A DNA stretch of 64,000 nt from an uncultured Methanosarcinales archaeon. GTDB lineage: Archaea > Nanobdellota > Nanobdellia > Woesearchaeales > JASKKU01. The stretch lies in assembly GCA_964386095.1 (NCBI GenBank), contig CAYLQM010000001.1, positions 4,372 through 68,371 of the forward strand, read 5' to 3'. Below are positions 1 to 64,000 of the stretch, in pieces (the first letter of the stretch is position 1; each line of letters opens with the position of its first letter). The notes beneath the pieces are model-generated. The model saw only the letters and a program-made list of their open reading frames with translations, made no database searches and was not told the origin of the DNA. A program made the position numbers and the translations under genes.

Positions 1-4
1 TCCA

Positions 5-634
5 ATGGGACCTTTTTCAGACAAATCTGAGGGAGAATTCCTTCAATGGTTGGATTTTCCATATTCCGGATTAGACTCTACAGAGCAATCGCTTTATATT
101 GTTGCAGAGCCACCTGAAGACATCTTTAATTCATCTTTATCTTCGGAATTTGGAAACGCTTATCCAAATTATGAATATAGACTGGCAATTTCAGATGATG
201 CTACAAGTGGAATAAACGGATTTTATTCCATGAAGCAGTTTACGGACATAAACAGTTTTTCTAAAACTGCCAAGGGGGAATATAAGTTTGTGATAACGCG
301 AGATTCTGACAACGATTTTAATTGGTTTCTTGTGTCGAATGAGACCGGAAACATTCTTACATATGCCTTAAAAACTGAGTATGAACCGATAACTTTTCTG
401 TTTGATGTGATTTTAGGTTTGCATTCTGAAGATTTTGTTCCTTACGGAAAGTATCCAGGTTACTCTTCTACACGACGTTATGACGACATTGTCAGTGGTT
501 GGTGGGAGCCTATTTTTCAAGGCATGGAACCGACTCCTGAAAACTTGGAAGAATTTTGTCCCGAGTTGACAAACACAATGAAAGATGAATTAGATTTTGC
601 AATCTCGTCAATTGAGGATTTTTTTTTCGAGTAA
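5..634 (+). CDS. Hypothetical protein (209 aa). The frame is open to the window edge, so it may be the C-terminal part of a longer protein.
   Basis: ORF 5..634 with no upstream stop before position 2. Asp/Glu-rich, with no recognisable motifs. Confidence 0.35.
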   Translation: MGPFSDKSEGEFLQWLDFPYSGLDSTEQSLYIVAEPPEDIFNSSLSSEFGNAYPNYEYRLAISDDATSGINGFYSMKQFTDINSFSKTAKGEYKFVITRDSDNDFNWFLVSNETGNILTYALKTEYEPITFLFDVILGLHSEDFVPYGKYPGYSSTRRYDDIVSGWWEPIFQGMEPTPENLEEFCPELTNTMKDELDFAISSIEDFFFE

Positions 635-890
635 TTCTTATTGATTTTTTTTCTGATTTTGTTAATGCTTTAAAATTTTAATTTTTTTGAATATATTTAA
701 TATAAATGTGCTTTATTTGAATGAAAAAATGCATTTTTTGTCTGTTTCATTACTCTCTTCTTTGTTCTTTTTTGTCATAAATCCGTTAAATCTTCTGAAA
801 ACACAATCCTGTTAAAAATAAATTATGTGCAAATAAATCAGATGTAGAAGTTATTTATTGTTCTTGGGATTGAATTTAAATTTTTAAAAA

Positions 891-906
891 TATTTATATT
901 TAAAAA
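891..906 (+). promoter_or_regulatory. Archaeal TATA-box-like element (TTTATATTTAAAAA) about 30 bp upstream of tRNA-Ala.
   Basis: AT-rich TATA-like octamer at the expected distance for a BRE/TATA promoter. Sequence-only call. Confidence 0.25.
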
Positions 907-929
907 GTGATTCCAATTAAAGAAATGAT

Positions 930-1001
930 GGGCCGGTAGCTCAGCGGTAGAGTGCTGCTCTCGCACAGCAGAAGCCGCGGGTTCAATTCCCGCCCGGTCC
1001 A
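930..1001 (+). tRNA. tRNA-Ala (anticodon CGC)
   Basis: GGGCCGGTAGCTCAGCGGTAGAGTGCTGCTCTCGCACAGCAGAAGCCGCGGGTTCAATTCCCGCCCGGTCCA. The 7-bp acceptor stem has the G3:U70 alanine identity pair. Anticodon loop is CTCGCAC, and the T-arm is GCGGG/TTCAATT/CCCGC. No CCA is encoded. Confidence 0.85.
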
Positions 1002-1009
1002 TTTCAGAA

Positions 1010-1708
1010 TTGTTAGTGAAAATTATGGCCATAAACACCAAAAAAATCCTGGACTTTTTTCATAAGGACCTTAATTATGAGGGTTATAAAATTTATTTTG
1101 AAACAGAGCGACCCGTGTCTTTACAAAAAGCAAAAGAAATTCAAGAAGATTATACTAAAAAAAATCTTAAACAGCCTTCTCTAGAAGAAATAATCTCTGT
1201 TTCTCAAAGGTTTTATTTTAAAGCCCTTGATGATGTGGAAGAAGTTGTTAAAAAGCAGGGTTTAGGGAAAAAATCTTATGTTCTTATGGGGGATAGGATC
1301 TTAGAGCATTTTAACAAATACACTAATTCTTATTCTAAATCTCTGAATCTGATTTTTGATTCTTTTAGTTTGGAGAACCGAGAGAAGTTTTACCCGCTGT
1401 TGCCGTTAGAAATGACCCGAAGATTTCAAAGTTTGTATTCTGAAAAAGAAACAGAAAACGGTGGTTACGATAAGATGCTTCATTATTTATTTTCCCAGTA
1501 CTTAACTGATAAATTGGGTCCATTGTGCTTATTAGTTCCATTGGAGAAGGTTTTTTCAATAAGTGAAGAACCAGTAACACATATTCTTATGGATATTAGT
1601 GCGGATTTTAGGGGCATGTTTAAATATTATCATGTTGTTTTGGGAAGGGAAAAATACTTGAAACCCAACCTTAGTTATGGTATTCATACTAATCAATGGT
1701 GGTGCTGA
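1010..1708 (+). CDS. Hypothetical protein (232 aa). The start could instead be the internal Met at 1025.
   Basis: Long ORF immediately 3' of the tRNA. No recognisable domain. Confidence 0.4.
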   Translation: MLVKIMAINTKKILDFFHKDLNYEGYKIYFETERPVSLQKAKEIQEDYTKKNLKQPSLEEIISVSQRFYFKALDDVEEVVKKQGLGKKSYVLMGDRILEHFNKYTNSYSKSLNLIFDSFSLENREKFYPLLPLEMTRRFQSLYSEKETENGGYDKMLHYLFSQYLTDKLGPLCLLVPLEKVFSISEEPVTHILMDISADFRGMFKYYHVVLGREKYLKPNLSYGIHTNQWWC

Positions 1709-1867
1709 TTGTAATTCCTTAAAAGATTATACAAAGATTAAAGTTAAAAATTCTAAGATTGTTCAAGCAGGCAGTTCTTTAAAGAAAATTTTATAAATCC
1801 AATCAGGAACCTTCATTTGAGGTGAATTCAAAGCGAATGTGGCTGATAAAGCTGAACGCTATAGAGG

Positions 1868-2422
1868 TTGATTGAAATGGGTTTTTATAAGTATGTTAGG
1901 CAAGTTTGGAAAAGACCAAAAGATTCTTTAGGTGAGTTGTACAAGGAAAGATTAGTTAAGTGGAGAAGAGAGCCGGCAGTAATCCGATTGGAACGACCTA
2001 CGAGGATTGATAGAGCAAGGGCTTTAGGTTATAAAGCCAAGCAGGGTTTTGTGATTGTTAGGGTGCGTGTTAAAAGGGGCACCAAAAAACGGGAGAAAAT
2101 TTCCGGCGGTCGAAGGTCCAAGACGAGCAGAAAATGGAAAACGCTTAAGGTTAATTATCGTTATGTTTGTGAGTTGAGGGCTCAGCGCAGGTATCCAAAC
2201 CTTGAAGTCCTGAATAGTTATTGGGTAGGTAAAGATGGCAAGCATTATTATTATGAAGTAATTTTGGTTGATAAGAATCATCCTGCCATTATGAACGACA
2301 AGGATATCTCATGGATTGCTAACAAGAAGAACGTTAGAAGAGTGTATAGGGGTTTAACTAGTGCGGCAAGAAAATTTAGAGGTCTGAGATGGAAAGGCAA
2401 GGGCGCTGAGAAAGCACGATAA
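1868..2422 (+). CDS. rpl15e: 50S ribosomal protein L15e
   Basis: The 184-aa basic protein is collinear with the L15e family. N-terminus is MGFYKYVRQVWKRP. Other matching stretches: ...RLERPTRIDRARALGYKAKQGFVIVRVRV..KRG and ...YWVGKDGKHYYYEVILVD. Confidence 0.9.
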   Translation: MIEMGFYKYVRQVWKRPKDSLGELYKERLVKWRREPAVIRLERPTRIDRARALGYKAKQGFVIVRVRVKRGTKKREKISGGRRSKTSRKWKTLKVNYRYVCELRAQRRYPNLEVLNSYWVGKDGKHYYYEVILVDKNHPAIMNDKDISWIANKKNVRRVYRGLTSAARKFRGLRWKGKGAEKAR

Positions 2423-2507
2423 ATTTATTTTTCTTTTTGCTATTTCTTTTATTTTAGGTAGTTTTATTTTAGATAGTTTTTTAAAACCTTTTTCTTTCTG
2501 AAAAACT

Positions 2508-3605
2508 ATGCCTGATTACTATGAGAAGATTAAGGAGTTAGAGAGAGAATTGTCTGAAACAAAGTATAACAAACGTACTCAGCATCATATTGGTTTAGTT
2601 AAAGCTAAGATTGCTCAACTTAGAGAGAAGATTGAACAGAGAACGAAATCTTCTTCCGGCGGTCAGGGTTATGCTGTTAGAAAGAGCGGTGATGGTACGG
2701 CAGTTCTGGTAGGTTATCCATCTACGGGTAAATCTACTCTCTTAAATGCTTTAACGAATGCAAATTCAGAAATCGGTGATTATGCGTTTACTACTTTGGA
2801 TGTGATTCCAGGTTTGCTTGAATACAAATTTGCAAAGATTCAAATTTTAGATGTTCCAGGTATTATTGATGGCGCAGCATTAGGGAGAGGTCGAGGTAAG
2901 GAAGTTCTTAGTGTTGTAAGGAATTGCGATTTAGTTATTATGGTTGTTGATGCAACTAATCTTAAGCAATTTGAGTCCCTTAAGAGAGAGCTTTTCTATG
3001 CAGGAGTTAGATTGAATAAACACAAACCAGATGTGATTATTAAACGTACAATGTCTAATGGAATAAAAATCCTTAAAACAGTTAAGCTCACGAAAATAGA
3101 TGTCTCAACCATAAAGACGATTCTTCATCAATTTCGGATTATGAATGCAGATGTTCTGATTAGGGAGAACATTAACGATGATGATTTGATTGATGTAATC
3201 GAGGGAAATAAAAGATATCTGCCAGCCATTACTGTTGTTAACAAGGTTGATTTGGTGAATGAACGAATTCTTAAGGAAACTAGAGAAAAAATAAACCCTG
3301 ACATCTTGATTTCTGCTAAAAACAAATTTCATATAGAAGAACTTAAGCAGTTAATCTATGATAAGTTCGGATTTATACATATCTTTATGAAGGAACCTAA
3401 CAAAGAGCCAGACTTGGAAGAGCCATTGATTATGAGGAAAGGTTGTACAATTGAGGATGTCTGCAATAAAATTCACAGGAGTTTTGTAAAAAATTTTAAA
3501 TACGCGCGGGTTTGGGGAAGAAGTGTAAAATTTCCAGGTCAGTTGAAAGGTTTAAAACACAAACTTTCCGAAGGAGATATTGTGGAATTGCATATCATTA
3601 ATTAA
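2508..3605 (+). CDS. drg: Drg-type (Obg family) GTP-binding protein with a C-terminal TGS domain
   Basis: G1 motif GYPSTGKST, G3 motif DVPG, G4 motif NKVD. The N-terminus is coiled-coil, and the C-terminal TGS-like region is KGCTIEDVCNKIH...VWGRSVKFPGQ. Confidence 0.85.
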   Translation: MPDYYEKIKELERELSETKYNKRTQHHIGLVKAKIAQLREKIEQRTKSSSGGQGYAVRKSGDGTAVLVGYPSTGKSTLLNALTNANSEIGDYAFTTLDVIPGLLEYKFAKIQILDVPGIIDGAALGRGRGKEVLSVVRNCDLVIMVVDATNLKQFESLKRELFYAGVRLNKHKPDVIIKRTMSNGIKILKTVKLTKIDVSTIKTILHQFRIMNADVLIRENINDDDLIDVIEGNKRYLPAITVVNKVDLVNERILKETREKINPDILISAKNKFHIEELKQLIYDKFGFIHIFMKEPNKEPDLEEPLIMRKGCTIEDVCNKIHRSFVKNFKYARVWGRSVKFPGQLKGLKHKLSEGDIVELHIIN

Positions 3606-3712
3606 TTGCAAGCATATTAAAAATATACCTTTTATTAAATCGCTAAACATAGATACAACTTAATTGAGTGGTTACAAATTGACTCTTTTTAATTCTTTTG
3701 AAAATCTTAAAT

Positions 3713-3856
3713 ATGGCAAAAACTCCTAATATAATTATGAGCGTGGATATCGAATGGGATGAGATGGTAATCCCTATGAGGAAGGGGTATATAAAATATG
3801 TACGGGAGTTTGTCAGGAATGAAGGTCGTGAAGACAACGAATCAATGGAAGAGTAA
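3713..3856 (+). CDS. Possible small protein (47 aa, MAKTPNIIMSVDIEWDEMVIPMRKGYIKYVREFVRNEGREDNESMEE). It is below the ORF-track size cut-off.
   Basis: Clean ATG..TAA ORF in an otherwise empty 300-bp gap, with non-low-complexity composition. No homology recognised. Confidence 0.2.
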   Translation: MAKTPNIIMSVDIEWDEMVIPMRKGYIKYVREFVRNEGREDNESMEE

Positions 3857-3919
3857 TTCAGTCTATTCTATGCTTTTCATTAAGATTTGGTTTGTTTGTG
3901 AGATGGGACTCTGTCCTTT

Positions 3920-4429
3920 TTATTCTCTTTTAACTTTGTACAGTCCTGTGGACATTAATAATTCGTATCTGTTTTTGAGTTCTAGGTAGATGGAATCCTT
4001 TTTTATTGAAGTGGCTTTTGGATAAACTTCGCTTAACAAGAAATCGTAAACTTTTCTGGCAGAGTTATACCGTTTTTCCTGAAAGTATTCGTCGAACAAT
4101 CCCAAACTCACATCGCATATTTCGTTAGAAAGGGCGTTTTTGTTTTCTTCAGAAAGTTTAGAATAATTCTCTTTTATGATATCGAAGAGTTTGATTGTTT
4201 TTGAAACTCTGTGCATGCTTATTAACTGCGAAATCTTTTCAACACATTTATTTATCTTTTTGAGGTAACGATTGTTCTTTTTTGTTTCGATTTTTATTCG
4301 TTTTAATTCTTCTTTTGTTTCTCTTTCCAATCTTGAGTTGATTCGTATTCTTTTGATGATAAGAGTAATCTTTGCAATTATTAATAATATGACGAAAGTA
4401 ATGCCTATGGATAATAAGTACCGATTCAT
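3920..4429 (-). CDS. Hypothetical membrane-anchored coiled-coil protein (169 aa)
   Basis: N-terminal TM helix (LLSIGITFVILLIIAKITLII) followed by a Lys/Glu-rich helical region. Lies downstream of rad50 on the same strand. Confidence 0.4.
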   Translation of the reverse strand: MNRYLLSIGITFVILLIIAKITLIIKRIRINSRLERETKEELKRIKIETKKNNRYLKKINKCVEKISQLISMHRVSKTIKLFDIIKENYSKLSEENKNALSNEICDVSLGLFDEYFQEKRYNSARKVYDFLLSEVYPKATSIKKDSIYLELKNRYELLMSTGLYKVKRE

Positions 4430-4517
4430 TTTTTATTTGATTTTTTGTTTGTTCACGAATTGGGTAAAACCAAATAAAATATTTGTTTATTACTTCCCAG
4501 TCAATTAAATTATGAAA

Positions 4518-6980
4518 TTATGCTTCCAAAACTCTGCTGATTGAGTTTTCTTTGTATATCCGGAATTTGTTGTCAACGAAGCTTTCTATTTTACTTTCGT
4601 GACTTACTAAAATTATCTGTTTAATATTTAATTCGTTTAAGACTTCTCTTACACGGTCCATCTGTTCGGTTGAGAATCCGTCGGTGGGTTCATCTAATAT
4701 AATTACATCCTTGGTTTTTATTTCAGATAAAAGATCGTTTATTACTTGATTAAGTGCTAATCTGTATGCCAAGGCAATGCTCGTTTTTTCGCCACCGGAT
4801 AGATCAAAGATTGAAGCATCATAACCGTTCTGTCTAACCCTTGGAGAAAACGATAAGTCCAAATCAACCTTAAGCGTTTCTTCATCAATAAGTTTAGATA
4901 ACCAGTTCTTAAACAGTTCATTAAATCGATGGTACACCCTTGCAAAAAGGTGTTTTTCAATGTTTTCAACCATGGGATTAAATACTTCGGATAACCAGCT
5001 TAAGATTTTATTCATTTCTTTTAGTTTTTTAATTGCAATTTCTTTCTCATTAATCTCTCTATTTAATTTGTCTATTTCTTTTTTGAGCTGATCCAGCATT
5101 TCGGTTTTCATAGATTGTTCAGATAAAAATCTGCTCAAATTCTCTTTAATTTTAAGGAATTCGTTCTCGACGGGTTTGAGTTCTTCGATTTCCTTTTCAA
5201 CAACTTTTTTCCTATCAGAACATTCTATTTGTTTATGATTTAACTCTTTTATTTTCTCTTTTAACTCCTGAATCCTTGAAATGTTTTCTTGCACCCTTTT
5301 TTCCCTTTCCTTTATGAGAAGCTGCTTTTTTTCTATTATGTTTATTGTTTCAATTTTTTCTTCAAGCCTGGTAAGATGTTTTCTTTTTTCTTCAATGTTT
5401 GTTGATGTGAGAATTTTTAATTTTGTTTTGATGTCTTTTTCTCTGCTTAACAATCCATCTTTGTGAATAATCTCTTTGCTGCCGTTTGAAATTTGTTTTT
5501 TTAGACTGGAAATCTGTTCAGAAACAATTAAAGACTTTTCATATCTTCTTTTCAATTTATCTAATTCTTTTTCAACAGATTTAATATTCTTTGAGATTTC
5601 TTCTATTTCTTTTGATAATTCCTGATTTTGTTCTTCAAGTTGCTTTATTTTAGAATTGTTGTCTGTTTGAATCTTTGTTTTATGCTCCTCATTGACTTTT
5701 TGTAAGCACATGGGACAAACCTTTAAATCCGAAACCTTGCTAATTATGCCTTGAAGTTCAACAATCTTGTGTTTGTTTGAATAAATTTTTTTCTCGATCT
5801 CCTGCTTTTCAAGGTTCAGTGTTGCTTTGACCTCCTCTTTTGTTTTAATTTGTTTTTTTAATATTTCGGGGGTTTCGATTGCACTCTTCTTCAATTCCCC
5901 GAGTTTTGATTTTAAGGATTTCAACTGTTCTTCATCGCGTTCAATTCTTTTTAATTGTGATTCAATGTTCTCAAGTTCTTTTCTTAGCGAGTTTATTTTT
6001 AGGCTATGTTGCGTTATTTCATCATTCAGTTTTTTGATTTCAGAAGAAATCTTGTCTTTGTTTTCTACGGATACTTTATAAGTTGAAATCTCATGCTTTA
6101 ACGACCCTAATTCTTTTTTCAGGGCTTCGTTTTCATGTTTTCTATTGATTGTTTCCCTGGCAACAAGCTCTGTTTCTGATTGAATCCTTGATGATAATTT
6201 CTCAAGCGTCATTAATTCCTTTTCTTTCTCGTTTAGCTTTTTTATTTTTTCATTGAGTTTTTCTTCCTGTTCTTTCAATTGTTTAATCGTGTTCTCAAGA
6301 CTTTTTATCGAAGAATTCAATTCTGAAAGATTTTTGTTCTTTTCTTTGAGTTCCTGTTTTTTATTATCAATATCAGAACAGTAACCTTCAAGATATTCTC
6401 TTTTCTCTTTAAGCAGTTGTTTTAATATTAGAGAATTGTCCCTGATTTTTTTGTATTTCTCAATCTGAAATATCTTTCTGAAAGTCTCTTTTCTTTCATC
6501 ATCGTTTATATTGAATATTTGCTTCATCTGTTCTTGAGGCGTGTACACAGTGAACCTGAAAATGGGAGATTTGGATTTACTTACAAGTTCTGATGGATAA
6601 TTTAAAAGACTGATAACTTTTTGTTTAAGTTCTGTGGGACTAAGAACGCTTTTTATTCCGTTGATTATGATGTAACTGTTTTCTTGTTTTATGCTATTTT
6701 TTAATCTCTTCAGATTTCTTCTAATAATGATTTTTTCATTGTTAATCATCAGAGTAAGTTCAACATACCCTGACGATTCTCCTCTTCTTAATAACGAGCT
6801 TGCTTTGAGGGAATCACCACTGGTGCCAGTCCCAAACAAAGCGAATTCAATAGCTTGAAGAATAGTGCTTTTGCCTGCCCCAATATCGCCCAAAAAAAGA
6901 GTTTTTCCTTTTGGAATTTCAATCTCGGTTGTGTCTTTATAGCTTCTAATGTTTTTAAGTTTAACAGATTTAATTATCAT
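4518..6980 (-). CDS. rad50: DNA double-strand break repair ATPase Rad50 (SbcC/SMC-like)
   Basis: N-terminal Walker A FLGDIGAGKSTIL. Long coiled coil with a central CxxC zinc hook (VCPMCLQKV). C-terminal ABC signature LSGGEKTSIALAYRLAL, Walker B IILDEPTDGFS and His-switch VSHE. Confidence 0.8.
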   Translation of the reverse strand: MIIKSVKLKNIRSYKDTTEIEIPKGKTLFLGDIGAGKSTILQAIEFALFGTGTSGDSLKASSLLRRGESSGYVELTLMINNEKIIIRRNLKRLKNSIKQENSYIIINGIKSVLSPTELKQKVISLLNYPSELVSKSKSPIFRFTVYTPQEQMKQIFNINDDERKETFRKIFQIEKYKKIRDNSLILKQLLKEKREYLEGYCSDIDNKKQELKEKNKNLSELNSSIKSLENTIKQLKEQEEKLNEKIKKLNEKEKELMTLEKLSSRIQSETELVARETINRKHENEALKKELGSLKHEISTYKVSVENKDKISSEIKKLNDEITQHSLKINSLRKELENIESQLKRIERDEEQLKSLKSKLGELKKSAIETPEILKKQIKTKEEVKATLNLEKQEIEKKIYSNKHKIVELQGIISKVSDLKVCPMCLQKVNEEHKTKIQTDNNSKIKQLEEQNQELSKEIEEISKNIKSVEKELDKLKRRYEKSLIVSEQISSLKKQISNGSKEIIHKDGLLSREKDIKTKLKILTSTNIEEKRKHLTRLEEKIETINIIEKKQLLIKEREKRVQENISRIQELKEKIKELNHKQIECSDRKKVVEKEIEELKPVENEFLKIKENLSRFLSEQSMKTEMLDQLKKEIDKLNREINEKEIAIKKLKEMNKILSWLSEVFNPMVENIEKHLFARVYHRFNELFKNWLSKLIDEETLKVDLDLSFSPRVRQNGYDASIFDLSGGEKTSIALAYRLALNQVINDLLSEIKTKDVIILDEPTDGFSTEQMDRVREVLNELNIKQIILVSHESKIESFVDNKFRIYKENSISRVLEA

Positions 6981-6995
6981 TATGGCTGGGTTGAT

Positions 6996-7643
6996 TTATT
7001 TCATATTTAAAATTTTGTTTAACAGTCCTGAAAGTTCCCTGATGGAACAAGCGTAACATTCTGGATTGTTATATATAATGTCCTCTTCTGTTGAGAACCC
7101 GTCGCAAATTCCTATTTTGATCAGGCCCCTGATTTTATTCCCGTATTCCAAATCATCAATCCCGTCAGTTATGAAGATGCATTCTTGTGATTTGAGCTTT
7201 CGTTTCTCTAATATTTTTCGGATTCGCTTGTCTTTGTGGGATGTTAATGAAAAGCCCTTTATTTCTTTAAAATACTTCAAGATGTCATGTTTTTTCAAAA
7301 TTCTTTTAATAATTGTTTTGAAATTGTTGGATACGATAATTAAATCAATTCCCTGTTTGTTTAATTTCTCAACAAGAGTTTTTATGCCGTGTTTTAATGG
7401 CGGATCAAAGTTCCTTGAGAACACCAAGAATGAATAGGTTAATATCGCAATCTTCTTTATGAAATTAGGATTCTTTTGTTTGAACAAATCCATAATTGTT
7501 TTTTTTCTTAAAGATTTAAATTCATTAATGTCTTTTAATGGTTTGATTTTGAATTTTTTAAGAATTTTATTGAGGTTCTCAAAAGCATAATTCAAAGAAT
7601 CAACAATCACGCCGTCAAAGTCGAATAAAACTGCCTTTATCAT
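6996..7643 (-). CDS. HAD-superfamily hydrolase (phosphatase-like)
   Basis: HAD motif I VLFDFDGVIVDS sits directly after an internal Met, which is the likely true start. The track ORF extends to 7721. Also motif II IVSNN and motif IV ITDGIDD. Confidence 0.7.
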   Translation of the reverse strand: MIKAVLFDFDGVIVDSLNYAFENLNKILKKFKIKPLKDINEFKSLRKKTIMDLFKQKNPNFIKKIAILTYSFLVFSRNFDPPLKHGIKTLVEKLNKQGIDLIIVSNNFKTIIKRILKKHDILKYFKEIKGFSLTSHKDKRIRKILEKRKLKSQECIFITDGIDDLEYGNKIRGLIKIGICDGFSTEEDIIYNNPECYACSIRELSGLLNKILNMK

Positions 7644-7769
7644 ACTTTTTTCGGCCGCTGGCGCATATTTAAAGGTATCGGTTTGCAGTCCTGAATTTTG
7701 GTTGATGCTGTTAAAATCCACAAAACAAAGAGATAGGACATTACGTTCAGAAGCGGTTGATTAAACAGT

Positions 7770-10682
7770 TTAATGTTTGACTTCCTTTAACCTGTTGACG
7801 AGGAACCTGACAAGTTTGGGATTTAATAAGTTTCCTTTGTTTTGAATGATATCGTAAACCCAAAGTATAAATTTCTCATCAAATTTGTTGTATCCATCAA
7901 TTAATTCCATCATTTTTCGTTTTTGATCCGCGGTTGCATTGATTTTGTCAGTTACTGCAATGAATTCAAGCTTCATCATTTCCCTGTTTTCTTCTTCTTC
8001 AAACTCTTTTTGCTCTTCCAATTCTTTCCAGAATTTATCGTAGGAAAAGCTTTCTTTCAATGTTTCCGCATCAATATTTTTATTCTTATATCTCCTGGAT
8101 ATGTCTGCTAGAATCTTTTGGTGCAATTCTTTGAGAAACTTTAAACGATCCTCCATTCTGAATATGTCTGTTTTACCCTCAAGGACCATCTTTGTTGCGA
8201 AAGGGCTTGGGAACGGAAGATTAACTTGTTCAATCTTAACTTTTCCATCTCGGATGCTTTTGAATACCTTGATAGCATTTTCAATGTCCATTAGGTCTTC
8301 AAGCACTTCTCGTTTGGCTTCCTTCAAGATAGGAAATCCGTTGAAATTCTCCATAAGATATCTCAATAATCTTTGAGAAGAGAACTGTTGCCTTGAAACG
8401 CTCTTAGTGCGTCCTTTGTAATTTCTTAGAATCATTAATCCCCTAACAGCGCAATTTCTGAATCTTCTCTTTAGCACTTCAGTGTTTTCTATAGCTTTCT
8501 CCATAAGTTTTCTTATGTTCTGCAAAGCAAGCGATTCAAGAGGTTTGCCCAAGTTGAGCTTTCTTTCTGAAGAAATGTAAAAACCGTTGTCTGTAATCCC
8601 TATGTTGAGCTTGGTTTTATTTTTTACATAGAGATAAAATGCGACTGCTCTGGAAAGAACATCATTGACCCTTCTTCCGTACATTGTGTGAAATACGGCA
8701 AAATGTTGTTGTTCGTCATTGAATGTTTCAACTATGATTCTTTTGTCGTGCGGTATCTTTGAGAACATGAACTGTTCATACATGTAACTGTATGTTGCAA
8801 AAGCGGCATTTTCATCAACATAAAGGTAATCTTTTATGAATTTCAGAATCTCCTTCTTGTCCTTCTTTTGTTCAAACAATTCAGTGATATACCTTCGGAA
8901 CTTTGAGATATCTAAAGCAATATCAAAGCTTAAGGGAAGCATTTCAGATATCCATGATGGAATTGTGGGTGGCCTACCTATGCTTGTTTTGACTACAGCA
9001 GTATTTCCCCGACTATACCTGAACTCATATGTGCTTCCTCCAAGAACAAAAACATCGCCGGGCCTCAATCTTTCCAGGAAAGCTTCATCAAGGTAACCTA
9101 TAACCCTGTTTCCAAGTTTAACCCTTATTCGCGCTTCATCTGGAATTGTTCCCACATTCGTCATGAAGAGGACTCTGGACAACATTCCTCTTGCTTTTAG
9201 ACTATTGTCCTCAAACCTGACTGCTTTTGCATAAACATTTCTCTCTTCCAAAGACAAACTTTCTCCTGTTAAATATCCTATAACTGAATTAAAATCTTCT
9301 CTTTTTAGTTTGTGATAACTGAAAGAACCCCTTATGATTTCGTAAAGTTGGTCCTGTAGGATGCTTTCATTTATTAAAAACCCGTAAACCATCTGGCTTA
9401 AAACATCTAACGCATTTGTTGGAATATGAATCTTGTCAATTTTCTTTTCAATTGCGTCTTTTAGGATGATGGAACATTCAATCAAATCATCTCTATCTAA
9501 GGTGACAAGTCTTCCTTTGGTTACATTATGCAATTGATGGCCACTCCTTCCGCATCTTTGCAATGCACGGGAAACTGATTTGGGACTGGATAATAAAACA
9601 ACGATGTCAATATAACCAATATCTATTCCGAGTTCTAAAGATGTGGAAGAAACAACGCATTTTAACTTTCCTTTTCTTAATTTGTCTTCAACATTTAATC
9701 TGATTTCTTTAGATAATGAACTGTGATGTGCGGCTATGGTATTGTCATTGTAATTTTGTGGGAACATTGTTTTGAGAGTGTCCACGACCCTTTCGGTTGA
9801 AGCTCGCGTATTGGTGAAAATTAGAGTTGTCTTATGTTCTTGAATTATGTTGTGGAGCAAATTATATAAGGCAGTGTGTTGGGTATGGTAATCTGTGTAG
9901 ATATAATCTTTTACGGGGCTAATTACTTTTAAGTCGAGTTGTTTTATGAACTGCACATCAACAATCTTGCAATCCCTTGGATTTTTTCCCTTAAAACCAA
10001 CCAGGTATTTGGCAACCTCTTCAATAGGGGAAACCGTAGCGGATAATCCCACGCGCGTTATGGAATAGTTGTTTAGCCGGTCTAAAAATTCAAGCGCTAA
10101 AGAGAGCATTGTGCCTCTTTTGTTCTCAGCTAAAGCGTGAATTTCATCAATAATTGCCCAGTCTATATTGGTCAGTTTTTCTCTAAATTTTTTTGAACTT
10201 AAAACAATGGAGAGGGTTTCGGGGGTAGTAATTAAAATGTGGGGCGGTTTTTTTAACATTCGCGATTTTTCTGAAGCGGAAGTGTCTCCGGTTCTGGTGG
10301 CTATTCTGATTTTCTGAATTTTTTTTGAATGCTTCTCGAAGAGTCCTTCAATTTCGTTAAGCGGTTGCTTTAAATTAAACTCAATATCATAATTTAATGC
10401 TCTTAATGGACTCACATAGATTGCGTAAATTTTGTCTTCAAGTATCCCCTTGTCGGCAGAATCAACAAGTTCATTGATTATCGAAAGAAATGCTGTAAGG
10501 GTCTTGGTGGCACCGGTTGGTGCTGAAATCAGTATGTTGTTTCGGGAATGCACTTCTAAGATTCCATACCTCTGGGGAAGTGAGAACTCCTTGAATTTAG
10601 AAAAGAACCATTCCTTAACAACAGGATGCAACACCCGAAGGATGTCCTCTTTTTTATCAGGATGTTTCTTTAAAATAACCAT
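7770..10682 (-). CDS. lhr: Lhr-like large ATP-dependent DEAD/DEAH-box helicase
   Basis: 970 aa. Q/motif I region ISAPTGATKTL, motif II DEIHAL, motif VI QRCGRSGH. There is a ~450-aa Lhr-core-type C-terminal extension after the two RecA domains. Confidence 0.75.
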   Translation of the reverse strand: MVILKKHPDKKEDILRVLHPVVKEWFFSKFKEFSLPQRYGILEVHSRNNILISAPTGATKTLTAFLSIINELVDSADKGILEDKIYAIYVSPLRALNYDIEFNLKQPLNEIEGLFEKHSKKIQKIRIATRTGDTSASEKSRMLKKPPHILITTPETLSIVLSSKKFREKLTNIDWAIIDEIHALAENKRGTMLSLALEFLDRLNNYSITRVGLSATVSPIEEVAKYLVGFKGKNPRDCKIVDVQFIKQLDLKVISPVKDYIYTDYHTQHTALYNLLHNIIQEHKTTLIFTNTRASTERVVDTLKTMFPQNYNDNTIAAHHSSLSKEIRLNVEDKLRKGKLKCVVSSTSLELGIDIGYIDIVVLLSSPKSVSRALQRCGRSGHQLHNVTKGRLVTLDRDDLIECSIILKDAIEKKIDKIHIPTNALDVLSQMVYGFLINESILQDQLYEIIRGSFSYHKLKREDFNSVIGYLTGESLSLEERNVYAKAVRFEDNSLKARGMLSRVLFMTNVGTIPDEARIRVKLGNRVIGYLDEAFLERLRPGDVFVLGGSTYEFRYSRGNTAVVKTSIGRPPTIPSWISEMLPLSFDIALDISKFRRYITELFEQKKDKKEILKFIKDYLYVDENAAFATYSYMYEQFMFSKIPHDKRIIVETFNDEQQHFAVFHTMYGRRVNDVLSRAVAFYLYVKNKTKLNIGITDNGFYISSERKLNLGKPLESLALQNIRKLMEKAIENTEVLKRRFRNCAVRGLMILRNYKGRTKSVSRQQFSSQRLLRYLMENFNGFPILKEAKREVLEDLMDIENAIKVFKSIRDGKVKIEQVNLPFPSPFATKMVLEGKTDIFRMEDRLKFLKELHQKILADISRRYKNKNIDAETLKESFSYDKFWKELEEQKEFEEEENREMMKLEFIAVTDKINATADQKRKMMELIDGYNKFDEKFILWVYDIIQNKGNLLNPKLVRFLVNRLKEVKH

Positions 10683-10760
10683 ATTTTGGGAGAAATGTTA
10701 TCTTCTTTAAAAAATTAATCAAGTATGCATATTGAACAAAAGTTTGAATTAAAGTAAATT

Positions 10761-11576
10761 CTAAATTAAAGCGAGTGGTTCAATCTTCACAGAATTGGGA
10801 AGCTCGCCAAAATCACAATCTTTGCAAGCAGCATCTAAGGGTATGTAACCATCTTTGTTTTCATATCTGGAAGGATTTTTCAGTTTAATTTCTATGAAGA
10901 TGTGATTCTTTAAAAGCAGGTATCTTGATTCTATGCCTATGTGGGTGAACAAGGAAGCTAAAAGGACGCTTATGCCGTCGCAGTCTGCGGAACCTGATTT
11001 AAGCGTTATTTGAGGCGGTTCAATAAATTCTGTTTTTACTGGATCAGGAATGTATTGGATATTGTCCCTGACAAAAAAGTATATTGCCTTGGCATAACAT
11101 AATTCATTGTTGCCTTTTTTATACGGGCAGACCTGTGAAGCAATGTAATCGGCAATTGTTTTCAGTTCTGGTGAAATTCGCGTTCGATGTATTAATAGCT
11201 GTTCAACGATGCTTTGATTTGTTAACAACGGTTTAATGCTTAGATTGCTTAGGAATCCTTTGTCGTTGAGTTCTTTTAATGTAGGGATTTTCAGGGGTTT
11301 GTTTTCAGGTTCAAATATAGAATTTGGAATTATGAAAAAAACAATTATGGAAACAGCAATCAGAATCGCAATTAATCTAACAAAGAACCCTTTGTTTTCA
11401 TCAAGCGTTTGAGAGTTTTCGCTGTCTTCTGGAAAAATGGGCGTACTTTCTTCGTAGATTATAGAGGTATCTTTTGGTGCTCTGATTTGATTGTTCTTTT
11501 CATTCAATCCCCTTTCTTTTGAATCTTTCATTTTTGGATTTTTGACAAGGAATAGTGTATTCTCATAAGTCCACAA
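10761..11576 (-). CDS. Membrane-anchored transglutaminase-like cysteine protease domain protein
   Basis: N-terminal TM (LIAILIAVSIIVFFII). Transglutaminase-core signature GSADCDGISVLLASLFTHIGIESRY, with downstream His and Asp candidates. Confidence 0.6.
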   Translation of the reverse strand: MWTYENTLFLVKNPKMKDSKERGLNEKNNQIRAPKDTSIIYEESTPIFPEDSENSQTLDENKGFFVRLIAILIAVSIIVFFIIPNSIFEPENKPLKIPTLKELNDKGFLSNLSIKPLLTNQSIVEQLLIHRTRISPELKTIADYIASQVCPYKKGNNELCYAKAIYFFVRDNIQYIPDPVKTEFIEPPQITLKSGSADCDGISVLLASLFTHIGIESRYLLLKNHIFIEIKLKNPSRYENKDGYIPLDAACKDCDFGELPNSVKIEPLALI

Positions 11577-12042
11577 AAATCTTTGCAGAATATCCGTTGT
11601 TTTTTTTATTTATTGAAAAATCGTGAAGCGTTATGGCCTTAACTAAATTCAGGCCTTTCTTCTGATTTTGATTTTCACCATAAGCTTCTGCTCTTAGCAG
11701 GAATTTCCTCTTTTCGTTTTTTGTGATCTGCACTTTGACCTTTGAGAAAAACAGTTCATTTATCTCAGATTCGGAGATTAAGGTTGATAAAAAATCATAT
11801 AACAAACCTTCGACGCTTTCATTCTCAAGCCTTATTTTAATCTCTCTTTGTTTTTTTATCTCTTTGATTTTTGCAATTAGCGACAATAATGCAGTGGCGC
11901 AATTCTCAAAAAGTTCGTTAATTGTTTCTCCAAAGGCAACAAACCCTGCATCAGAAGGCAAGTCGTCAAGATATTTAAACTTTGGATTATCTTTTTTATG
12001 CGTGTCCAAATCCTCTTTTTTTGTTCTTTTGGATTTTATCAT
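11563..12042 (-). CDS. Archease (RtcB tRNA-ligase cofactor family)
   Basis: FKYLDDLPSDAGFVAFGETINELFENCATALLSL matches the archease N-terminal region (cf. eHTADiG...G.t.EElFe.aA). C-terminal KAITLHDFSI matches the conserved archease tail. The canonical HTAD is replaced by PSDA. Confidence 0.6.
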   Translation of the reverse strand: MIKSKRTKKEDLDTHKKDNPKFKYLDDLPSDAGFVAFGETINELFENCATALLSLIAKIKEIKKQREIKIRLENESVEGLLYDFLSTLISESEINELFFSKVKVQITKNEKRKFLLRAEAYGENQNQKKGLNLVKAITLHDFSINKKNNGYSAKIFVDL

Positions 12043-12193
12043 CTTTTATGTGGTCTTTTGTCTGAGTTTGATATTGTTTTGTTTGATATTGTTTTAATAG
12101 TGAATTTTATATTTCTTGTCATTTTTTATCTTTCCATTTCCAAAAAGTTTTTATATATCTTTTTTTTCGAATTAAATTATTTAACATTCGCGG

Positions 12194-13288
12194 ATGGTAA
12201 CTATGAAAAAAAAAGAAATTAATTTTTACAAACCCTTGGCGTTTGTTTTGCTAATATTGATACTTTTAGAGTTGCAGTTTAAGTTTAATATATTCTCGGA
12301 CTTGAATGGGATTAAAAGAATGTTCGGTTCTCCTGAATCAGATAAGGTAATGGTTCTTGTAAACAGCGAGAAGATTTATCAGAGCGAGTTTAACGCAACA
12401 TATAACAGCTTGAAAATTGGAAATCCTGCTGTTGCCAAATCTGACGTTTTGCAGTTGTTGATAGAACAGAAGGTTCTCGTTTCCAAGGCGAAGTCTTTAG
12501 GCATTACCGTTAATGATTCTGAAGTGAAACAGTATCTTGACCAATATATTCAACAGGTTGGTGGAGAGCAACAGTTTGATTTTACTCTGAAATCTTTGAA
12601 TTTAAGCAAAGAGATGTTCGAAAATATGTTAAGAGAGCAAATATATATTCAGAAGCTGTTTGAACAATATTACTTTAATCAGATAGATATTGATGATAAC
12701 GAAGTTAATGATTTTGTTGAGCAACAGTTCGGTTCGGCGGATGCAGTAAACGATTCCGTTAAGCAAACTCTTAAGGAAGCGTTGCTTGCGCAAAAGAGAA
12801 TTATCTTTATCCAGGAAAAAGTTGATGAGCTTGTAAAGGAAGCCGACATCAGGTTTTTGGCAGATTTTGAAGATTATTCCGGGATGATTCCGTCTGATGT
12901 TGATGACTCAATTGCAATAAATGATAATTCCATTAAAGATGATAGCACTTTAAAAACGGTTCAAATTGATGTGCCTGAAGATAATTTGAGCATGCAGGGG
13001 AATCGGCAACTCAATTCAGATTTAAAAGAATGCGTGAAAAAGCAATCTGAAGATGTGGATTTTTTCATTATTTGTGATGATTGCGATATGTTCAAATCGT
13101 TTTTTGCTGACAAAGATAGGAAGGCATATATAGGAACTCCGGATGATGAAACTATTTCGTTGATTAAAAATTGTCTGTCCTCGGTTTATCAGGGTTATAT
13201 TCCGGAAGTTATCTGTTTGAATAACGGCAAGTCTTTGACAGATGATTTTGATTCAAAGCTGGAATCATTTTTTGAGGATTGTGTTTAG
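12194..13288 (+). CDS. Secreted SurA-N-terminal-domain-like chaperone with an acidic, Cys-containing C-terminal region
   Basis: Signal/TM LAFVLLILILL. VNSEKIYQSEF...LLIEQKVLVSKAKSLGITVNDSEV resembles the SurA/PpiD N-terminal chaperone domain. No PPIase motif. Confidence 0.4.
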   Translation: MVTMKKKEINFYKPLAFVLLILILLELQFKFNIFSDLNGIKRMFGSPESDKVMVLVNSEKIYQSEFNATYNSLKIGNPAVAKSDVLQLLIEQKVLVSKAKSLGITVNDSEVKQYLDQYIQQVGGEQQFDFTLKSLNLSKEMFENMLREQIYIQKLFEQYYFNQIDIDDNEVNDFVEQQFGSADAVNDSVKQTLKEALLAQKRIIFIQEKVDELVKEADIRFLADFEDYSGMIPSDVDDSIAINDNSIKDDSTLKTVQIDVPEDNLSMQGNRQLNSDLKECVKKQSEDVDFFIICDDCDMFKSFFADKDRKAYIGTPDDETISLIKNCLSSVYQGYIPEVICLNNGKSLTDDFDSKLESFFEDCV

Positions 13289-13360
13289 GAAACTTTGAAG
13301 ATGTTAATTTTTTGATATTGGAATATGCTCCTTGATTTTCAATGAGGGGTCCATCTTAAA

Positions 13361-15496
13361 ATGGGTGATAAAATGATAGAAGGGAAGAAACCTAGGATTA
13401 GATATAAGTCCAAGATCTTAAGGGAAAAAGGGAATAAAAAAGAAGTTGATCCGAAAGAACATTCTTCACAGGACCAAGGAAAAAACAAAAAAGAAAAACC
13501 TGTGACAGCAGAGCATAGAAAGAGTGAAATGAATAAAGAGCGGAATAAAGAGCATAAAACAACTCATTCATATCATGAATCAAAGAAAGAACGCAAATCT
13601 GAAGATGCTGAACAGCAGATATCAAAATCTGAACGCAGAAAAAGTAAGAAAACTAAGAAAACCAAGTTGAATGTGTGGGCAATTGTCTCTTTAATAGAGT
13701 TATTAATCCTGATATTCTTATTGGTATATCATCCTGGCGCTGCAAACAGTAATTCCGCAGGCAATAGGTCCTTAACAGGAGGAATAATAGGAATGGACAA
13801 CAATGAGAATATAAATATTGGTGAGACAAATAATAATGAAAAAAAGGCCGCGGTGGACTTTTATGTGATGGCTTATTGTCCTTTTGGGAATCAAGCAGAA
13901 GAATTCATTTATGATGTTTACAAAAGCATGAAAGATGCCGTAACTTTTAACCCAAGGTATGTTATTTATACTGACTATGCGGGCGGCAGCGAGGATTTTT
14001 GCATTGAAGACCCGGCAGATGGAAAAACTTATTGTTCTATGCACGGCATTCAAGAACTGCATCAGGATATTAGAGAACTTTGCGTGGCCAAATACTTTGG
14101 TATGGATGAATGGTTCGAGTTTGCAATTGCGATGAATGATAAATGCAACTCAGGAAATGCGGATACTTGTTGGGAAGGGGTTGCGAAAGACCTGAGTCTT
14201 GATGTTGGAAAAATAAAAAGTTGTGAGCAGGAGGAAGGGCTTGATTTGGTGAAGGAACAGTATGAACTGGATCAGGAGCATCAGGTTAGCGGTTCGCCAA
14301 CAATCTTTGTTAACGACGAACTTTATACGGGTTCAAGAAGTGCTGCCAGCATGATGACGGTTTTATGCAATTTAGATTCATTAAAACATTCAGATGCTTG
14401 TGAGGATATCCCAGTTTGCACTTCAGATTCTGATTGTCCTACAAAGGAAGGAAAGATAGCAAAATGTGAAAACCCAGGCACAAAGGAAGCTAAGTGTGTT
14501 TATACTGACGATGCAAAGGTAGAATTGATAGTGATTAATGATGACGAATGTCCAATTTGCGAAACCTCTGGAGTTATGATGACTAATCGGAGATACTTTT
14601 TGAATTTAGAGGTTAGAGAGGTTGAAGCAGATACAGCTGAAGGCAAAGAACTTATAGAGAAATATGGCATTGAACATTTGCCGGCTTACATTTTCAGTGA
14701 TAGTGTTACAAAGACAAATGCTTGGCAGGCGCAAGGTGTATCAAGATTCTTCAGGCAGTCCAAAGATAAGTATCTTTTAACTGATAAAGCCATAGGTTCA
14801 ACTTGGCCAGCAGACCCACAAGAAAGGCAGCAGTATCTAGATTTATTACAGAATTATGCTCAGCGCAACTTGGAAGTCTTGAACTACGGCTCAGGTAAAC
14901 CTAGATTGGATTACTTTGTTATGTCTTTTTGCCCTTATGGCAACCCTGCTGAAGAAGCTGCGGAGAAGATTTATTCTTTGTTGGGCGACAAAGTAGAGAT
15001 TGTTCCACATTATATCCTGTCCACAGATGGAAGCAGTTTGTCTTCGCTTCACGGGGTCCAAGAGGCCAATCAGGATGTAAGGGAGCTTTGCGCATTAGAC
15101 CTGTTTGGATTGAGAAAATTCTTTGATTTCGTTTTACAAGTTAATAAAGACTGCAATTCTGGAAATGCGGATACTTGTTGGGAAGATGCAGCTAAGAACG
15201 CGGGGCTTAGAAATGATGAAATTTCCCAGATAAAGAACTGCTTTGATACGAGAAAGTTTGAGATTGCAAAACAAGAGGCTGATTTGAACAATGAGCTGTA
15301 TACATTGTATGGAGGGCAACTTGTGCATCCTTCAGCATCCCCAACATTTTTGATAAATGGCGAAACTTATTCAGGCAGCAGGGATGCAAATGAAATAAAG
15401 AAAGAATTGTGCGCTCTATTTAACGACAACGATAAACCAACTGAATGCAGCGAAACAATTGAGACAACAGCATCATCACCATCAGGCACCTGTTAG
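13361..15496 (+). CDS. Membrane-anchored protein with two tandem DsbA-like thioredoxin-fold domains (CPxG variant) and a long basic N-terminal tail
   Basis: ~110-aa Lys-rich N-terminus, one TM (VWAIVSLIELLILIFLLVY), then two ~270-aa repeats. Each repeat has YCP(F/Y)GN, DKCNSGNADTCWE and a DsbA-type cis-Pro loop (GSPTIFVND / ASPTFLINGE). Confidence 0.55.
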   Translation: MGDKMIEGKKPRIRYKSKILREKGNKKEVDPKEHSSQDQGKNKKEKPVTAEHRKSEMNKERNKEHKTTHSYHESKKERKSEDAEQQISKSERRKSKKTKKTKLNVWAIVSLIELLILIFLLVYHPGAANSNSAGNRSLTGGIIGMDNNENINIGETNNNEKKAAVDFYVMAYCPFGNQAEEFIYDVYKSMKDAVTFNPRYVIYTDYAGGSEDFCIEDPADGKTYCSMHGIQELHQDIRELCVAKYFGMDEWFEFAIAMNDKCNSGNADTCWEGVAKDLSLDVGKIKSCEQEEGLDLVKEQYELDQEHQVSGSPTIFVNDELYTGSRSAASMMTVLCNLDSLKHSDACEDIPVCTSDSDCPTKEGKIAKCENPGTKEAKCVYTDDAKVELIVINDDECPICETSGVMMTNRRYFLNLEVREVEADTAEGKELIEKYGIEHLPAYIFSDSVTKTNAWQAQGVSRFFRQSKDKYLLTDKAIGSTWPADPQERQQYLDLLQNYAQRNLEVLNYGSGKPRLDYFVMSFCPYGNPAEEAAEKIYSLLGDKVEIVPHYILSTDGSSLSSLHGVQEANQDVRELCALDLFGLRKFFDFVLQVNKDCNSGNADTCWEDAAKNAGLRNDEISQIKNCFDTRKFEIAKQEADLNNELYTLYGGQLVHPSASPTFLINGETYSGSRDANEIKKELCALFNDNDKPTECSETIETTASSPSGTC

Positions 15497-15703
15497 ATTT
15501 TTTATTTTTATTTTTTATAGTTTTGAATTGTTCTTGTCTTTTGTTTCATCTTTTGTTCATATTTTATTTGAATTTGATGTTGCATAATGTTTTGACCTAA
15601 TGTAATTAAAGCAATAATTAAAGCAATAGATTAAAAACATTTTCACTCAACAAAAACAAAAAATATATAAATTATTGATTCATTCCTTTACAGTGGTGAT
15701 ATT

Positions 15704-17023
15704 ATGAAACCATCTTTAGAAAAAAAAGTTGAATCCGAGTATGACTTTTCAAGCGAGGAAAACCGTTCGAAAAATATTCTTAAGAAAGCTTTGCTTTGTG
15801 GAGCCGCAGCAGTTGCTCTTTCATCGTGTGGTGTCCGTCCAAACAACACCGCATTCAACCTTTATAACTTTAAAGTTGCCCAGTCAGGCGAGACAAATGA
15901 CAATATCTTTGTCGGTGATTCAATTCTTAGTTTTGATTTATCTTCGCCTGATGCTACAGAGGTTTATCTGCAAATCTACGGGAATGGTGAATTAATCCTG
16001 AAAGACACACTTAAGGCTTCGAGCAATGAAAATGAGGTTTATGCCAAAATTGAGGAGTATTTAGACCTTAGGGTTCCTGATATGAACCTTTTCCCTTACC
16101 AAATTTCAATCATAGCTACAACGCCTCAAAACCCTTCCATAAGTCTGGATTTCTCAACTGAATTAACAACTCCCATGCCAGTTTTTGGCAGAAAGCTTCC
16201 TGAATTGGTAAGTCGTTTGGATGATTTGCTGAATGAATATGTTTCAACAAAAGAACCTGAAGAAAGCCATTATTATTACTTTGTTGATAAAAGTGATGTT
16301 GAAGACGGTTATTATTTAAAAGCGCTTCTTTATGAGTCGTCCGATCTTTTTTTAAGAATTAGTGATGGACGGGGCGGAATTTTAATTTTAGAAGACTTCT
16401 TCCAGAAGCATTCACCTGATGCAACAATGATGCTGTATTCGGTGTGTGACTATCATCCATTTTTGCATTATGCTACAGCTACAGTTTCCGAAGCTTTAAC
16501 TTTGGCAAACATTGAACACATTATACTTGATTCATCACCTGATTTAAATCTTGTTGCTGCACCACTTCCTGAGGAGATTTTTAAATCTGTTAAAGAAAGT
16601 GACGACCCGACAGTTCATCCGTTGTCATCAGCAAAGTATTTCTCAGTTGGAAATAATAACAATGAACTTATCCTCTCTGAAAACTATTTCAAGGGAGAAA
16701 CTTTAAGCAAGGAAGTTCTTGAAAGATACACCTTTTTCAAGAATCGCGATGATTTTTTTGCGTTTAGCAACGAAACAGGCAACTTGTTAGCAATAGCAGT
16801 GGATATGCCATCGCCAAACTTGAGCAATGCTTCAGTGTTTTTGAATTCTCCTTATTTTTTCATAGGCTCTGTGCCTTCTTCAGAATTTTATCAGTCGCAG
16901 GAACAGATTCAGTTAGATGATGGCTCAATACTCAACTCTGTTTTGGATTTGCCTGTGGATTATAAGAATAAAATAAAGAACGCGTTGGATGAAGCTGAAG
17001 AAGACTTGAAAAAACTATTTTGA
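15704..17023 (+). CDS. Hypothetical secreted/lipoprotein-like protein (439 aa)
   Basis: N-terminal hydrophobic segment ending in a lipobox-like LSSCG. No recognisable domain. Confidence 0.45.
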   Translation: MKPSLEKKVESEYDFSSEENRSKNILKKALLCGAAAVALSSCGVRPNNTAFNLYNFKVAQSGETNDNIFVGDSILSFDLSSPDATEVYLQIYGNGELILKDTLKASSNENEVYAKIEEYLDLRVPDMNLFPYQISIIATTPQNPSISLDFSTELTTPMPVFGRKLPELVSRLDDLLNEYVSTKEPEESHYYYFVDKSDVEDGYYLKALLYESSDLFLRISDGRGGILILEDFFQKHSPDATMMLYSVCDYHPFLHYATATVSEALTLANIEHIILDSSPDLNLVAAPLPEEIFKSVKESDDPTVHPLSSAKYFSVGNNNNELILSENYFKGETLSKEVLERYTFFKNRDDFFAFSNETGNLLAIAVDMPSPNLSNASVFLNSPYFFIGSVPSSEFYQSQEQIQLDDGSILNSVLDLPVDYKNKIKNALDEAEEDLKKLF

Positions 17024-17140
17024 TTTTAATTTTATTCTCTTTGTTACCCTTTTTTGTTTAATTTCTTGAATTTAACGTCTTGGAAAGATTTATAAAACCA
17101 ATCCATCTCCTCGTAATTTCTTCGCGTTTTTAATGGTGAA

Positions 17141-18565
17141 ATGATGACTAACAAGACTGAATTGACAGATGGATCCATTGTAAAGGCAATTTTTAAGATT
17201 TTTATCCCGGTGCTTATTGCAAACTTGCTTCAGACAGCATATAATATTACAGATACTTTTTGGGTAGGTAAACTTGGTTCAAAAGCTATAGCTTCCGTTT
17301 CTTTGAGTTTCCCAATAAACTTTCTGTTATTCTCTTTGGTTAATGGTTTTGCTCTTGCAGGGAGTATTCTCGTTGCTCAGTATCAAGGTCAAAAAAACAA
17401 AAGAATGGTTAATTATATCTCGGCGCAGACGATAACTTTCTCAATAATTGGCTCTCTGTTTATAACATTAACAGGTTATTTTTTGACTCCTTATCTGATG
17501 CCCCTTTTTACATCTGATTCTTACATCTTGAACAATTCAACAGCTTATCTTAGAACGATTTTTTTAGGTTCGGTTTTTGTGTTTACCTTTGCAGTTTTTA
17601 ATTCTTTGATGAGAGGTGTGGGTACTCCCAAGATTCCTACAAGGATTTTCTTTATTTCAGTTTTGCTCAATCTTGTTTTTGATCCGCTGTTTATAAATGG
17701 CAGTTGGATATTCCCAGCAATGGGTGTAAAGGGGGCAGCTTTTGTTACTATTCTCACACAGGCCGTGGCTTCGTTAATTGCATTCCTGTTTTTGTGCACG
17801 AAAAGAGGAGAAATACAACTTCATTTCAAAGATTTGAAGCCGAATTTTAATCAAATGAGGCGCTTGGTAAAGATTGGTTATCCTGCTTCCTTGGAGCAAA
17901 TTGCAAGGTCTTTTGGCGGGATGTTGCTGATTTTTCTGGTTTCGAGATTTGATTCAAACGTGATTGCAGCATACGGCATTGGCATGAGATTGTTTAGTTT
18001 TGTGATAATTCCTTCTTTCGCGTTTTTTGTTGCCACATCAACTTTGGTCGGTCAGAATTTAGGCGCTGGCAAAAAAGAGAGGGCTAAGAAAACAACAAAG
18101 GTCAGCATGATTTTGGCTTTCTTAACTTTAACTATTGAGGGGGTCTTAACATTTGTTTTTGCTGAACAAATCATAGGATTTTTTGTGAGTGATCAAAATG
18201 TTATACAAATTGGTAAAATCTTTGTGAGATTAATTTCTTTTGCCTTTGGTTTCTTGGGCATTCAATTGATTATAGAAGGAGCAGCAAATGGTTCGGGTAA
18301 TACCAAATTGGCAATGTTCTTTGCATTTGTTTCGTTGTTTTTTGTAAGATTGCCTTTGGCATACCTTTTATCTTTAGTGTTTAATCTTAGGGAGTTAGGA
18401 ATTTGGCTTGCTTTTTTGATAGAAATCGTTTCTTTGAGTTTTGTTTATATGTACGTTTATAATAAGAGGAGTGATGTTTGGTTCTCCAGAAAGCTTACAG
18501 AAGAGGTTGTCTTGGAATCCAAAACTTTAGAAGCGGTGGAAACTATTGATTCCGAAAAGGATTGA
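17141..18565 (+). CDS. MATE-family multidrug/oligosaccharidyl-lipid efflux transporter
   Basis: 474 aa with ~12 predicted TM helices and MATE-like duplicated halves (GKLGSKAIASVSLSFPI... and GIGMRLFSF...LVGQNLGAGK). Confidence 0.75.
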   Translation: MMTNKTELTDGSIVKAIFKIFIPVLIANLLQTAYNITDTFWVGKLGSKAIASVSLSFPINFLLFSLVNGFALAGSILVAQYQGQKNKRMVNYISAQTITFSIIGSLFITLTGYFLTPYLMPLFTSDSYILNNSTAYLRTIFLGSVFVFTFAVFNSLMRGVGTPKIPTRIFFISVLLNLVFDPLFINGSWIFPAMGVKGAAFVTILTQAVASLIAFLFLCTKRGEIQLHFKDLKPNFNQMRRLVKIGYPASLEQIARSFGGMLLIFLVSRFDSNVIAAYGIGMRLFSFVIIPSFAFFVATSTLVGQNLGAGKKERAKKTTKVSMILAFLTLTIEGVLTFVFAEQIIGFFVSDQNVIQIGKIFVRLISFAFGFLGIQLIIEGAANGSGNTKLAMFFAFVSLFFVRLPLAYLLSLVFNLRELGIWLAFLIEIVSLSFVYMYVYNKRSDVWFSRKLTEEVVLESKTLEAVETIDSEKD

Positions 18566-18707
18566 GATTTTGTAATTATCAATTTTTTGATTAGTCTTTT
18601 CTTAATATTTATCTTAGGTTTTTGTGTAAGCTAAGGAAACATTTTTTAGTTTCTTTGGGTTAGTGTTTGTGAAAATCCTTATAAAGAATTGTTTTTTCTA
18701 AAAGATT

Positions 18708-19373
18708 ATGACTTCCCAAGAGATTATTAATAAAACCGTTGAGTTTGTTAAGCAAGAGCTTAAGGATAACGAATCTGGGCATGATTGGTGGCATGTTTAT
18801 CGTGTTTGGATGCTCACAAAAAAAATTATTGAGACTGAGAGTAAGAGTTATAAGGTAAATAAATTAGTTGCAGAACTTGGTGCGCTTTTGCATGATATTG
18901 CGGATTACAAATTTTTTGATGGCGATGAATCCATAGGACTAAAGAAAGCAGAGGATTTTCTTCAATCTTTAGGCGTTGATGCAGAAACTATTTGTGCTGT
19001 TGTGGATATAATTAAAGATATTTCTTTTAAGGGGCGCATCAAAAAAGTTAGGCAGAAACCGATTGAGTTTATGATTGTTCAGGATGCTGACAGATTAGAC
19101 GCAATTGGAGCGATAGGCATTGCCAGAACATTTAATTATGGCGGGTTCAAAAAACGCTCGATTTATGAACCTGGCCAAAAGCCAAGGGTTTATAATAGTA
19201 AAGAGGAATATCTTAACACTGATTCTTCAACAATAAATCATTTTTATGAAAAACTTCTGCTGTTGAAAGATTTGATGAACACTGAAACAGGAAAGAAACT
19301 TGCTGAACACAGACACAAATTTATGGAGCAGTTTTTGGATGAATTCTTTAAAGAATGGAACGGGTTATGTTAG
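18708..19373 (+). CDS. HD-domain phosphohydrolase
   Basis: H...HD motif (WWHVYRV ... LLHDIADYKF) and downstream VQDADRLDAIGAIGIARTF, typical of the HD superfamily. Confidence 0.7.
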   Translation: MTSQEIINKTVEFVKQELKDNESGHDWWHVYRVWMLTKKIIETESKSYKVNKLVAELGALLHDIADYKFFDGDESIGLKKAEDFLQSLGVDAETICAVVDIIKDISFKGRIKKVRQKPIEFMIVQDADRLDAIGAIGIARTFNYGGFKKRSIYEPGQKPRVYNSKEEYLNTDSSTINHFYEKLLLLKDLMNTETGKKLAEHRHKFMEQFLDEFFKEWNGLC

Positions 19374-19393
19374 ATGATATTAGGACATTGAAA

Positions 19394-19468
19394 TGCCTCG
19401 CTCGGGATTTGAACCCGAGTCTTCGGCTCGAGAGGCCGAAATGATTGGCCGGACTACACCAGCGAGGC
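19394..19468 (-). tRNA. tRNA-Glu (anticodon CUC)
   Basis: Minus-strand read: GCCTCGCTGGTGTAGTCCGGCCAATCATTTCGGCCTCTCGAGCCGAAGACTCGGGTTCAAATCCCGAGCGAGGCA. Acceptor GCCTCGC/GCGAGGC; anticodon stem TCGGC/GCCGA with loop CTCTCGA; T-arm TCGGG/CCCGA. The D-region GGTGTAGTCCGGCCAATCAT is typical of archaeal tRNA-Glu. Confidence 0.85.
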
Positions 19469-19574
19469 GTTATTTAAATTGGGTGAGTATTTGATTTTTA
19501 AAGTTTTTGCTAATTTGCACTCAGTTAATCTTGAAGCAATCTTAAAGAACAGGACCAAAGAAAATAAAGCAGTT

Positions 19575-20945
19575 TTACTTTCTTCTGTAAATGATATGAT
19601 TCGGAGTCATAATTCTGCGATTTGAATCGTTATTCATGGATACCTCGTAAGTGAAATTGTCAATTTTTTCTTCTATTTTGTGAAGAAATTGTGTTACCAT
19701 CTCAGATGCCATTACAATCGGGTCATCATATTTGTCATTTTCCAACATGCCCGTTTTTATAATTTCGTTGCCGATGTTTAATAAATTATATCGCTTGAAT
19801 GTATGATCGTATTCTTTAAAGATGTTTTTTAAAGTATTAACATCTATGCCGTCGTCATTAAACTTATCATAATTTAGATTTAGCATAATTAAATACGCTT
19901 TGTAACTTTTTTCAATTTGGTTCAAGAAGAAGGAAGCATTCTGGTTAACGGCGTAAAGTCTTTTTAGATATCTCTCAAGTTTTTCCTGTTCGCGGTCTTT
20001 TGCAATCTTGATTCTTTGACTTTCAATTTTCTTTTCTTTGTATCTTTTTTCGGCTTCAAGTATCCTAAGTTTTATTTTCTTTTGAACATTATTTATCTTG
20101 TTCTTGATTTCTGTATGTTTATCACGATTTTCCAGAAATATGTACCTGCTGAATTCAACAAACTTTTCACTTTCTTCTTTGTTGAAGTTCTTGGCTTCGA
20201 TTAAATATTGCTCAAAATAGGGGATTATTTTTTCAAGGGCGAATCTTTCATCATTGTCTTTGTCTCTATATTTTAAATTCAACATGCTGATATTGGATTT
20301 AAAGTGAGGCACAAATCTGCCATCGTACATTAAATTAAAGAAGCTCCTTTCGGGCCAGATGAAATTTGCATAGTTTGCATTAGAGATAACATCATCTAAA
20401 GAAAGTCTTTCTTTTGGGGCGATTTTATCAATTCTTTTATTGAACTCATCCAAAGAATCAGATGAATTTATGAGATGGTAAAATATTTGTTTTTGGGCCA
20501 TTTTTTCAAATAGAATATCGTTACGGATTATGTTTATAAACGGACCTTCAATCTTGCTGGTATCTTTATCGAGTTGAGCTAATGCCCGTTCATAAAACTT
20601 GGATGCAGTTTTCAGCTGTTTATTTTCTATCAGTTCTTTGAGAGGCGATTCATAAACGCTTGCAAAATTTAGATTTTGCCAAAATGAACGATTTATTAAA
20701 TCAAGGGATTGATTGTTATAGAATAATTTTGATCGGGTTAGAATCACTTTTTTGATGATGGAATCAATCTTTTTTTGCATTGCACTATTTTGCTTTTCAT
20801 AAAGATTTTTGTTTTGATTCATTGATTCTGAATTTTTTAAAATCTCATTTGTAATGCATCTCACAGCATCTTGTTTAGATTCTTCAATGAGCTCTTTAAG
20901 CGACTTAAAAGATTCTCCTTTTTCATCTGAATTTGACACAGCCAT
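19575..20945 (-). CDS. Hypothetical protein (456 aa, Lys/Glu-rich, partly coiled-coil)
   Basis: Long ORF with no recognisable catalytic motif. First gene of the ORFan block next to tRNA-Glu. Confidence 0.45.
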   Translation of the reverse strand: MAVSNSDEKGESFKSLKELIEESKQDAVRCITNEILKNSESMNQNKNLYEKQNSAMQKKIDSIIKKVILTRSKLFYNNQSLDLINRSFWQNLNFASVYESPLKELIENKQLKTASKFYERALAQLDKDTSKIEGPFINIIRNDILFEKMAQKQIFYHLINSSDSLDEFNKRIDKIAPKERLSLDDVISNANYANFIWPERSFFNLMYDGRFVPHFKSNISMLNLKYRDKDNDERFALEKIIPYFEQYLIEAKNFNKEESEKFVEFSRYIFLENRDKHTEIKNKINNVQKKIKLRILEAEKRYKEKKIESQRIKIAKDREQEKLERYLKRLYAVNQNASFFLNQIEKSYKAYLIMLNLNYDKFNDDGIDVNTLKNIFKEYDHTFKRYNLLNIGNEIIKTGMLENDKYDDPIVMASEMVTQFLHKIEEKIDNFTYEVSMNNDSNRRIMTPNHIIYRRK

Positions 20946-21077
20946 TTTATCACAGGGTAGTGATGAACATAAGTATTTAAAACTTTTGGTTTTTGCTTGC
21001 CATCCTTTATTGCTTTTTAAAAGGATTTTGCGATGTTTTAAAAAGATTTTTAAATTAAGGTTTTAAATATATGTTGT

Positions 21078-21641
21078 ATGGGCGAGCTTTATACAGTAAC
21101 AGTTGTCAAGGAGGAAGTTGTGCATAAGGGAAAGTATAATATTTTTTTGTTTTATGAAGCTCTCCATAGATGGTTTGTCGAGAATAAGTTTTTAGATGAC
21201 TCCGGAAGCGATAATTACCTTGAAACTTATTATTATGAGGACAGGGGCAGTGCTAAAGAAATATATTTCAGATGGAGAACAAAAAAAGGTAGCGATTCCA
21301 AATATTTTAATTATGCTTTGAATCTGGATGCGCATATTGTTGGTTTAAGAGAGGTGGAAACTGTAATTGACGGCAAAAAAATGACTTTGGACAGTGGAGA
21401 AATTACTTTGAATATTGAATCAAAAATGACCATGGATTTGGGAGATTTGCCTTCAAACCCGTTGGTTGGCTTTTTTTACAAGAAATTTTTGGATAGATGG
21501 TTAAAACCTAAATTTGAGTTTTATAAGGATGAGCTTAAGGACAAGACTCTTGGTCTCATAGGTTTCATAAAATCATACTTCCAGATGCCTGGAGCAAAGA
21601 TGGAACCTTCATTTACCCCCTCAAGAGGTGTAGGTGATTAA
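21078..21641 (+). CDS. Hypothetical protein (187 aa)
   Basis: ORF with no recognisable domain. Confidence 0.45.
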   Translation: MGELYTVTVVKEEVVHKGKYNIFLFYEALHRWFVENKFLDDSGSDNYLETYYYEDRGSAKEIYFRWRTKKGSDSKYFNYALNLDAHIVGLREVETVIDGKKMTLDSGEITLNIESKMTMDLGDLPSNPLVGFFYKKFLDRWLKPKFEFYKDELKDKTLGLIGFIKSYFQMPGAKMEPSFTPSRGVGD

Positions 21642-21803
21642 CTTTTCAATTTTTTGCAATTGTAATTTTGATAATCTTGATTTTTGAGAGATAGGTTTAT
21701 AAATGATGAAAATTGGATAAAATCCTTATTTGTTAATTTATTTTTGTTAGTTTGTGATATTTGGTTTATGATATTCAATATGCAAATCTGAAGAGGTGTT
21801 CCT

Positions 21804-22388
21804 ATGTTAGATTTTGAAAAAATTCAAAAAAAGGCAAATCTCGCTAAAGAGTTGGTTAGCAAGGGTATTGCTGTGGACTTGGAAGAAGCATATGAGATGA
21901 TTGAAAATGGTGGATTAGTTGATGCGCCGGAAGAGAATTCAAAGTTCTTTAAGAACATAAATTTAGGAAAATCAAAGATTAAAGAATCTTTAAAAAAGAA
22001 AGCTTCTAACGAAAAGTCGCAGAAAACGTCTTCATCCAAGACTTCTACAGAACAGGATTATAAAATTGAGGTTCTGAATGAAAAACTTATCAGGTTGCAG
22101 GAGAGGGTTTCGCATTTAAACAAGCATATTGAAAACTTGCAAGCATTCTTTGATACGAACTTGCAGGCGATAGAAAATAGACTTAAAGAACTTGAGCAGA
22201 AAATAGCAGACAGTGGAAAAACGAAATCGATTCCTGAGAATGATGTTAAGGATTCTGAGGAAATCAAAGAGTCGGTTAACGAAAATTTGAACGCGAATGA
22301 AAAGAGAGAGCATAACGAAGAACCAAAGACCGATTCAAACATTTCCATACAAAATATCTTTAACAATTCCCATAATCGGTTAGTTTAA
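21804..22388 (+). CDS. Hypothetical acidic coiled-coil protein (194 aa)
   Basis: GAGGTG Shine-Dalgarno-like sequence 7 bp upstream of the ATG. Heptad-like region IEVLNEKLIRLQERVSHLNKHIENLQAFF. Confidence 0.45.
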   Translation: MLDFEKIQKKANLAKELVSKGIAVDLEEAYEMIENGGLVDAPEENSKFFKNINLGKSKIKESLKKKASNEKSQKTSSSKTSTEQDYKIEVLNEKLIRLQERVSHLNKHIENLQAFFDTNLQAIENRLKELEQKIADSGKTKSIPENDVKDSEEIKESVNENLNANEKREHNEEPKTDSNISIQNIFNNSHNRLV

Positions 22389-22419
22389 TCAGATTTTCTG
22401 TTGCCTTATTTTTTTATTT

Positions 22420-23184
22420 TTACCAAATGTCTGAGTTTTGATTCTTGGGTCTTTTCTTATGATTTTTTGTTCTGTTCTTGTTAAAAGTTATTTCCTTCTT
22501 TTTTTCAGAAAGATTCTTTGCCGAGATGAACAAGAAAATAATGTAAAAAAGGAATTCAAGATACAACGTTTTTTTGAACAGATTGATAATTCGTCCAATT
22601 AGGATTATTGAAGTGTATCCCAGGGAAACCTGGAACACTTTTGAGAATCTTAACCAACGCTTCCTTGCCCTGAGAATTGAGAAAGAAACAATGCTTGCAA
22701 CAAGAGCAATAATTATCAATTTTCCAAGTCGCAAAAAGCTCTGGTAAATGATGTTTCCTATTGAAAAAAGGATGTAACTGTTTCTTATAAGAATATGAAA
22801 TTCCCTTGATGCGGTAATGTTTGCAGTTTCAACCCGCTGAAAACAAGTGCTGAGGCATATCGGATTCTTGATATAAATGATTGAACTGTTTACGAAGTTT
22901 TTGTTTGATATGTCGACTTTTAAAGATGAAATGTTGAAATCATCTGGAAGCAGTGCCCACTGTTTTGTGATGACCGGTTTATTCCCGAGGAACATTAAAT
23001 TTAAAGAGTAATCGTTGCTTTTTAGAAGCGTAGATAAATCTTGCCAATAGAGGAAAGCATTAAATATGCTTAAGATTGTAGAAAATATCAGGAGAATTAG
23101 GATTATGTTTATTGTTTTTATTGATGAAAGCTTCTTAGCTTTAAACGGGTTAATAGAATAAAAAAGCGTTTTGAATAACTTCAT
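22420..23184 (-). CDS. Hypothetical membrane protein (254 aa; N- and C-terminal TM helices with an extracytoplasmic middle domain)
   Basis: TM segments INIILILLIFSTILSIF and LIIIALVASIVSFSIL. Last gene of the minus-strand cluster 26884->22420. Confidence 0.45.
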   Translation of the reverse strand: MKLFKTLFYSINPFKAKKLSSIKTINIILILLIFSTILSIFNAFLYWQDLSTLLKSNDYSLNLMFLGNKPVITKQWALLPDDFNISSLKVDISNKNFVNSSIIYIKNPICLSTCFQRVETANITASREFHILIRNSYILFSIGNIIYQSFLRLGKLIIIALVASIVSFSILRARKRWLRFSKVFQVSLGYTSIILIGRIINLFKKTLYLEFLFYIIFLFISAKNLSEKKKEITFNKNRTKNHKKRPKNQNSDIW

Positions 23185-23204
23185 TTTTTACATCCCCCTG
23201 AATT

Positions 23205-25694
23205 TTATGTTGTATAACTGTCTCCTAAAATTACTGGATCATCGAATCCAAGTTTTGGAAGCGAGGCAAAATATGGTGAGTTAAGATAATAATTATACAC
23301 TTTCGATTGATAAAGATTTGCCTTTTCTAATACTTCCTTAAAGTAAGCCGCTGTTTCAAGAACCCTTCGTGGATAAAATCTGCTTTGATCGGGAATGTGA
23401 ATGTCTGCTGCTGCAGCTGCATTCTCCAATGTTTCTCCAAGCTTTTCCTTGTCCCTCGCTCCCGGATATTTTTCTAAGAAATTATCTACATTAGATGGTC
23501 CCCAGTTGTATGCGAGTAATGCAACACCTAAGTTGTTATTATATCTTTTTATTAAATTTTTTAGGTATCGCACTGCAACAACCATATTTGGTTCATATTT
23601 GTTCATATCCTCCCACTCGTATCCTTCACCAAAGTCTTCCCAAACTGCATCGGAAACTTGACAGACTCCCTTGATGTTTTTAAGTCCTTCTGAGTTAGTT
23701 ATTTTGATTTCTTTGCCGTTTTCTTTTTCACCCAAACGATGCTTCTGTTGGATGCCACCTTCAATTGTTGCCAAGCCCATGAGAAGTGCAGGATCAAAAT
23801 TATTTTCCTCTGCAACCTTCTGAGCTGTAGAATAAAGTATTGGATAATCACCGATCAATTCAGCATAGGTTTTGCTAACCTTGTTGTTAGAAAATTCTGT
23901 TTTTTCTATTTTTTCAACGAATTCTTCATCAGCCTTTGCTGAGAGAGTTTTTTTTTTAATTACTTTAACCGCGGGACTTGAGATTTCGTATTCATATTTT
24001 ATTTTGGTATATACTGGCAGTACGGCTTTATAACTTTCAGAAAGAATGTTGCTGTCAATAGTCATAATGCATGGCAAAATGTATTGGTCGCCTTGTTTTA
24101 TTAAGTTCACTTCCTCAATACTTTCGAAGCAATGATAAGCTCCTTGTAGTGTGCTTGTGTCGTCAAAACCGAAATCCGAGAAACAATTCTTTCCTGTTTC
24201 TTCAAGGCCACAATCTGATAGATGTATTTCTTTTGGAGCAAGTATCTTTACATTCTTAATCTCCTTAAATCTTCCACTTCCACTGTTTCTTACGGAAAGG
24301 ATAAACATGTGTTTGTTGTTTTTGGTTGAAATTTGAATGGGATATTCACTCATTTCCCCATTGGCAGATAATCCTACAACAACAGGACCTGAAGAACTCT
24401 TGGTTGATTGGGGTCCATTGAGAAAACCCGATTCTTCAAGATAAGGATTTTTGTTTTGAGCAATGTATTCATATAACTTTTGCTGTTGCATAAAGTAAAA
24501 TTCTCGACTTGCAAATGTGGAAAATTCATAAATTACGTTGGCCTTTAGGGAAGCTTGATAGCTCTTATCAAAAGATATAGCTTCTGAAGGGATCTCGCAA
24601 TTAAGGATTTGGTAACTTAAGGCATTTCTCAAAGGAGCTGGCTCGTCGCAATTAATGCTGTAGCCATTGTCAATGTCTCCAGAAATGGAGTCTATTCTAA
24701 TGGTGTACTTCTCGGTGTTATTAAGGATTTCTCTGGGAATTTGATTCTGACTAGCGCCCTTAAATGATGCACTTATTTTTAACTCAATTTTCTCATTTTC
24801 ATCTACATAAGGCGGCAAAGGTAATGCTGAGGTTATTTTCACTTCTAAAGCTTGTTGCTTGGCGTCATATTGTCCTCTGTCTGATTGGAATGGAGCAATT
24901 CTTTCATTGATCCAGCTTCCGTTTATTAGTCTCTTGATTGGATTAATTATTGAATTTTTAAAGGAACCCCAGAAAGCTTTTGAACCTTCTTTCAAGCGTT
25001 CTGTGATGCTTTTCATCGCAATTTTAGCTTGAATTTGTTCTCCAGGATTGAGCCCTGGAACAGATATCTGCGATGAAATCCTTTGAATATAAGGCCAGGA
25101 CATAAGTGCGAGGAATATTAAAAAAATGGCTATAATCTTTCTAACAAAAGGTGTTGTGGAAGGTCTCTTATAGCTTGAATACAATAGTGCGAACAAGGGC
25201 CATATTGGTAGTAATATCCTGTTCACCAAGAAATATGGATTATTAATCATTCTTGACAGAAGGGGAAAGAAATATACTTCAATCACAAGAATTAGACCAA
25301 AAGCAATGATGTTTCTAAACAGGGCTGTCAAAAAGCCTTCTCCTTCATTCCTCAAAATTGAAAAAATCATTACGAAAAATAGAGCTATCCAAAAATGAAT
25401 TGCATAAACTGAGGAAATGTAAGAATAACCAAACATGATCCCGTCGATGAAAATGTGCTGGAAAATCGTAATTAGAATGAACAGGTCGTAAACATCATAT
25501 GGAAAAAAAGAGCGCAAGAACGCGAACAATCCTTTCCCAACTTTCTTTCCCATTCCAAAACCAACCCCCCCAATTACTCCTGCTGCAAGCTGAGGGCTTA
25601 TCATTCGTGGTGTGTTGAGAAAACCTCCGATTTTTTTAAAAGCGCTACCAATTACGCTCCCAAGTCCTTTAAGAAGACTAGCCTTCTCGCTCAT
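23205..25694 (-). CDS. Large polytopic membrane protein (829 aa) with a C-terminal lytic-transglycosylase (SLT/GH23 lysozyme-like) domain
   Basis: ~7 N-terminal TM helices, a large non-cytoplasmic middle region, and a C-terminal SLT-like segment: LLMGLATIEGGIQQ...SEGLKNIKGVCQVSDAVWEDF...VAVRYLKNLIKRY...LLAYNWGPSNV. Compare the SLT signature ES...GLMQ...AYNaGpG. Confidence 0.5.
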   Translation of the reverse strand: MSEKASLLKGLGSVIGSAFKKIGGFLNTPRMISPQLAAGVIGGVGFGMGKKVGKGLFAFLRSFFPYDVYDLFILITIFQHIFIDGIMFGYSYISSVYAIHFWIALFFVMIFSILRNEGEGFLTALFRNIIAFGLILVIEVYFFPLLSRMINNPYFLVNRILLPIWPLFALLYSSYKRPSTTPFVRKIIAIFLIFLALMSWPYIQRISSQISVPGLNPGEQIQAKIAMKSITERLKEGSKAFWGSFKNSIINPIKRLINGSWINERIAPFQSDRGQYDAKQQALEVKITSALPLPPYVDENEKIELKISASFKGASQNQIPREILNNTEKYTIRIDSISGDIDNGYSINCDEPAPLRNALSYQILNCEIPSEAISFDKSYQASLKANVIYEFSTFASREFYFMQQQKLYEYIAQNKNPYLEESGFLNGPQSTKSSSGPVVVGLSANGEMSEYPIQISTKNNKHMFILSVRNSGSGRFKEIKNVKILAPKEIHLSDCGLEETGKNCFSDFGFDDTSTLQGAYHCFESIEEVNLIKQGDQYILPCIMTIDSNILSESYKAVLPVYTKIKYEYEISSPAVKVIKKKTLSAKADEEFVEKIEKTEFSNNKVSKTYAELIGDYPILYSTAQKVAEENNFDPALLMGLATIEGGIQQKHRLGEKENGKEIKITNSEGLKNIKGVCQVSDAVWEDFGEGYEWEDMNKYEPNMVVAVRYLKNLIKRYNNNLGVALLAYNWGPSNVDNFLEKYPGARDKEKLGETLENAAAAADIHIPDQSRFYPRRVLETAAYFKEVLEKANLYQSKVYNYYLNSPYFASLPKLGFDDPVILGDSYTT

Positions 25695-25705
25695 ACTTTT
25701 TTCAC

Positions 25706-26884
25706 CTAATTATCGGAGATGTATATCTCTAAATGCAGAATGTTCACTTCCTCTGAAACAGGTTCTATTTTTAAATAGTTATTTCCTTCTCTCAGAAATG
25801 AGTTTACTTTGTAAGTGTATATCCTGTCAGAAGTTTCAATATCTGTTTTTATGCCATTAATGTTAACAATAAGTCTTCTATTCTTCAAGTCATCAGGAAA
25901 CTCGACTTTGAGAATAGCATCTTTTGAATTGAGCGAATCAATCTGTTCTTTAGAAACCTGGAAGTAGTATAGTGGATAAGAGGCTTCTTTCAGTTTTGTG
26001 ACAAGTTTAAGCTCATCAATTTTTAAAACGCCTTTTTCAAGAGAGAATTCTAAGTTGTTTTCTCCTTCCAGTATCCTCGATTGACTGATTTCTATTACAT
26101 TAAGGTTGTTGCATGCAGGCGTGCTTTCGTGGACTATTTGATTGTTTAGTTTAATGGTGAGTTTGCCGACTTTGTTAATATCGCAAGTGGTAATGAAATA
26201 AAGTTTAGCAGACTTTAAATTATTAAATTCCTTCTCATAAAGCATAAAACCTGTTTTAGCTGTTAAACTGTCTTTTTTTAGGATGTTAGCTATGATCTTT
26301 AAGTCATTTAATTTAAGTTTGCTCTTGAAGAAAATGAATGGTTTGCCCAGTTTGAAAGCGAGCGTGTTTTCTTTTTGAAGATATTTTGCCGGAATTTCTA
26401 TCGGGTTAATGCTTCCAGAATGTAGTTTATCAGAATAAATCGTATAACCGTTGAGGATTATGTTAGTGATTCCTTTTGATTCATCCACTTTAAAACTAAG
26501 ATATGCTTTTTCTACTTCTTCAGGGTTATCTAGAAGGAACCTTACTTCATTGCTTTTTTCGGAAAAAAAGCTCCTGTCTGTGTAAAAAGAATTTAGGTAA
26601 AAAATCTCTTGGGGTAATGACTCCGCGCAGAGATACAACATGGGCATGGGATGTTCTATCGAATCTTGATCAATTTTGTTAATCTTGCCAGGACTTCTTG
26701 AAAGCAGAGTGTTTGAATTAACCGTTGAAACATTTGAGCTCGTTGTTTCATTATCAGAACCCAGAATTTCATCTCTCGCCTCTGGGGGAATTAAAAGGAG
26801 ATATGCTATGAACAAAAGAATAATTAACACGACAATCATTGATGGTTTTAACTCTTGACCTCTTTTGGAATTGGGCATTGACAT
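25706..26884 (-). CDS. Hypothetical secreted/membrane-anchored protein (392 aa)
   Basis: N-terminal signal-anchor MIVVLIILLFIAYLLLI, then a Ser/Thr-rich linker and a beta-rich domain. First gene of the cluster. Confidence 0.45.
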   Translation of the reverse strand: MSMPNSKRGQELKPSMIVVLIILLFIAYLLLIPPEARDEILGSDNETTSSNVSTVNSNTLLSRSPGKINKIDQDSIEHPMPMLYLCAESLPQEIFYLNSFYTDRSFFSEKSNEVRFLLDNPEEVEKAYLSFKVDESKGITNIILNGYTIYSDKLHSGSINPIEIPAKYLQKENTLAFKLGKPFIFFKSKLKLNDLKIIANILKKDSLTAKTGFMLYEKEFNNLKSAKLYFITTCDINKVGKLTIKLNNQIVHESTPACNNLNVIEISQSRILEGENNLEFSLEKGVLKIDELKLVTKLKEASYPLYYFQVSKEQIDSLNSKDAILKVEFPDDLKNRRLIVNINGIKTDIETSDRIYTYKVNSFLREGNNYLKIEPVSEEVNILHLEIYISDN

Positions 26885-26997
26885 TTTTTCACTTCTTTAT
26901 ATCTTGATTATATCTTGAAACTGCTTATTTTTAAATTTTTTTTATTTATACAATTTTCGTTTACTCCCTTTAAAAATAAAACAGTATACAAAAAAAC

Positions 26998-27019
26998 ACA
27001 ACCTTTAAATAAAGGTTGT
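26998..27019. promoter_or_regulatory. Perfect inverted repeat ACAACCTTTA-AA-TAAAGGTTGT (10-bp arms) 14 bp upstream of gene 27033
   Basis: Read directly from the sequence. Placed over the promoter/5'UTR of the first paralog. Confidence 0.45.
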
Positions 27020-27032
27020 TACCTTATTTTGC

Positions 27033-27479
27033 TTGAGAATGGTAATTTTATTTGATAAATTCAATTTGCCTGATGATATTTTGGATGTTATTTTCTCAAC
27101 CAATAATCAGAGAGCTGTCGCTAAGCTGCTTATGGAATACTTTAAGCAGAATGATGGGGTTCTTGATAAAAAGCAAATGTCCCTATTTGCTAATTCGCTT
27201 CATCTTGGCTTAATTTTTAAGGGGGATATTGAAGGCATTAAAAGTCATAAACCTTTGGTATATAATAAAAGGCAATTTTACGATAGAATTATTACCCCAA
27301 TGAAGAGCATGGGCCTAATTACTTATGATTTGTATGATAAAAAATATAAATTGGGCGGTGATTTTAAAACTCAAATGGCAAAGCTTGGCGAACTGTTTGA
27401 AAAGAAAATAAATGAAGAAAAGAAAGATATAAAGTTCTCTTTCTATCCTCCTGAAGAGATAAAACGAAAGTTACAATAA
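27033..27479 (+). CDS. Small winged-helix-like protein, paralog 1 (148 aa)
   Basis: ~50% identical to ORF 28258..28671 over ~120 aa. Shared blocks: MVILFD.(F/Y)NLP(D/E)DI..VIFST, MSLFA..LH, YNKRQFYDRI(I/L)TPMKSMG(L/M)I.YDLY.K.Y.L. Confidence 0.5.
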   Translation: MRMVILFDKFNLPDDILDVIFSTNNQRAVAKLLMEYFKQNDGVLDKKQMSLFANSLHLGLIFKGDIEGIKSHKPLVYNKRQFYDRIITPMKSMGLITYDLYDKKYKLGGDFKTQMAKLGELFEKKINEEKKDIKFSFYPPEEIKRKLQ

Positions 27480-27558
27480 CAAGGATATAATGGATAAGAG
27501 ATATTATGGGAAACACGAAGACAAGATTAATCCGTTTCCTTGGAAACTTTTGATAACT

Positions 27559-28077
27559 TTAAAAAAAGAGATTGAATATTCTCTCTGAAAGTTTCAGGGG
27601 TTTGCGTTTCTTGTTTTTTATAATTGGCGCTTTTATAAGTGTCAGGCTCTCATTTGTTTGTTTTGTAATCTGATTTTTCTCTTCAATAAGGTTTTTAATA
27701 GATTCACCATTACTATCTTCTTCTGATTCAAAATCCGATTTGCTTTTGACTGTAATCAAATCCCGTTTGCTGTCCCTATCCATTGAATCTAAGAAATACT
27801 GTAAACAGTCTCTTCCGCAGAAATATGCTCTTCTCCTAAAACTTAATTTTCCGAAGATTAATTCCAGGTATTCATCAGATAAAGCATTGCCGCATACAGA
27901 ACAAACTTTATGTTCTTTTCTGTTTATTTTGATAATCTGTTCTTTTATTTCATTTACAAGGAAATCATTATTTGTGGAAAGCAGCTTGTAAAGCTCGATT
28001 AAATCCTCTTCATAAAGCGAATCCAAAAATTTTTTTAATTTTTTCAGAGTCATTTTCGAAAAATATATAAATCCCAA
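27559..28077 (-). CDS. C4 zinc-finger protein (172 aa; start possibly the internal Met at 28053)
   Basis: CSVCGN...(20 aa)...YFCGRDC zinc-ribbon motif and an acidic C-terminal region. Lies between the two paralogs on the opposite strand. Confidence 0.45.
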   Translation of the reverse strand: MGFIYFSKMTLKKLKKFLDSLYEEDLIELYKLLSTNNDFLVNEIKEQIIKINRKEHKVCSVCGNALSDEYLELIFGKLSFRRRAYFCGRDCLQYFLDSMDRDSKRDLITVKSKSDFESEEDSNGESIKNLIEEKNQITKQTNESLTLIKAPIIKNKKRKPLKLSERIFNLFF

Positions 28078-28079
28078 AT

Positions 28080-28099
28080 AGTATAGTTTTAACTATACT
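28080..28099. promoter_or_regulatory. Inverted repeat AGTATAGTT-TT-AACTATACT (9-bp arms) in the divergent intergenic region between the Zn-finger gene and paralog 2
   Basis: Read directly. Same arm/2-bp-spacer architecture as the 26998 palindrome but a different sequence. A TATA-like AAATATATAAA lies just beside it. Confidence 0.45.
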
Positions 28100-28257
28100 G
28101 ATTGAGTTATGTGCTAATTAATATAAATATTTTTCCATTGATTGATGATTTTTATTAGTTTTTACTGTGAAGTGACATATCTTAGGAAAGCTTTATAAGA
28201 TGAGGGTGTTATACCCACTTATCAAAAGGTATTAAAAACTGTAAAGAGGGATACAAA

Positions 28258-28671
28258 ATGGTAATTTTGTTTGATATGTATAACCTGCCTGAGGATATCT
28301 TCGAAGTGATTTTTTCTACTAAACAACAGGCAATTGTTGCAAGGCAGTTGTTTAAAGAGTTTAAACACCATGGAGGAATTATGACTAAATCTGAGATGTC
28401 TCTTTTCGCTACGCAGCTCCACAATGGCGAATATGTTGCAAAAATAGATGAACCTCCATTCATTGGAAAGAAAGTAAAGTTATCATATAATAAGAGGCAG
28501 TTTTATGATAGAATATTAACGCCGATGAAAAGCATGGGGATGATTTATTACGACTTGTATAAAAAAACTTATTCGCTTTCGGACAATTTCAGCAAGCTTA
28601 TGCAGAAATTTGCAATCATGTGGAATCTGGAGTTAAAGAAACCATTGGGAAGTCCAATTAAGCGAGCATAA
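28258..28671 (+). CDS. Small winged-helix-like protein, paralog 2 (137 aa)
   Basis: Paralog of 27033..27479 (see that entry). Confidence 0.5.
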   Translation: MVILFDMYNLPEDIFEVIFSTKQQAIVARQLFKEFKHHGGIMTKSEMSLFATQLHNGEYVAKIDEPPFIGKKVKLSYNKRQFYDRILTPMKSMGMIYYDLYKKTYSLSDNFSKLMQKFAIMWNLELKKPLGSPIKRA

Positions 28672-28735
28672 TGTGTTTTTATAACGATTATATGACTGAT
28701 TATCAATAAATGAATGAATAAAAAAGTCAAATAAA

Positions 28736-29737
28736 ATGATTTCTGAAACTGAAGCCGTTTCCCTTCTTGAAAAATTTGCTAAAGACGGAGATTCTTTTAA
28801 TAAGATATTGTCCCATTCAAGAGAGGTTCAAAGAGTTGCTTTGTTAATAGCACAGGATTTCCTAGCCAACGGAGTTGAGGTTGATCTGGATTTAATCAAA
28901 ATCGGAAGCTTGCTTCATGACATTGGTCGGCTTACATGCTTCCATTTAAATCCTGAAAACTGCTCATTAATTCATGGTGTTGTCGGAGCTGAGATTATTC
29001 GAGAAGAACTTATGGACGAATCTTTAACTTTGATTTGTGAAAGGCACATTGGTTCAGGCATTCTTGAAGAAGAAGTTGAACTTTTAGAATTGCCTTTGCC
29101 AAAAAGGGATTACATGCCTGAATCCAATGAAGAAAAAATTATTACTTATGCGGATAATCTCGTTTTTGATGATGTCGTCAAAACTTTTGATGATGTTTTG
29201 ATCAGATTTCTTAATCAGCTCAGTTTTCTTGTTGTTGGACGATTCTTAAAATTGCACAATTTTATCATGCGGAATTCCGGAAAGAGTGATAGGGTCATAG
29301 ATGTTGCTAATTTTTCTTTACAATGGATGTCAGACTATCTTGATTTTCATAAACAATCTGAAGTTTTCACTAAACTTTTGAATAAAGTATATCTTTCAAA
29401 AAGCAATTTAAAAATCAAAATATTTTTAGATTCATTTATGCCTGAAGATTTTGTTTTGCTGGAAAAAGATACAAATTATGCTCTTTTTGTTTCAACATCC
29501 AAAGCAGATGTATTTAATTTATCCTTGGAAGGTCGTTTGCTTGAAGAAAAAGAATTTTCTGCTCTTCAGAAGAATTTCGTTACAATATCAGGGGAACGGA
29601 AATTGTTAGCTGAAATAATGTTTAAGTTTGATGATTTTGTTAAAAATCCAAAATCTTTTTTCAAATACTTTCGGAAACTTAAAGTGCCTGCATCATTTAA
29701 ATTTAAAGTTCTGCATTCCTTAATCGGCTTGATTTAA
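28736..29737 (+). CDS. HDIG/HD-domain protein with a ~170-aa C-terminal extension of unknown function
   Basis: HSREVQRVALL...IGSLLHDIGR...HGVVGAEII is an HD(IG) metal-dependent phosphohydrolase core. The C-terminal half has no match. Confidence 0.55.
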   Translation: MISETEAVSLLEKFAKDGDSFNKILSHSREVQRVALLIAQDFLANGVEVDLDLIKIGSLLHDIGRLTCFHLNPENCSLIHGVVGAEIIREELMDESLTLICERHIGSGILEEEVELLELPLPKRDYMPESNEEKIITYADNLVFDDVVKTFDDVLIRFLNQLSFLVVGRFLKLHNFIMRNSGKSDRVIDVANFSLQWMSDYLDFHKQSEVFTKLLNKVYLSKSNLKIKIFLDSFMPEDFVLLEKDTNYALFVSTSKADVFNLSLEGRLLEEKEFSALQKNFVTISGERKLLAEIMFKFDDFVKNPKSFFKYFRKLKVPASFKFKVLHSLIGLI

Positions 29738-29857
29738 TTAGGATTTAATTGACTTAATGAAAACTTAAACTGCGCAACTTATTTTTATCCAACATTGTTT
29801 AAATTCTTGACAAATTAAACAAAATTTATAAACTAAATCTTTGTAGTAGATGGAAAA

Positions 29858-31123
29858 ATGGGAGAAATTCTTAAAATAAAAGCACGGCAGGTTTTTGATT
29901 CTAGAGGCAATCCTACTGTTGAAACTGAAGTGATTACGAATAAGGGAATCTTTAGGGCAATGGTGCCGTCAGGTGCCTCCACTGGTTCACATGAAGCGTT
30001 GGAATTAAGAGATGGCGGGAAAGATTATTTGGGCAAGGGTGTTTTTAAAGCAGTTTCGAATGTTAACAAAATTATCGGACCAAAACTGGTGGGCTTAAGT
30101 CCGGAAAACCAGAGGGAAATTGATGAAATCATGTTGAAACTGGATGGCACCGAAAACAAGAGTAAGCTTGGTGCCAATGCAATTTTGTCTGTTTCTATGG
30201 CTGTTTGCAGGGCGGGCGCTGCTGAGAGAAATATTCCTTTATATCAATATATTGCAGAGCTCTCGAATCGGAGTTTACTGATGCCGATTCCTTTTTTTAA
30301 TGTAATCAATGGCGGTAAGCATGCTGGAAATGGGTTGGATATTCAGGAGTTTATGATAACTCCAGTAGGCGCCGAATCTTTTGCAGAAGCAATGAAGATG
30401 GGTACAGAGGTATATCATAACTTAAAACAAATTATCAAGAAAAAATACGGCAAGAATGCGATTAATGTTGGAGATGAGGGGGGGTTCGCTCCTCCTTTGG
30501 AGGATAATGAAGAACCACTCAAATTGTTGGTTGAGGCAATTGAAAGTTCAGGTTATGCAGGGAAAGTTAAGATAGCAATGGACGCCGCCGCCAGTGAATT
30601 TTTTGATGACAACCAATACGTATTTGGCGGGAAGAATTTATCGGCAGATGATTTGATTGAATTTTATAAATCAATTGTTAAGAACTATCCCATAATTTCC
30701 CTTGAAGACCCTTTAGCGGAGGATGATTGGGAAAAATTTGTTAAAATAACTGATGAATTGCACGGCAAAATTCAGATTGTAGGAGACGATCTGTTAGTAA
30801 CAAACCCAAAACGCATTGAAAAAGCAATTGAATTAAAGGCATGTAATGCTCTTTTGCTTAAGGTTAATCAAATAGGTAGTGTCAGCGAGGCAATCGAAGC
30901 GGCAAAACTCGCGGTAACAAATAATCTAAACGTGATGGTCAGTCATAGGAGCGGTGAGACCGAAGATAATTTTATTGCAGATTTAGTTGTGGGTTTAGGC
31001 GTTGGTCAAATTAAAAGCGGGGCACCTTGCCGGTCCGAGAGATTAGCTAAATACAATCAATTGTTAAGAATCGAAGAGAAGGGCATAGCATATAATACCC
31101 ATTTGAATACCCATTTGTTTTGA
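29858..31123 (+). CDS. eno: Enolase (phosphopyruvate hydratase)
   Basis: N-terminus [22 protein letters not shown]. Active-site regions SGETED and (I/L)[10 protein letters not shown](S/T)E. 421 aa. Confidence 0.95.
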
Positions 31124-31253
31124 AATAATTGATTTTAGATTTGAATCACGGATTTTTTGCTTTTTGAAGAAATTCGCATGCCTTTTTTATTGTTTGATTG
31201 AGAAGTGATGAAAAACCTTTAAAAATGTGTTTTGAATAATCTCGTTTAATCAA

Positions 31254-32531
31254 ATGAAAACCGATTTTTTCGAAGAAGGCAAGTCGCGTAGTCACTTTAC
31301 CAAATTTTCTGAGATTATTAAATTGAAGGATAAATTTATTATCAATGAATTTTTCATTAGGTTAATCCTTGTTTTTGTTTCTGCGCAGTTTATTAATCTT
31401 TTAGTTTATAATTACACAAGATCTTTCATGTATGTCTCTCTTGTAGCATTGTTTCAGGTATTACTTTCCTTCTTGTTCGCATCTTTTAATTACAACTATG
31501 AAATTAAAAAAAGCACTATTTTTCTTACTATGATTCTGTTATCGGTTTGCTTATTTGCTTTTGGTTATTTTTATGTTCTTCAGAAAGATTCTCTTTTGAT
31601 TTTTGCAGTTCTTATCCCGGCAGTTTTTAGTTTTGTGATGTCATCTTTGAACAGGTTCAAGAGTAATTTTTTGCCACACGAACAATTTTCTTTTGTTTTA
31701 AGGTCCATTAATCAAATCGGTCTTGTTCTTACTTCATTTTTGATGATTTTCTTTGGTTTTTTAATAGATATTCTTCCAACAAAACAGAGTTTAACTGCAA
31801 CATTTGACCTTGTCAGAATTCTTGCAGTCAATGATTTTTATCTTATTTATGTTCTTGGCGGAGCCGCTGCTTTGATTTATGCATTGTTTTTCTTTTTTAA
31901 TTCTAAAGACGCTTATAAGAAAACTGGAAAATTGGTTAATTTGAGTTCTTTTAGGAAGGATCCGTTGATTCTCATCTTTTCGCTCTTTAACTCAATAGTA
32001 AATGTCTCACTCATTTTTGTTGGGCCTTTTTTATACGAAAGTTTAAATTATTTGAAATATAGATTTACAGCAGTTACTCTGATTTTTTCTTTGGCAATGA
32101 TGTCTTCAGTTGTGTCCCCGAGAATTGTCTATAGTAATTTGCGAAGATATGGTGCGTTCTTTGTAGCACTCATTGGATTGCTTTTGTTCTTGTGTTTCCC
32201 TATTGCAATGCTATTCTTTGAGGATAATATTTTGTATATCGTGCTGGGAATATATTTAGGAACCTTGGGTGCATCAATGGCAACTTACTCTTTTGAATAC
32301 ACTCTTACTAAGAAATATTCTAAGGAAGATTTCGCGAAATCAAAGTTTTCGTTGCAAACTATGACAGCTTTTATTGAAACGCTTATATTGTTATTCTCGT
32401 CATTTAGTTTGATTGCTTTGCCTTTGGGTTTAATTTATAAACTTCTATTTGCTTTCACTATTTTTACCTCAGCGTTTTATGTGGTTTATAGCAAGTTCAT
32501 TTTTAGGAACCGCATGAAAAATATAGTTTAA
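31254..32531 (+). CDS. Hypothetical polytopic membrane protein (425 aa, ~10-12 TM)
   Basis: Hydrophobic throughout, with no recognisable transporter signature. Confidence 0.45.
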   Translation: MKTDFFEEGKSRSHFTKFSEIIKLKDKFIINEFFIRLILVFVSAQFINLLVYNYTRSFMYVSLVALFQVLLSFLFASFNYNYEIKKSTIFLTMILLSVCLFAFGYFYVLQKDSLLIFAVLIPAVFSFVMSSLNRFKSNFLPHEQFSFVLRSINQIGLVLTSFLMIFFGFLIDILPTKQSLTATFDLVRILAVNDFYLIYVLGGAAALIYALFFFFNSKDAYKKTGKLVNLSSFRKDPLILIFSLFNSIVNVSLIFVGPFLYESLNYLKYRFTAVTLIFSLAMMSSVVSPRIVYSNLRRYGAFFVALIGLLLFLCFPIAMLFFEDNILYIVLGIYLGTLGASMATYSFEYTLTKKYSKEDFAKSKFSLQTMTAFIETLILLFSSFSLIALPLGLIYKLLFAFTIFTSAFYVVYSKFIFRNRMKNIV

Positions 32532-32555
32532 ACACCTTTTAAATGAGTGGGATAA

Positions 32556-33053
32556 ATGATTATTAGAAACAATCAAAAGGGGATGTCACCTTTAATTGCG
32601 CTGATAGTATTAGTTTCGATAGCTGTATCTCTAGGAGTCCTGACGATAAATATAATAAATCTTCTTACTTCGGACGAATCCAGTTCTCCTGTATGCGGAT
32701 TAGTTGATTTTAATATAAAGAAATTCAAAGAGAATTATTTTCTTTGCATAACTGATTCAAACAAACTCTCATTCATTCTGGAAAATACCGGTAAACAGAA
32801 AATAGATGCTTTCAAGATTTCCGTAATTGGTTCTTCTAAGAGTTACTCTACAGAGCTTGAGGCAAATCTTGATGTCGGTGAGCTTTTAGATAAGAGGCAA
32901 TCACCGCTGCCTTTCGGGGTTATAGGAATTTTGTATGAAGTGAAGATTCTCCCAGAAGTGAAATCGGCTGAGAATGGCAAACATGTTCTTTGCACAGAAA
33001 AAGCAAAGAGCTTTGTGGACATTCCGAAGTGCACACAATTAGAAATATCTTAA
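32556..33053 (+). CDS. Archaeal type-IV-pilin-like protein with a class III signal peptide
   Basis: The N-terminal basic stretch ends in KG, followed by the hydrophobic stretch MSPLIALIVLVSIAVSLGVL. This is the PibD/FlaK-type prepilin cleavage context. Confidence 0.5.
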   Translation: MIIRNNQKGMSPLIALIVLVSIAVSLGVLTINIINLLTSDESSSPVCGLVDFNIKKFKENYFLCITDSNKLSFILENTGKQKIDAFKISVIGSSKSYSTELEANLDVGELLDKRQSPLPFGVIGILYEVKILPEVKSAENGKHVLCTEKAKSFVDIPKCTQLEIS

Positions 33054-33168
33054 AATAAACTGCGAAGCAATATAACAGTATTCGATTAAATAAGCTAATC
33101 TTTTCAAAATCTTTATAACTATGTGAGATCATCTTTATAAGGTATTATTTTAAGTTGATAATGTTAAA

Positions 33169-33960
33169 ATGATTGAAGCCAAACAGATTATTCAGTGGTT
33201 TAATGAGGATACATCTTTAAGCTGGCGGGATATTATTTACAAAATTGTTAAAGAGAAAAGTATTGACCCTTGGGATGTTGACGTTTCTTTGTTGGCAAAG
33301 GAGTATCTAAATACCTTAAAGGCTTTAAAGGAATTTAATTTTCAGATTTCTGGAGATGTTGTTCTAACTGCGGCAATACTTTTAAAATATAAATCTAAAA
33401 AGCTGATAGACGAGAAACTTAGGAATTTTGAGGATTTGCTGTCTTCAGCTGATGAAGAGGATGCTAATTTCTTTATGCCGGATTTCTTTGATGGGGCGGA
33501 TAATTTTGCAATTGATACATCCGATTTTGATTCTCTTGATGATTTGCCGACTAACCAAAAGGATTTCGTTCTGAGGCCCAGGGTTCCACAAGCTAGACAG
33601 AGAAGAGTTTATTTGAACGATTTGATTGATGCTTTAGAGAATGCTTTGAGTGTCAAGAAAAGACATTATTCTAAAATGCTTAACAAAGAGCCGAAGACGA
33701 CTTACGAGAAGAAATCCCTGTTTGATATAAGGGCTATCGTAAATCAAGTTTTTGAGAAGATATTGGATGCCTTTAAAAGATTCAAAACACGAAAGATAAG
33801 TTACGACATTCTGGCCACTGATTCAAAATCCGAAAAGATTCAAACTTTTGTGGCTTTAGTGCACTTAGATTTTCATCAAAAGGTAGAACTTCAGCAAAAT
33901 CAGAGTTTTGGCAATATTGACATTTACTTAAAAGATGCGGAAAACAATATCAGGATTTAA
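33169..33960 (+). CDS. scpA: Segregation and condensation protein A (ScpA, kleisin)
   Basis: SIDPWDVDVSLLAKEYLNTL...ISGDVVLTAAILLKYKSKKL parallels the ScpA N-terminal region (IDIYDIPVAKITEQYL...ASEYLVMAATLLSIKSRML). Acidic middle region and a basic C-terminal winged-helix region. Confidence 0.6.
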   Translation: MIEAKQIIQWFNEDTSLSWRDIIYKIVKEKSIDPWDVDVSLLAKEYLNTLKALKEFNFQISGDVVLTAAILLKYKSKKLIDEKLRNFEDLLSSADEEDANFFMPDFFDGADNFAIDTSDFDSLDDLPTNQKDFVLRPRVPQARQRRVYLNDLIDALENALSVKKRHYSKMLNKEPKTTYEKKSLFDIRAIVNQVFEKILDAFKRFKTRKISYDILATDSKSEKIQTFVALVHLDFHQKVELQQNQSFGNIDIYLKDAENNIRI

Positions 33961-33981
33961 GCGTTGGGATTTTATTAATAA

Positions 33982-34395
33982 TTAACAACAGTAAAACTCT
34001 TCTTGTTCTTTTTTGGTAACATCAAAAGGCACATCGTGTTTTTTCATATTTTCTATGAATTCCTTGTTTTCTTTAAGCTCAATTCCTTTTTTTACAAGAA
34101 TTGTCCTAATGGCTCTGAAAATAGTAGTGAGTTCAAGTTTGCTTGGACACAATTCCTCGCAGGCACCGCATAATGCGCATGCGTAAAATATTTTTGGTTC
34201 TATCTTTTTTGAATCAACGAGAATATTTTTCCCTCTGGGCGAGTAAGCTTCGTTTAGAAGAGTATTGAATACAGGGCAGATTTCTTTGCACAAACCGCAT
34301 CGCGAGCACAACTGCAACTTTTCCTGAAGTTCATTTAGCAGATTCTCAAGTTCTTCATCTTCAACTTCTGACAGGGATTTTGTTTCGGGTTCCAT
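33982..34395 (-). CDS. 2x[4Fe-4S] ferredoxin-domain subunit (GlcF N-half/HdrC-like)
   Basis: Two CxxCxxCxxxCP motifs (CSRCGLCKEICP, CALCGACEELCP). Confidence 0.65.
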   Translation of the reverse strand: MEPETKSLSEVEDEELENLLNELQEKLQLCSRCGLCKEICPVFNTLLNEAYSPRGKNILVDSKKIEPKIFYACALCGACEELCPSKLELTTIFRAIRTILVKKGIELKENKEFIENMKKHDVPFDVTKKEQEEFYCC

Positions 34396-34401
34396 TTTTT
34401 C

Positions 34402-35592
34402 TTAATTCTGACTGTTTAATTTTTCAGAGAGTGTGTTGAATAACTCTCTGTTGAATATGTTTTGAGGGTCGTATTTAAATTTTAAATTCGCAATATTTTC
34501 TAAGAAAATCTTATTGGCGAATTCAGCCTTCTTTAAACCGATTCCGTGTTCTCCCGACACTTTTCCGTTTAACTTTCCCACGAAAGAGTACATCTTTTTT
34601 ATGAGATCTTTTTGATTTTTCTTGAAACATGGATGAATTATGCCTGAACCAATATGACCAAAATAGGGTATATTATTTTTCTCAAGAAATCTTAAAAAAG
34701 GTTCAAGATTTTCTTCATCTATCTGCGGGTCTTCTATCAGGATAAAACCCTGCTCGGCAAGCGTGGGGTAAGCCTTTTCCCTTATTCTTAAAATTCTTTC
34801 GTATTCATCATCAGCGGTTTCATCTAATAATCCTGCAAGCAGTACAATTTTCTCACAGCCCAAGATTAATTGAGTGCTTTTTTTATCAATAACCTCGAGC
34901 ATAATGGTTTTGTCATTTTTCTTGTAGTGCTTCATATCTTTTAGCATGTCCTCTACATTTTCATATTCTTTTGATTCAATTTTTATGCGGGGTTTTTCAA
35001 TTAGCTTTAATTTTGCTTTAACAATTATGCCAAACGTCCCTTCAGAACCAATGATCTCCTTGGAAGCAATCCCGTTTCCATTCCCGTCTAAAAATAAAAC
35101 TTCATCAATCCAATTCTCTACTTTGCCGAATCTGAGACTCCAATTGCCTGCAGAATTGCAGTTAATCATACCACCGATGGTGCAAACTCTGTGAGATGAA
35201 GGAATTACAGGAAAAATAGTTCTCTTAAGCATTTCATTAAGGACATTGCATATAACACCAGGCTCAACAATTGCAAACTTTTCTTTTTCATTTATTTCTA
35301 TGATGTTGTTGAGTCTTGATAAGTCAGCAACAATTTCACTGCTTAAAGCATTTCCGACCAGATTTGTTCCGCTCCCTCTCGCAGTTATACTAACATTGTT
35401 GTTTTTACAAATTTTAATTATGTCTTTGAGTTGCTCTGCACTGGTAGGAAATACAACTATCTGAGGTTGAATAGAAATAGTGCTGGCATCCTGGCTGTAA
35501 GCATAAACCTCGATATCTTTGCTGAATTGTTTGAATTCTATTCTCTTTTTGTTGAATTCAATAGTTATTTTGGTTAATGTTTCTGAGTTCAT
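34402..35592 (-). CDS. FAD-binding oxidase subunit (GlcD/D-lactate dehydrogenase-like)
   Basis: FAD_binding_4-type N-terminus (PQIVVFPTSAEQLKDIIKICKNNNVSITARGSGTNLVGNA) and a C-terminal FAD-oxidase domain. Confidence 0.7.
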   Translation of the reverse strand: MNSETLTKITIEFNKKRIEFKQFSKDIEVYAYSQDASTISIQPQIVVFPTSAEQLKDIIKICKNNNVSITARGSGTNLVGNALSSEIVADLSRLNNIIEINEKEKFAIVEPGVICNVLNEMLKRTIFPVIPSSHRVCTIGGMINCNSAGNWSLRFGKVENWIDEVLFLDGNGNGIASKEIIGSEGTFGIIVKAKLKLIEKPRIKIESKEYENVEDMLKDMKHYKKNDKTIMLEVIDKKSTQLILGCEKIVLLAGLLDETADDEYERILRIREKAYPTLAEQGFILIEDPQIDEENLEPFLRFLEKNNIPYFGHIGSGIIHPCFKKNQKDLIKKMYSFVGKLNGKVSGEHGIGLKKAEFANKIFLENIANLKFKYDPQNIFNRELFNTLSEKLNSQN

Positions 35593-35598
35593 TTTTAA

Positions 35599-36351
35599 TT
35601 AAAGTCCTAATGCCCTAACTAATAATTGGGACAATTCTACGACAGGCAAGTTTTTTGAGTTTTCTTTTAGGTGAAGATAACAGAGAGGGCAACTTGTTAT
35701 CATTGCATCGACTTCCATTTCTTCAGCTTGCGACACTCTCTTTTGCGCAATTTTATTTGATAGGTCTTTATTAGTAGTTCTTACTCCTGCTCCCCCGCCA
35801 CAACAAAAAGAATTTTCTCTTGAGAAATTCATCTCTTTGAGTTCTTTTACGCATTTTAATATTATATTCCTTGGCTCATCATAAATGCTTGAATGTCTTC
35901 CGAGATGACATGGGTCATGATAAGTTACCTTTGCAAAGGGCATGTTTTTTACTTTCAATTTATATGACTGCTCGTTTAACAATTGTGTGAAATGTATTAC
36001 TTTGAAACCTTGCCTGTTCCAGTTTTCAAATTTTGAATATTCGTGATGGAATGTGTGATAACATGCAGGGCAATTAGTTAGGATGGTCTTAATACTTCTT
36101 GATGAAAAATATATGATGTTCTTTTCAATCTGATTTTTAAATACCTCTTCATACCCAGCATTGAATGCCGGGGACCCGCAACATTTGATTTCGTCTACAA
36201 CAATATAATCTAAATTAAGATAATCCAGAATCTTGATGTAATTTTGTTCGAGGTCCTTGCCAACATATCTGGTAAGACACCCGGGATAATATGCAAGATT
36301 CCCTGAGCTGGACCTTGAAAACAGGTTTTTGATGGAATCAATCAATTTCAT
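35599..36351 (-). CDS. CCG-domain subunit (GlcF C-half/HdrB/LutA-like)
   Basis: Two cysteine-rich CCG motifs (CCGSPAF and FCCGGGAG). Forms an operon with the FAD and Fe-S subunits. Confidence 0.65.
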   Translation of the reverse strand: MKLIDSIKNLFSRSSSGNLAYYPGCLTRYVGKDLEQNYIKILDYLNLDYIVVDEIKCCGSPAFNAGYEEVFKNQIEKNIIYFSSRSIKTILTNCPACYHTFHHEYSKFENWNRQGFKVIHFTQLLNEQSYKLKVKNMPFAKVTYHDPCHLGRHSSIYDEPRNIILKCVKELKEMNFSRENSFCCGGGAGVRTTNKDLSNKIAQKRVSQAEEMEVDAMITSCPLCYLHLKENSKNLPVVELSQLLVRALGL

Positions 36352-36412
36352 TTTTATTATCTTTTTATTGTGTAATGTTATATACTTTGTAAAAATATCT
36401 TGCTTTAAAAGT

Positions 36413-37672
36413 TTAAAGTATCATCTTAATTAGATAAATACCTAAACCTACCAAAACGATTCCCATAATTAATCTAAACCATTTTCGGTATTTTAATCTC
36501 GTAGCATTAACACTGCTAACGTCCCCGCCTTGTGTTATTGAATAAACTATGAATATTAATGGTAGGACAAATATGAAGTTATACACAATTAAAATAAAGA
36601 GGAGCCCGACAAAACTTATATTGTTAAGCATTAACAGCGAAATCAGGCCGGCATACATAATGCCCGAGCAGGGGAACTCAATGATGGTTATGATGATGCC
36701 CAATGCAATAATCGACGGCAACGAAAGTTTCTGAATTAATTCAGTGACTCTTTTCTTAGATTTGTCTGATAACGAAAAACTTATTCCCTTGCCGTATGCA
36801 AAGAAGTCTTTTATGTTAACAATTCCGGCGAAGATTACAATAATAGCGACTCCAAGCAGCACATAAAATCCAATAACACTGTTTACGGCTGTAGAAGTTT
36901 TGGTTAGAAACGCGTTAAGTCCCAGTGCTAAAAGCACACCTATTATGAAATATGAAACATAGATGGTCATAATGTATATCAAACTGTATTTTTTGATTCG
37001 TTTTTTGGCTTTGAACAGCATCAGTTGTGATATTAATAATGCGAGAACAGACATTATGCATGGATTGACTGAATCTGAAATAGCTGTAATAAACACTAAC
37101 CAGATTAATTTAAATGGGCTTAATTCAGATTTGTTATCTTGTAATAAGCTTAATTCAGACTTGTTATCTTGTGCTTTTTCCTCATTAACTTCTGCCATTC
37201 CTGAGTTTATGAAGTTTATTATTGGAGAATCGCCCTGGACAGTTATGCTGTTGGTTATGTTTGATAAATCGAGTTTAATTAATGTTGGTACGGCCCCATA
37301 GTAAAATTCTCTTTTGGATTTAAAGATATTGCAAAAACTCAGGAAGATTTCCCTGCCCGGCACATCATCAACTCCGAGTTTTATTACCTTATAACTTGAG
37401 TTAAGGGAATCCAGCACGCCGCTTTCAACAACCTTTTCGCAATGCGGACAGGTCCTTGAATAAAAAAACAGGATGTTTGTTTTTTCCGGTTCAATTTTTT
37501 CATCAAGAAAAGTTTGGCTTTCGTTAGACAATTCAGGAAGTTCAATTGAAAGAGCTATGCTTGAAGGCATAATTAAGGATATAGTTAACATTACTAAGAA
37601 AAGTGTTAAAGTAAAAAAAGTTGGCCCATTGAACTGCAAATTTTCCTTTTTGTTTGCTTTTTTCGTTTTCAT
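36413..37672 (-). CDS. Thioredoxin-fold domain fused to a CcdA/DsbD-type transmembrane thiol:disulfide electron-transfer domain
   Basis: N-terminal signal-anchor plus CPHC thioredoxin motif. C-terminal polytopic domain has the two conserved DsbD-core cysteines (SDSVNPCIMSVL and IEFPCSGIMYAGL). Confidence 0.6.
   Translation of the reverse strand: MKTKKANKKENLQFNGPTFFTLTLFLVMLTISLIMPSSIALSIELPELSNESQTFLDEKIEPEKTNILFFYSRTCPHCEKVVESGVLDSLNSSYKVIKLGVDDVPGREIFLSFCNIFKSKREFYYGAVPTLIKLDLSNITNSITVQGDSPIINFINSGMAEVNEEKAQDNKSELSLLQDNKSELSPFKLIWLVFITAISDSVNPCIMSVLALLISQLMLFKAKKRIKKYSLIYIMTIYVSYFIIGVLLALGLNAFLTKTSTAVNSVIGFYVLLGVAIIVIFAGIVNIKDFFAYGKGISFSLSDKSKKRVTELIQKLSLPSIIALGIIITIIEFPCSGIMYAGLISLLMLNNISFVGLLFILIVYNFIFVLPLIFIVYSITQGGDVSSVNATRLKYRKWFRLIMGIVLVGLGIYLIKMIL
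37118..37174. repeat. Near-perfect ~28-bp tandem duplication inside the Trx-CcdA gene, encoding QDNKSELSLL/QDNKSELSPF
   Basis: gcttaattcaga(t/c)ttgttatcttgt occurs twice, 30 bp apart. Confidence 0.6.
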
Positions 37673-37929
37673 GAAATCCCCCTTACAATTCTAATTTTTA
37701 CGAGCAAAGCGTTCTCTTAAATTTTTGATATTCTGTGAATCTGAATGTTTTTACTGTCTTTTTATTGCTCACTACTTCTTTATAAATTCCGAAACAATTT
37801 ATAAATGTTTGTTTCAAAAGATGAAACATGTTGATTTTAATTCAAATTGGAAGGATTATGCTTGAGGGAATTTTAACGTTTTTTTCATAATCTTTATAAA
37901 TTATCCTGAGTCTTACCTTTAGTGATATT

Positions 37930-39003
37930 ATGGCAAGATACAATGAAGATGACAAATTAAAAAAAGCGCATGATTATGTTTTCATAGAACCAACCGTGGA
38001 CCTTGCGGGATGGCCGGAGGTTAAAGGTTATGATTTTGAAAAAGGCTTTGATTTCTGGGATTTTTTGAAAAGTTATTATTGCACAGGATTTCAAGCGACC
38101 TCATTGTATAGAGCAATTACGCTTATAAGACAAATGCGCAGGGAGAAAGCAACTATTTTTTTGGGTTATACCTCAAACATGATTAGTTGCGGGGTCAGGG
38201 AACAAATAAAGTACTTAACGAAAAATAAATTTGTTAATGTTCTGGTTACCACAACGGGCGGTTTGGAGGAGGACATTATTAAAGCCAAAAAACCTTTTGT
38301 TCTGGGAAGTTATGATGCTGACGGCAGTTCTTTAAGGGAAAAGGGCATTAATAGAACAGGAAACCTTTTTATTCCTGATGACAGATATCTATTTTTTGAG
38401 GCTTTTATTAATGGATTGCTTAAAAGATTGTATGAATTAAAGAAAGTTTGGACCATATCCGAGTTTGTATATGAAATGGGTCGCGAGTTGGAGATGTTAG
38501 CAAAAAGTGATAAAGAAATAGATGTTGAAAGTTCTGTTACTTACTGGGCTTACAAGAATTCCATTCCTTATTTCGTTCTGCCTTTAGTGGACGGTTCCCT
38601 GGGGGATATCATTTATTTTTTTAAGAGAACTCACCCGGATTTTATGATTGATGAAACCAGTGTTATTATTCAAGTCAATAACATTGCGATGAATGCTGAA
38701 AAGTCAGGCGTTGTTGCTTTAGGTGGTTCTGTGCCAAAGCATTTGGTAGCTAATGCAAACCTGTTTAGAGAAGGTGCAGATTATGCTGTTTATGTAAATA
38801 CTGCTATGGAATACGAAGGTTCAAACGCTGGAGCGAATCCTGATGAGGCGGTTTCATGGGGCAAATTTAAAGCAAAAAGGAAAACAGTTAAAATCTATGC
38901 CGAAGCGAGTTTGGTCTTTCCATTGATTGTGGCAGGCGCTTTTTATCTTCCATTAACGGCTTCAGACCTAGATTTCAATGAAAAATCTGAAAAGAAAATT
39001 TAA
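37930..39003 (+). CDS. dys: Deoxyhypusine synthase
   Basis: GYTSNMISCGVREQIKYL...VNVLVTTTGGLEEDIIK...GINRTGNLFIPDD closely parallels the DHS NAD-/spermidine-binding core. Confidence 0.85.
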   Translation: MARYNEDDKLKKAHDYVFIEPTVDLAGWPEVKGYDFEKGFDFWDFLKSYYCTGFQATSLYRAITLIRQMRREKATIFLGYTSNMISCGVREQIKYLTKNKFVNVLVTTTGGLEEDIIKAKKPFVLGSYDADGSSLREKGINRTGNLFIPDDRYLFFEAFINGLLKRLYELKKVWTISEFVYEMGRELEMLAKSDKEIDVESSVTYWAYKNSIPYFVLPLVDGSLGDIIYFFKRTHPDFMIDETSVIIQVNNIAMNAEKSGVVALGGSVPKHLVANANLFREGADYAVYVNTAMEYEGSNAGANPDEAVSWGKFKAKRKTVKIYAEASLVFPLIVAGAFYLPLTASDLDFNEKSEKKI

Positions 39004-39120
39004 TTTTAAAGATTGTTTTTAAGCGTTTTATAGCGCTTTTTAATTTTTAAAAATCCAAATAATCCAAATAAATCCAAATGTCAGCATGATTTTATGAAAT
39101 AACCGGAAAGAGGGAATAAA

Positions 39121-39645
39121 ATGGCATTGAAACGAACAGAACAAATGGTTGAAAGCGAATACAACATACATTTAAAGAACATCATCTTAATGGTAGGATT
39201 GTTTACCGGATTTGTTTTCATAATCACTTTTTCAACGATTTATGTTTCAGACGCCATTAAAAACAATAATGCGTGCGGATGCGTAATTCCGATCCCAGTG
39301 ATGATTTTGATATTGTCTTCCTTGGGCGTGTTCGTGGGGGCGATAACCTCCTATCTTTTCCTAATTCGCTTATTCGCGGTTAGAGAGAATTTGGACAAAC
39401 AAAAACAATTAAGTTCCAAGCTTCTGTTCAGATTACTCGAACCAGATGAGCGCAAGGTTATAAAATTTCTTGTAAAAAACAACGGAACGGTTTATCAATC
39501 AAAGATTTCATCGCTTTTAGATGACCGAGTGAAAGCTTACAGGATTATTTCAAGGTTAAAGGACTCAGGTCTAATTAAGGTTGTTAAGGATCAAAAGACC
39601 AATTTAATCAGCATGGAAAAAGATTTAATAGAACTTCTTAAATGA
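39121..39645 (+). CDS. Membrane-anchored winged-helix (MarR/TrmB-like) protein
   Basis: Two TM helices, then ERKVIKFLVKNNGTVYQSKISSLL...RIISRLKDSGLIKV (wHTH-like). Confidence 0.4.
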   Translation: MALKRTEQMVESEYNIHLKNIILMVGLFTGFVFIITFSTIYVSDAIKNNNACGCVIPIPVMILILSSLGVFVGAITSYLFLIRLFAVRENLDKQKQLSSKLLFRLLEPDERKVIKFLVKNNGTVYQSKISSLLDDRVKAYRIISRLKDSGLIKVVKDQKTNLISMEKDLIELLK

Positions 39646-39738
39646 TTCATTAGGTTTTAAAGTGTTGTTTTCAACAAATCTTTTAGATTTCCTTTGAATT
39701 TTTCAAAATCTTTTTAAATCTCCAGTGTAGTACTGTTT

Positions 39739-42700
39739 TTGAGTGAGAAAATGCAAAATAGAAAATCTGTAACATTAAAGGTTAGTGGAGCCATTTCAGA
39801 CGATGTGAATAAAGGCATAGTTAGAATAGATGTTTCCTATTTGCGCGATATTGGGGCGAGGCCGGGCGACATTGTAGAAATTGAAGGCAAACGCACGACT
39901 GTGGCAATTGTTGATAGAGCTTACCCGAGCGATATTGGTTTAAACATCATAAGAATGGATGGTCCCACACGAAGGAATTGCCAAACGAGCATTGGCGAAT
40001 TTGTTAAGGTAAGGAAAGCTGATTTTAAGATTGCAGACAAGGTTATTATTGCCCCAGCTCAAGAAGGTGTGGTTATACAAGCTCCAAACTCATTTTTCAA
40101 GAGCGGATTAATTGGCAAACCTGTTGTTAAAGGAGATATTGTGTCTATTGGAGGAAGCAACTCAAGAACAAGAATCTTCTCGCAAAGCAGATTCTTTGAT
40201 GATTTGGATATATCCAGGATAATCAATCAGAACTTAAATAGATTTGGTTTTAGTGATTTAAAATTTGTAGTGGTTGATGTTAATCCTAAGGGAACTCCTG
40301 TTCTTATAACTGATACAACAGAGGTAGTCTTTAATCCAGAAGCCGTTCCAAAGGTTGAATCTAAGGCGTTGGATGTTACTTATGAAGACATTGGCGGTTT
40401 GAGTGAAGAGATTAGGAAAATTAGAGAAATGGTTGAATTGCCTTTGAGATATCCTGAACTTTTTGAAAGATTGGGAATTGATTCGCCAAAAGGCGTTCTT
40501 TTGCATGGTCCCCCAGGTACAGGTAAAACAATGCTGGCTAAAGCTGTAGCAAATGAGACAAATGCGCATTTTATCCTTATAAACGGCCCTGAAATTATGA
40601 GCAAATATTATGGTCAGAGCGAACAGAATCTTCGTCAGAAATTCGAGGAAGCTGAAAAGAATGCTCCAAGCATAATCTTTATTGATGAAATTGATGCAAT
40701 CGCTCCTAAGAGAGAAGAATCCAAGGGCGAGGTTGAGAGAAGAGTTGTTGCGCAACTCTTGGCATTGATGGACGGGTTGAAATCTCGTGGCAAGGTTATA
40801 GTTATTGCTGCAACCAACATCCCAAATCAAATAGACCCTGCATTAAGGAGACCTGGAAGATTCGATCGAGAGCTAGAGATTGGCGTCCCCGATATGAATG
40901 GGAGGAAACAGATTCTAAAGATTCATACGAGAAACATGCCAATACTTCCTCAAGTTGAATGGTTTGAACTTAAACCTGCTTTGAAAAGTAGAATCTCAGA
41001 GACGCTTAAAAAACTTAAACAGGATAAACGAGACGTGGAAGTTAAATTAAAAGAATGCGATAAAGAATTTAAGAAATATACTACTATGGTGCAAGAGATA
41101 ACTAAAAATATAAACGAACTCAATGAAAAAAGGTTTAACAGTGGGGAAGGCAAGTTTATTGAGCTTTCAAATAAGATTAAAGAGCGCACATCTGATAAGA
41201 AATTCTATGAAATGAGATTAGAGGAACTTAAACGGGATAAAGATAATTATACCTACAAACTTGAGCAAATTAAACAAAATTCTGAGCATTTATCAAACAT
41301 TCTTGAGCTTATAAAGAATGTTAAGTATGTTGATGGATTATTGTTGGGGCTGTCTTATGATGAGAACAACTTGTTAGAGAGCAAATTGAAGGATTATGTC
41401 CTGGGACTGTTGTCTAAGAATAATGCTGATATTAAGGATTTTAAGATAGCTCATTCATTCAGGAAGTTTAAAGATGAAATCTTGGAAAAAGTTCAAAGTT
41501 CCGTGTTGAAAAAGAAAATTTCAGCGTTGGAGTTTGGCGGCGGCAAGTTTAATAAGGAGACCTTAAAAATTCTGTTGGATTTAATTAATGATAAGGTGTT
41601 AAAAGGGAAATTAAAGATGTTTATAGAAATTGCTGATGATGATGCGGATTTAACCAAATTGATTACAGGAAACTATCTGCCATATGATCTTAAATCCTCA
41701 ATATTAAACGGGCTTAAGGAAAATATTTTAAATGAATTGGCCGAGAAGACTCACGGTTTTGTTGGGGCTGATTTGGCTGCGTTGGCTAAGGAAGCTGCAA
41801 TGGCTGCCGTTAGAAGAATTCTGCCGGACATTATGAAGACAGAGGAAGAAAGTGTTTCTGAAGACATTCTCAACAGCGTTTATGTAACCAATGAGGATTT
41901 TAGGGAAGCTTTGAGGGTTGTCAGACCAAGCGCTTTGAGGGAAGTTTTTGTAGAAGTTCCTAATGTTGCTTGGGAAGACATCGGTGGATTGGAGGATGTA
42001 AAACAAGAATTAAAAGAAGTTGTGGAGTGGCCGCTTAAGCATAAAGAGGCATTCAGAAGACTTTCAATAAAACCGCCTAAGGGAGTTTTGTTGTATGGTC
42101 CGCCTGGTACAGGCAAGACTTTGTTAGCTAAAGCAGTGGCAAGCGAAACCTCGTCAAACTTTATTCTTATTAAAGGTCCTGAGTTGATTAGTAAATGGGT
42201 TGGCGAGAGTGAAAGAGCAATTCGTGAAATCTTTAAGAAGGCGAGGCAGACATCTCCATGCGTGATTTTCTTTGATGAAATTGATGCAATTGCTTCAAGG
42301 AGGTCTTCATCTTCGCAAGACTCAAAAGTTAATGAAAGAGTTGTTAATCAACTTTTAACGGAAATGGATGGTGTTGAAGAGTTGAATGATGTAGTGATTA
42401 TCGCTGCAACCAACAGGCCTGATATTCTGGATACAGCACTTTTAAGACCGGGCAGGTTTGATAGAATTATTTTAACTCCTGCTCCGGATTTGAAATCCCG
42501 GCTTGAAATCTTTAAAGTACATACTAAGGGAATGCCTCTGGCTAAGGATGTTAGTTTGGATGAACTTGCCGAAAAAACTGAAGGGTATTCTGGTGCAGAT
42601 ATTGAAGCGATATGCAGGGAAGCAGCTATGCTTGCTTTAAGAGAAGATCTCAATGCAATGGAAGTAAAAATGGAACATTTTGAGGGTGCTCTTAAACGAG

Positions 42701-42813
42701 TTTATCCGTCCATAACTTCTGAAATTATGAAAGCTTATGCTGAACTCCAAAAGAAGTTTAGGGCAGCGAAGGGCGAGGAATTAAGATTAAACAAACCGTC
42801 GTATTATGGTTAA
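39739..42813 (+). CDS. cdc48: Cdc48/VCP-like AAA+ ATPase (N domain + D1 + D2) with a large insertion in the D1 lid
   Basis: N domain ([23 protein letters not shown]). Two Walker A motifs GPPGTGKT and two Walker B motifs (IIFIDEIDA / VIFFDEIDA). SRH regions ([21 protein letters not shown] / [21 protein letters not shown]). It is 1024 aa against a usual ~740. Confidence 0.85.
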
Positions 42814-42851
42814 TTCCATTTCCTTTTTTAATTTTTGATTACGGTGATGAA

Positions 42852-43061
42852 ATGAACGATTTTTTATTGTTTTATCTGGCAGTTGTTGGACTGCTTGCAT
42901 TGTATTGGGTTCTTTTTGGTGAGAAACGGTTTCAGAAGATGATTAAGAAAGATTGCAAATCTGATGAAAACTTAGATGAAAAAAGCGAGTATAAAATTAA
43001 CAGCAAAAAAATAAATACCAGTTCAAATAAGAAAATGGAGAAACAGGATAAAACCGCTTAA
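42852..43061 (+). CDS. Small membrane protein (69 aa)
   Basis: One TM (LLFYLAVVGLLALYWVLF) plus a Lys-rich tail. Its stop is 1 bp before the nif3 start. Confidence 0.3.
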   Translation: MNDFLLFYLAVVGLLALYWVLFGEKRFQKMIKKDCKSDENLDEKSEYKINSKKINTSSNKKMEKQDKTA

Positions 43062-43062
43062 A

Positions 43063-43833
43063 ATGATGCGAGACAAAATCATCAGGTTTTTGAACAATCA
43101 GTTGAACGTTAATGAAATAGATGACCAAAGCGTTAATGGAATTCAAGTTGACGGAAGCAGGTATGTGAACAGAGTTCTTACTGCTGTTGATGCTGACATT
43201 AATTCAATTAAAAGGGCCGTAGAATTGAATGTTAATTTGATGATAGTCCATCATGGCTTATTCTGGAAGAAGAATGAAGTTATTATTGGACCTTTGTATG
43301 AGAAGGTTGCTTTATTGATTAAACACAATGTCTCTTTGTATGCAGTTCATCTTCCTTTGGATATCCATGAAGAGTTTGGCAACAATATTCAGATTGTAAA
43401 AGCTCTTGCGTTAAGAAATATCTCAAAATTCGCAGAGTACCGTAACCTGTTTTTAGGCTATTCTGGCGAGGTGGAGTTGTCGAATATAGGGTCCTTTAAG
43501 AGTTTTGTTGAGGAATCTCTTAATACAAAAATTAAGCTATTTAATTTTGGTTCCAAAGAGGTAAAAAAAGTTGGGGTAGTGTCCGGAGCAGGCGGGTTTT
43601 CAGTTTCTCTTGCTCCTCAGTATGGAGTTGACACTATAATCACCGGTGAGGCGAGTTACCCTGAGATTCTTCTTGCCAGAGATTTAGGCATAAATCTTAT
43701 GCTTGCAGGTCATTACGAAACTGAGGTTTTTGGCGTTAGGGCTATTGCAAATAAACTGAACACTCTTTTTGGACCAGATGGGTTGAGTGTTGAGTTTTAT
43801 GAAAGTAATTCAAACAAGAATTTTCAAGTTTAA
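43063..43833 (+). CDS. Nif3-family dinuclear-metal-centre protein (GTP cyclohydrolase 1 type 2 homolog)
   Basis: NIF3 family hallmarks MIVHHGLFWK and LAGHYETE, and a ~250-aa size. Confidence 0.7.
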   Translation: MMRDKIIRFLNNQLNVNEIDDQSVNGIQVDGSRYVNRVLTAVDADINSIKRAVELNVNLMIVHHGLFWKKNEVIIGPLYEKVALLIKHNVSLYAVHLPLDIHEEFGNNIQIVKALALRNISKFAEYRNLFLGYSGEVELSNIGSFKSFVEESLNTKIKLFNFGSKEVKKVGVVSGAGGFSVSLAPQYGVDTIITGEASYPEILLARDLGINLMLAGHYETEVFGVRAIANKLNTLFGPDGLSVEFYESNSNKNFQV

Positions 43834-43882
43834 TTTTATAGTTGTTTGAGGCGGATGCTTAAAAACTTAATTTGCGGGGATT

Positions 43883-45238
43883 TTGATAAAAATGGGCGAT
43901 TTGAAACGGGTCAGGATAATTACAGATAAAGGTTCTTTTGAAGGCATACATTTAACCGATGTTGCCAAAGATAACAGGAAATTCTTGCTGCTTAAATTGG
44001 ACAACGGTTATAATATCGGAATTGCTTACGATAACATTAAAAAAAAGGAAGTGTTGTCTAAATTGTCTGAAACTGCTTGGCAAACAGGAGATGAAAGCAA
44101 AGCACAATCAATTGATTCACGAAATTGGGATTCTTCGCTGGTTATTATTCACACCGGAGGCACTATTGCATCCAAAATTGATTATGAAACCGGGGCGGTC
44201 AAGGCGCTATTTAATCCTGAAGAAATTGTTGGACTGTTCCCTGAAATAAAAGGAGATTACAATATAAAGTCAAAGCTGTTGTTGAACATATTTTCAGAAG
44301 ACCTTAATTTCAAAGTTTATAACCTAATACTTAAAGAGATTGAAAATCTGGTCAAAAGCAAAGAAAACATACGTGGAATTATTCTTACTCACGGTACAGA
44401 TACTCTGCATTACACAAGTGCCGCATTAAAATTCGCTCTTGAAAATTTACCATTTCCAATTGTGCTGGTTGGCGCGCAACGCAGCTCGGATAGACCTTCA
44501 ACGGATGCAAGATATAATTTAATTGCGGCAGCCAGTTTCATAAACTATGTTTATGAGAATCGCTTAAAATCCGATGTGTTTGTTTGTATGCACGGTTCTG
44601 TAAATGACGATTTTAATTATATATTTGATGCATTTAATGTTCGAAAGATGCACACTTCCAGGAGGGATGCTTTTAAGCAGATTAACGACGAACCTTTGGC
44701 GAAGGTTTTTAAGAATGGAGATGTTAAGATTATTAATGATAAATTGAAAAAAGCAGATTCTACTAAGACTAAAAAGAATTTTAAAGCAAAATATTACCGA
44801 GAATCGCTTAAGATAGGCGTTCTTTATGCCCATCCAAACCTGTTTCCGCAAGAGATTTTAGCTTTCAGCAGGTTTGATGGTCTAATTTTAGCTGGCACAG
44901 GGTTGGGCCATTTAGCTATAAATAAGTCGGAAGACAATGTTACTATTGATAACACCAAAAATCTTCAGGCATTAAAACAGCTTATTAATTCAGATACTCT
45001 TGTCGTGGTTGCACCGCAAACGATAAATGGAAGAATTAATCTTAATGTTTATTCCACAGGAAGATTGTTGAGGGAAGCAGGCGTTCTCGGAAATTTGTGC
45101 GATATGACGATTGAAACGGCTTTTATTAAACTTGCCTATCTGCTTTCGAATTATTCCGTTGAAAAAGCAAAAGAACTATACGAGAAAAACCTATGCGGCG
45201 AGATTAATGAGAGAAGCAGATATTTCCAGGACTTTTAG
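43883..45238 (+). CDS. gatD: Glutamyl-tRNA(Gln) amidotransferase subunit D
   Basis: Asparaginase-type motifs IIHTGGTIAS and ILTHGTDTLHYTSAAL, plus a GatD-type N-terminal extension. Confidence 0.9.
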   Translation: MIKMGDLKRVRIITDKGSFEGIHLTDVAKDNRKFLLLKLDNGYNIGIAYDNIKKKEVLSKLSETAWQTGDESKAQSIDSRNWDSSLVIIHTGGTIASKIDYETGAVKALFNPEEIVGLFPEIKGDYNIKSKLLLNIFSEDLNFKVYNLILKEIENLVKSKENIRGIILTHGTDTLHYTSAALKFALENLPFPIVLVGAQRSSDRPSTDARYNLIAAASFINYVYENRLKSDVFVCMHGSVNDDFNYIFDAFNVRKMHTSRRDAFKQINDEPLAKVFKNGDVKIINDKLKKADSTKTKKNFKAKYYRESLKIGVLYAHPNLFPQEILAFSRFDGLILAGTGLGHLAINKSEDNVTIDNTKNLQALKQLINSDTLVVVAPQTINGRINLNVYSTGRLLREAGVLGNLCDMTIETAFIKLAYLLSNYSVEKAKELYEKNLCGEINERSRYFQDF

Positions 45239-45270
45239 GACTTTTAGGAATTGTAATTGCGTGATAAAAA

Positions 45271-47157
45271 ATGATTAAAGTTGAAGAACTCAGGAAATCA
45301 TTAATCACATCAAAAGGCAAAATTGAGGGTCTGGATTATGCTAAGTTGGGTTTTAAATGCGGTTTAGAGATTCATCAGCAATTAAATGTTGGCAAGCTCT
45401 TTTGTGGTTGCGATTTTGACGAAGATGATTTAGTGATTGGCAAGGTTGCACGCGAGCTGACAGTTTCCAAGGGGGAAACTGGAGATATCGACGCTGCTGC
45501 ATCTTTTGAAAAATTAAAGGAATTGGAGATTAGATATAGTGTTGGTAAAAACAGTTCCTGTTTGGTTGAGCTTGATGAGGAACCACCGCACGAAGTTAAT
45601 CCAAGAGCTCTTTATGCAGCTTATCAGTTATCCATGTTATTTGATATGACGATTGTTGATATGATACAATTTATGAGGAAGATAGTAATTGATGGTTCTA
45701 ATACTACTGGATTTCAAAGAACTGCCTTAGTTGCTATGAATGGCAGAATTAAAACATCTTTGGGTGCGATTAATCTTGCGACAATGTGTTTAGAAGAAGA
45801 CGCCTGCAAAATCGAATCAAAGGACGGGTCTCAGGTTAAATACGATTTATCGAGACTAGGCGTTCCGTTAATAGAATTGGCAACCCAGCCGAACATAAAA
45901 AATCCCGAGCATGCAAAAGAAACTGCCGAAACAATAGGGCTTTTGTTGAGAAGCAGTGAATTCGTTAAGCGCGGTCTTGGAACTATCAGACAGGACTTGA
46001 ATGTTTCTATTGAAAACGGCGCGAGAGTTGAAATCAAAGGCGCGCAGGACCTTGAAAACATTCCAAATCTTTTAAGAAATGAAGTCATAAGGCAATTGAA
46101 TCTTGCAAAAGTAAGAGATTACTTAATCAAAAATGTAGACAGGTCTTTACTTAAATTAGAGATTGTGGATTTGAGCCATTGTTTTTCTAATAGCGGATCA
46201 AAGGTAATCAAAAGCGCGTTAAGTAAAAGAGGCAGGGTTTTGGGCATAAGGCTTCCTGGATTTTCAGGAGTTTTGGGGTTGGAATTAAACCCAAATAGAA
46301 GAGTAGGTACAGAGGTGGCTGATTATGCTAAACAAGTTTCAGGCGTTAAAGGATTGTTTCACTCAGATGAATTGCCAGGTTATGGCATTGCTGTTGATGA
46401 AGTGCAAAGAGTGAAAAAAGAACTCTCCTGTTCAAAGGATGATGCTTTTATTATGATTGCAGATATTGAAAAGAAAGCTAAGCTTGCTTTAAAAGCAGCT
46501 TTTAATCGCGTTTCGGCTTTGTTTGATAACATTCCGAAAGAAGTGAGACAGGCCAATCCTGACGGCACAACAAAGTTTTTGAGACCGATGCCTGGCAGTG
46601 CCAGGATGTACCCTGAAACAGATGTGCCTTACATAATCCCTAATTTGAGTTCGGTGAAAAAACCTAAATTAATAACGGAGAAGGTTAAAAAGCTTGTTAA
46701 ATTGGGACTTGACGAGAATTCCGGTAAGCAAATAATCAGGGAGGGTTATTACGACTTCTTTTTGCAGGCAGTCAGTAATTTTAAGGGATTGAAACCTTCT
46801 TTTATCTATTCAGTAATCATCTCAAAGATAAAGGAGCTGCGAAGAATGCATCCGGATTTCAATTACAATTTGTTGGATGAGGAGTTTTTTTCAAACTTGC
46901 TTTCTAATCTGAACGAAAAAAGAATTTCAAAACAAAGCGTTGATGATATTTTGTTGAAAAAAGGCTTGGGCAAACCTGTTGATTTTGAAAAATATGAAGT
47001 TCTTTCCGCGCATAAAATTGAAGAATTTGTTAAGAAAATTCGTGACAGAAATTCCAAGTTAAACTTTAAACAAGCAATGGGCGAAGTCATGAAAGAACTC
47101 CGAGGGAAAGCTGACGGTAAAACAATTGCCAAAATCGTAAGAAAGTATTTCAAGTAA
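45271..47157 (+). CDS. gatE: Glutamyl-tRNA(Gln) amidotransferase subunit E
   Basis: GatB/E core GLEIHQQLN and a C-terminal GatB/YqeY-like tail. 628 aa, immediately after gatD. Confidence 0.9.
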   Translation: MIKVEELRKSLITSKGKIEGLDYAKLGFKCGLEIHQQLNVGKLFCGCDFDEDDLVIGKVARELTVSKGETGDIDAAASFEKLKELEIRYSVGKNSSCLVELDEEPPHEVNPRALYAAYQLSMLFDMTIVDMIQFMRKIVIDGSNTTGFQRTALVAMNGRIKTSLGAINLATMCLEEDACKIESKDGSQVKYDLSRLGVPLIELATQPNIKNPEHAKETAETIGLLLRSSEFVKRGLGTIRQDLNVSIENGARVEIKGAQDLENIPNLLRNEVIRQLNLAKVRDYLIKNVDRSLLKLEIVDLSHCFSNSGSKVIKSALSKRGRVLGIRLPGFSGVLGLELNPNRRVGTEVADYAKQVSGVKGLFHSDELPGYGIAVDEVQRVKKELSCSKDDAFIMIADIEKKAKLALKAAFNRVSALFDNIPKEVRQANPDGTTKFLRPMPGSARMYPETDVPYIIPNLSSVKKPKLITEKVKKLVKLGLDENSGKQIIREGYYDFFLQAVSNFKGLKPSFIYSVIISKIKELRRMHPDFNYNLLDEEFFSNLLSNLNEKRISKQSVDDILLKKGLGKPVDFEKYEVLSAHKIEEFVKKIRDRNSKLNFKQAMGEVMKELRGKADGKTIAKIVRKYFK

Positions 47158-47196
47158 AATTTAATTTTTTAAAAATGAGAAACAATACTAAGATTT

Positions 47197-48021
47197 TTAT
47201 TTAAACAAACTCCTAAATAACGGCAGTTCGCTGATGTCTTTCGGTTTTCTCTTCTTTTTCGTTTGCCTCGACACGTTAAGATTTTTGTAGTTGTTTACAA
47301 CCTCTTCCCCATATAACAAGGACATTATCTCCAGAGTGTTGTTGTTTACCTCATTTAATTTTTGACAGATGTCTTCTTTTATTTTGCTATCTTGGTACTT
47401 TTCGCTGAGGGAGAACAAATCAATTAATTCAGAAATGTCATGACTCAATATTTCATAAGTAGTACCTTTTGAGCGATTGAAAAACTGCGACCCTGGAATT
47501 TTCAAGTATTCTTTTCTAGTATATTCCCCTTTGTTTCTTCTTATCGCATAAATGCCCTGGATTGTATCATAGCCTCTTTTAATGAGATCGTAAGGTGTAA
47601 TGCATTCCAAAACCTTTTCTTTGGTCAGACTTCTTTTTTCTGGATTATTATAATCTACAATCTTTTCCCATAAACCCGCAAAGAATGTAACTTTGAACCA
47701 ATTCAAGTCAAAATCAAGATTTTTGTTTGTTTTTATTTTGTATTCTTCAAAAGTTTTTTCAGTTAGTCTAGATAAATCATCAACGAATGCAGGAAAATCT
47801 GTATGGTCGTTGACGCAAAGAATGCCATAATAGGCTTTCTTCATTTCTTGTTTTGTGATTCCATTATATAACTTTAAGGTAAAATTAGGCCCTGATTTAA
47901 GATGTCTTGTGATGCTATGGACCATCTCGCCTTTGTAGTATCTCCGCATGTACAACAGATTTCGCGGTCGAGTCACATCCGAATGAGTTACATACTCCTT
48001 GATTTTCTCAACCAGGCTCAT
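47197..48021 (-). CDS. Hypothetical protein (274 aa)
   Basis: ORF with no recognisable domain. Confidence 0.4.
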   Translation of the reverse strand: MSLVEKIKEYVTHSDVTRPRNLLYMRRYYKGEMVHSITRHLKSGPNFTLKLYNGITKQEMKKAYYGILCVNDHTDFPAFVDDLSRLTEKTFEEYKIKTNKNLDFDLNWFKVTFFAGLWEKIVDYNNPEKRSLTKEKVLECITPYDLIKRGYDTIQGIYAIRRNKGEYTRKEYLKIPGSQFFNRSKGTTYEILSHDISELIDLFSLSEKYQDSKIKEDICQKLNEVNNNTLEIMSLLYGEEVVNNYKNLNVSRQTKKKRKPKDISELPLFRSLFK

Positions 48022-48082
48022 TATTTTGCTGAGAAATCAAACAGGTTTATAAATATTATGTTTTGTTACTATTGCGGGGATA

Positions 48083-48829
48083 TCAAACTTTCTTTTTTTC
48101 TTCTTCCTCTTCTGCGTAATATTGCTCGAATTCTTTACCTACATCAATCTTGAGTTGAACTGCCGAGTTAGTTGAATTCGCACTAACGTAAATTGATGGC
48201 GCAGAGACTCTAATGAATTCATTGTTGACTTTGAATACTGCAAAAGAACCAACTCTAACTCTTTTCGTACCGAACTTGTATGCGTTGGAAATGTTGATTA
48301 AAGTTAAATAGACATAATTGTATCCTGAATTGTTGTCATGAATAATATCGTCAATATTAATTGCAAGCCCTTTCAAATTGTATTGCTCTAAAGATACGTA
48401 ATTCCGGTTGTTTATTGGCGTTGTATCTTCTATAACTGAATCAAGGGTACATTTTCCCTCACTGCAATTATTTTCGCAGATGAAAGTTTTGTTCCTTAAA
48501 CTATTATTTTCACAGAACCATTCCAAAACAGTTTGATTATCCATGCAAACATCCTTTTTTTCAATTGAGAAGTTTTGCGATGGATACTGATAGATTAACT
48601 CAACATAAGTTTGTTCGTAAATATTCTTATAATTAAATTCGGGCTTTTCTCTGCAGATTGTTCCAATTAATGATTCGCAGGTTCCATTAATGCATTTTGA
48701 ATTGTTGGAGCAATCTGAGTCACAGGTGCAAATGTTGTCTTGAACTGTCTCCGGCAACTTAACAGTTAGGATTATTAAAGCGATTAAAAATATGGTAATT
48801 AAAGATACAAAGAGCTTGTGCTTCATCAT
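48083..48829 (-). CDS. Secreted cysteine-rich protein (248 aa)
   Basis: Signal peptide LFVSLITIFLIALIIL plus multiple CxxxC/CxC clusters. Confidence 0.45.
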   Translation of the reverse strand: MMKHKLFVSLITIFLIALIILTVKLPETVQDNICTCDSDCSNNSKCINGTCESLIGTICREKPEFNYKNIYEQTYVELIYQYPSQNFSIEKKDVCMDNQTVLEWFCENNSLRNKTFICENNCSEGKCTLDSVIEDTTPINNRNYVSLEQYNLKGLAINIDDIIHDNNSGYNYVYLTLINISNAYKFGTKRVRVGSFAVFKVNNEFIRVSAPSIYVSANSTNSAVQLKIDVGKEFEQYYAEEEEEKKKV

Positions 48830-48964
48830 TTTGCTGTGTTCAAACCAAAACTGTTTTTTTATTTTTAAACTTTTGTAATAATCTTAGAATAATACTCTTT
48901 GGTCAAACAGCAGACTGAAGTTTTCAAAATATTTATAATTGAATGCATAGTCTATATTTAAATC

Positions 48965-50644
48965 ATGAAACGGGAATTGCCTGATATCATTGAAAAATAT
49001 GCTCTTAAAAATGCCATAGAACATAATGGCAAAGCAAATCCAAAAGCGCTGATTGGGAAAGTGATTGCAGAATTTCCCGAATATAAAACCAAAATTCGCG
49101 AGATAATGCCTTTCATCGAACAAAAGGCATCCGAAATAAATGATTTATCTCTGGAAGAACAGAAGCAGATTGCCCAGGAAAAGCATCCTGAAATATTTGT
49201 GAAAGAGAAAAAGAAGAAGGACCTGCCGGAGTTGCCTAACGCAGTGAAAGGAAAGGTTGTTACAAGGATTCCCCCTGAACCGAGCAAGTACGCTCATATT
49301 GGCCATGCTTTATCCTTTCTCATAAATTACATCTATGCCAGGAGGTACGAAGGCAAGAGTATTCTCAGGTTTGAAGATACCAACCCTGAAAAATCTGCTC
49401 AAGAGTTTGTTGATGCAATGCTAAATGATGTGCAAAATTATTTGGGAATCAAGCCTGATAAGATTATGTTTGCATCGGATGACATGCCCAAGTTTATTGA
49501 AGCAGCTGTTGAATTGATTAAACGTGGAAAGGCTTATGTTTGTTTTTGTGATCAGCAAACAATGAAGGAAAATCGGCAGAAAGGTCTGGAGTGCAGTTGC
49601 CGCAGTAAAAGTGTTGAGAAAAACCTAAAAGATTGGCAAGGAATGACGAATGGAAAATACAGTGCTGGGAAATGCACTTTAAGATTGAAGATTGATATGA
49701 AACATAAAAATTATGTTATGAGAGACCCGGTAATCTTCAGGATAGTCGAGCATGAACATTACAAGCACGGGCAAAAATACCGCGTTTGGCCAATGTATGA
49801 TTTTGAGAATTCTTTAGAGGATGCGTGGAATGGCGTAACTCACATACTTAGGAGCAATGAATTTGGAAAAATGCGCGAGGAATTGCAGAATTATATTAAG
49901 GAATTGTTCGGTTATCCAAAACCTTTTGTTAAACAATACGGCAGATTTAATGTAATGGGTTCAACAACAAAAGGCAGAGAAATAAGAGAATTGATTGAAA
50001 AGGGAGAATTAATTGGATGGGATGATCCAAGATTGGTTACATTAAAAGCTTTGAAACGAAGGGGTATACAACGGGAAGCTCTTTATGAAATGGTTAAAAA
50101 GATCGGATTATCATCGCAAATAACTAACATTGATTGGAATTTCATAAGCGCTTTTAACCGCAGGATTGTTGATAAATGTGCCAAGAGATTTATGTTAATC
50201 AGAAATCCTGTTAAGATTAGAATTAAGGGGGCTGAACCTCACGAAATAAAGATAAGACTTCATCCTGATGTTGATTACGGGTTAAAAACTCTTAAGGTTA
50301 ATGAAGAATTTTACCTCGAGAAAGAAGACTTTGAAAGCATAAGAGACAACGAAGTTGTAAGATTAATGGAATGCTTAAACTTCTATAAAAAGGGCGATGA
50401 ATTTTATTTTCATTCTTACGATTATAATGGATTTAAAGGCAAGGGTAACAAGATTATACATTGGTTGCCTGTTGAGGATTCGCAAGTTTTAAAAGTTAAA
50501 ATAATGATGCCTGATGCAAAAAAGATTGATGCATTATGTGAATTTAATGTTAAAGATGTTAAAGTGGATGAAATCGTTCAATTTGAGAGGTTTGGATTTG
50601 CTCGAAAAGATTCTGAGTTGGAGTTTTGGTATTCGCACAAGTGA
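48965..50644 (+). CDS. gltX: Glutamyl-tRNA synthetase (archaeal/eukaryotic-type class I Glx-RS)
   Basis: HIGH motif HIGHALSF and a Glx-RS catalytic core (RFEDTNPE). 559 aa with an anticodon-binding beta-barrel C-terminus. Confidence 0.85.
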   Translation: MKRELPDIIEKYALKNAIEHNGKANPKALIGKVIAEFPEYKTKIREIMPFIEQKASEINDLSLEEQKQIAQEKHPEIFVKEKKKKDLPELPNAVKGKVVTRIPPEPSKYAHIGHALSFLINYIYARRYEGKSILRFEDTNPEKSAQEFVDAMLNDVQNYLGIKPDKIMFASDDMPKFIEAAVELIKRGKAYVCFCDQQTMKENRQKGLECSCRSKSVEKNLKDWQGMTNGKYSAGKCTLRLKIDMKHKNYVMRDPVIFRIVEHEHYKHGQKYRVWPMYDFENSLEDAWNGVTHILRSNEFGKMREELQNYIKELFGYPKPFVKQYGRFNVMGSTTKGREIRELIEKGELIGWDDPRLVTLKALKRRGIQREALYEMVKKIGLSSQITNIDWNFISAFNRRIVDKCAKRFMLIRNPVKIRIKGAEPHEIKIRLHPDVDYGLKTLKVNEEFYLEKEDFESIRDNEVVRLMECLNFYKKGDEFYFHSYDYNGFKGKGNKIIHWLPVEDSQVLKVKIMMPDAKKIDALCEFNVKDVKVDEIVQFERFGFARKDSELEFWYSHK

Positions 50645-51306
50645 AAATGTTAGCGAAAGTTTTTAAAGAAAATCTAAAGTCAATGCTCTCGGGGATTTTG
50701 CTTGGTTTGTTGGTGTTTATCTTTTTCATTTTATCTTCGTGTAGCCATGCTGATTTCAGTAATGATAATCCTAAACTGTTGAACGGTAAGAGGTGCGTTT
50801 TGATTATTGCTCCAGAAAATTTTAGGGATGAGGAGTTAACAGTCACCAAGGATGTATTAATTGAGAACGGAGCATATGTAGATGTTGCTTCAGTTAAGAA
50901 GGGAGTTGTTAAAGGGATGTTGGGTTACTCAATACAGGTTGATAAAACTGTTTCAGAACTTTCTGTTGATGACTTTGATTGCGTTGTTATTGTTGGAGGT
51001 TCTGGCGCTCCTGTTTTGCTTAAGCATGATGAAGTGCTTGATTTTGTTAAGAGAAGCAATGAGTTAAATAAGACTATCGGCGCGATTTGTTTAGGCCCCA
51101 TGGTTTTGGCAAAGGCAGGAGTTCTTGAAAGCAAAGATGCAACTGTTTTCAAGAGCAAAGAATCTCTTGATGTTTTTAAGGAGAATAATGTTAATTTCGT
51201 TGATAAGCCTTTGGTTGAAATCGGCAACATAATTACTGCAAATGGTCCGGATTATGCAGCAGATTTTGCGTATGCTTTGGTCAGATTGTTGAGCGAGAAT
51301 AATTAA
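50626..51306 (+). CDS. DJ-1/PfpI-family protein with an N-terminal signal/lipobox (start more likely the Met at 50647)
   Basis: Catalytic-Cys context IGAICLGPMVLAKAG. N-terminal hydrophobic region ends in LSSC (lipobox-like). Confidence 0.7.
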   Translation: MVFAQVKMLAKVFKENLKSMLSGILLGLLVFIFFILSSCSHADFSNDNPKLLNGKRCVLIIAPENFRDEELTVTKDVLIENGAYVDVASVKKGVVKGMLGYSIQVDKTVSELSVDDFDCVVIVGGSGAPVLLKHDEVLDFVKRSNELNKTIGAICLGPMVLAKAGVLESKDATVFKSKESLDVFKENNVNFVDKPLVEIGNIITANGPDYAADFAYALVRLLSENN

Positions 51307-51335
51307 GATAAAATTATGAAGACACAAAAAACCTG

Positions 51336-51653
51336 ATTGAAGATCAGCTTAATTCAAAAGGAAAACAAACACGAAATGTTTGGGCAATTCCACTTACACC
51401 AAAAAAGGAAAAATGGGCAGGAGAACATCCAACTCAAAAACCTGAAGAATTACTTAGGAGAGTTCTATTGGCATGCACTAATCCCGAAGATTTAGTTTTA
51501 GATCCGTTTTTGGGCTCTGGCACAACCTCAGCAGTCGCTATGAAACTAAGAGGAAACTCAATAGGCATTGAAAAAAATAAAAAATATTTGGAAATCATAA
51601 AAATTTGTAAACAAATTTTCTTAATATCTTTGAGGGGAGATGTTATCTCTTAA
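51336..51653 (+). pseudogene. C-terminal remnant of a beta-class N4/N6 DNA methyltransferase (motif I only; catalytic DPPY half absent)
   Basis: Open frame after a stop at 51333 encodes ...NVWAIPL...[58 protein letters not shown]. This is the HPTxKP + DPFxGSGTT + IGIE signature. No ATG is present and the listed start is TTG. Confidence 0.55.
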
Positions 51654-51753
51654 AAAACCATGCGAGGTGGTGCTGGAAAAAGATATTTCAACCAAAAACT
51701 TTTTATTTGCAATTCATCTAATTTAATCTAATGAATATGTTCCGGGTGAAAAA

Positions 51754-51936
51754 ATGATTGGCATAACTGAATTATTGATAATCTTGCTGATAATTTTAAT
51801 TCTTTTTGGGCCAAAGAGACTGCCTGAATTGGCAAGAGCTATAGGAAAATCGGTTCATGAATTCAAAAAGGCTTCGAGGGGAGAATACGCCGAAGATGAA
51901 AAGCCCAAAAAGAGAAACACAAAAAAGAAAAAGTAA
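51754..51936 (+). CDS. tatA: Twin-arginine translocase subunit TatA
   Basis: TM LLIILLIILILFGPKRLPELARAIGKSVHEFKKA matches the TatA/E consensus. Confidence 0.8.
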   Translation: MIGITELLIILLIILILFGPKRLPELARAIGKSVHEFKKASRGEYAEDEKPKKRNTKKKK

Positions 51937-52627
51937 TCTTATCAAGAGACCTCTCGCTGAACACTTGGAAGAGTTCAGATTTAGGATGCTCTTTTCCCTT
52001 TTTTTCTTTATGATAGTTTCACTAGTTTTATTTTTTGTCTCCCCTTATGTTTTAAAAAGAGTAATAAATGATTTCATAAATAATTCCGTGAAAATTGTTT
52101 CTTTAAGTCCAACGGAGGTAATACTGTCGGAAATAAGAATTGCTCTGTTTCTTTCTTTTATTGCATCACTGCCTGTGTTTATTTATCACTTATTCAAGTT
52201 CGTTAAGCCGGCAGTTAAAGATAATGAAAAACCTATGTTTGTTCTGTTCATTCTGTCCAGCCCTTTATTGTTTCTGCTTGGAAGCTGGTTTGCTTACTTT
52301 GTTGTATTGAAGTTTGCAATTGCCTTTTTTTCAAAAATCTCTTTGGTTGTAGTGAATTACAACTTGTGGAGTATTAAGGAATTGACCAAATTCATTCTGA
52401 ATTTTTGCTTCTCTTTTGGGCTCGTGTTTGAATTGCCTCTCATAATGTTCTTTTTAAATGCCTTAGGTTTGTTAAGTAAAGATGACTTTAAAAAATACCG
52501 ACCTTTTATTTATGTGATTATTTTTGTTCTCGCAGCCGTAATTACCCCGCCAGATGTTATCACCCAGTTGATTTTAGCTTTCCCGTTAATAATTCTTTAT
52601 GAGTTGTCCTTGCTTTTTATTAGATGA
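51857..52627 (+). CDS. tatC: Twin-arginine translocase subunit TatC (true start probably an internal Met, e.g. 51896)
   Basis: LAEHLEEFRFRM near the N-terminus and 6 TM helices. The track ORF overlaps tatA by 80 bp in another frame. Confidence 0.75.
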   Translation: MNSKRLRGENTPKMKSPKRETQKRKSNLIKRPLAEHLEEFRFRMLFSLFFFMIVSLVLFFVSPYVLKRVINDFINNSVKIVSLSPTEVILSEIRIALFLSFIASLPVFIYHLFKFVKPAVKDNEKPMFVLFILSSPLLFLLGSWFAYFVVLKFAIAFFSKISLVVVNYNLWSIKELTKFILNFCFSFGLVFELPLIMFFLNALGLLSKDDFKKYRPFIYVIIFVLAAVITPPDVITQLILAFPLIILYELSLLFIR

Positions 52628-52629
52628 TT

Positions 52630-54330
52630 TTATTTTTTATTTTCTGAGAAAACATGAGCCCTGTAAACATACACCTCTGTAGAGGAATCTTTCCAACAAT
52701 AAGGGTTCATGCCGCCTTTTATGCAAAGTTGGGTTAAAAACGATTCCTTATCAGGCAACTGCTCCCATACTTGAGGCAGGTAGGTGCTTTGCCTGAAACC
52801 TCTTTTCAATATTACGCCATGAACATTTGGAATAAGCTTGTTTTTCAAATCTTCGGGAGACGAAAATGTAAGTCTTGTTGGTACTGAGAGTGCAGAGATT
52901 TCTATGGTAATATCTTTTAATTCATCTGTTGAAACAGGGTTAAACCTGGGATCATTCACAGCGGCGTTTATTGCGTTGTCCATAACGCATTTATAGAGTT
53001 CTTCTTGAGGTAATATGTGCCCAATGCAACCTCTCAGCATTCCGTTCTTTTCAAGCGTTACAAAACAACCCATCTTTTGTTTTAATTTGTCAGATACCTG
53101 TGATTTATCTACTTTGGGTCTTCTCCCTGTTGCGAGATAAGTTTCAATGGTTTCACGGGCTAATTTCAGCAAAAATTCTTTTTCTTCAGGCGTTAATTCA
53201 ATAACACTATCTTCCGGGTTAGAGAATGCAATTGCCATGTAGCTCACCGAGTTTGTGAAATCGTTTAAGATGTTGCCAGATGCATCATATTTGATTAAGG
53301 TTGTATTTAATTGTTTGTCTTTTATTATGTTTAAAAGTAGGATTATTGGATTCCTGCCACAGATTGTATCTTGGGTTCTTTGGATGAAATTGTAAAAATT
53401 CAATGCGTCCTTGCTTTTAATACTTTCAAAAGCTTGCAAATCAAGTTTTTTAATGTTTTCCTTAACATTATCTGTAAATGGCAAATAACCATAATTTGCA
53501 CCGTAATGAGTGAAATCCGAGCTAACAACTATCAAACTATCATTATCGATGTATTCGTTTAGGGTTTTTGCAATCTCCTGCAAATCAGCATAACTGTTCA
53601 AGTTTCCAACCAACAAAGGAACGATTTCAAAGTCATTTAAACAGTACTGTAAGAAAGGAAGCTCTATTTCGATAGCATGTTCTTTTGAATGCATTTCAGG
53701 AACAAATGTGAAAAGAGGTTTTTTTAATAATTCTTTAACAATGTTTGAGACTTCAATTTTTCCGAGCGGGGTTCTGTAATGAGTAAAGTTTCCCACAGAA
53801 ATCCCCCGAAAGCTTGCATAATGAGATGGCGCCAAAATGAATACTTTCTGGTAGCTTTTATTGCAAATTGTGTTAAAAGCTGTTGAAGCGGTTTGACCGG
53901 AGAAACGCCAACCAGCATGAGGCACTATTATGGCAAAAATGTTTTCTTTTTTTAGTTTGCTGATTGTATTATTAATTTCTTGGATTTCCTTATTGTTTTT
54001 AAAGAAGGTTTCAATCTCGTTAATTACAGCTTCTTTTGTTCTGGGATACCATGAACCTGAGATTGCTGGTTCTCTTACAATTTCTTTAAACTTCGTTGTT
54101 TGTTTATTTGCCAAACCCGTTTCAGTTTTGTTGCCTAATTTCGTGCGAAATACAAGAATAGCAATAATTATGATTAATATCACAAGGGAAATTTTGAAAA
54201 TCGTTTTAATTTCTATAATTTGTTTTTTGCCTGATGTTTTGCTTTTATTCTTTCTTTTTGTCTTTTTGGCGGGTTTGCGAATTTTTGTCATCCTACCATC
54301 GCCCTGGAATTTCAGTATTGCAATATTCAC
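52630..54330 (-). CDS. Memo-like + AMMECR1 fusion protein with an N-terminal membrane anchor (AmmeMemoRadiSam components A+B fused)
   Basis: Basic N-terminal tail and one TM (ISLVILIIIIAILVF). Memo/UPF0103 motifs (SGSWYP..., IVPHAGWRFSGQTA). C-terminal AMMECR1 domain (MGCFVTLEKNGMLRGCIGHILP...VNDPRF). Confidence 0.75.
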   Translation of the reverse strand: MNIAILKFQGDGRMTKIRKPAKKTKRKNKSKTSGKKQIIEIKTIFKISLVILIIIIAILVFRTKLGNKTETGLANKQTTKFKEIVREPAISGSWYPRTKEAVINEIETFFKNNKEIQEINNTISKLKKENIFAIIVPHAGWRFSGQTASTAFNTICNKSYQKVFILAPSHYASFRGISVGNFTHYRTPLGKIEVSNIVKELLKKPLFTFVPEMHSKEHAIEIELPFLQYCLNDFEIVPLLVGNLNSYADLQEIAKTLNEYIDNDSLIVVSSDFTHYGANYGYLPFTDNVKENIKKLDLQAFESIKSKDALNFYNFIQRTQDTICGRNPIILLLNIIKDKQLNTTLIKYDASGNILNDFTNSVSYMAIAFSNPEDSVIELTPEEKEFLLKLARETIETYLATGRRPKVDKSQVSDKLKQKMGCFVTLEKNGMLRGCIGHILPQEELYKCVMDNAINAAVNDPRFNPVSTDELKDITIEISALSVPTRLTFSSPEDLKNKLIPNVHGVILKRGFRQSTYLPQVWEQLPDKESFLTQLCIKGGMNPYCWKDSSTEVYVYRAHVFSENKK

Positions 54331-55501
54331 ATTTTCCGTTTTTAATATGATTTTGAATTATGAGAAATCCTTTTCGTTCGATCAATAATTTGTTGCAATT
54401 TGGGCAATAAGTATGCTCGCCATCATGACCTGGCACATTTCCAATGTAAACAAATTTTAATCCTTGTTCTAAAGCAATCTTTCTCGCCCGGGTGAGAGTT
54501 TCAACAGGCGTGGGCGGTACATTTTGCAGTTTGTATTCTGGATGAAATCTGGAGAAATGTAAGGGGGTATTTTCAAACCCATTGTCATACAGCCATTTCG
54601 CCATCTTTTTAATCATATCAAGATCGTCAGTCCAATTTGGTATGATTAAATTGGTTATCTCTAACCAAACCCCTTCCTCATTTAACACTTTGAGCGTTCG
54701 TAAAACTGGGTCCAAGGTTCCGCCATTGAGCTTCTGATAGGTGCTGTTGCTAAAACTTTTCAAGTCAATATTGGCGGCGTCAAGAAACTTTGTTAGAGTT
54801 CTCAAAGGTTTTTCATTGATATATCCAGCGCTGATTAATACATTTTTAATCCCTTGTTCTCTTGCGAGTTTAGCAATATCGTAAGTGTATTCATAAAATA
54901 CAATGGGTTCAGAGTAAGTGTAGGCAATTGATGTGCAGTTGTTTTTCGCGGCTTCTTCAACAACTTGTTGTGACGAAAGATTATAGCTTTGCAGGTCTTC
55001 CGGATTTGATTGAGAAATCTCCCAATTCTGACAGTTTAAACATCTAAGATTGCAACCGGCAGTTGCTATTGAAAAGGCTGCGCTTTCAGGATAAAAATGA
55101 AACAACGGTTTTTTTTCAATGGGGTCAATATGCAATGCAACTGGTTTTCCATAAACTAAGGAATATAAGGTATTGTTGTGATTTTCTCTTACTCTGCAGA
55201 TTCCTCTACTGCCTTCCTGAAGAAAACATTCCCTTGGACATAACAAACATTTGACTCCAAAATCATATTTCTCATAAAACATTGCTTCTTTAAGAGAATC
55301 GAGTTTCATTTTGTCACTCTCTTTAGAAGTATTAGTTAAAAGACTATTTAAACTTTTAGAACCCAACAAGGAGTTAAACCCGTAAAGAGCCACGGCTAAA
55401 CTACCCAAACCAAGCACACTCTTTTTTATGAACTCTCTCCTGTCAACTTTTTTGGAGAGGATTTTTGGAATTCTGTTTTTAGATTTTTCTTTTTTGGGCA
55501 T
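54293..55501 (-). CDS. AmmeMemoRadiSam-system radical SAM enzyme with an N-terminal twin-arginine signal peptide
   Basis: CNLRCLNCQNWEIS is a CxxxCxxC radical-SAM motif. KCLLCPRECFLQEGSRGICRVREN is the family-typical N-terminal Cys cluster. The first ~50 aa read DRREFIKKSVLGLGSLAVALYGFNSLLGSKS, i.e. the Tat consensus S/T-R-R-x-F-L-K, then an h-region and an AxA-like site. Confidence 0.8.
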   Translation of the reverse strand: MPKKEKSKNRIPKILSKKVDRREFIKKSVLGLGSLAVALYGFNSLLGSKSLNSLLTNTSKESDKMKLDSLKEAMFYEKYDFGVKCLLCPRECFLQEGSRGICRVRENHNNTLYSLVYGKPVALHIDPIEKKPLFHFYPESAAFSIATAGCNLRCLNCQNWEISQSNPEDLQSYNLSSQQVVEEAAKNNCTSIAYTYSEPIVFYEYTYDIAKLAREQGIKNVLISAGYINEKPLRTLTKFLDAANIDLKSFSNSTYQKLNGGTLDPVLRTLKVLNEEGVWLEITNLIIPNWTDDLDMIKKMAKWLYDNGFENTPLHFSRFHPEYKLQNVPPTPVETLTRARKIALEQGLKFVYIGNVPGHDGEHTYCPNCNKLLIERKGFLIIQNHIKNGKCEYCNTEIPGRW

Positions 55502-55694
55502 ATTTTATTTTTTATGTGATTTGTTTTTAAAAATCTTATTGAACTTATGTAGGTTAAGGATGTTTAAGATAGATTGTTTTTCAGTTCTTTCGTAAGTGAA
55601 GGTATGTTGGAGTTTTAAGGATAGAAGAAATTAAGGTTAAGGTTTCCCCAGCTTTAACTGCTCTTCTACTGAAGTCATACCAGAAAATAGGGGA

Positions 55695-56447
55695 TTATTT
55701 TGTAAACTTTTTAACAGAGCAGCACCTTTTTAGCATTCTCCAGATTAAACCAACTGGACAAAAATGATTGCACCAAAATCTTGGAATTACCATTGAGAAC
55801 AATACCAATATGCCAATTATAACTGAGCCGAGTTTAACAGAGTAGGATGGCGTTAGGAAAATTCTTGTAATGAATTCGAGTTTCTGGGGGATAATGAGCA
55901 ATGAAAAGAATGCCAGCAGGAAAAATGTAAGAAAGATATAACCCATTGCATTTAAAATTAAACTTATTTTCTTGTTTTTATCAGGATTTATTTGTTTAAT
56001 TTTTAAACTTCTGCCAACAAGGTTTAAACTGTCTTGAACTTTTCCAACAGGGCACAAGTTGGAACACCATGTTCTTGATTCCAAGTTCATTAACACTGCG
56101 CTTGATAAAATGATATTCTGCATTTGGCCAAAAGGGCATTTTGCAGGACAAACCGAACAGAAAACATAAGGCATTTTAAACCTGCATTTAAACAGCGGGG
56201 CGGCAACAACAGGAATTAACAAGAATTGACCGAGGTTTCCGGTTTTATGCTTCAAATTCAATGCCTTTTTTGAAACTTTGAACATAAGAATTCCAAAGAC
56301 AAACAAGAATAGAATGAGGATTGTTAAATAAACACCTCTTTTGTAGAACAATCTGTTGATTGAGGCGTTTTTAAAGAAAAGAAGCAAGAGAATGAAAAAG
56401 AGAAGGTTGTAACTCAAACCCATCCAAAACTTTTTGTTATTAACCAT
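55695..56447 (-). CDS. Cys-rich polytopic membrane protein (3 x CxxxCP-type motifs), possible membrane redox/Fe-S protein
   Basis: CSVCPAKCPFG, CSNLCPVGK and CNHFCPVG between TM helices. 250 aa. Confidence 0.45.
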   Translation of the reverse strand: MVNNKKFWMGLSYNLLFFILLLLFFKNASINRLFYKRGVYLTILILFLFVFGILMFKVSKKALNLKHKTGNLGQFLLIPVVAAPLFKCRFKMPYVFCSVCPAKCPFGQMQNIILSSAVLMNLESRTWCSNLCPVGKVQDSLNLVGRSLKIKQINPDKNKKISLILNAMGYIFLTFFLLAFFSLLIIPQKLEFITRIFLTPSYSVKLGSVIIGILVLFSMVIPRFWCNHFCPVGLIWRMLKRCCSVKKFTK

Positions 56448-56467
56448 AATCTGCTAACTTTTGATTT

Positions 56468-58642
56468 TTAATTTTTAAACTTAACGAATAAAGTTGTGCA
56501 AAACTTTAATGCTGCCAAGATTAGACTTGTTTGCAATAAACCGAATAATGGGATTAAGATTAACGCTGTGATTATTGCTCCAAACAAGGCTCCCATAAAA
56601 TCCAAGCTGTATAATTCAGCCGAGGTTTTGGACTCGTTTTCAAAACTGATTTTAGCAACTGCGGGGAATTCAAGTCCTATAAGAAAATAAATTATAAACA
56701 AAGAAGACGAGAGAAGCAGTGTGGTTAGTGCTTGGGAATTAATGCTGCTTAATAACTTTATGATTAATGGCAGTAATATTAAAGCAATTGCGATTAAAAG
56801 CTCTGCATTTACGAGTGTTTTATTGTTTAATTTCTTCAGATTTCTGTATGCAAATAAACCGCCTGAAGTCATGCCGAGCAGAGCGGCTGAAATCAGCAAT
56901 CCTAAAGAGTAATACAATGTGCCGGCAATAATCTGAAATGAGAGGACTGCAACAATTTCAATGGCGGAAGCAACTATGCCTGATGAGAAGATAAGCACCC
57001 TTTTTGAATTGTTGCCCACAAACAAGATTAAATATCCTATGAATGAGCTGATAATTAGAAAAAACAAAACCCAGAATTTCAAACTAATCATCTGCAACCA
57101 GTTTAAAGAATAGAGAAAAAAAGCTCTTGGTTTAAAATTAAGATTTGGGGGTGTTTCCATATTTGTTTCTGAATTGAGCTGGGCAATTCTGTCGGGCGTT
57201 AATTGGCCTGTTAGATAGTATTCATTTACAAACAGATTAGAAATGTTTCTTTCTTTAACTTTGTTGATCAGTTGTACCGGCGATGTTGAAACATTGCTGT
57301 TTGAAGCAATAAAATAAACACGAGAACCAGGAATTAATTTTACAAATTTAAAGCAGGGATTTAAAGATTGTTTTATTGTTGAATAAAGCAGTTTTGTTTT
57401 CTCATTTAAGTAATTAGAGTAAACTCCTAAAGGAAATATTACTATGCTTCTGTTATTTGTTCTTTTTTTAAGCAAATGGAAGAATTCCTGCGAATAAAAT
57501 CTGTTGAATTCCAGGCTTGCAGGTTCGGGGAGATTTAATATGATCACATCAAAGGTTTTGTTCGTTTCTTTTAGAAATTGTAAGGCATCTCTTGAAATTG
57601 TTTGAATTTTGTCATTAGGTGTTAAGTTGAAATAAGTGTTTAGGATTTCAGTTAAGGTTTTGTCAGGTTCGATGATATAAACTTCCTTAATATTGTATTT
57701 GAGAACTTCATTAACCAAATCAGGATTGCCGTTCGGGACGGTGAATATTGTTTTAGGATTATCAAGCTGTAGCATAGCATAGTGCACAAGTTCTTCACTG
57801 CTTTGCTTGTCGTTTGATGAATAAATCAATTGACCGTTCTGATAAAGATTGTGTTGATTAATGATTTTAGTTAAAATGTAATTCCCAAACTTTGAGTTTT
57901 TTGTTAAAATTATCTGCTGGCCTGGGAACCCTTTTGACAGCGAAAAAGTTTCCAAATTTAGTCTAAGAAGCAAAATCGTTAAGAGTATTATGAAAGTAAT
58001 TAACAATACCTGTTTTGCTCTTTTTTTCAAATGAATCATTGAAATCATTATGAGATTAAGCGCTAGGGCGATTATAGTAATGGTTGTGTTATTCAACAAA
58101 TAACCCAAGAAAAAAGTAAAAATCAATGCGCCGAATACATTGCCCAAGTTATCAACATAGTAGCTTTTGGAAATTGACTTGTATCTTTGGTTAAGCGCTT
58201 TGGGAATGCAACTTAATAAACAGCCGTACAAAATGCAGAACGGAAACAAAATCAACAATGAAAACAAGAATAAACTTTGCAGGGCAACGAGAGTGCCGAT
58301 GGGGAACAAGAGGTTTCTTAACCATCTGATTGCAATGATTGTTGCTAATGGCAGAATGCCTAATGAAATATGAAAACTTAAAAGTTTCTTATCAGAAATC
58401 TTAAACCTTTTACATAGGTTTGCTCCGATTGAAAGCAAAATTAACCAGCTGACAAAAATGGTGATGTAAGAGAATTCATTGCCGTAAAAAGAATCCATAA
58501 GTTCTTTAATAATCAGAAGTTGCGTTAATGTTGCAGTTAAAGCTATAATGAATAAGGAAAAAATGTATTTCTTGTTTTTGTTTTTAATTAATACATGGTT
58601 TTGTCTTTTTTTTGGTTCCATAACTCGAAAGGTTTGAGACAT
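56468..58642 (-). CDS. Membrane protein with an embedded spermidine-synthase-like (aminopropyl/methyltransferase-fold) domain
   Basis: >12 TM helices flank a soluble segment: KEVYIIEPDKTLTEILNTYF...DKIQTISRDALQFLKETNKTFDVIILNLPEPASLEFNRFYSQEFFHLLKK (SpeE-like). The Gly-rich GGGDGG motif is degenerate (VPNGNPD). Confidence 0.55.
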   Translation of the reverse strand: MSQTFRVMEPKKRQNHVLIKNKNKKYIFSLFIIALTATLTQLLIIKELMDSFYGNEFSYITIFVSWLILLSIGANLCKRFKISDKKLLSFHISLGILPLATIIAIRWLRNLLFPIGTLVALQSLFLFSLLILFPFCILYGCLLSCIPKALNQRYKSISKSYYVDNLGNVFGALIFTFFLGYLLNNTTITIIALALNLIMISMIHLKKRAKQVLLITFIILLTILLLRLNLETFSLSKGFPGQQIILTKNSKFGNYILTKIINQHNLYQNGQLIYSSNDKQSSEELVHYAMLQLDNPKTIFTVPNGNPDLVNEVLKYNIKEVYIIEPDKTLTEILNTYFNLTPNDKIQTISRDALQFLKETNKTFDVIILNLPEPASLEFNRFYSQEFFHLLKKRTNNRSIVIFPLGVYSNYLNEKTKLLYSTIKQSLNPCFKFVKLIPGSRVYFIASNSNVSTSPVQLINKVKERNISNLFVNEYYLTGQLTPDRIAQLNSETNMETPPNLNFKPRAFFLYSLNWLQMISLKFWVLFFLIISSFIGYLILFVGNNSKRVLIFSSGIVASAIEIVAVLSFQIIAGTLYYSLGLLISAALLGMTSGGLFAYRNLKKLNNKTLVNAELLIAIALILLPLIIKLLSSINSQALTTLLLSSSLFIIYFLIGLEFPAVAKISFENESKTSAELYSLDFMGALFGAIITALILIPLFGLLQTSLILAALKFCTTLFVKFKN

Positions 58643-59076
58643 TCTTCTCTTGAAATCTGAGTGAATTTTATTTCACTTTCGTTCTCTAACGGGTTATTTT
58701 GTATGAATTCATAGATTCTCTTGTCGTCAAAACCTATCTCCTCAGCATCCTTGCTCGTACATCCAAAATAAACCTTTTTTATTCTGGCCCAGTAAATTGC
58801 TGACAAACACATTGGACACGGCTGGCATGTTGTGTATAAATCGCAGTCACTCAAGTCAAAGGTTTTTAGTTTTTTTGACGCTTTTCTTATGGCTGTAATC
58901 TCTGCATGCGCAGTGGGGTCTTTATTTTTTAACACCATGTTATGTGCTTTAACTATGATCTTTCCATCTTTGACAATAACGGCTCCAAATGGACCGCCAT
59001 GCCCTTTTTTTATGCCTTTTAAAGCTTCTTCTATGGCAATTTTCATGAATTCATTGTGATTAATCATCAAACGCAC
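58588..59076 (-). CDS. guaD: Guanine deaminase (CDA-fold, GuaD-type)
   Basis: GGPFGAVIVKDGKII, DPTAHAEITAIRKA, CQPCPMCLSAIYWAR, GFDD..IYEF and PFELW are almost residue-for-residue like Bacillus GuaD. The start is likely the internal MKIAIEEA. Confidence 0.75.
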   Translation of the reverse strand: MRLMINHNEFMKIAIEEALKGIKKGHGGPFGAVIVKDGKIIVKAHNMVLKNKDPTAHAEITAIRKASKKLKTFDLSDCDLYTTCQPCPMCLSAIYWARIKKVYFGCTSKDAEEIGFDDKRIYEFIQNNPLENESEIKFTQISREECLKPFELWNQKKDKTMY

Positions 59077-59093
59077 CTTTTAATGTATTTAGT

Positions 59094-60116
59094 TTAATTA
59101 AGATAAGCCTGCTTGTGAAGTTTCAACAGTTCTTTATTCTCTCTGAATCCTTTCAATAGATTAACGATTTCCCTTGCAACAGCGTTCTTTAAATCTAAAG
59201 GATGAAGTTTCTTAGCAATGAAATCTTTTTCAAGATGTTCATAAGTTGCATATTCAACATTACCGCCGAACTTTTCTGCTCTTTCAATCATAAAAGGTTC
59301 GTTCCTGTCCTGTTTTAAAATCATAATAAGATACTTTACTAATGACATGATACCATTGTTTGGGTCCCCTTCGGCGCATTCAGCTTTTCGGATTTTCCAT
59401 CTTACTGAATTTTCATCATCAAGCAAGTCAATTTTGCTGTATTCAACGCTGGAACTCATCTTTTCCCCAACAAGACCTCGAATCATTGGAGAAATCAATT
59501 CAATTTTGGCATTGTAATTAATCTTTGGGAGGAACTCTCTCGCGTAAACCATAATCTTTCTTTGATCCAAACCCCCGTATTGAATATCAACACCTAAATA
59601 AACCTCATCCAAGGCCTGCATTAAAGGATAGATAAGGTTAGCAAGTTTGGGGTTCTCCGTCATTTTCACGACTTCAGAAGCGGATTTTTTGCAGATTCTT
59701 ATGTTTGAAACGCTACTTAATCTGAGCACATCCCTAAAATAATCGCTATTCAATTCAATATCACTCCCCTTTACAAATTCCAACTTAGTTATGTCAACTT
59801 TGATGGTGTTAAGTATTTGGATTATGGCTTTTTTGTAGTATTCTGTTCTCTTTTCAAGTAAATTCCACGGCACGCCATCTAGAGCAGCATGCAAGTCTGC
59901 AAGTAGAATTTTTACTTTAAAGCCGGCTTTTAAGAAATCTGCAATCTTCAACATGGGAAAGAAGTAAGCTACCGAAATGCTGCCCGTAGGCATGGTCCCC
60001 CAATAAAGTGATGGAGTTTGCTTTGTTTTTAAAAGTTCCTTGAGTTCGTCTTCGGTTATAACCTCCTGCAGATTTCGGGTGACTAAATTGTATTTTGATT
60101 CAAGGTCCATTTTCAA
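59094..60116 (-). CDS. tyrS: Tyrosyl-tRNA synthetase (archaeal/eukaryotic type)
   Basis: YWGTMPTGSISVAYF...KAGFKVKILLADLHAALD, IYPLMQALDEVYLGVDIQYGGLDQRKI, KMSSS (KMSKS variant), ERAEKFGG and HPLDLKNAVA are collinear with M. jannaschii and human TyrRS. Confidence 0.85.
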   Translation of the reverse strand: MKMDLESKYNLVTRNLQEVITEDELKELLKTKQTPSLYWGTMPTGSISVAYFFPMLKIADFLKAGFKVKILLADLHAALDGVPWNLLEKRTEYYKKAIIQILNTIKVDITKLEFVKGSDIELNSDYFRDVLRLSSVSNIRICKKSASEVVKMTENPKLANLIYPLMQALDEVYLGVDIQYGGLDQRKIMVYAREFLPKINYNAKIELISPMIRGLVGEKMSSSVEYSKIDLLDDENSVRWKIRKAECAEGDPNNGIMSLVKYLIMILKQDRNEPFMIERAEKFGGNVEYATYEHLEKDFIAKKLHPLDLKNAVAREIVNLLKGFRENKELLKLHKQAYLN

Positions 60117-60198
60117 AAGTTATGGACAAATTCTGATTTATATGTTTATCTATTAATTGATAACAATAACTTTGAAAAAATGACCAATTAAAAATTGA

Positions 60199-60220
60199 GT
60201 TTGTGTGGCGTTTGTGTGGC
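60199..60220. repeat. Perfect 11-bp tandem duplication (GTTTGTGTGGC x2) in the tyrS/ppa divergent intergenic region
   Basis: Read directly. Three spaced AAAAT(C/T)AAAGA copies follow at 60247, 60262 and 60280. Confidence 0.5.
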
Positions 60221-60322
60221 ATTCCGTAAATTTTGCATAATTTAATAAAATCAAAGATAGTAAAATCAAAGAAATTAATAAAATTAAAGAAATCTTTAAA
60301 ACACTTTCTGTTTTGAAATGCT

Positions 60323-60880
60323 TTGATGGAGGTGATTGATATGGACCCCTGGAAGGATATTGAAACCGGAAGAAAAGTTCCAGAAATTGTTAATGCAATA
60401 GTTGAGATACCAATGGGCTCAAGGAACAAATATGAGTTTGATAAAAAAACAAGTTTAATCCGCTTGGATAGGGTAGTTTATAGCTCGGTTTCTTACCCTG
60501 GCGATTATGGTTTTATTCCTCAAACACTGTGGGAAGATGGTGACCCCTTGGATGTGTTAATTATAACGAGATTTCCGTCCCATCCTTTAGTAATTATGGA
60601 GGTTAGACCTATTGGGGTAATGAATTTAATTGACGACTCTGAGAGAGACGACAAAATAATTGCTGTTCCTGTAGGTGATCCTTTCTTTGAGAATATTAAA
60701 GATATTGATGAATTATCGCCTCATATCTTGGAAGAGATAACGAATTTTTTTGAGATATATAAACAGCTGCAAAAAAAAACTGTGAAAGTTGAGAGGTTGC
60801 TTAATAGGGAAGAGGCTTATAAAAGCATTGAACACGGAATGAAATTGTTTAAAGAAAGATTTGGAAATAAAAAAGAATAA
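60323..60880 (+). CDS. ppa: Inorganic pyrophosphatase (family I)
   Basis: EIPMGSRNKYEFDK, DYGFIPQTLWEDGDPLDVL and VPVGDP are the canonical family I PPase motifs. Confidence 0.9.
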   Translation: MMEVIDMDPWKDIETGRKVPEIVNAIVEIPMGSRNKYEFDKKTSLIRLDRVVYSSVSYPGDYGFIPQTLWEDGDPLDVLIITRFPSHPLVIMEVRPIGVMNLIDDSERDDKIIAVPVGDPFFENIKDIDELSPHILEEITNFFEIYKQLQKKTVKVERLLNREEAYKSIEHGMKLFKERFGNKKE

Positions 60881-60890
60881 TTATTTATTT

Positions 60891-62057
60891 TCAAATTTTG
60901 GCCCTTTCTTTTAGGACCTTGGCAAGGTCGGTTTTTTCCCAGGTAAATTCAGGTTCTTCCCTGCCAAAATGACCAAATGCAGCTGTTTTCTTGTAAATTG
61001 GTCTTTTAAGATTTAAATGGGCAATTATACCTTTAGGTGTTAATGGAAACAGGGTTCTAACTAAATAAGCAAGTTTTTGTTCATTGATTTTACCAGTGCC
61101 AAAAGTGTCAATGTAAATCCCTACGGGTTGCGCAATACCAATAGCATAAGCCAACTGAACCTCGCATTTCTCAGCAAGACCCGCTGCAACTATGTTTTTG
61201 GCGATGTATCTTGTCATATAAGCTCCGCTTCTATCAACTTTGCTGGGGTCTTTTCCTGAAAAAGCGCCACCGCCGTGCCTGCCCAAGCCTCCATAGGTGT
61301 CAACAATGATTTTTCTTCCAGTTAAGCCAGTATCAGCAGCAGGACCGCCTAAAACGAACCTACCGGTAGAATTTATATATGTTTGGGTGTCTTCTTTTAA
61401 GTATCTTTTAAGAACGGGTTTGATTACATGGGTTTTTATATCTTCCTGCAATTTTGCGTGCTTTATGTTTTCGTTATGTTGGGTTGCGATAACAACAGTT
61501 TTGACTTTGCAGGGCTTTTCATCAACATATTCCACAGTAACTTGACTTTTGCAGTCTGGTCCTAAATATTTTAAGATTCCTAATTCTCTCACTTCTTTTA
61601 ACTTCTGGGTTAATTTATGAGCCAACATAATAGGTAAAGGCATAAGCTCTTTAGTTTCATTTGTAGCATAACCGAACATCATTCCTTGATCTCCAGCGCC
61701 CTGTTCGTGATTTTCGTTTTCGTCAACTCCGCGAGCAATGTCTGGGCTTTGGGGTTGAACTGAAACGAGAATCCCGCAACTATTGTAATCAAGCCCCCAT
61801 TTAACATCATTATAACCAATTTCTTTTATGGTTTCTCTTGCAACTTTGTCGATATTTACCTGGGCCTTGCTCTTGATTTCGCCCGCAATTATAATGTATC
61901 CTTTGGTTGCCAATGCTTCCACAGCCACTCTTGATTCGGGGTCTTTCTCAAGAAAAGCATCCAGAACTGCATCTGAAATCTGATCACAAACTTTATCAGG
62001 ATGGCCTGCACCAACGCTCTCAGAAGTAATTAACCTTTTCATAAAATCACCTCGCAT
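60891..62057 (-). CDS. metK: S-adenosylmethionine synthetase, bacterial/eukaryotic type
   Basis: [55 protein letters not shown] and DTYGG are MetK hallmarks. Confidence 0.9.
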
Positions 62058-62199
62058 TAAAGCTCAAGAGATATCTTATCTCATTGCATCTTTTAAAATC
62101 GAAATATTTATGCGCAATTATTTATAACTTATTGTTAGAAATATTCCTATCGGAATTGTTTTAGAAACCTTTTTATTAAATCAGTTTTAAAATACTTTT

Positions 62200-62427
62200 A
62201 TGGCTGATAGTCATCACAAAAGAGAGAGCATTAAAGAATTGAAGATGAGAATAAAGACGCTTGAAGATGCTCTTGTCGAAAAGGATGAAAGAATTCAAGA
62301 ATTGATGAAAAAGAACCAGCTCCTGACAAAGCTTTCTTTAAGAATTGAAGAGAGAAACTTAGAGCTTCAAGGTTTAATTCGCGAATTAAGAAATAAAATT
62401 AAAAAATTTGATAAAAAAGAAGAATAA
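62200..62427 (+). CDS. Small coiled-coil protein (75 aa)
   Basis: Heptad-rich Lys/Glu sequence. Isolated ORF with its own intergenic spacing. Confidence 0.3.
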   Translation: MADSHHKRESIKELKMRIKTLEDALVEKDERIQELMKKNQLLTKLSLRIEERNLELQGLIRELRNKIKKFDKKEE

Positions 62428-62435
62428 GAATAAAT

Positions 62436-63044
62436 TCACTTTACGCAATTGTGGGGTTTTAAACCGGCAAATTCAGCTCTATCCTTGGATTCATAATATC
62501 TTTTCTTGATAAGTCTCTTAGCAACAGGACAACTTTCCACATGATACTGGTTTGAGAACTTTCCTGCAACATATCTTACCGGTTTATGCTCAGACTTCTT
62601 CTCAATGTTTTTTTTTGTTTTTTGCTTTTTCTTGCTACTTTTAAATTCGTTCTTTTTAACTTGTTCAGATTTTTTGTCGTTAATTTCCTTTTTTTGCAGA
62701 TTCTCGATGTAACGACTGCCTAACTTACCTAACCTTTTCTCGCGTTCTTCTAGTTCTAAACTTATTGAGGTGAATATTAGGCCCACGACGCTTACCAAAA
62801 AAGCAAGGGTGGTGTCTACTCCTCTAATGCCTGTTAAGAAAACTATTGTAATTAGCAGAAGATTTAAAGCATTGTGAATTAATATTAGATTATCTCTTTG
62901 CTTGCTGAAAGCTAAAACGCCCAACGAAAACACAGCTAATAGTGAAATCTCAAAAAAGAGAGGTGTATTAAACAAAGCTTTAATTATTAATCCCAAAAAA
63001 ACTAAAGAGAATAGTACTTGCCAGAGGAAGGTTTTTCGTTTCAT
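62436..63044 (-). CDS. Membrane protein with a C-terminal Cys/His zinc-binding motif (Ada-like YHxxxC...PxxC)
   Basis: Four TM helices, a Lys-rich linker, then YHVESCPVAKRL...AEFAGLKPHNC. Confidence 0.4.
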   Translation of the reverse strand: MKRKTFLWQVLFSLVFLGLIIKALFNTPLFFEISLLAVFSLGVLAFSKQRDNLILIHNALNLLLITIVFLTGIRGVDTTLAFLVSVVGLIFTSISLELEEREKRLGKLGSRYIENLQKKEINDKKSEQVKKNEFKSSKKKQKTKKNIEKKSEHKPVRYVAGKFSNQYHVESCPVAKRLIKKRYYESKDRAEFAGLKPHNCVK

Positions 63045-63097
63045 TTTTAAGAATAAACATCCAACAACTATTTAAATTTTTTCATTTTGGAGTAGTG

Positions 63098-63400
63098 TCA
63101 TCTGGCAAGCGTACGAATTATCCTATAAACTAAGACTGTTAAGAAACCGATTAACCAATTTCTAAATATGAGAATGAGCACAATTAGTAATACTATATTA
63201 ATGCCGAAAAGACCGTTAAAGAGCACATCAGCAATGAGAATGCCTATAAGAACATATAAAAGGAATTCGCTGGTTTTTTCTTTAACAGGAATTTGGGTAT
63301 AGGGAAGATTAAGAAAAGACAGATCTATGAATTGGTTAACTATAGCAAAACAAGCCGCGATTAATAGCAAGTCAACAAAGAATTTTATAATTCTGCCCAT
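63098..63400 (-). CDS. Small membrane protein (100 aa, 3 TM)
   Basis: Hydrophobic ORF. Confidence 0.35.
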   Translation of the reverse strand: MGRIIKFFVDLLLIAACFAIVNQFIDLSFLNLPYTQIPVKEKTSEFLLYVLIGILIADVLFNGLFGINIVLLIVLILIFRNWLIGFLTVLVYRIIRTLAR

Positions 63401-63453
63401 GATTTATTTTAGGATTCTTTAAGTTAAAAAATGTTTCTGTTAATTTTGCCACT

Positions 63454-64000
63454 TTAAATCTCTTCGAGTGGTTGGATATTCAGCAGTTCGAGCCCTTTTC
63501 CAAGCATGCTTTTAACTAAAAATGCTAACGCAATCCTTGTTTCTCTGTTTTCAGAGTTGATGATTGGCGTGCTGTGATAGTAACTATTAAATGCTTCAGC
63601 TAATCTTATGAGATAATTAGCAATGATATTGGGTTTCATTTGATCAGCACTGTTCATTACAATCAGAGGGAATTGCGCTAATAATGAAATCATCTCATTT
63701 TCTTTTGAGGTCAAGTCTTTAACAACGAGCCCCTTAAAATTTAATTTTCCAATTGACTTCTTATATTTTCTGATTAAACTGGCAATTCTTGCGTGCGTGT
63801 ATTGAATATAAACTCCGCTCTGGCCATCAAAAGAGAGCGATTCCTGGGGGTCAAATACAAAATCTTTCTTGGGGTCTATTTTGAGCATATGGAAATTTAT
63901 GGCCGAAAGCGCGATTTTCTCTGCAAGCTTCTCATCATCCCTGCCTCTTTTTAAGAGTTCTTCTAGGGCGAGTTGCTTGATTTCATCAAAGAAATCATCG
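63454..64000 (-). CDS. argS: Arginyl-tRNA synthetase, C-terminal part (DALR anticodon-binding domain). The 5' portion lies beyond the window edge.
   Basis: YIQYTHARIASLIRK (ArgRS hallmark) then DALR-domain helices, ending ...LNIQPLEEI. Reading frame is open upstream of the listed Met to position 64000 (…KLAEKIALSAINFHMLKID…). Confidence 0.8.
   Translation of the reverse strand, partial: DDFFDEIKQLALEELLKRGRDDEKLAEKIALSAINFHMLKIDPKKDFVFDPQESLSFDGQSGVYIQYTHARIASLIRKYKKSIGKLNFKGLVVKDLTSKENEMISLLAQFPLIVMNSADQMKPNIIANYLIRLAEAFNSYYHSTPIINSENRETRIALAFLVKSMLGKGLELLNIQPLEEI

What the first reader, a model, noticed from the sequence alone, without database searches (positions are those of the whole stretch)
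52630..54330. Memo and AMMECR1 fused into one protein with an N-terminal signal anchor
In described AmmeMemoRadiSam loci the AMMECR1 (A) and Memo (B) components are separate soluble proteins. Here a single 566-aa ORF has a basic tail plus one TM helix, then a Memo domain (SGSWYP, IVPHAGWRFSGQTA), then an AMMECR1 domain (GCFVTLEKNGMLRGCIGHILP). Positive-inside topology puts both domains outside. That is consistent with the Tat leader on the partner radical SAM enzyme encoded immediately upstream, which overlaps by 38 bp. Two independent topogenic signals pointing the same way argue that this system works on the cell surface or pseudo-periplasm.
Basis: partly seen in the sequence, partly recalled or inferred. 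Interest (0 to 1): 0.6.

Follow-up and report, generated by a model that had tools for sequence, protein, structure and literature searches.

The report
Exported Memo–AMMECR1 radical SAM gene cluster
A DPANN archaeon encodes a membrane-anchored Memo–AMMECR1 fusion beside a radical SAM enzyme with a Tat export leader, and comparison with about 100 related loci indicates this poorly understood enzyme system has a widespread version that appears to work outside the cytoplasmic membrane.

Summary
One uninterrupted gene on the minus strand (52630–54291) encodes a basic tail, one TM helix, a complete Memo domain and a complete AMMECR1 domain. The true start is most likely the ATG at 54291, giving 553 aa, so the 38-bp overlap comes from taking the longest ORF.

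The fusion is not unusual. All 120 best database hits are fused, and 595 further bacterial stretches also matched the fusion. Of 117 full-length close homologues, 104 carry an N-terminal signal anchor or a lipobox-like signal peptide.

The neighbouring radical SAM enzyme has a D-R-R-E-F-I-K-K leader that is conserved in DPANN relatives, with K-R replacing R-R in Bacteroidota. Across 48 loci the two export signals co-occur (p=3.5e-6).

Three further partners emerged:
- tatA/tatC lie beside the cluster in exactly the 7 of 11 DPANN loci whose radical SAM enzyme has the RR leader.
- A 14-helix MFS transporter carries a spermidine-synthase-like domain predicted to face outward.
- A NapH-like Fer4_5 membrane protein is once found fused to that MFS protein.

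Best reading: an extracytoplasmic variant of the AmmeMemoRadiSam system. Its chemistry, SAM supply and electron supply remain unknown, and localisation is inferred, not demonstrated.

The parts
52630..54291 (-). Memo–AMMECR1 fusion gene (AmmeMemoRadiSam B/A), 553 aa from ATG. The longest ORF runs to the GTG at 54330 (566 aa).
   Evidence: Start supported by orthologous loci.
54205..54291 (-). Basic N-terminal tail, residues 1-29, with 13 K/R and 1 D/E. Predicted cytoplasmic and disordered.
54148..54204 (-). Single transmembrane helix or signal anchor, residues 30-48: TIFKISLVILIIIIAILVF.
   Evidence: hydropathy 3.04. (model helix 24-51). Family-wide charge bias.
53233..54072 (-). Memo domain (PF01875 / TIGR04336). 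The PHAG, PSH, EH..E, SSDF.H and ICGR motifs line up with human MEMO1.
52648..53169 (-). AMMECR1 domain (PF01871 / TIGR04335) with the LRGCIGH motif.
54293..55501 (-). AmmeMemoRadiSam radical SAM enzyme (TIGR04337), 402 aa, with radical SAM motif CNLRCLNC.
55358..55501 (-). Tat-type leader of the radical SAM enzyme, residues 1-48. The twin-arginine motif D20-R-R-E-F-I-K-K27 lies at 55421-55444 and is followed by SVLGLGSLAVALYGF.
   Evidence: It is the only one of 55 ORFs of at least 120 aa in the window with such a motif.
55695..56447 (-). NapH-like Fer4_5 membrane protein, 250 aa, with 4 predicted TM helices and CxxxCP cysteine motifs in basic, probably cytoplasmic, segments.
   Evidence: Fused to the MFS–SpeE-like protein in P0244/L101.
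56468..58642 (-). 14-helix MFS-fold membrane protein (724 aa) with a spermidine-synthase-like domain inserted between TM7 and TM8. That domain (residues about 243-500, nt 57143-57916) is predicted to face outward.
   Evidence: Co-occurrence.
51754..51936 (+). tatA (PF02416, E 1.6e-22).
51857..52627 (+). tatC (PF00902, E 1.3e-54). It is convergent with the fusion gene and ends 2 nt from it. Its real start is probably downstream of 51857.
   Evidence: Conserved position in L084, L085, L098, L099, L100 and L102.

Best explanation
This is the DPANN (Woesearchaeota-like) copy of a widespread extracytoplasmic variant of the AmmeMemoRadiSam system.

**Shown**
- The Memo–AMMECR1 fusion is one intact gene.
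- It begins with a basic tail and one TM helix.
- The adjacent radical SAM enzyme has a twin-arginine-type leader.
- Export signals on the two proteins co-occur across Archaea and Bacteria.
- In DPANN loci the cluster also holds tatA/tatC, an MFS-fold protein with a spermidine-synthase-like domain, and usually a NapH-like Fer4_5 protein.

**Inferred**
- The radical SAM enzyme folds and receives its Fe-S clusters in the cytoplasm, then crosses the membrane through the neighbouring TatAC. It may stay tethered by its unusually conserved leader.
- The fusion protein is inserted N-in/C-out, so both Memo and AMMECR1 sit on the outer face.
- The MFS partner displays its SAM/dcSAM-type Rossmann domain on the same side.
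- The three act together on a membrane-embedded or surface substrate, with a lipid or isoprenoid the leading guess.

**More speculative**
- The Fer4_5 protein may feed electrons to the exported Fe-S enzyme, as NapH does for Tat-exported NapG.
- The MFS moiety may export either SAM/dcSAM or the acceptor molecule.

The reaction catalysed is unknown.
For: **Domains and fold**
- HMM assignments.
- Structure model and fold matches.

**The fusion is the norm**
- All 120 top hits carry both PF01871 and PF01875.
- 595 confirmed stretches in bacterial genomes each match query residues about 72-550.

**Signals on the fusion protein**
- 104 of 117 homologues have a hydrophobic N-terminus, 23 of them lipobox-like.
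- Flank charge is +4.8 (N side) against +0.2 (C side).

**Leader on the radical SAM enzyme**
- SRREFLKY-type leaders occur in DPANN homologues and (S/T)KR(E/D/Q)F(I/L)K in Bacteroidota.
- It is the only such motif among 55 long ORFs in the window.

**Co-occurrence**
- Fusion signal against radical SAM leader: 28/5/2/13, p=3.5e-6.
- The MFS–SpeE-like gene is present in 21 of 30 leader loci against 1 of 18 leaderless loci, p=1.3e-5.
- The control false-positive rate for the Tat-like flag is 7.8%.

**DPANN synteny**
- tatC/tatA are adjacent in all 7 loci with an RR-leader enzyme and in none of the other 4.

**Gene fusion linking two partners**
- P0244 is MFS–SpeE-like plus Fer4_5, followed 5 nt later by a radical SAM gene with an RR leader.

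**Topology of the MFS partner**
- Model pLDDT 89.9 with 7 helices, then the domain, then 7 helices.
- Loop charges alternate across 41 homologues, placing the domain outside.
Against: - No experiment and no dedicated topology predictor was available. All signal calls come from my own hydropathy and motif heuristics.
- The Tat-signal model TIGR01409 scores 12.9 bits, below its 16.7 cut-off.
- The C-terminal flank of the window's TM helix is itself fairly basic: 7 K/R in 25 residues.
- Radical SAM enzymes need SAM and a low-potential electron. No source of either outside the membrane is established.
- Five loci pair a signal-bearing fusion with an apparently leaderless radical SAM enzyme. One is the closest named relative, L083, which also lacks tatC, Fer4_5 and the MFS–SpeE-like gene at that locus.
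- The Fer4_5 cysteine motifs are predicted cytoplasmic, so a path for electrons across the membrane is not evident.
- The window's SpeE-like domain has degenerate motifs, PNGNP and NLPEP.
Confidence: 0.7

Rival explanations
1. The system works on the cytoplasmic face of the membrane. The TM helix of the fusion only tethers it there (N-out/C-in, or a re-entrant helix). The RR-containing segment of the radical SAM enzyme is a membrane-association or partner-docking peptide rather than a working export signal. SAM and reductant would then be available as usual.
For: - Every characterised radical SAM enzyme I know of is cytoplasmic (own knowledge), and a phrase search for exported or periplasmic radical SAM enzymes found nothing.
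- TIGR01409 scores below its cut-off.
- The C-terminal flank of the TM helix is basic.
- L083 has a leaderless radical SAM enzyme beside an anchored fusion.
- DPANN leaders are conserved far beyond the RR motif, which is unusual for a cleaved signal.
Against: - 23 close homologues, and many bacterial ones, replace the anchor with a short lipobox-type or cleavable signal peptide, which only makes sense for export.
- Flank charge bias across the family is N +4.8 against C +0.2.
- Some bacterial radical SAM orthologues carry Sec-type signal peptides instead of RR leaders (L017, L024, L033, L063).
- tatA/tatC adjacency coincides exactly with the RR leader in DPANN loci.
- The third partner's soluble domain is also predicted to face outward.
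Confidence: 0.17
2. The fusion is an assembly or frameshift artefact joining two genes, or a decaying pseudogene.
For: None found.
Against: - The reading frame is continuous with full-length matches to both HMMs.
- The identical protein occurs in ENA, Logan and NCBI records.
- 2035 homologues passed E <= 1e-5, and all 120 listed carry both domains.
- The model is confident (pLDDT 90) with a helical inter-domain linker.
- Residues invariant across the family are intact.
Confidence: 0.01
3. The export signals are real, but the neighbouring genes (MFS–SpeE-like, Fer4_5, tatAC) are bystanders. Their adjacency reflects clustering of envelope genes in small DPANN genomes, and the exported system is only the radical SAM enzyme plus the fusion.
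For: - Fer4_5 was detected in only 5 locus families plus 2 weak cases.
- tatC is never adjacent in the 80 bacterial loci.
- 9 of 30 leader loci lack an MFS–SpeE-like gene within 10 kb.
- The window's SpeE-like motifs are degenerate.
Against: - The MFS–SpeE-like gene tracks the leader-bearing variant across phyla from DPANN to Bacteroidota, Acidobacteriota, Omnitrophota and Planctomycetota: 21 of 30 against 1 of 18, p=1.3e-5.
- A natural MFS–SpeE-like/Fer4_5 fusion sits 5 nt upstream of an RR-leader radical SAM gene.
- tatAC adjacency is 7 of 7 in RR-leader DPANN loci against 0 of 4 in the others.
Confidence: 0.12

Closest known systems
Canonical AmmeMemoRadiSam system (NCBIfam TIGR04335 protein A, TIGR04336 protein B, TIGR04337 radical SAM enzyme)
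   Same: All three family models are matched well above their curated cut-offs, and the genes are adjacent. Motifs invariant across the family and shared with human MEMO1 and archaeal AMMECR1 structures are kept.
   Different: - A and B are one polypeptide here, in the order B then A.
- The fusion has a signal anchor and the radical SAM enzyme has a twin-arginine-type leader about 79 residues long that lies outside the TIGR04337 model.
- The cluster adds tatAC, an MFS–SpeE-like protein and a Fer4_5 protein.
- The function of the canonical system is itself unknown.
NapG–NapH quinol dehydrogenase module of periplasmic nitrate reductase
   Same: Both pair a Tat-exported Fe-S protein with a four-helix membrane protein of the Fer4_5/NapH type. 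The window protein hits PF12801 at 41 bits (cut-off 22) and weakly hits NapH models.
   Different: - The NapH equivalog score is 39.6 against a cut-off of 234, so this is not NapH.
- The exported partner is a radical SAM enzyme, not a ferredoxin.
- No quinone link was shown.
- The analogy concerns mechanism only and is an inference.
Pyruvate formate-lyase activating enzyme family, the closest characterised radical SAM enzymes
   Same: Shares the radical SAM core and CX3CX2C motif. TIGR02493 PFLA is the next-best NCBIfam hit after TIGR04337.
   Different: PFLA scores 60.8 bits against a cut-off of 231.75. PFL activases are cytoplasmic (own knowledge) and their model does not include an N-terminal leader.
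Human MEMO1 (PDB 7kq8, 3bcz) and archaeal AMMECR1-like proteins (PDB 1zq7, 1vaj)
   Same: Fold matches: TM-score 0.87 and 30% identity to MEMO1; E about 1e-20 and 38-41% identity to 1zq7 and 1vaj.
   Different: Those are separate soluble single-domain proteins. Here the two domains are fused and membrane-anchored.
Fused MFS/spermidine synthase (NCBIfam NF037959), membrane-anchored aminopropyltransferases (PRK03612) and 14-TM MFS transporters such as QacA
   Same: - NF037959 is matched just above its cut-off, 43.8 against 40 bits.
- The arrangement is 7 helices, then the domain, then 7 helices.
   Different: - The family linked to this system lacks the acidic residue of the GGG(D/E)G loop. By my own knowledge of SpeE structures, that residue excludes SAM in true spermidine synthases.
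- The window copy also lacks the DLPDP aspartates.
- The domain is predicted to be extracytoplasmic.
- No activity is known.

Membership tests
AmmeMemoRadiSam system protein B / Memo (TIGR04336, PF01875) | Family HMM score above the curated cut-off over the full model | tested here: met
   TIGR04336 scores 224.3 bits (cut-off 26), model 1-270 of 270. PF01875 has E 2.4e-59.
AmmeMemoRadiSam system protein B / Memo (TIGR04336, PF01875) | Conserved His/Asp/Cys active-site-pocket motifs of Memo (PHAG, PSH, SSDF.H, ICGR) | tested here: met
   The motifs align with human MEMO1 7kq8. H125, H157, H205, D259 and H262 are invariant in 36 homologues. That these residues bind metal rests on my own knowledge of MEMO1.
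AmmeMemoRadiSam system protein A / AMMECR1 (TIGR04335, PF01871) | Family HMM score above cut-off, LRGCIG motif and AMMECR1 fold | tested here: met
   TIGR04335 scores 210 bits (cut-off 99). R420, G421 and G424 of the LRGCIG motif are invariant and C422 and I423 nearly invariant. Foldseek hits 1zq7 and 1vaj at E about 1e-20.
AmmeMemoRadiSam radical SAM enzyme (TIGR04337) | Family HMM score above cut-off, CX3CX2C motif and adjacency to A/B genes | tested here: met
   390.1 bits (cut-off 220). CNLRCLNC is present. The stop codon lies 1 nt before the start of the fusion gene.
Twin-arginine (Tat) signal peptide | Consensus motif (S/T)-R-R-x-F-L-K followed by a moderately hydrophobic stretch near the N-terminus | tested here: met
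   D-R-R-E-F-I-K-K at residues 20-27 is followed by SVLGLGSLAVALYGF, with best 12-residue hydropathy 2.07. The motif is conserved in DPANN homologues.
Twin-arginine (Tat) signal peptide | Curated Tat-signal HMM (TIGR01409) above its cut-off | tested here: inconclusive
   12.9 bits against a cut-off of 16.7, E 0.11. It matches the correct residues (19-39) but falls below threshold.
Twin-arginine (Tat) signal peptide | Tat translocase encoded in the genome | tested here: met
   tatA (E 1.6e-22) and tatC (E 1.3e-54) lie next to the cluster.
Twin-arginine (Tat) signal peptide | Export depends on TatC and on the RR pair | not testable with these tools
   Needs genetics or biochemistry.
Type II signal anchor (N-in/C-out) on the fusion protein | One hydrophobic helix of about 19 residues with net positive charge on the N-terminal side | tested here: met
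   Hydropathy 3.04. The N flank has 13 K/R and 1 D/E, the C flank 7 K/R and 2 D/E. Family means are +4.8 against +0.2, with N greater than C in 71 of 81. 23 homologues have lipobox-like signal peptides instead.
Type II signal anchor (N-in/C-out) on the fusion protein | Call by a trained topology predictor (DeepTMHMM, SignalP 6) | not testable with these tools
   No such tool was available. Only hydropathy and charge heuristics were used.
Spermidine synthase / aminopropyltransferase (PF01564; equivalogs PRK00811, TIGR00417) | GGG(D/E)G dcSAM loop, catalytic D-x-x-D-P aspartates, and an equivalog-level score | tested here: not met
Fused MFS/spermidine synthase (NF037959) | Subfamily HMM above cut-off, with an MFS fold plus a SpeE fold in one chain | tested here: met
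NapH (NF007013 / TIGR02163) | Equivalog score above cut-off | tested here: not met
   39.6 against 234 and 35.5 against 213. Only the generic Fer4_5 domain (PF12801, 41.3 against 22) is met.

The most novel reading that the evidence does not exclude
A complete radical SAM enzyme system operates outside the cytoplasmic membrane. The Fe-S/SAM enzyme is exported folded by Tat. It works with a surface-anchored Memo–AMMECR1 fusion and an outward-facing SAM-type Rossmann domain. The MFS moiety of that partner exports SAM/dcSAM or the acceptor, and a NapH-like protein delivers electrons. As far as I could find, this would be the first extracytoplasmic radical SAM chemistry. It would place the long-unknown activity of Memo and AMMECR1 on a membrane lipid or surface substrate.
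Probability: 0.4. Interest if true: 0.85.

Novelty: new variant of a known kind. Interest (0 to 1): 0.62.

Why it matters
- **Unknown biochemistry with disease links.** Memo and AMMECR1 are conserved from archaea to humans and are linked to human disease, yet their biochemistry is unknown. The prokaryotic three-gene AmmeMemoRadiSam system is the main clue to it.
- **A narrower substrate search.** A large, phylogenetically broad branch of the system carries coordinated export signals and recruits a membrane transporter–enzyme fusion. That points the search towards membrane or surface molecules.
- **A biochemical puzzle.** Radical SAM enzymes are thought to depend on cytoplasmic SAM and low-potential reductants. 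A Tat-exported one would call for a new supply route for both.
- **Tractable test organisms.** The same cluster occurs in Bacteroidota, Verrucomicrobiota and Acidobacteriota-type genomes, so the hypothesis can be tested outside uncultured DPANN archaea.
- **DPANN biology.** tatAC sits beside this cluster, and the radical SAM enzyme is the only ORF in this 64-kb window with a Tat-like motif. This system may therefore be a principal Tat client in these reduced genomes.

Tried and rejected
- **Frameshift or assembly artefact.** Rejected.
- **GTG start with 38-bp overlap.** Judged unlikely. An ATG lies 1 nt after the radical SAM stop, and four orthologous loci start at the same relative position.
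- **'The fusion is unique'.** Rejected.
- **Genome-contig scan.** It was useful for breadth but not for DPANN synteny.
- **Metagenome-contig scan.** With the single protein it gave only 10 loci, mostly short. DPANN contexts had to come from 12 exact-protein look-ups.
- **Literature.**
  - 'AmmeMemoRadiSam' occurs in 6 papers, each mentioning it once and none in its title or abstract.
  - One paper mentions the Memo–AMMECR1 radical SAM clade in passing.
  - Phrase searches for exported or periplasmic radical SAM enzymes found nothing.
  - A five-term search for a fused MFS/spermidine synthase found nothing.
  - The key comparative paper, Burroughs et al. 2019 (J Biol Chem 294:10211), is not held. 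I could not check whether it already notes signal peptides or the MFS–SpeE-like neighbour.
- **Tat-signal HMMs.** TIGR01409 was sub-threshold and Pfam gave no hit on the leader.
- **BLAST for NapH-like neighbours.** It found 1 of 80 bacterial loci. A small custom HMM recovered that locus strongly plus two weak bacterial cases.
- **The search of protein representatives.** Not used, because a top-150 list would not have added.
Full report
**1. The observation**

- Pfam finds a complete Memo domain (residues 87-366, E 2.4e-59) followed by a complete AMMECR1 domain (388-561, E 1.2e-51).
- NCBIfam assigns the two halves to AmmeMemoRadiSam protein B (TIGR04336, 224 bits, cut-off 26) and protein A (TIGR04335, 210 bits, cut-off 99).
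- The gene immediately upstream (54293..55501, minus strand) is the system's radical SAM enzyme (TIGR04337, 390 bits, cut-off 220).

The fusion is not a frameshift artefact.
- The frame is continuous.
- The identical protein is on record in ENA, Logan and NCBI.
- An AlphaFold model built on 36 homologues has mean pLDDT 90. It shows a disordered tail, a helix at residues 24-51, a disordered spacer, the Memo fold, a helical linker and the AMMECR1 fold.
- The two folds match human MEMO1 (TM-score 0.87) and the archaeal AMMECR1-like structures 1zq7 and 1vaj.
- The motifs shared with MEMO1, and the LRGCIGH motif, are intact.

One detail needs correcting. The radical SAM stop codon is at 54295-54293, and codon 14 of the ORF is an ATG at 54291. 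In orthologous loci the fusion gene starts 1-2 nt after the radical SAM stop or overlaps it by 4 nt. The protein is therefore most likely 553 aa, and the 38-bp overlap comes from taking the longest ORF. All residue numbers below use the 553-aa form.

**2. The N-termini**

- The fusion protein starts with 29 residues holding 13 K/R and 1 D/E.
- Next comes TIFKISLVILIIIIAILVF, with mean hydropathy 3.04.
- The next 25 residues hold 7 K/R and 2 D/E.
- The charge bias therefore favours N-in/C-out, but from this sequence alone it is not overwhelming.

The radical SAM enzyme starts MPKKEKSKNRIPKILSKKVDRREFIKKSVLGLGSLAVALYGF.
- This is a close match to the twin-arginine consensus, followed by a glycine/serine/alanine-rich stretch of only moderate hydrophobicity.
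- Among 55 ORFs of at least 120 aa in the window, it is the only one with such a motif.
- The curated Tat-signal HMM TIGR01409 matches the correct residues but scores 12.9 bits against a cut-off of 16.7. This one test is inconclusive.

**3. The fusion and its signal are the rule in this clade**

- A search of about 5.8 billion proteins gave 2035 hits at E <= 1e-5. All 120 listed carry both Pfam domains.
- Named sources are Woesearchaeota, Nanoarchaeota, Aenigmarchaeota, Nanohalarchaeota and Altiarchaeales, plus single records labelled Euryarchaeota, Patescibacteria and Thermodesulfobacteriota.
- JGI already labels several of them 'system protein B/system protein A'.
- Of 117 full-length hits, 104 have a hydrophobic N-terminal segment.
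  - 81 are signal-anchor-like, with mean net charge +4.8 on the N flank against +0.2 on the C flank. N exceeds C in 71 of 81.
  - 23 have a short signal peptide ending in a lipobox-like L-x-G-C, for example MKKILIILLLMVLLGC.
  - 9 start directly at the Memo domain.
The 80 loci it returned are all bacterial: Planctomycetota, Verrucomicrobiota including an Akkermansia muciniphila MAG, Bacteroidales, Omnitrophota, Acidobacteriota, Desulfobacterota-type lineages, Melainabacteria and Proteobacteria. Each carries one ORF spanning both domains.

**4. The radical SAM leader is also clade-wide**

- Among the 120 best homologues of the enzyme, those of about 400 aa carry K-(I/L)-(S/T)-R-R-(E/D)-F-(L/I)-K followed by G-L-G-G-L-A-type stretches. 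The named ones are Woesearchaeota or Nanoarchaeota.
- The more numerous 375-391-aa homologues, whose named members are all Bacteroidota (57-63% identity), carry (S/T)-K-R-(E/D/Q)-F-(I/L/V)-K at the same position.
- The TIGR04337 model begins only at residue 80 of the window protein, so the leader is an addition to the family core.

**5. The two signals go together**

I called ORFs in all fetched loci and classified the N-termini with a hydropathy and motif heuristic. Forty-eight non-redundant loci had a radical SAM gene next to a fused B/A gene.

| Fusion signal | Radical SAM leader | Loci |
|---|---|---|
| yes | yes (RR, KR or, in a few Omnitrophota/Planctomycetota, Sec-like) | 28 |
| no | no | 13 |
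| yes | no | 5 |
| no | yes | 2 (probably non-ATG starts) |

- Fisher p = 3.5e-6.
- As a control, the same heuristic flags 7.8% of 537 unrelated long ORFs as Tat-like and 21% as signal or TM.

**6. Additional partners**

- **tatA and tatC.**
  - tatA (51754-51936) and tatC (51857-52627) are convergent with the fusion gene and end 2 nt from it.
  - In 11 non-redundant DPANN loci, tatC/tatA lie within about 3 kb in all 7 whose radical SAM enzyme has an RR leader: the window, L084, L085, L098, L099, L100 and L102.
  - They are absent from the other 4. L083 has a leaderless enzyme, L097 has no enzyme nearby, and L086 and L103 have a signal-less fusion beside Diphthami_syn_2 and ProRS.
- **A 724-aa membrane protein (56468-58642).** It sits upstream in the same orientation.
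  - It is annotated only as Spermine_synth, or as NF037959 'fused MFS/spermidine synthase'.
  - A full-length homologue lies within 10 kb in 21 of 30 leader-bearing loci against 1 of 18 leaderless loci (p = 1.3e-5), from DPANN to Bacteroidota and Acidobacteriota.
  - Its model has pLDDT 89.9 and pTM 0.89. It shows seven TM helices, a SpeE-fold domain, then seven more helices.
  - Loop charges averaged over 41 homologues alternate cleanly. They run +0.7, -1.1, +2.5, +0.2, 0.05, 0.05, +2.3, +0.1 before the domain. After it they run +2.0, +0.2, +3.2, +0.7, +1.0, 0.02, +1.7.
  - This gives N-in, C-in and the SpeE-like domain outside. That matches the position of the extra TM7-TM8 hairpin in 14-helix MFS proteins (the last point is my own knowledge).
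  - The associated family keeps V-E-L-D-P, D-(G/A)-R and usually D-L-P-D-P, but lacks the acidic residue of GGG(D/E)G.
  - The window copy is more degenerate, with PNGNP and NLPEP. It is SpeE-like in fold but fails the tests for a true spermidine synthase.
- **A 250-aa Fer4_5 protein (55695-56447).** It lies between the MFS–SpeE-like gene and the radical SAM gene.
  - It has four predicted TM helices and CxxxCP motifs in basic, probably cytoplasmic, segments.
  - It is NapH-like, but far below the NapH equivalog cut-offs.
  - A custom HMM finds it in L084, L085, L098 and the Omnitrophota locus L063, and weakly in two Acidobacteriota loci.
  - In L099 and L100 a small two-helix histidine-rich protein takes its place.
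  - One database protein (P0244, 995 aa) is a natural fusion of the MFS–SpeE-like protein with Fer4_5. It is followed 5 nt later by a radical SAM gene with an N-R-R-K-F-V-K leader.

**7. How it most likely works**

Shown:
- the gene content;
- the export-type N-termini and their co-variation;
- the tatAC adjacency;
- the fold assignments.

Inferred:
- The radical SAM enzyme is loaded with Fe-S clusters in the cytoplasm and exported folded by TatAC.
- The Memo–AMMECR1 fusion is inserted with both domains outside.
- The MFS partner presents a SAM/dcSAM-type Rossmann domain on the same face.

A membrane-embedded or surface substrate is then the natural target.
- A lipid or isoprenoid is the leading guess.
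- One locus (L085) has LplT/Aas-like lipid-recycling genes inserted within the cluster.
- From memory of its abstract, which I could not check here, Burroughs et al. 2019 also proposed an isoprenoid link for Memo systems.

Speculative:
- Fer4_5 may relay electrons to the exported enzyme, by analogy with NapH and Tat-exported NapG.
- The MFS moiety may export SAM/dcSAM or the acceptor.
- Alternatively, SAM may be carried out already bound to the enzyme.

I put 0.7 on the extracytoplasmic-variant reading as a whole and much less on any particular supply route.

**8. What argues against it**

- No experiment or trained predictor was available.
- TIGR01409 is sub-threshold.
- No extracytoplasmic source of SAM or of a low-potential electron is established.
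- The Fer4_5 cysteine motifs look cytoplasmic.
- Five loci pair an anchored fusion with an apparently leaderless enzyme. One is L083, the closest named relative (67% identity). There, a stretch comprising the MFS–SpeE-like gene, Fer4_5 and the leader itself is missing relative to the window, and tatC is not adjacent.
- The DPANN leaders are conserved well beyond the RR motif. This may mean they are retained as anchors or docking peptides.

The main rival, a membrane-tethered but cytoplasm-facing system, keeps about 0.17.

**9. Comparison with what is known, and novelty**

- By every membership test I could run, the three core proteins belong to the AmmeMemoRadiSam families. The system itself is known but uncharacterised.
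- The fusion is already visible in public annotation.
- I could not find the following described anywhere in the searchable literature:
  - the coordinated export signals;
  - the link to tatAC;
  - the specific association with an outward-facing MFS–SpeE-like protein and a Fer4_5 protein.
This novelty claim is therefore provisional.
- I classify the finding as a new variant of a known kind. The window's copy is an ordinary member of that variant rather than a one-off.

**10. Verdict**

- Observation: confirmed.
- Topological interpretation: supported and generalised.
- Rarity claim and overlap: corrected.
- Interest is moderate to high. A Tat-exported radical SAM enzyme would surprise specialists, and the extended cluster makes the unknown function of Memo and AMMECR1 more testable.
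- Everything about localisation and mechanism remains inference from sequence.

Noticed in passing
window 50626-51306 (+): A DJ-1/PfpI family protein (E 4e-41) has an N-terminal hydrophobic segment ending in the lipobox-like ILSSC. A DJ-1/PfpI gene also lies beside the cluster in L083 and next to tatA/tatC in L102. It is possibly another exported protein.
   Followed up: partly
window 51468-51653 (+): A 61-aa ORF containing DPFLGSGTT looks like the C-terminal remnant of an N6/N4 DNA methyltransferase. It lies stranded between the DJ-1 gene and tatA.
   Followed up: no
window 51754-51936 and 51857-52627 (+): tatA has a clear Pfam hit but was not called in the public record of this contig (L081). 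The longest tatC ORF overlaps tatA by 80 nt, so the real tatC start is probably further downstream.
   Followed up: partly
window 54293-55501 (-); P0124-P0240: The radical SAM enzyme's nearest non-DPANN relatives are Bacteroidota proteins at 57-63% identity. Their leader is homologous but has K-R in place of R-R. This suggests transfer of the exported variant between the two domains of life.
   Followed up: partly
L099 6590-6835 and L100 6605-6871: In two DPANN loci the Fer4_5 gene is replaced by an 81-88-aa protein with two TM helices and conserved histidines. It has a weak, sub-threshold hit to cytochrome b561 (PF01292, E 0.0035). It may be an alternative membrane electron carrier.
   Followed up: partly
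L085 3833-7832: An MFS transporter, a phosphopantetheinyl transferase and an AMP-binding/PP-binding/acyltransferase protein are inserted between the radical SAM and fusion genes. These resemble the LplT/Aas lysophospholipid-recycling pair and hint at a lipid substrate.
   Followed up: no
window about 60891-62057 (-), from L081 2274-3440: A bacterial-type SAM synthetase (MetK; PF00438/PF02772/PF02773) lies 2.2 kb upstream of the MFS–SpeE-like gene, and also in the related locus L083. This may be coincidental, but it is notable next to a SAM-dependent cluster.
   Followed up: no
L086 and L103: Woesearchaeota also encode a signal-less Memo–AMMECR1 fusion (starting MKKIREPV) in a different conserved context. 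It sits next to a Diphthami_syn_2 family gene and ProRS, with no radical SAM, tat or MFS–SpeE-like gene in the sequence available (8 kb either side in L103; L086 ends 212 nt upstream). The same lineage therefore appears to have cytoplasmic and exported forms.
   Followed up: partly
L083 6954-8047: In the closest named relative, the radical SAM gene starts 83 nt after a dCMP deaminase gene and lacks the leader. The MFS–SpeE-like and Fer4_5 genes present at this position in the window are missing. This looks like a deletion that removed them together with the leader.
   Followed up: partly
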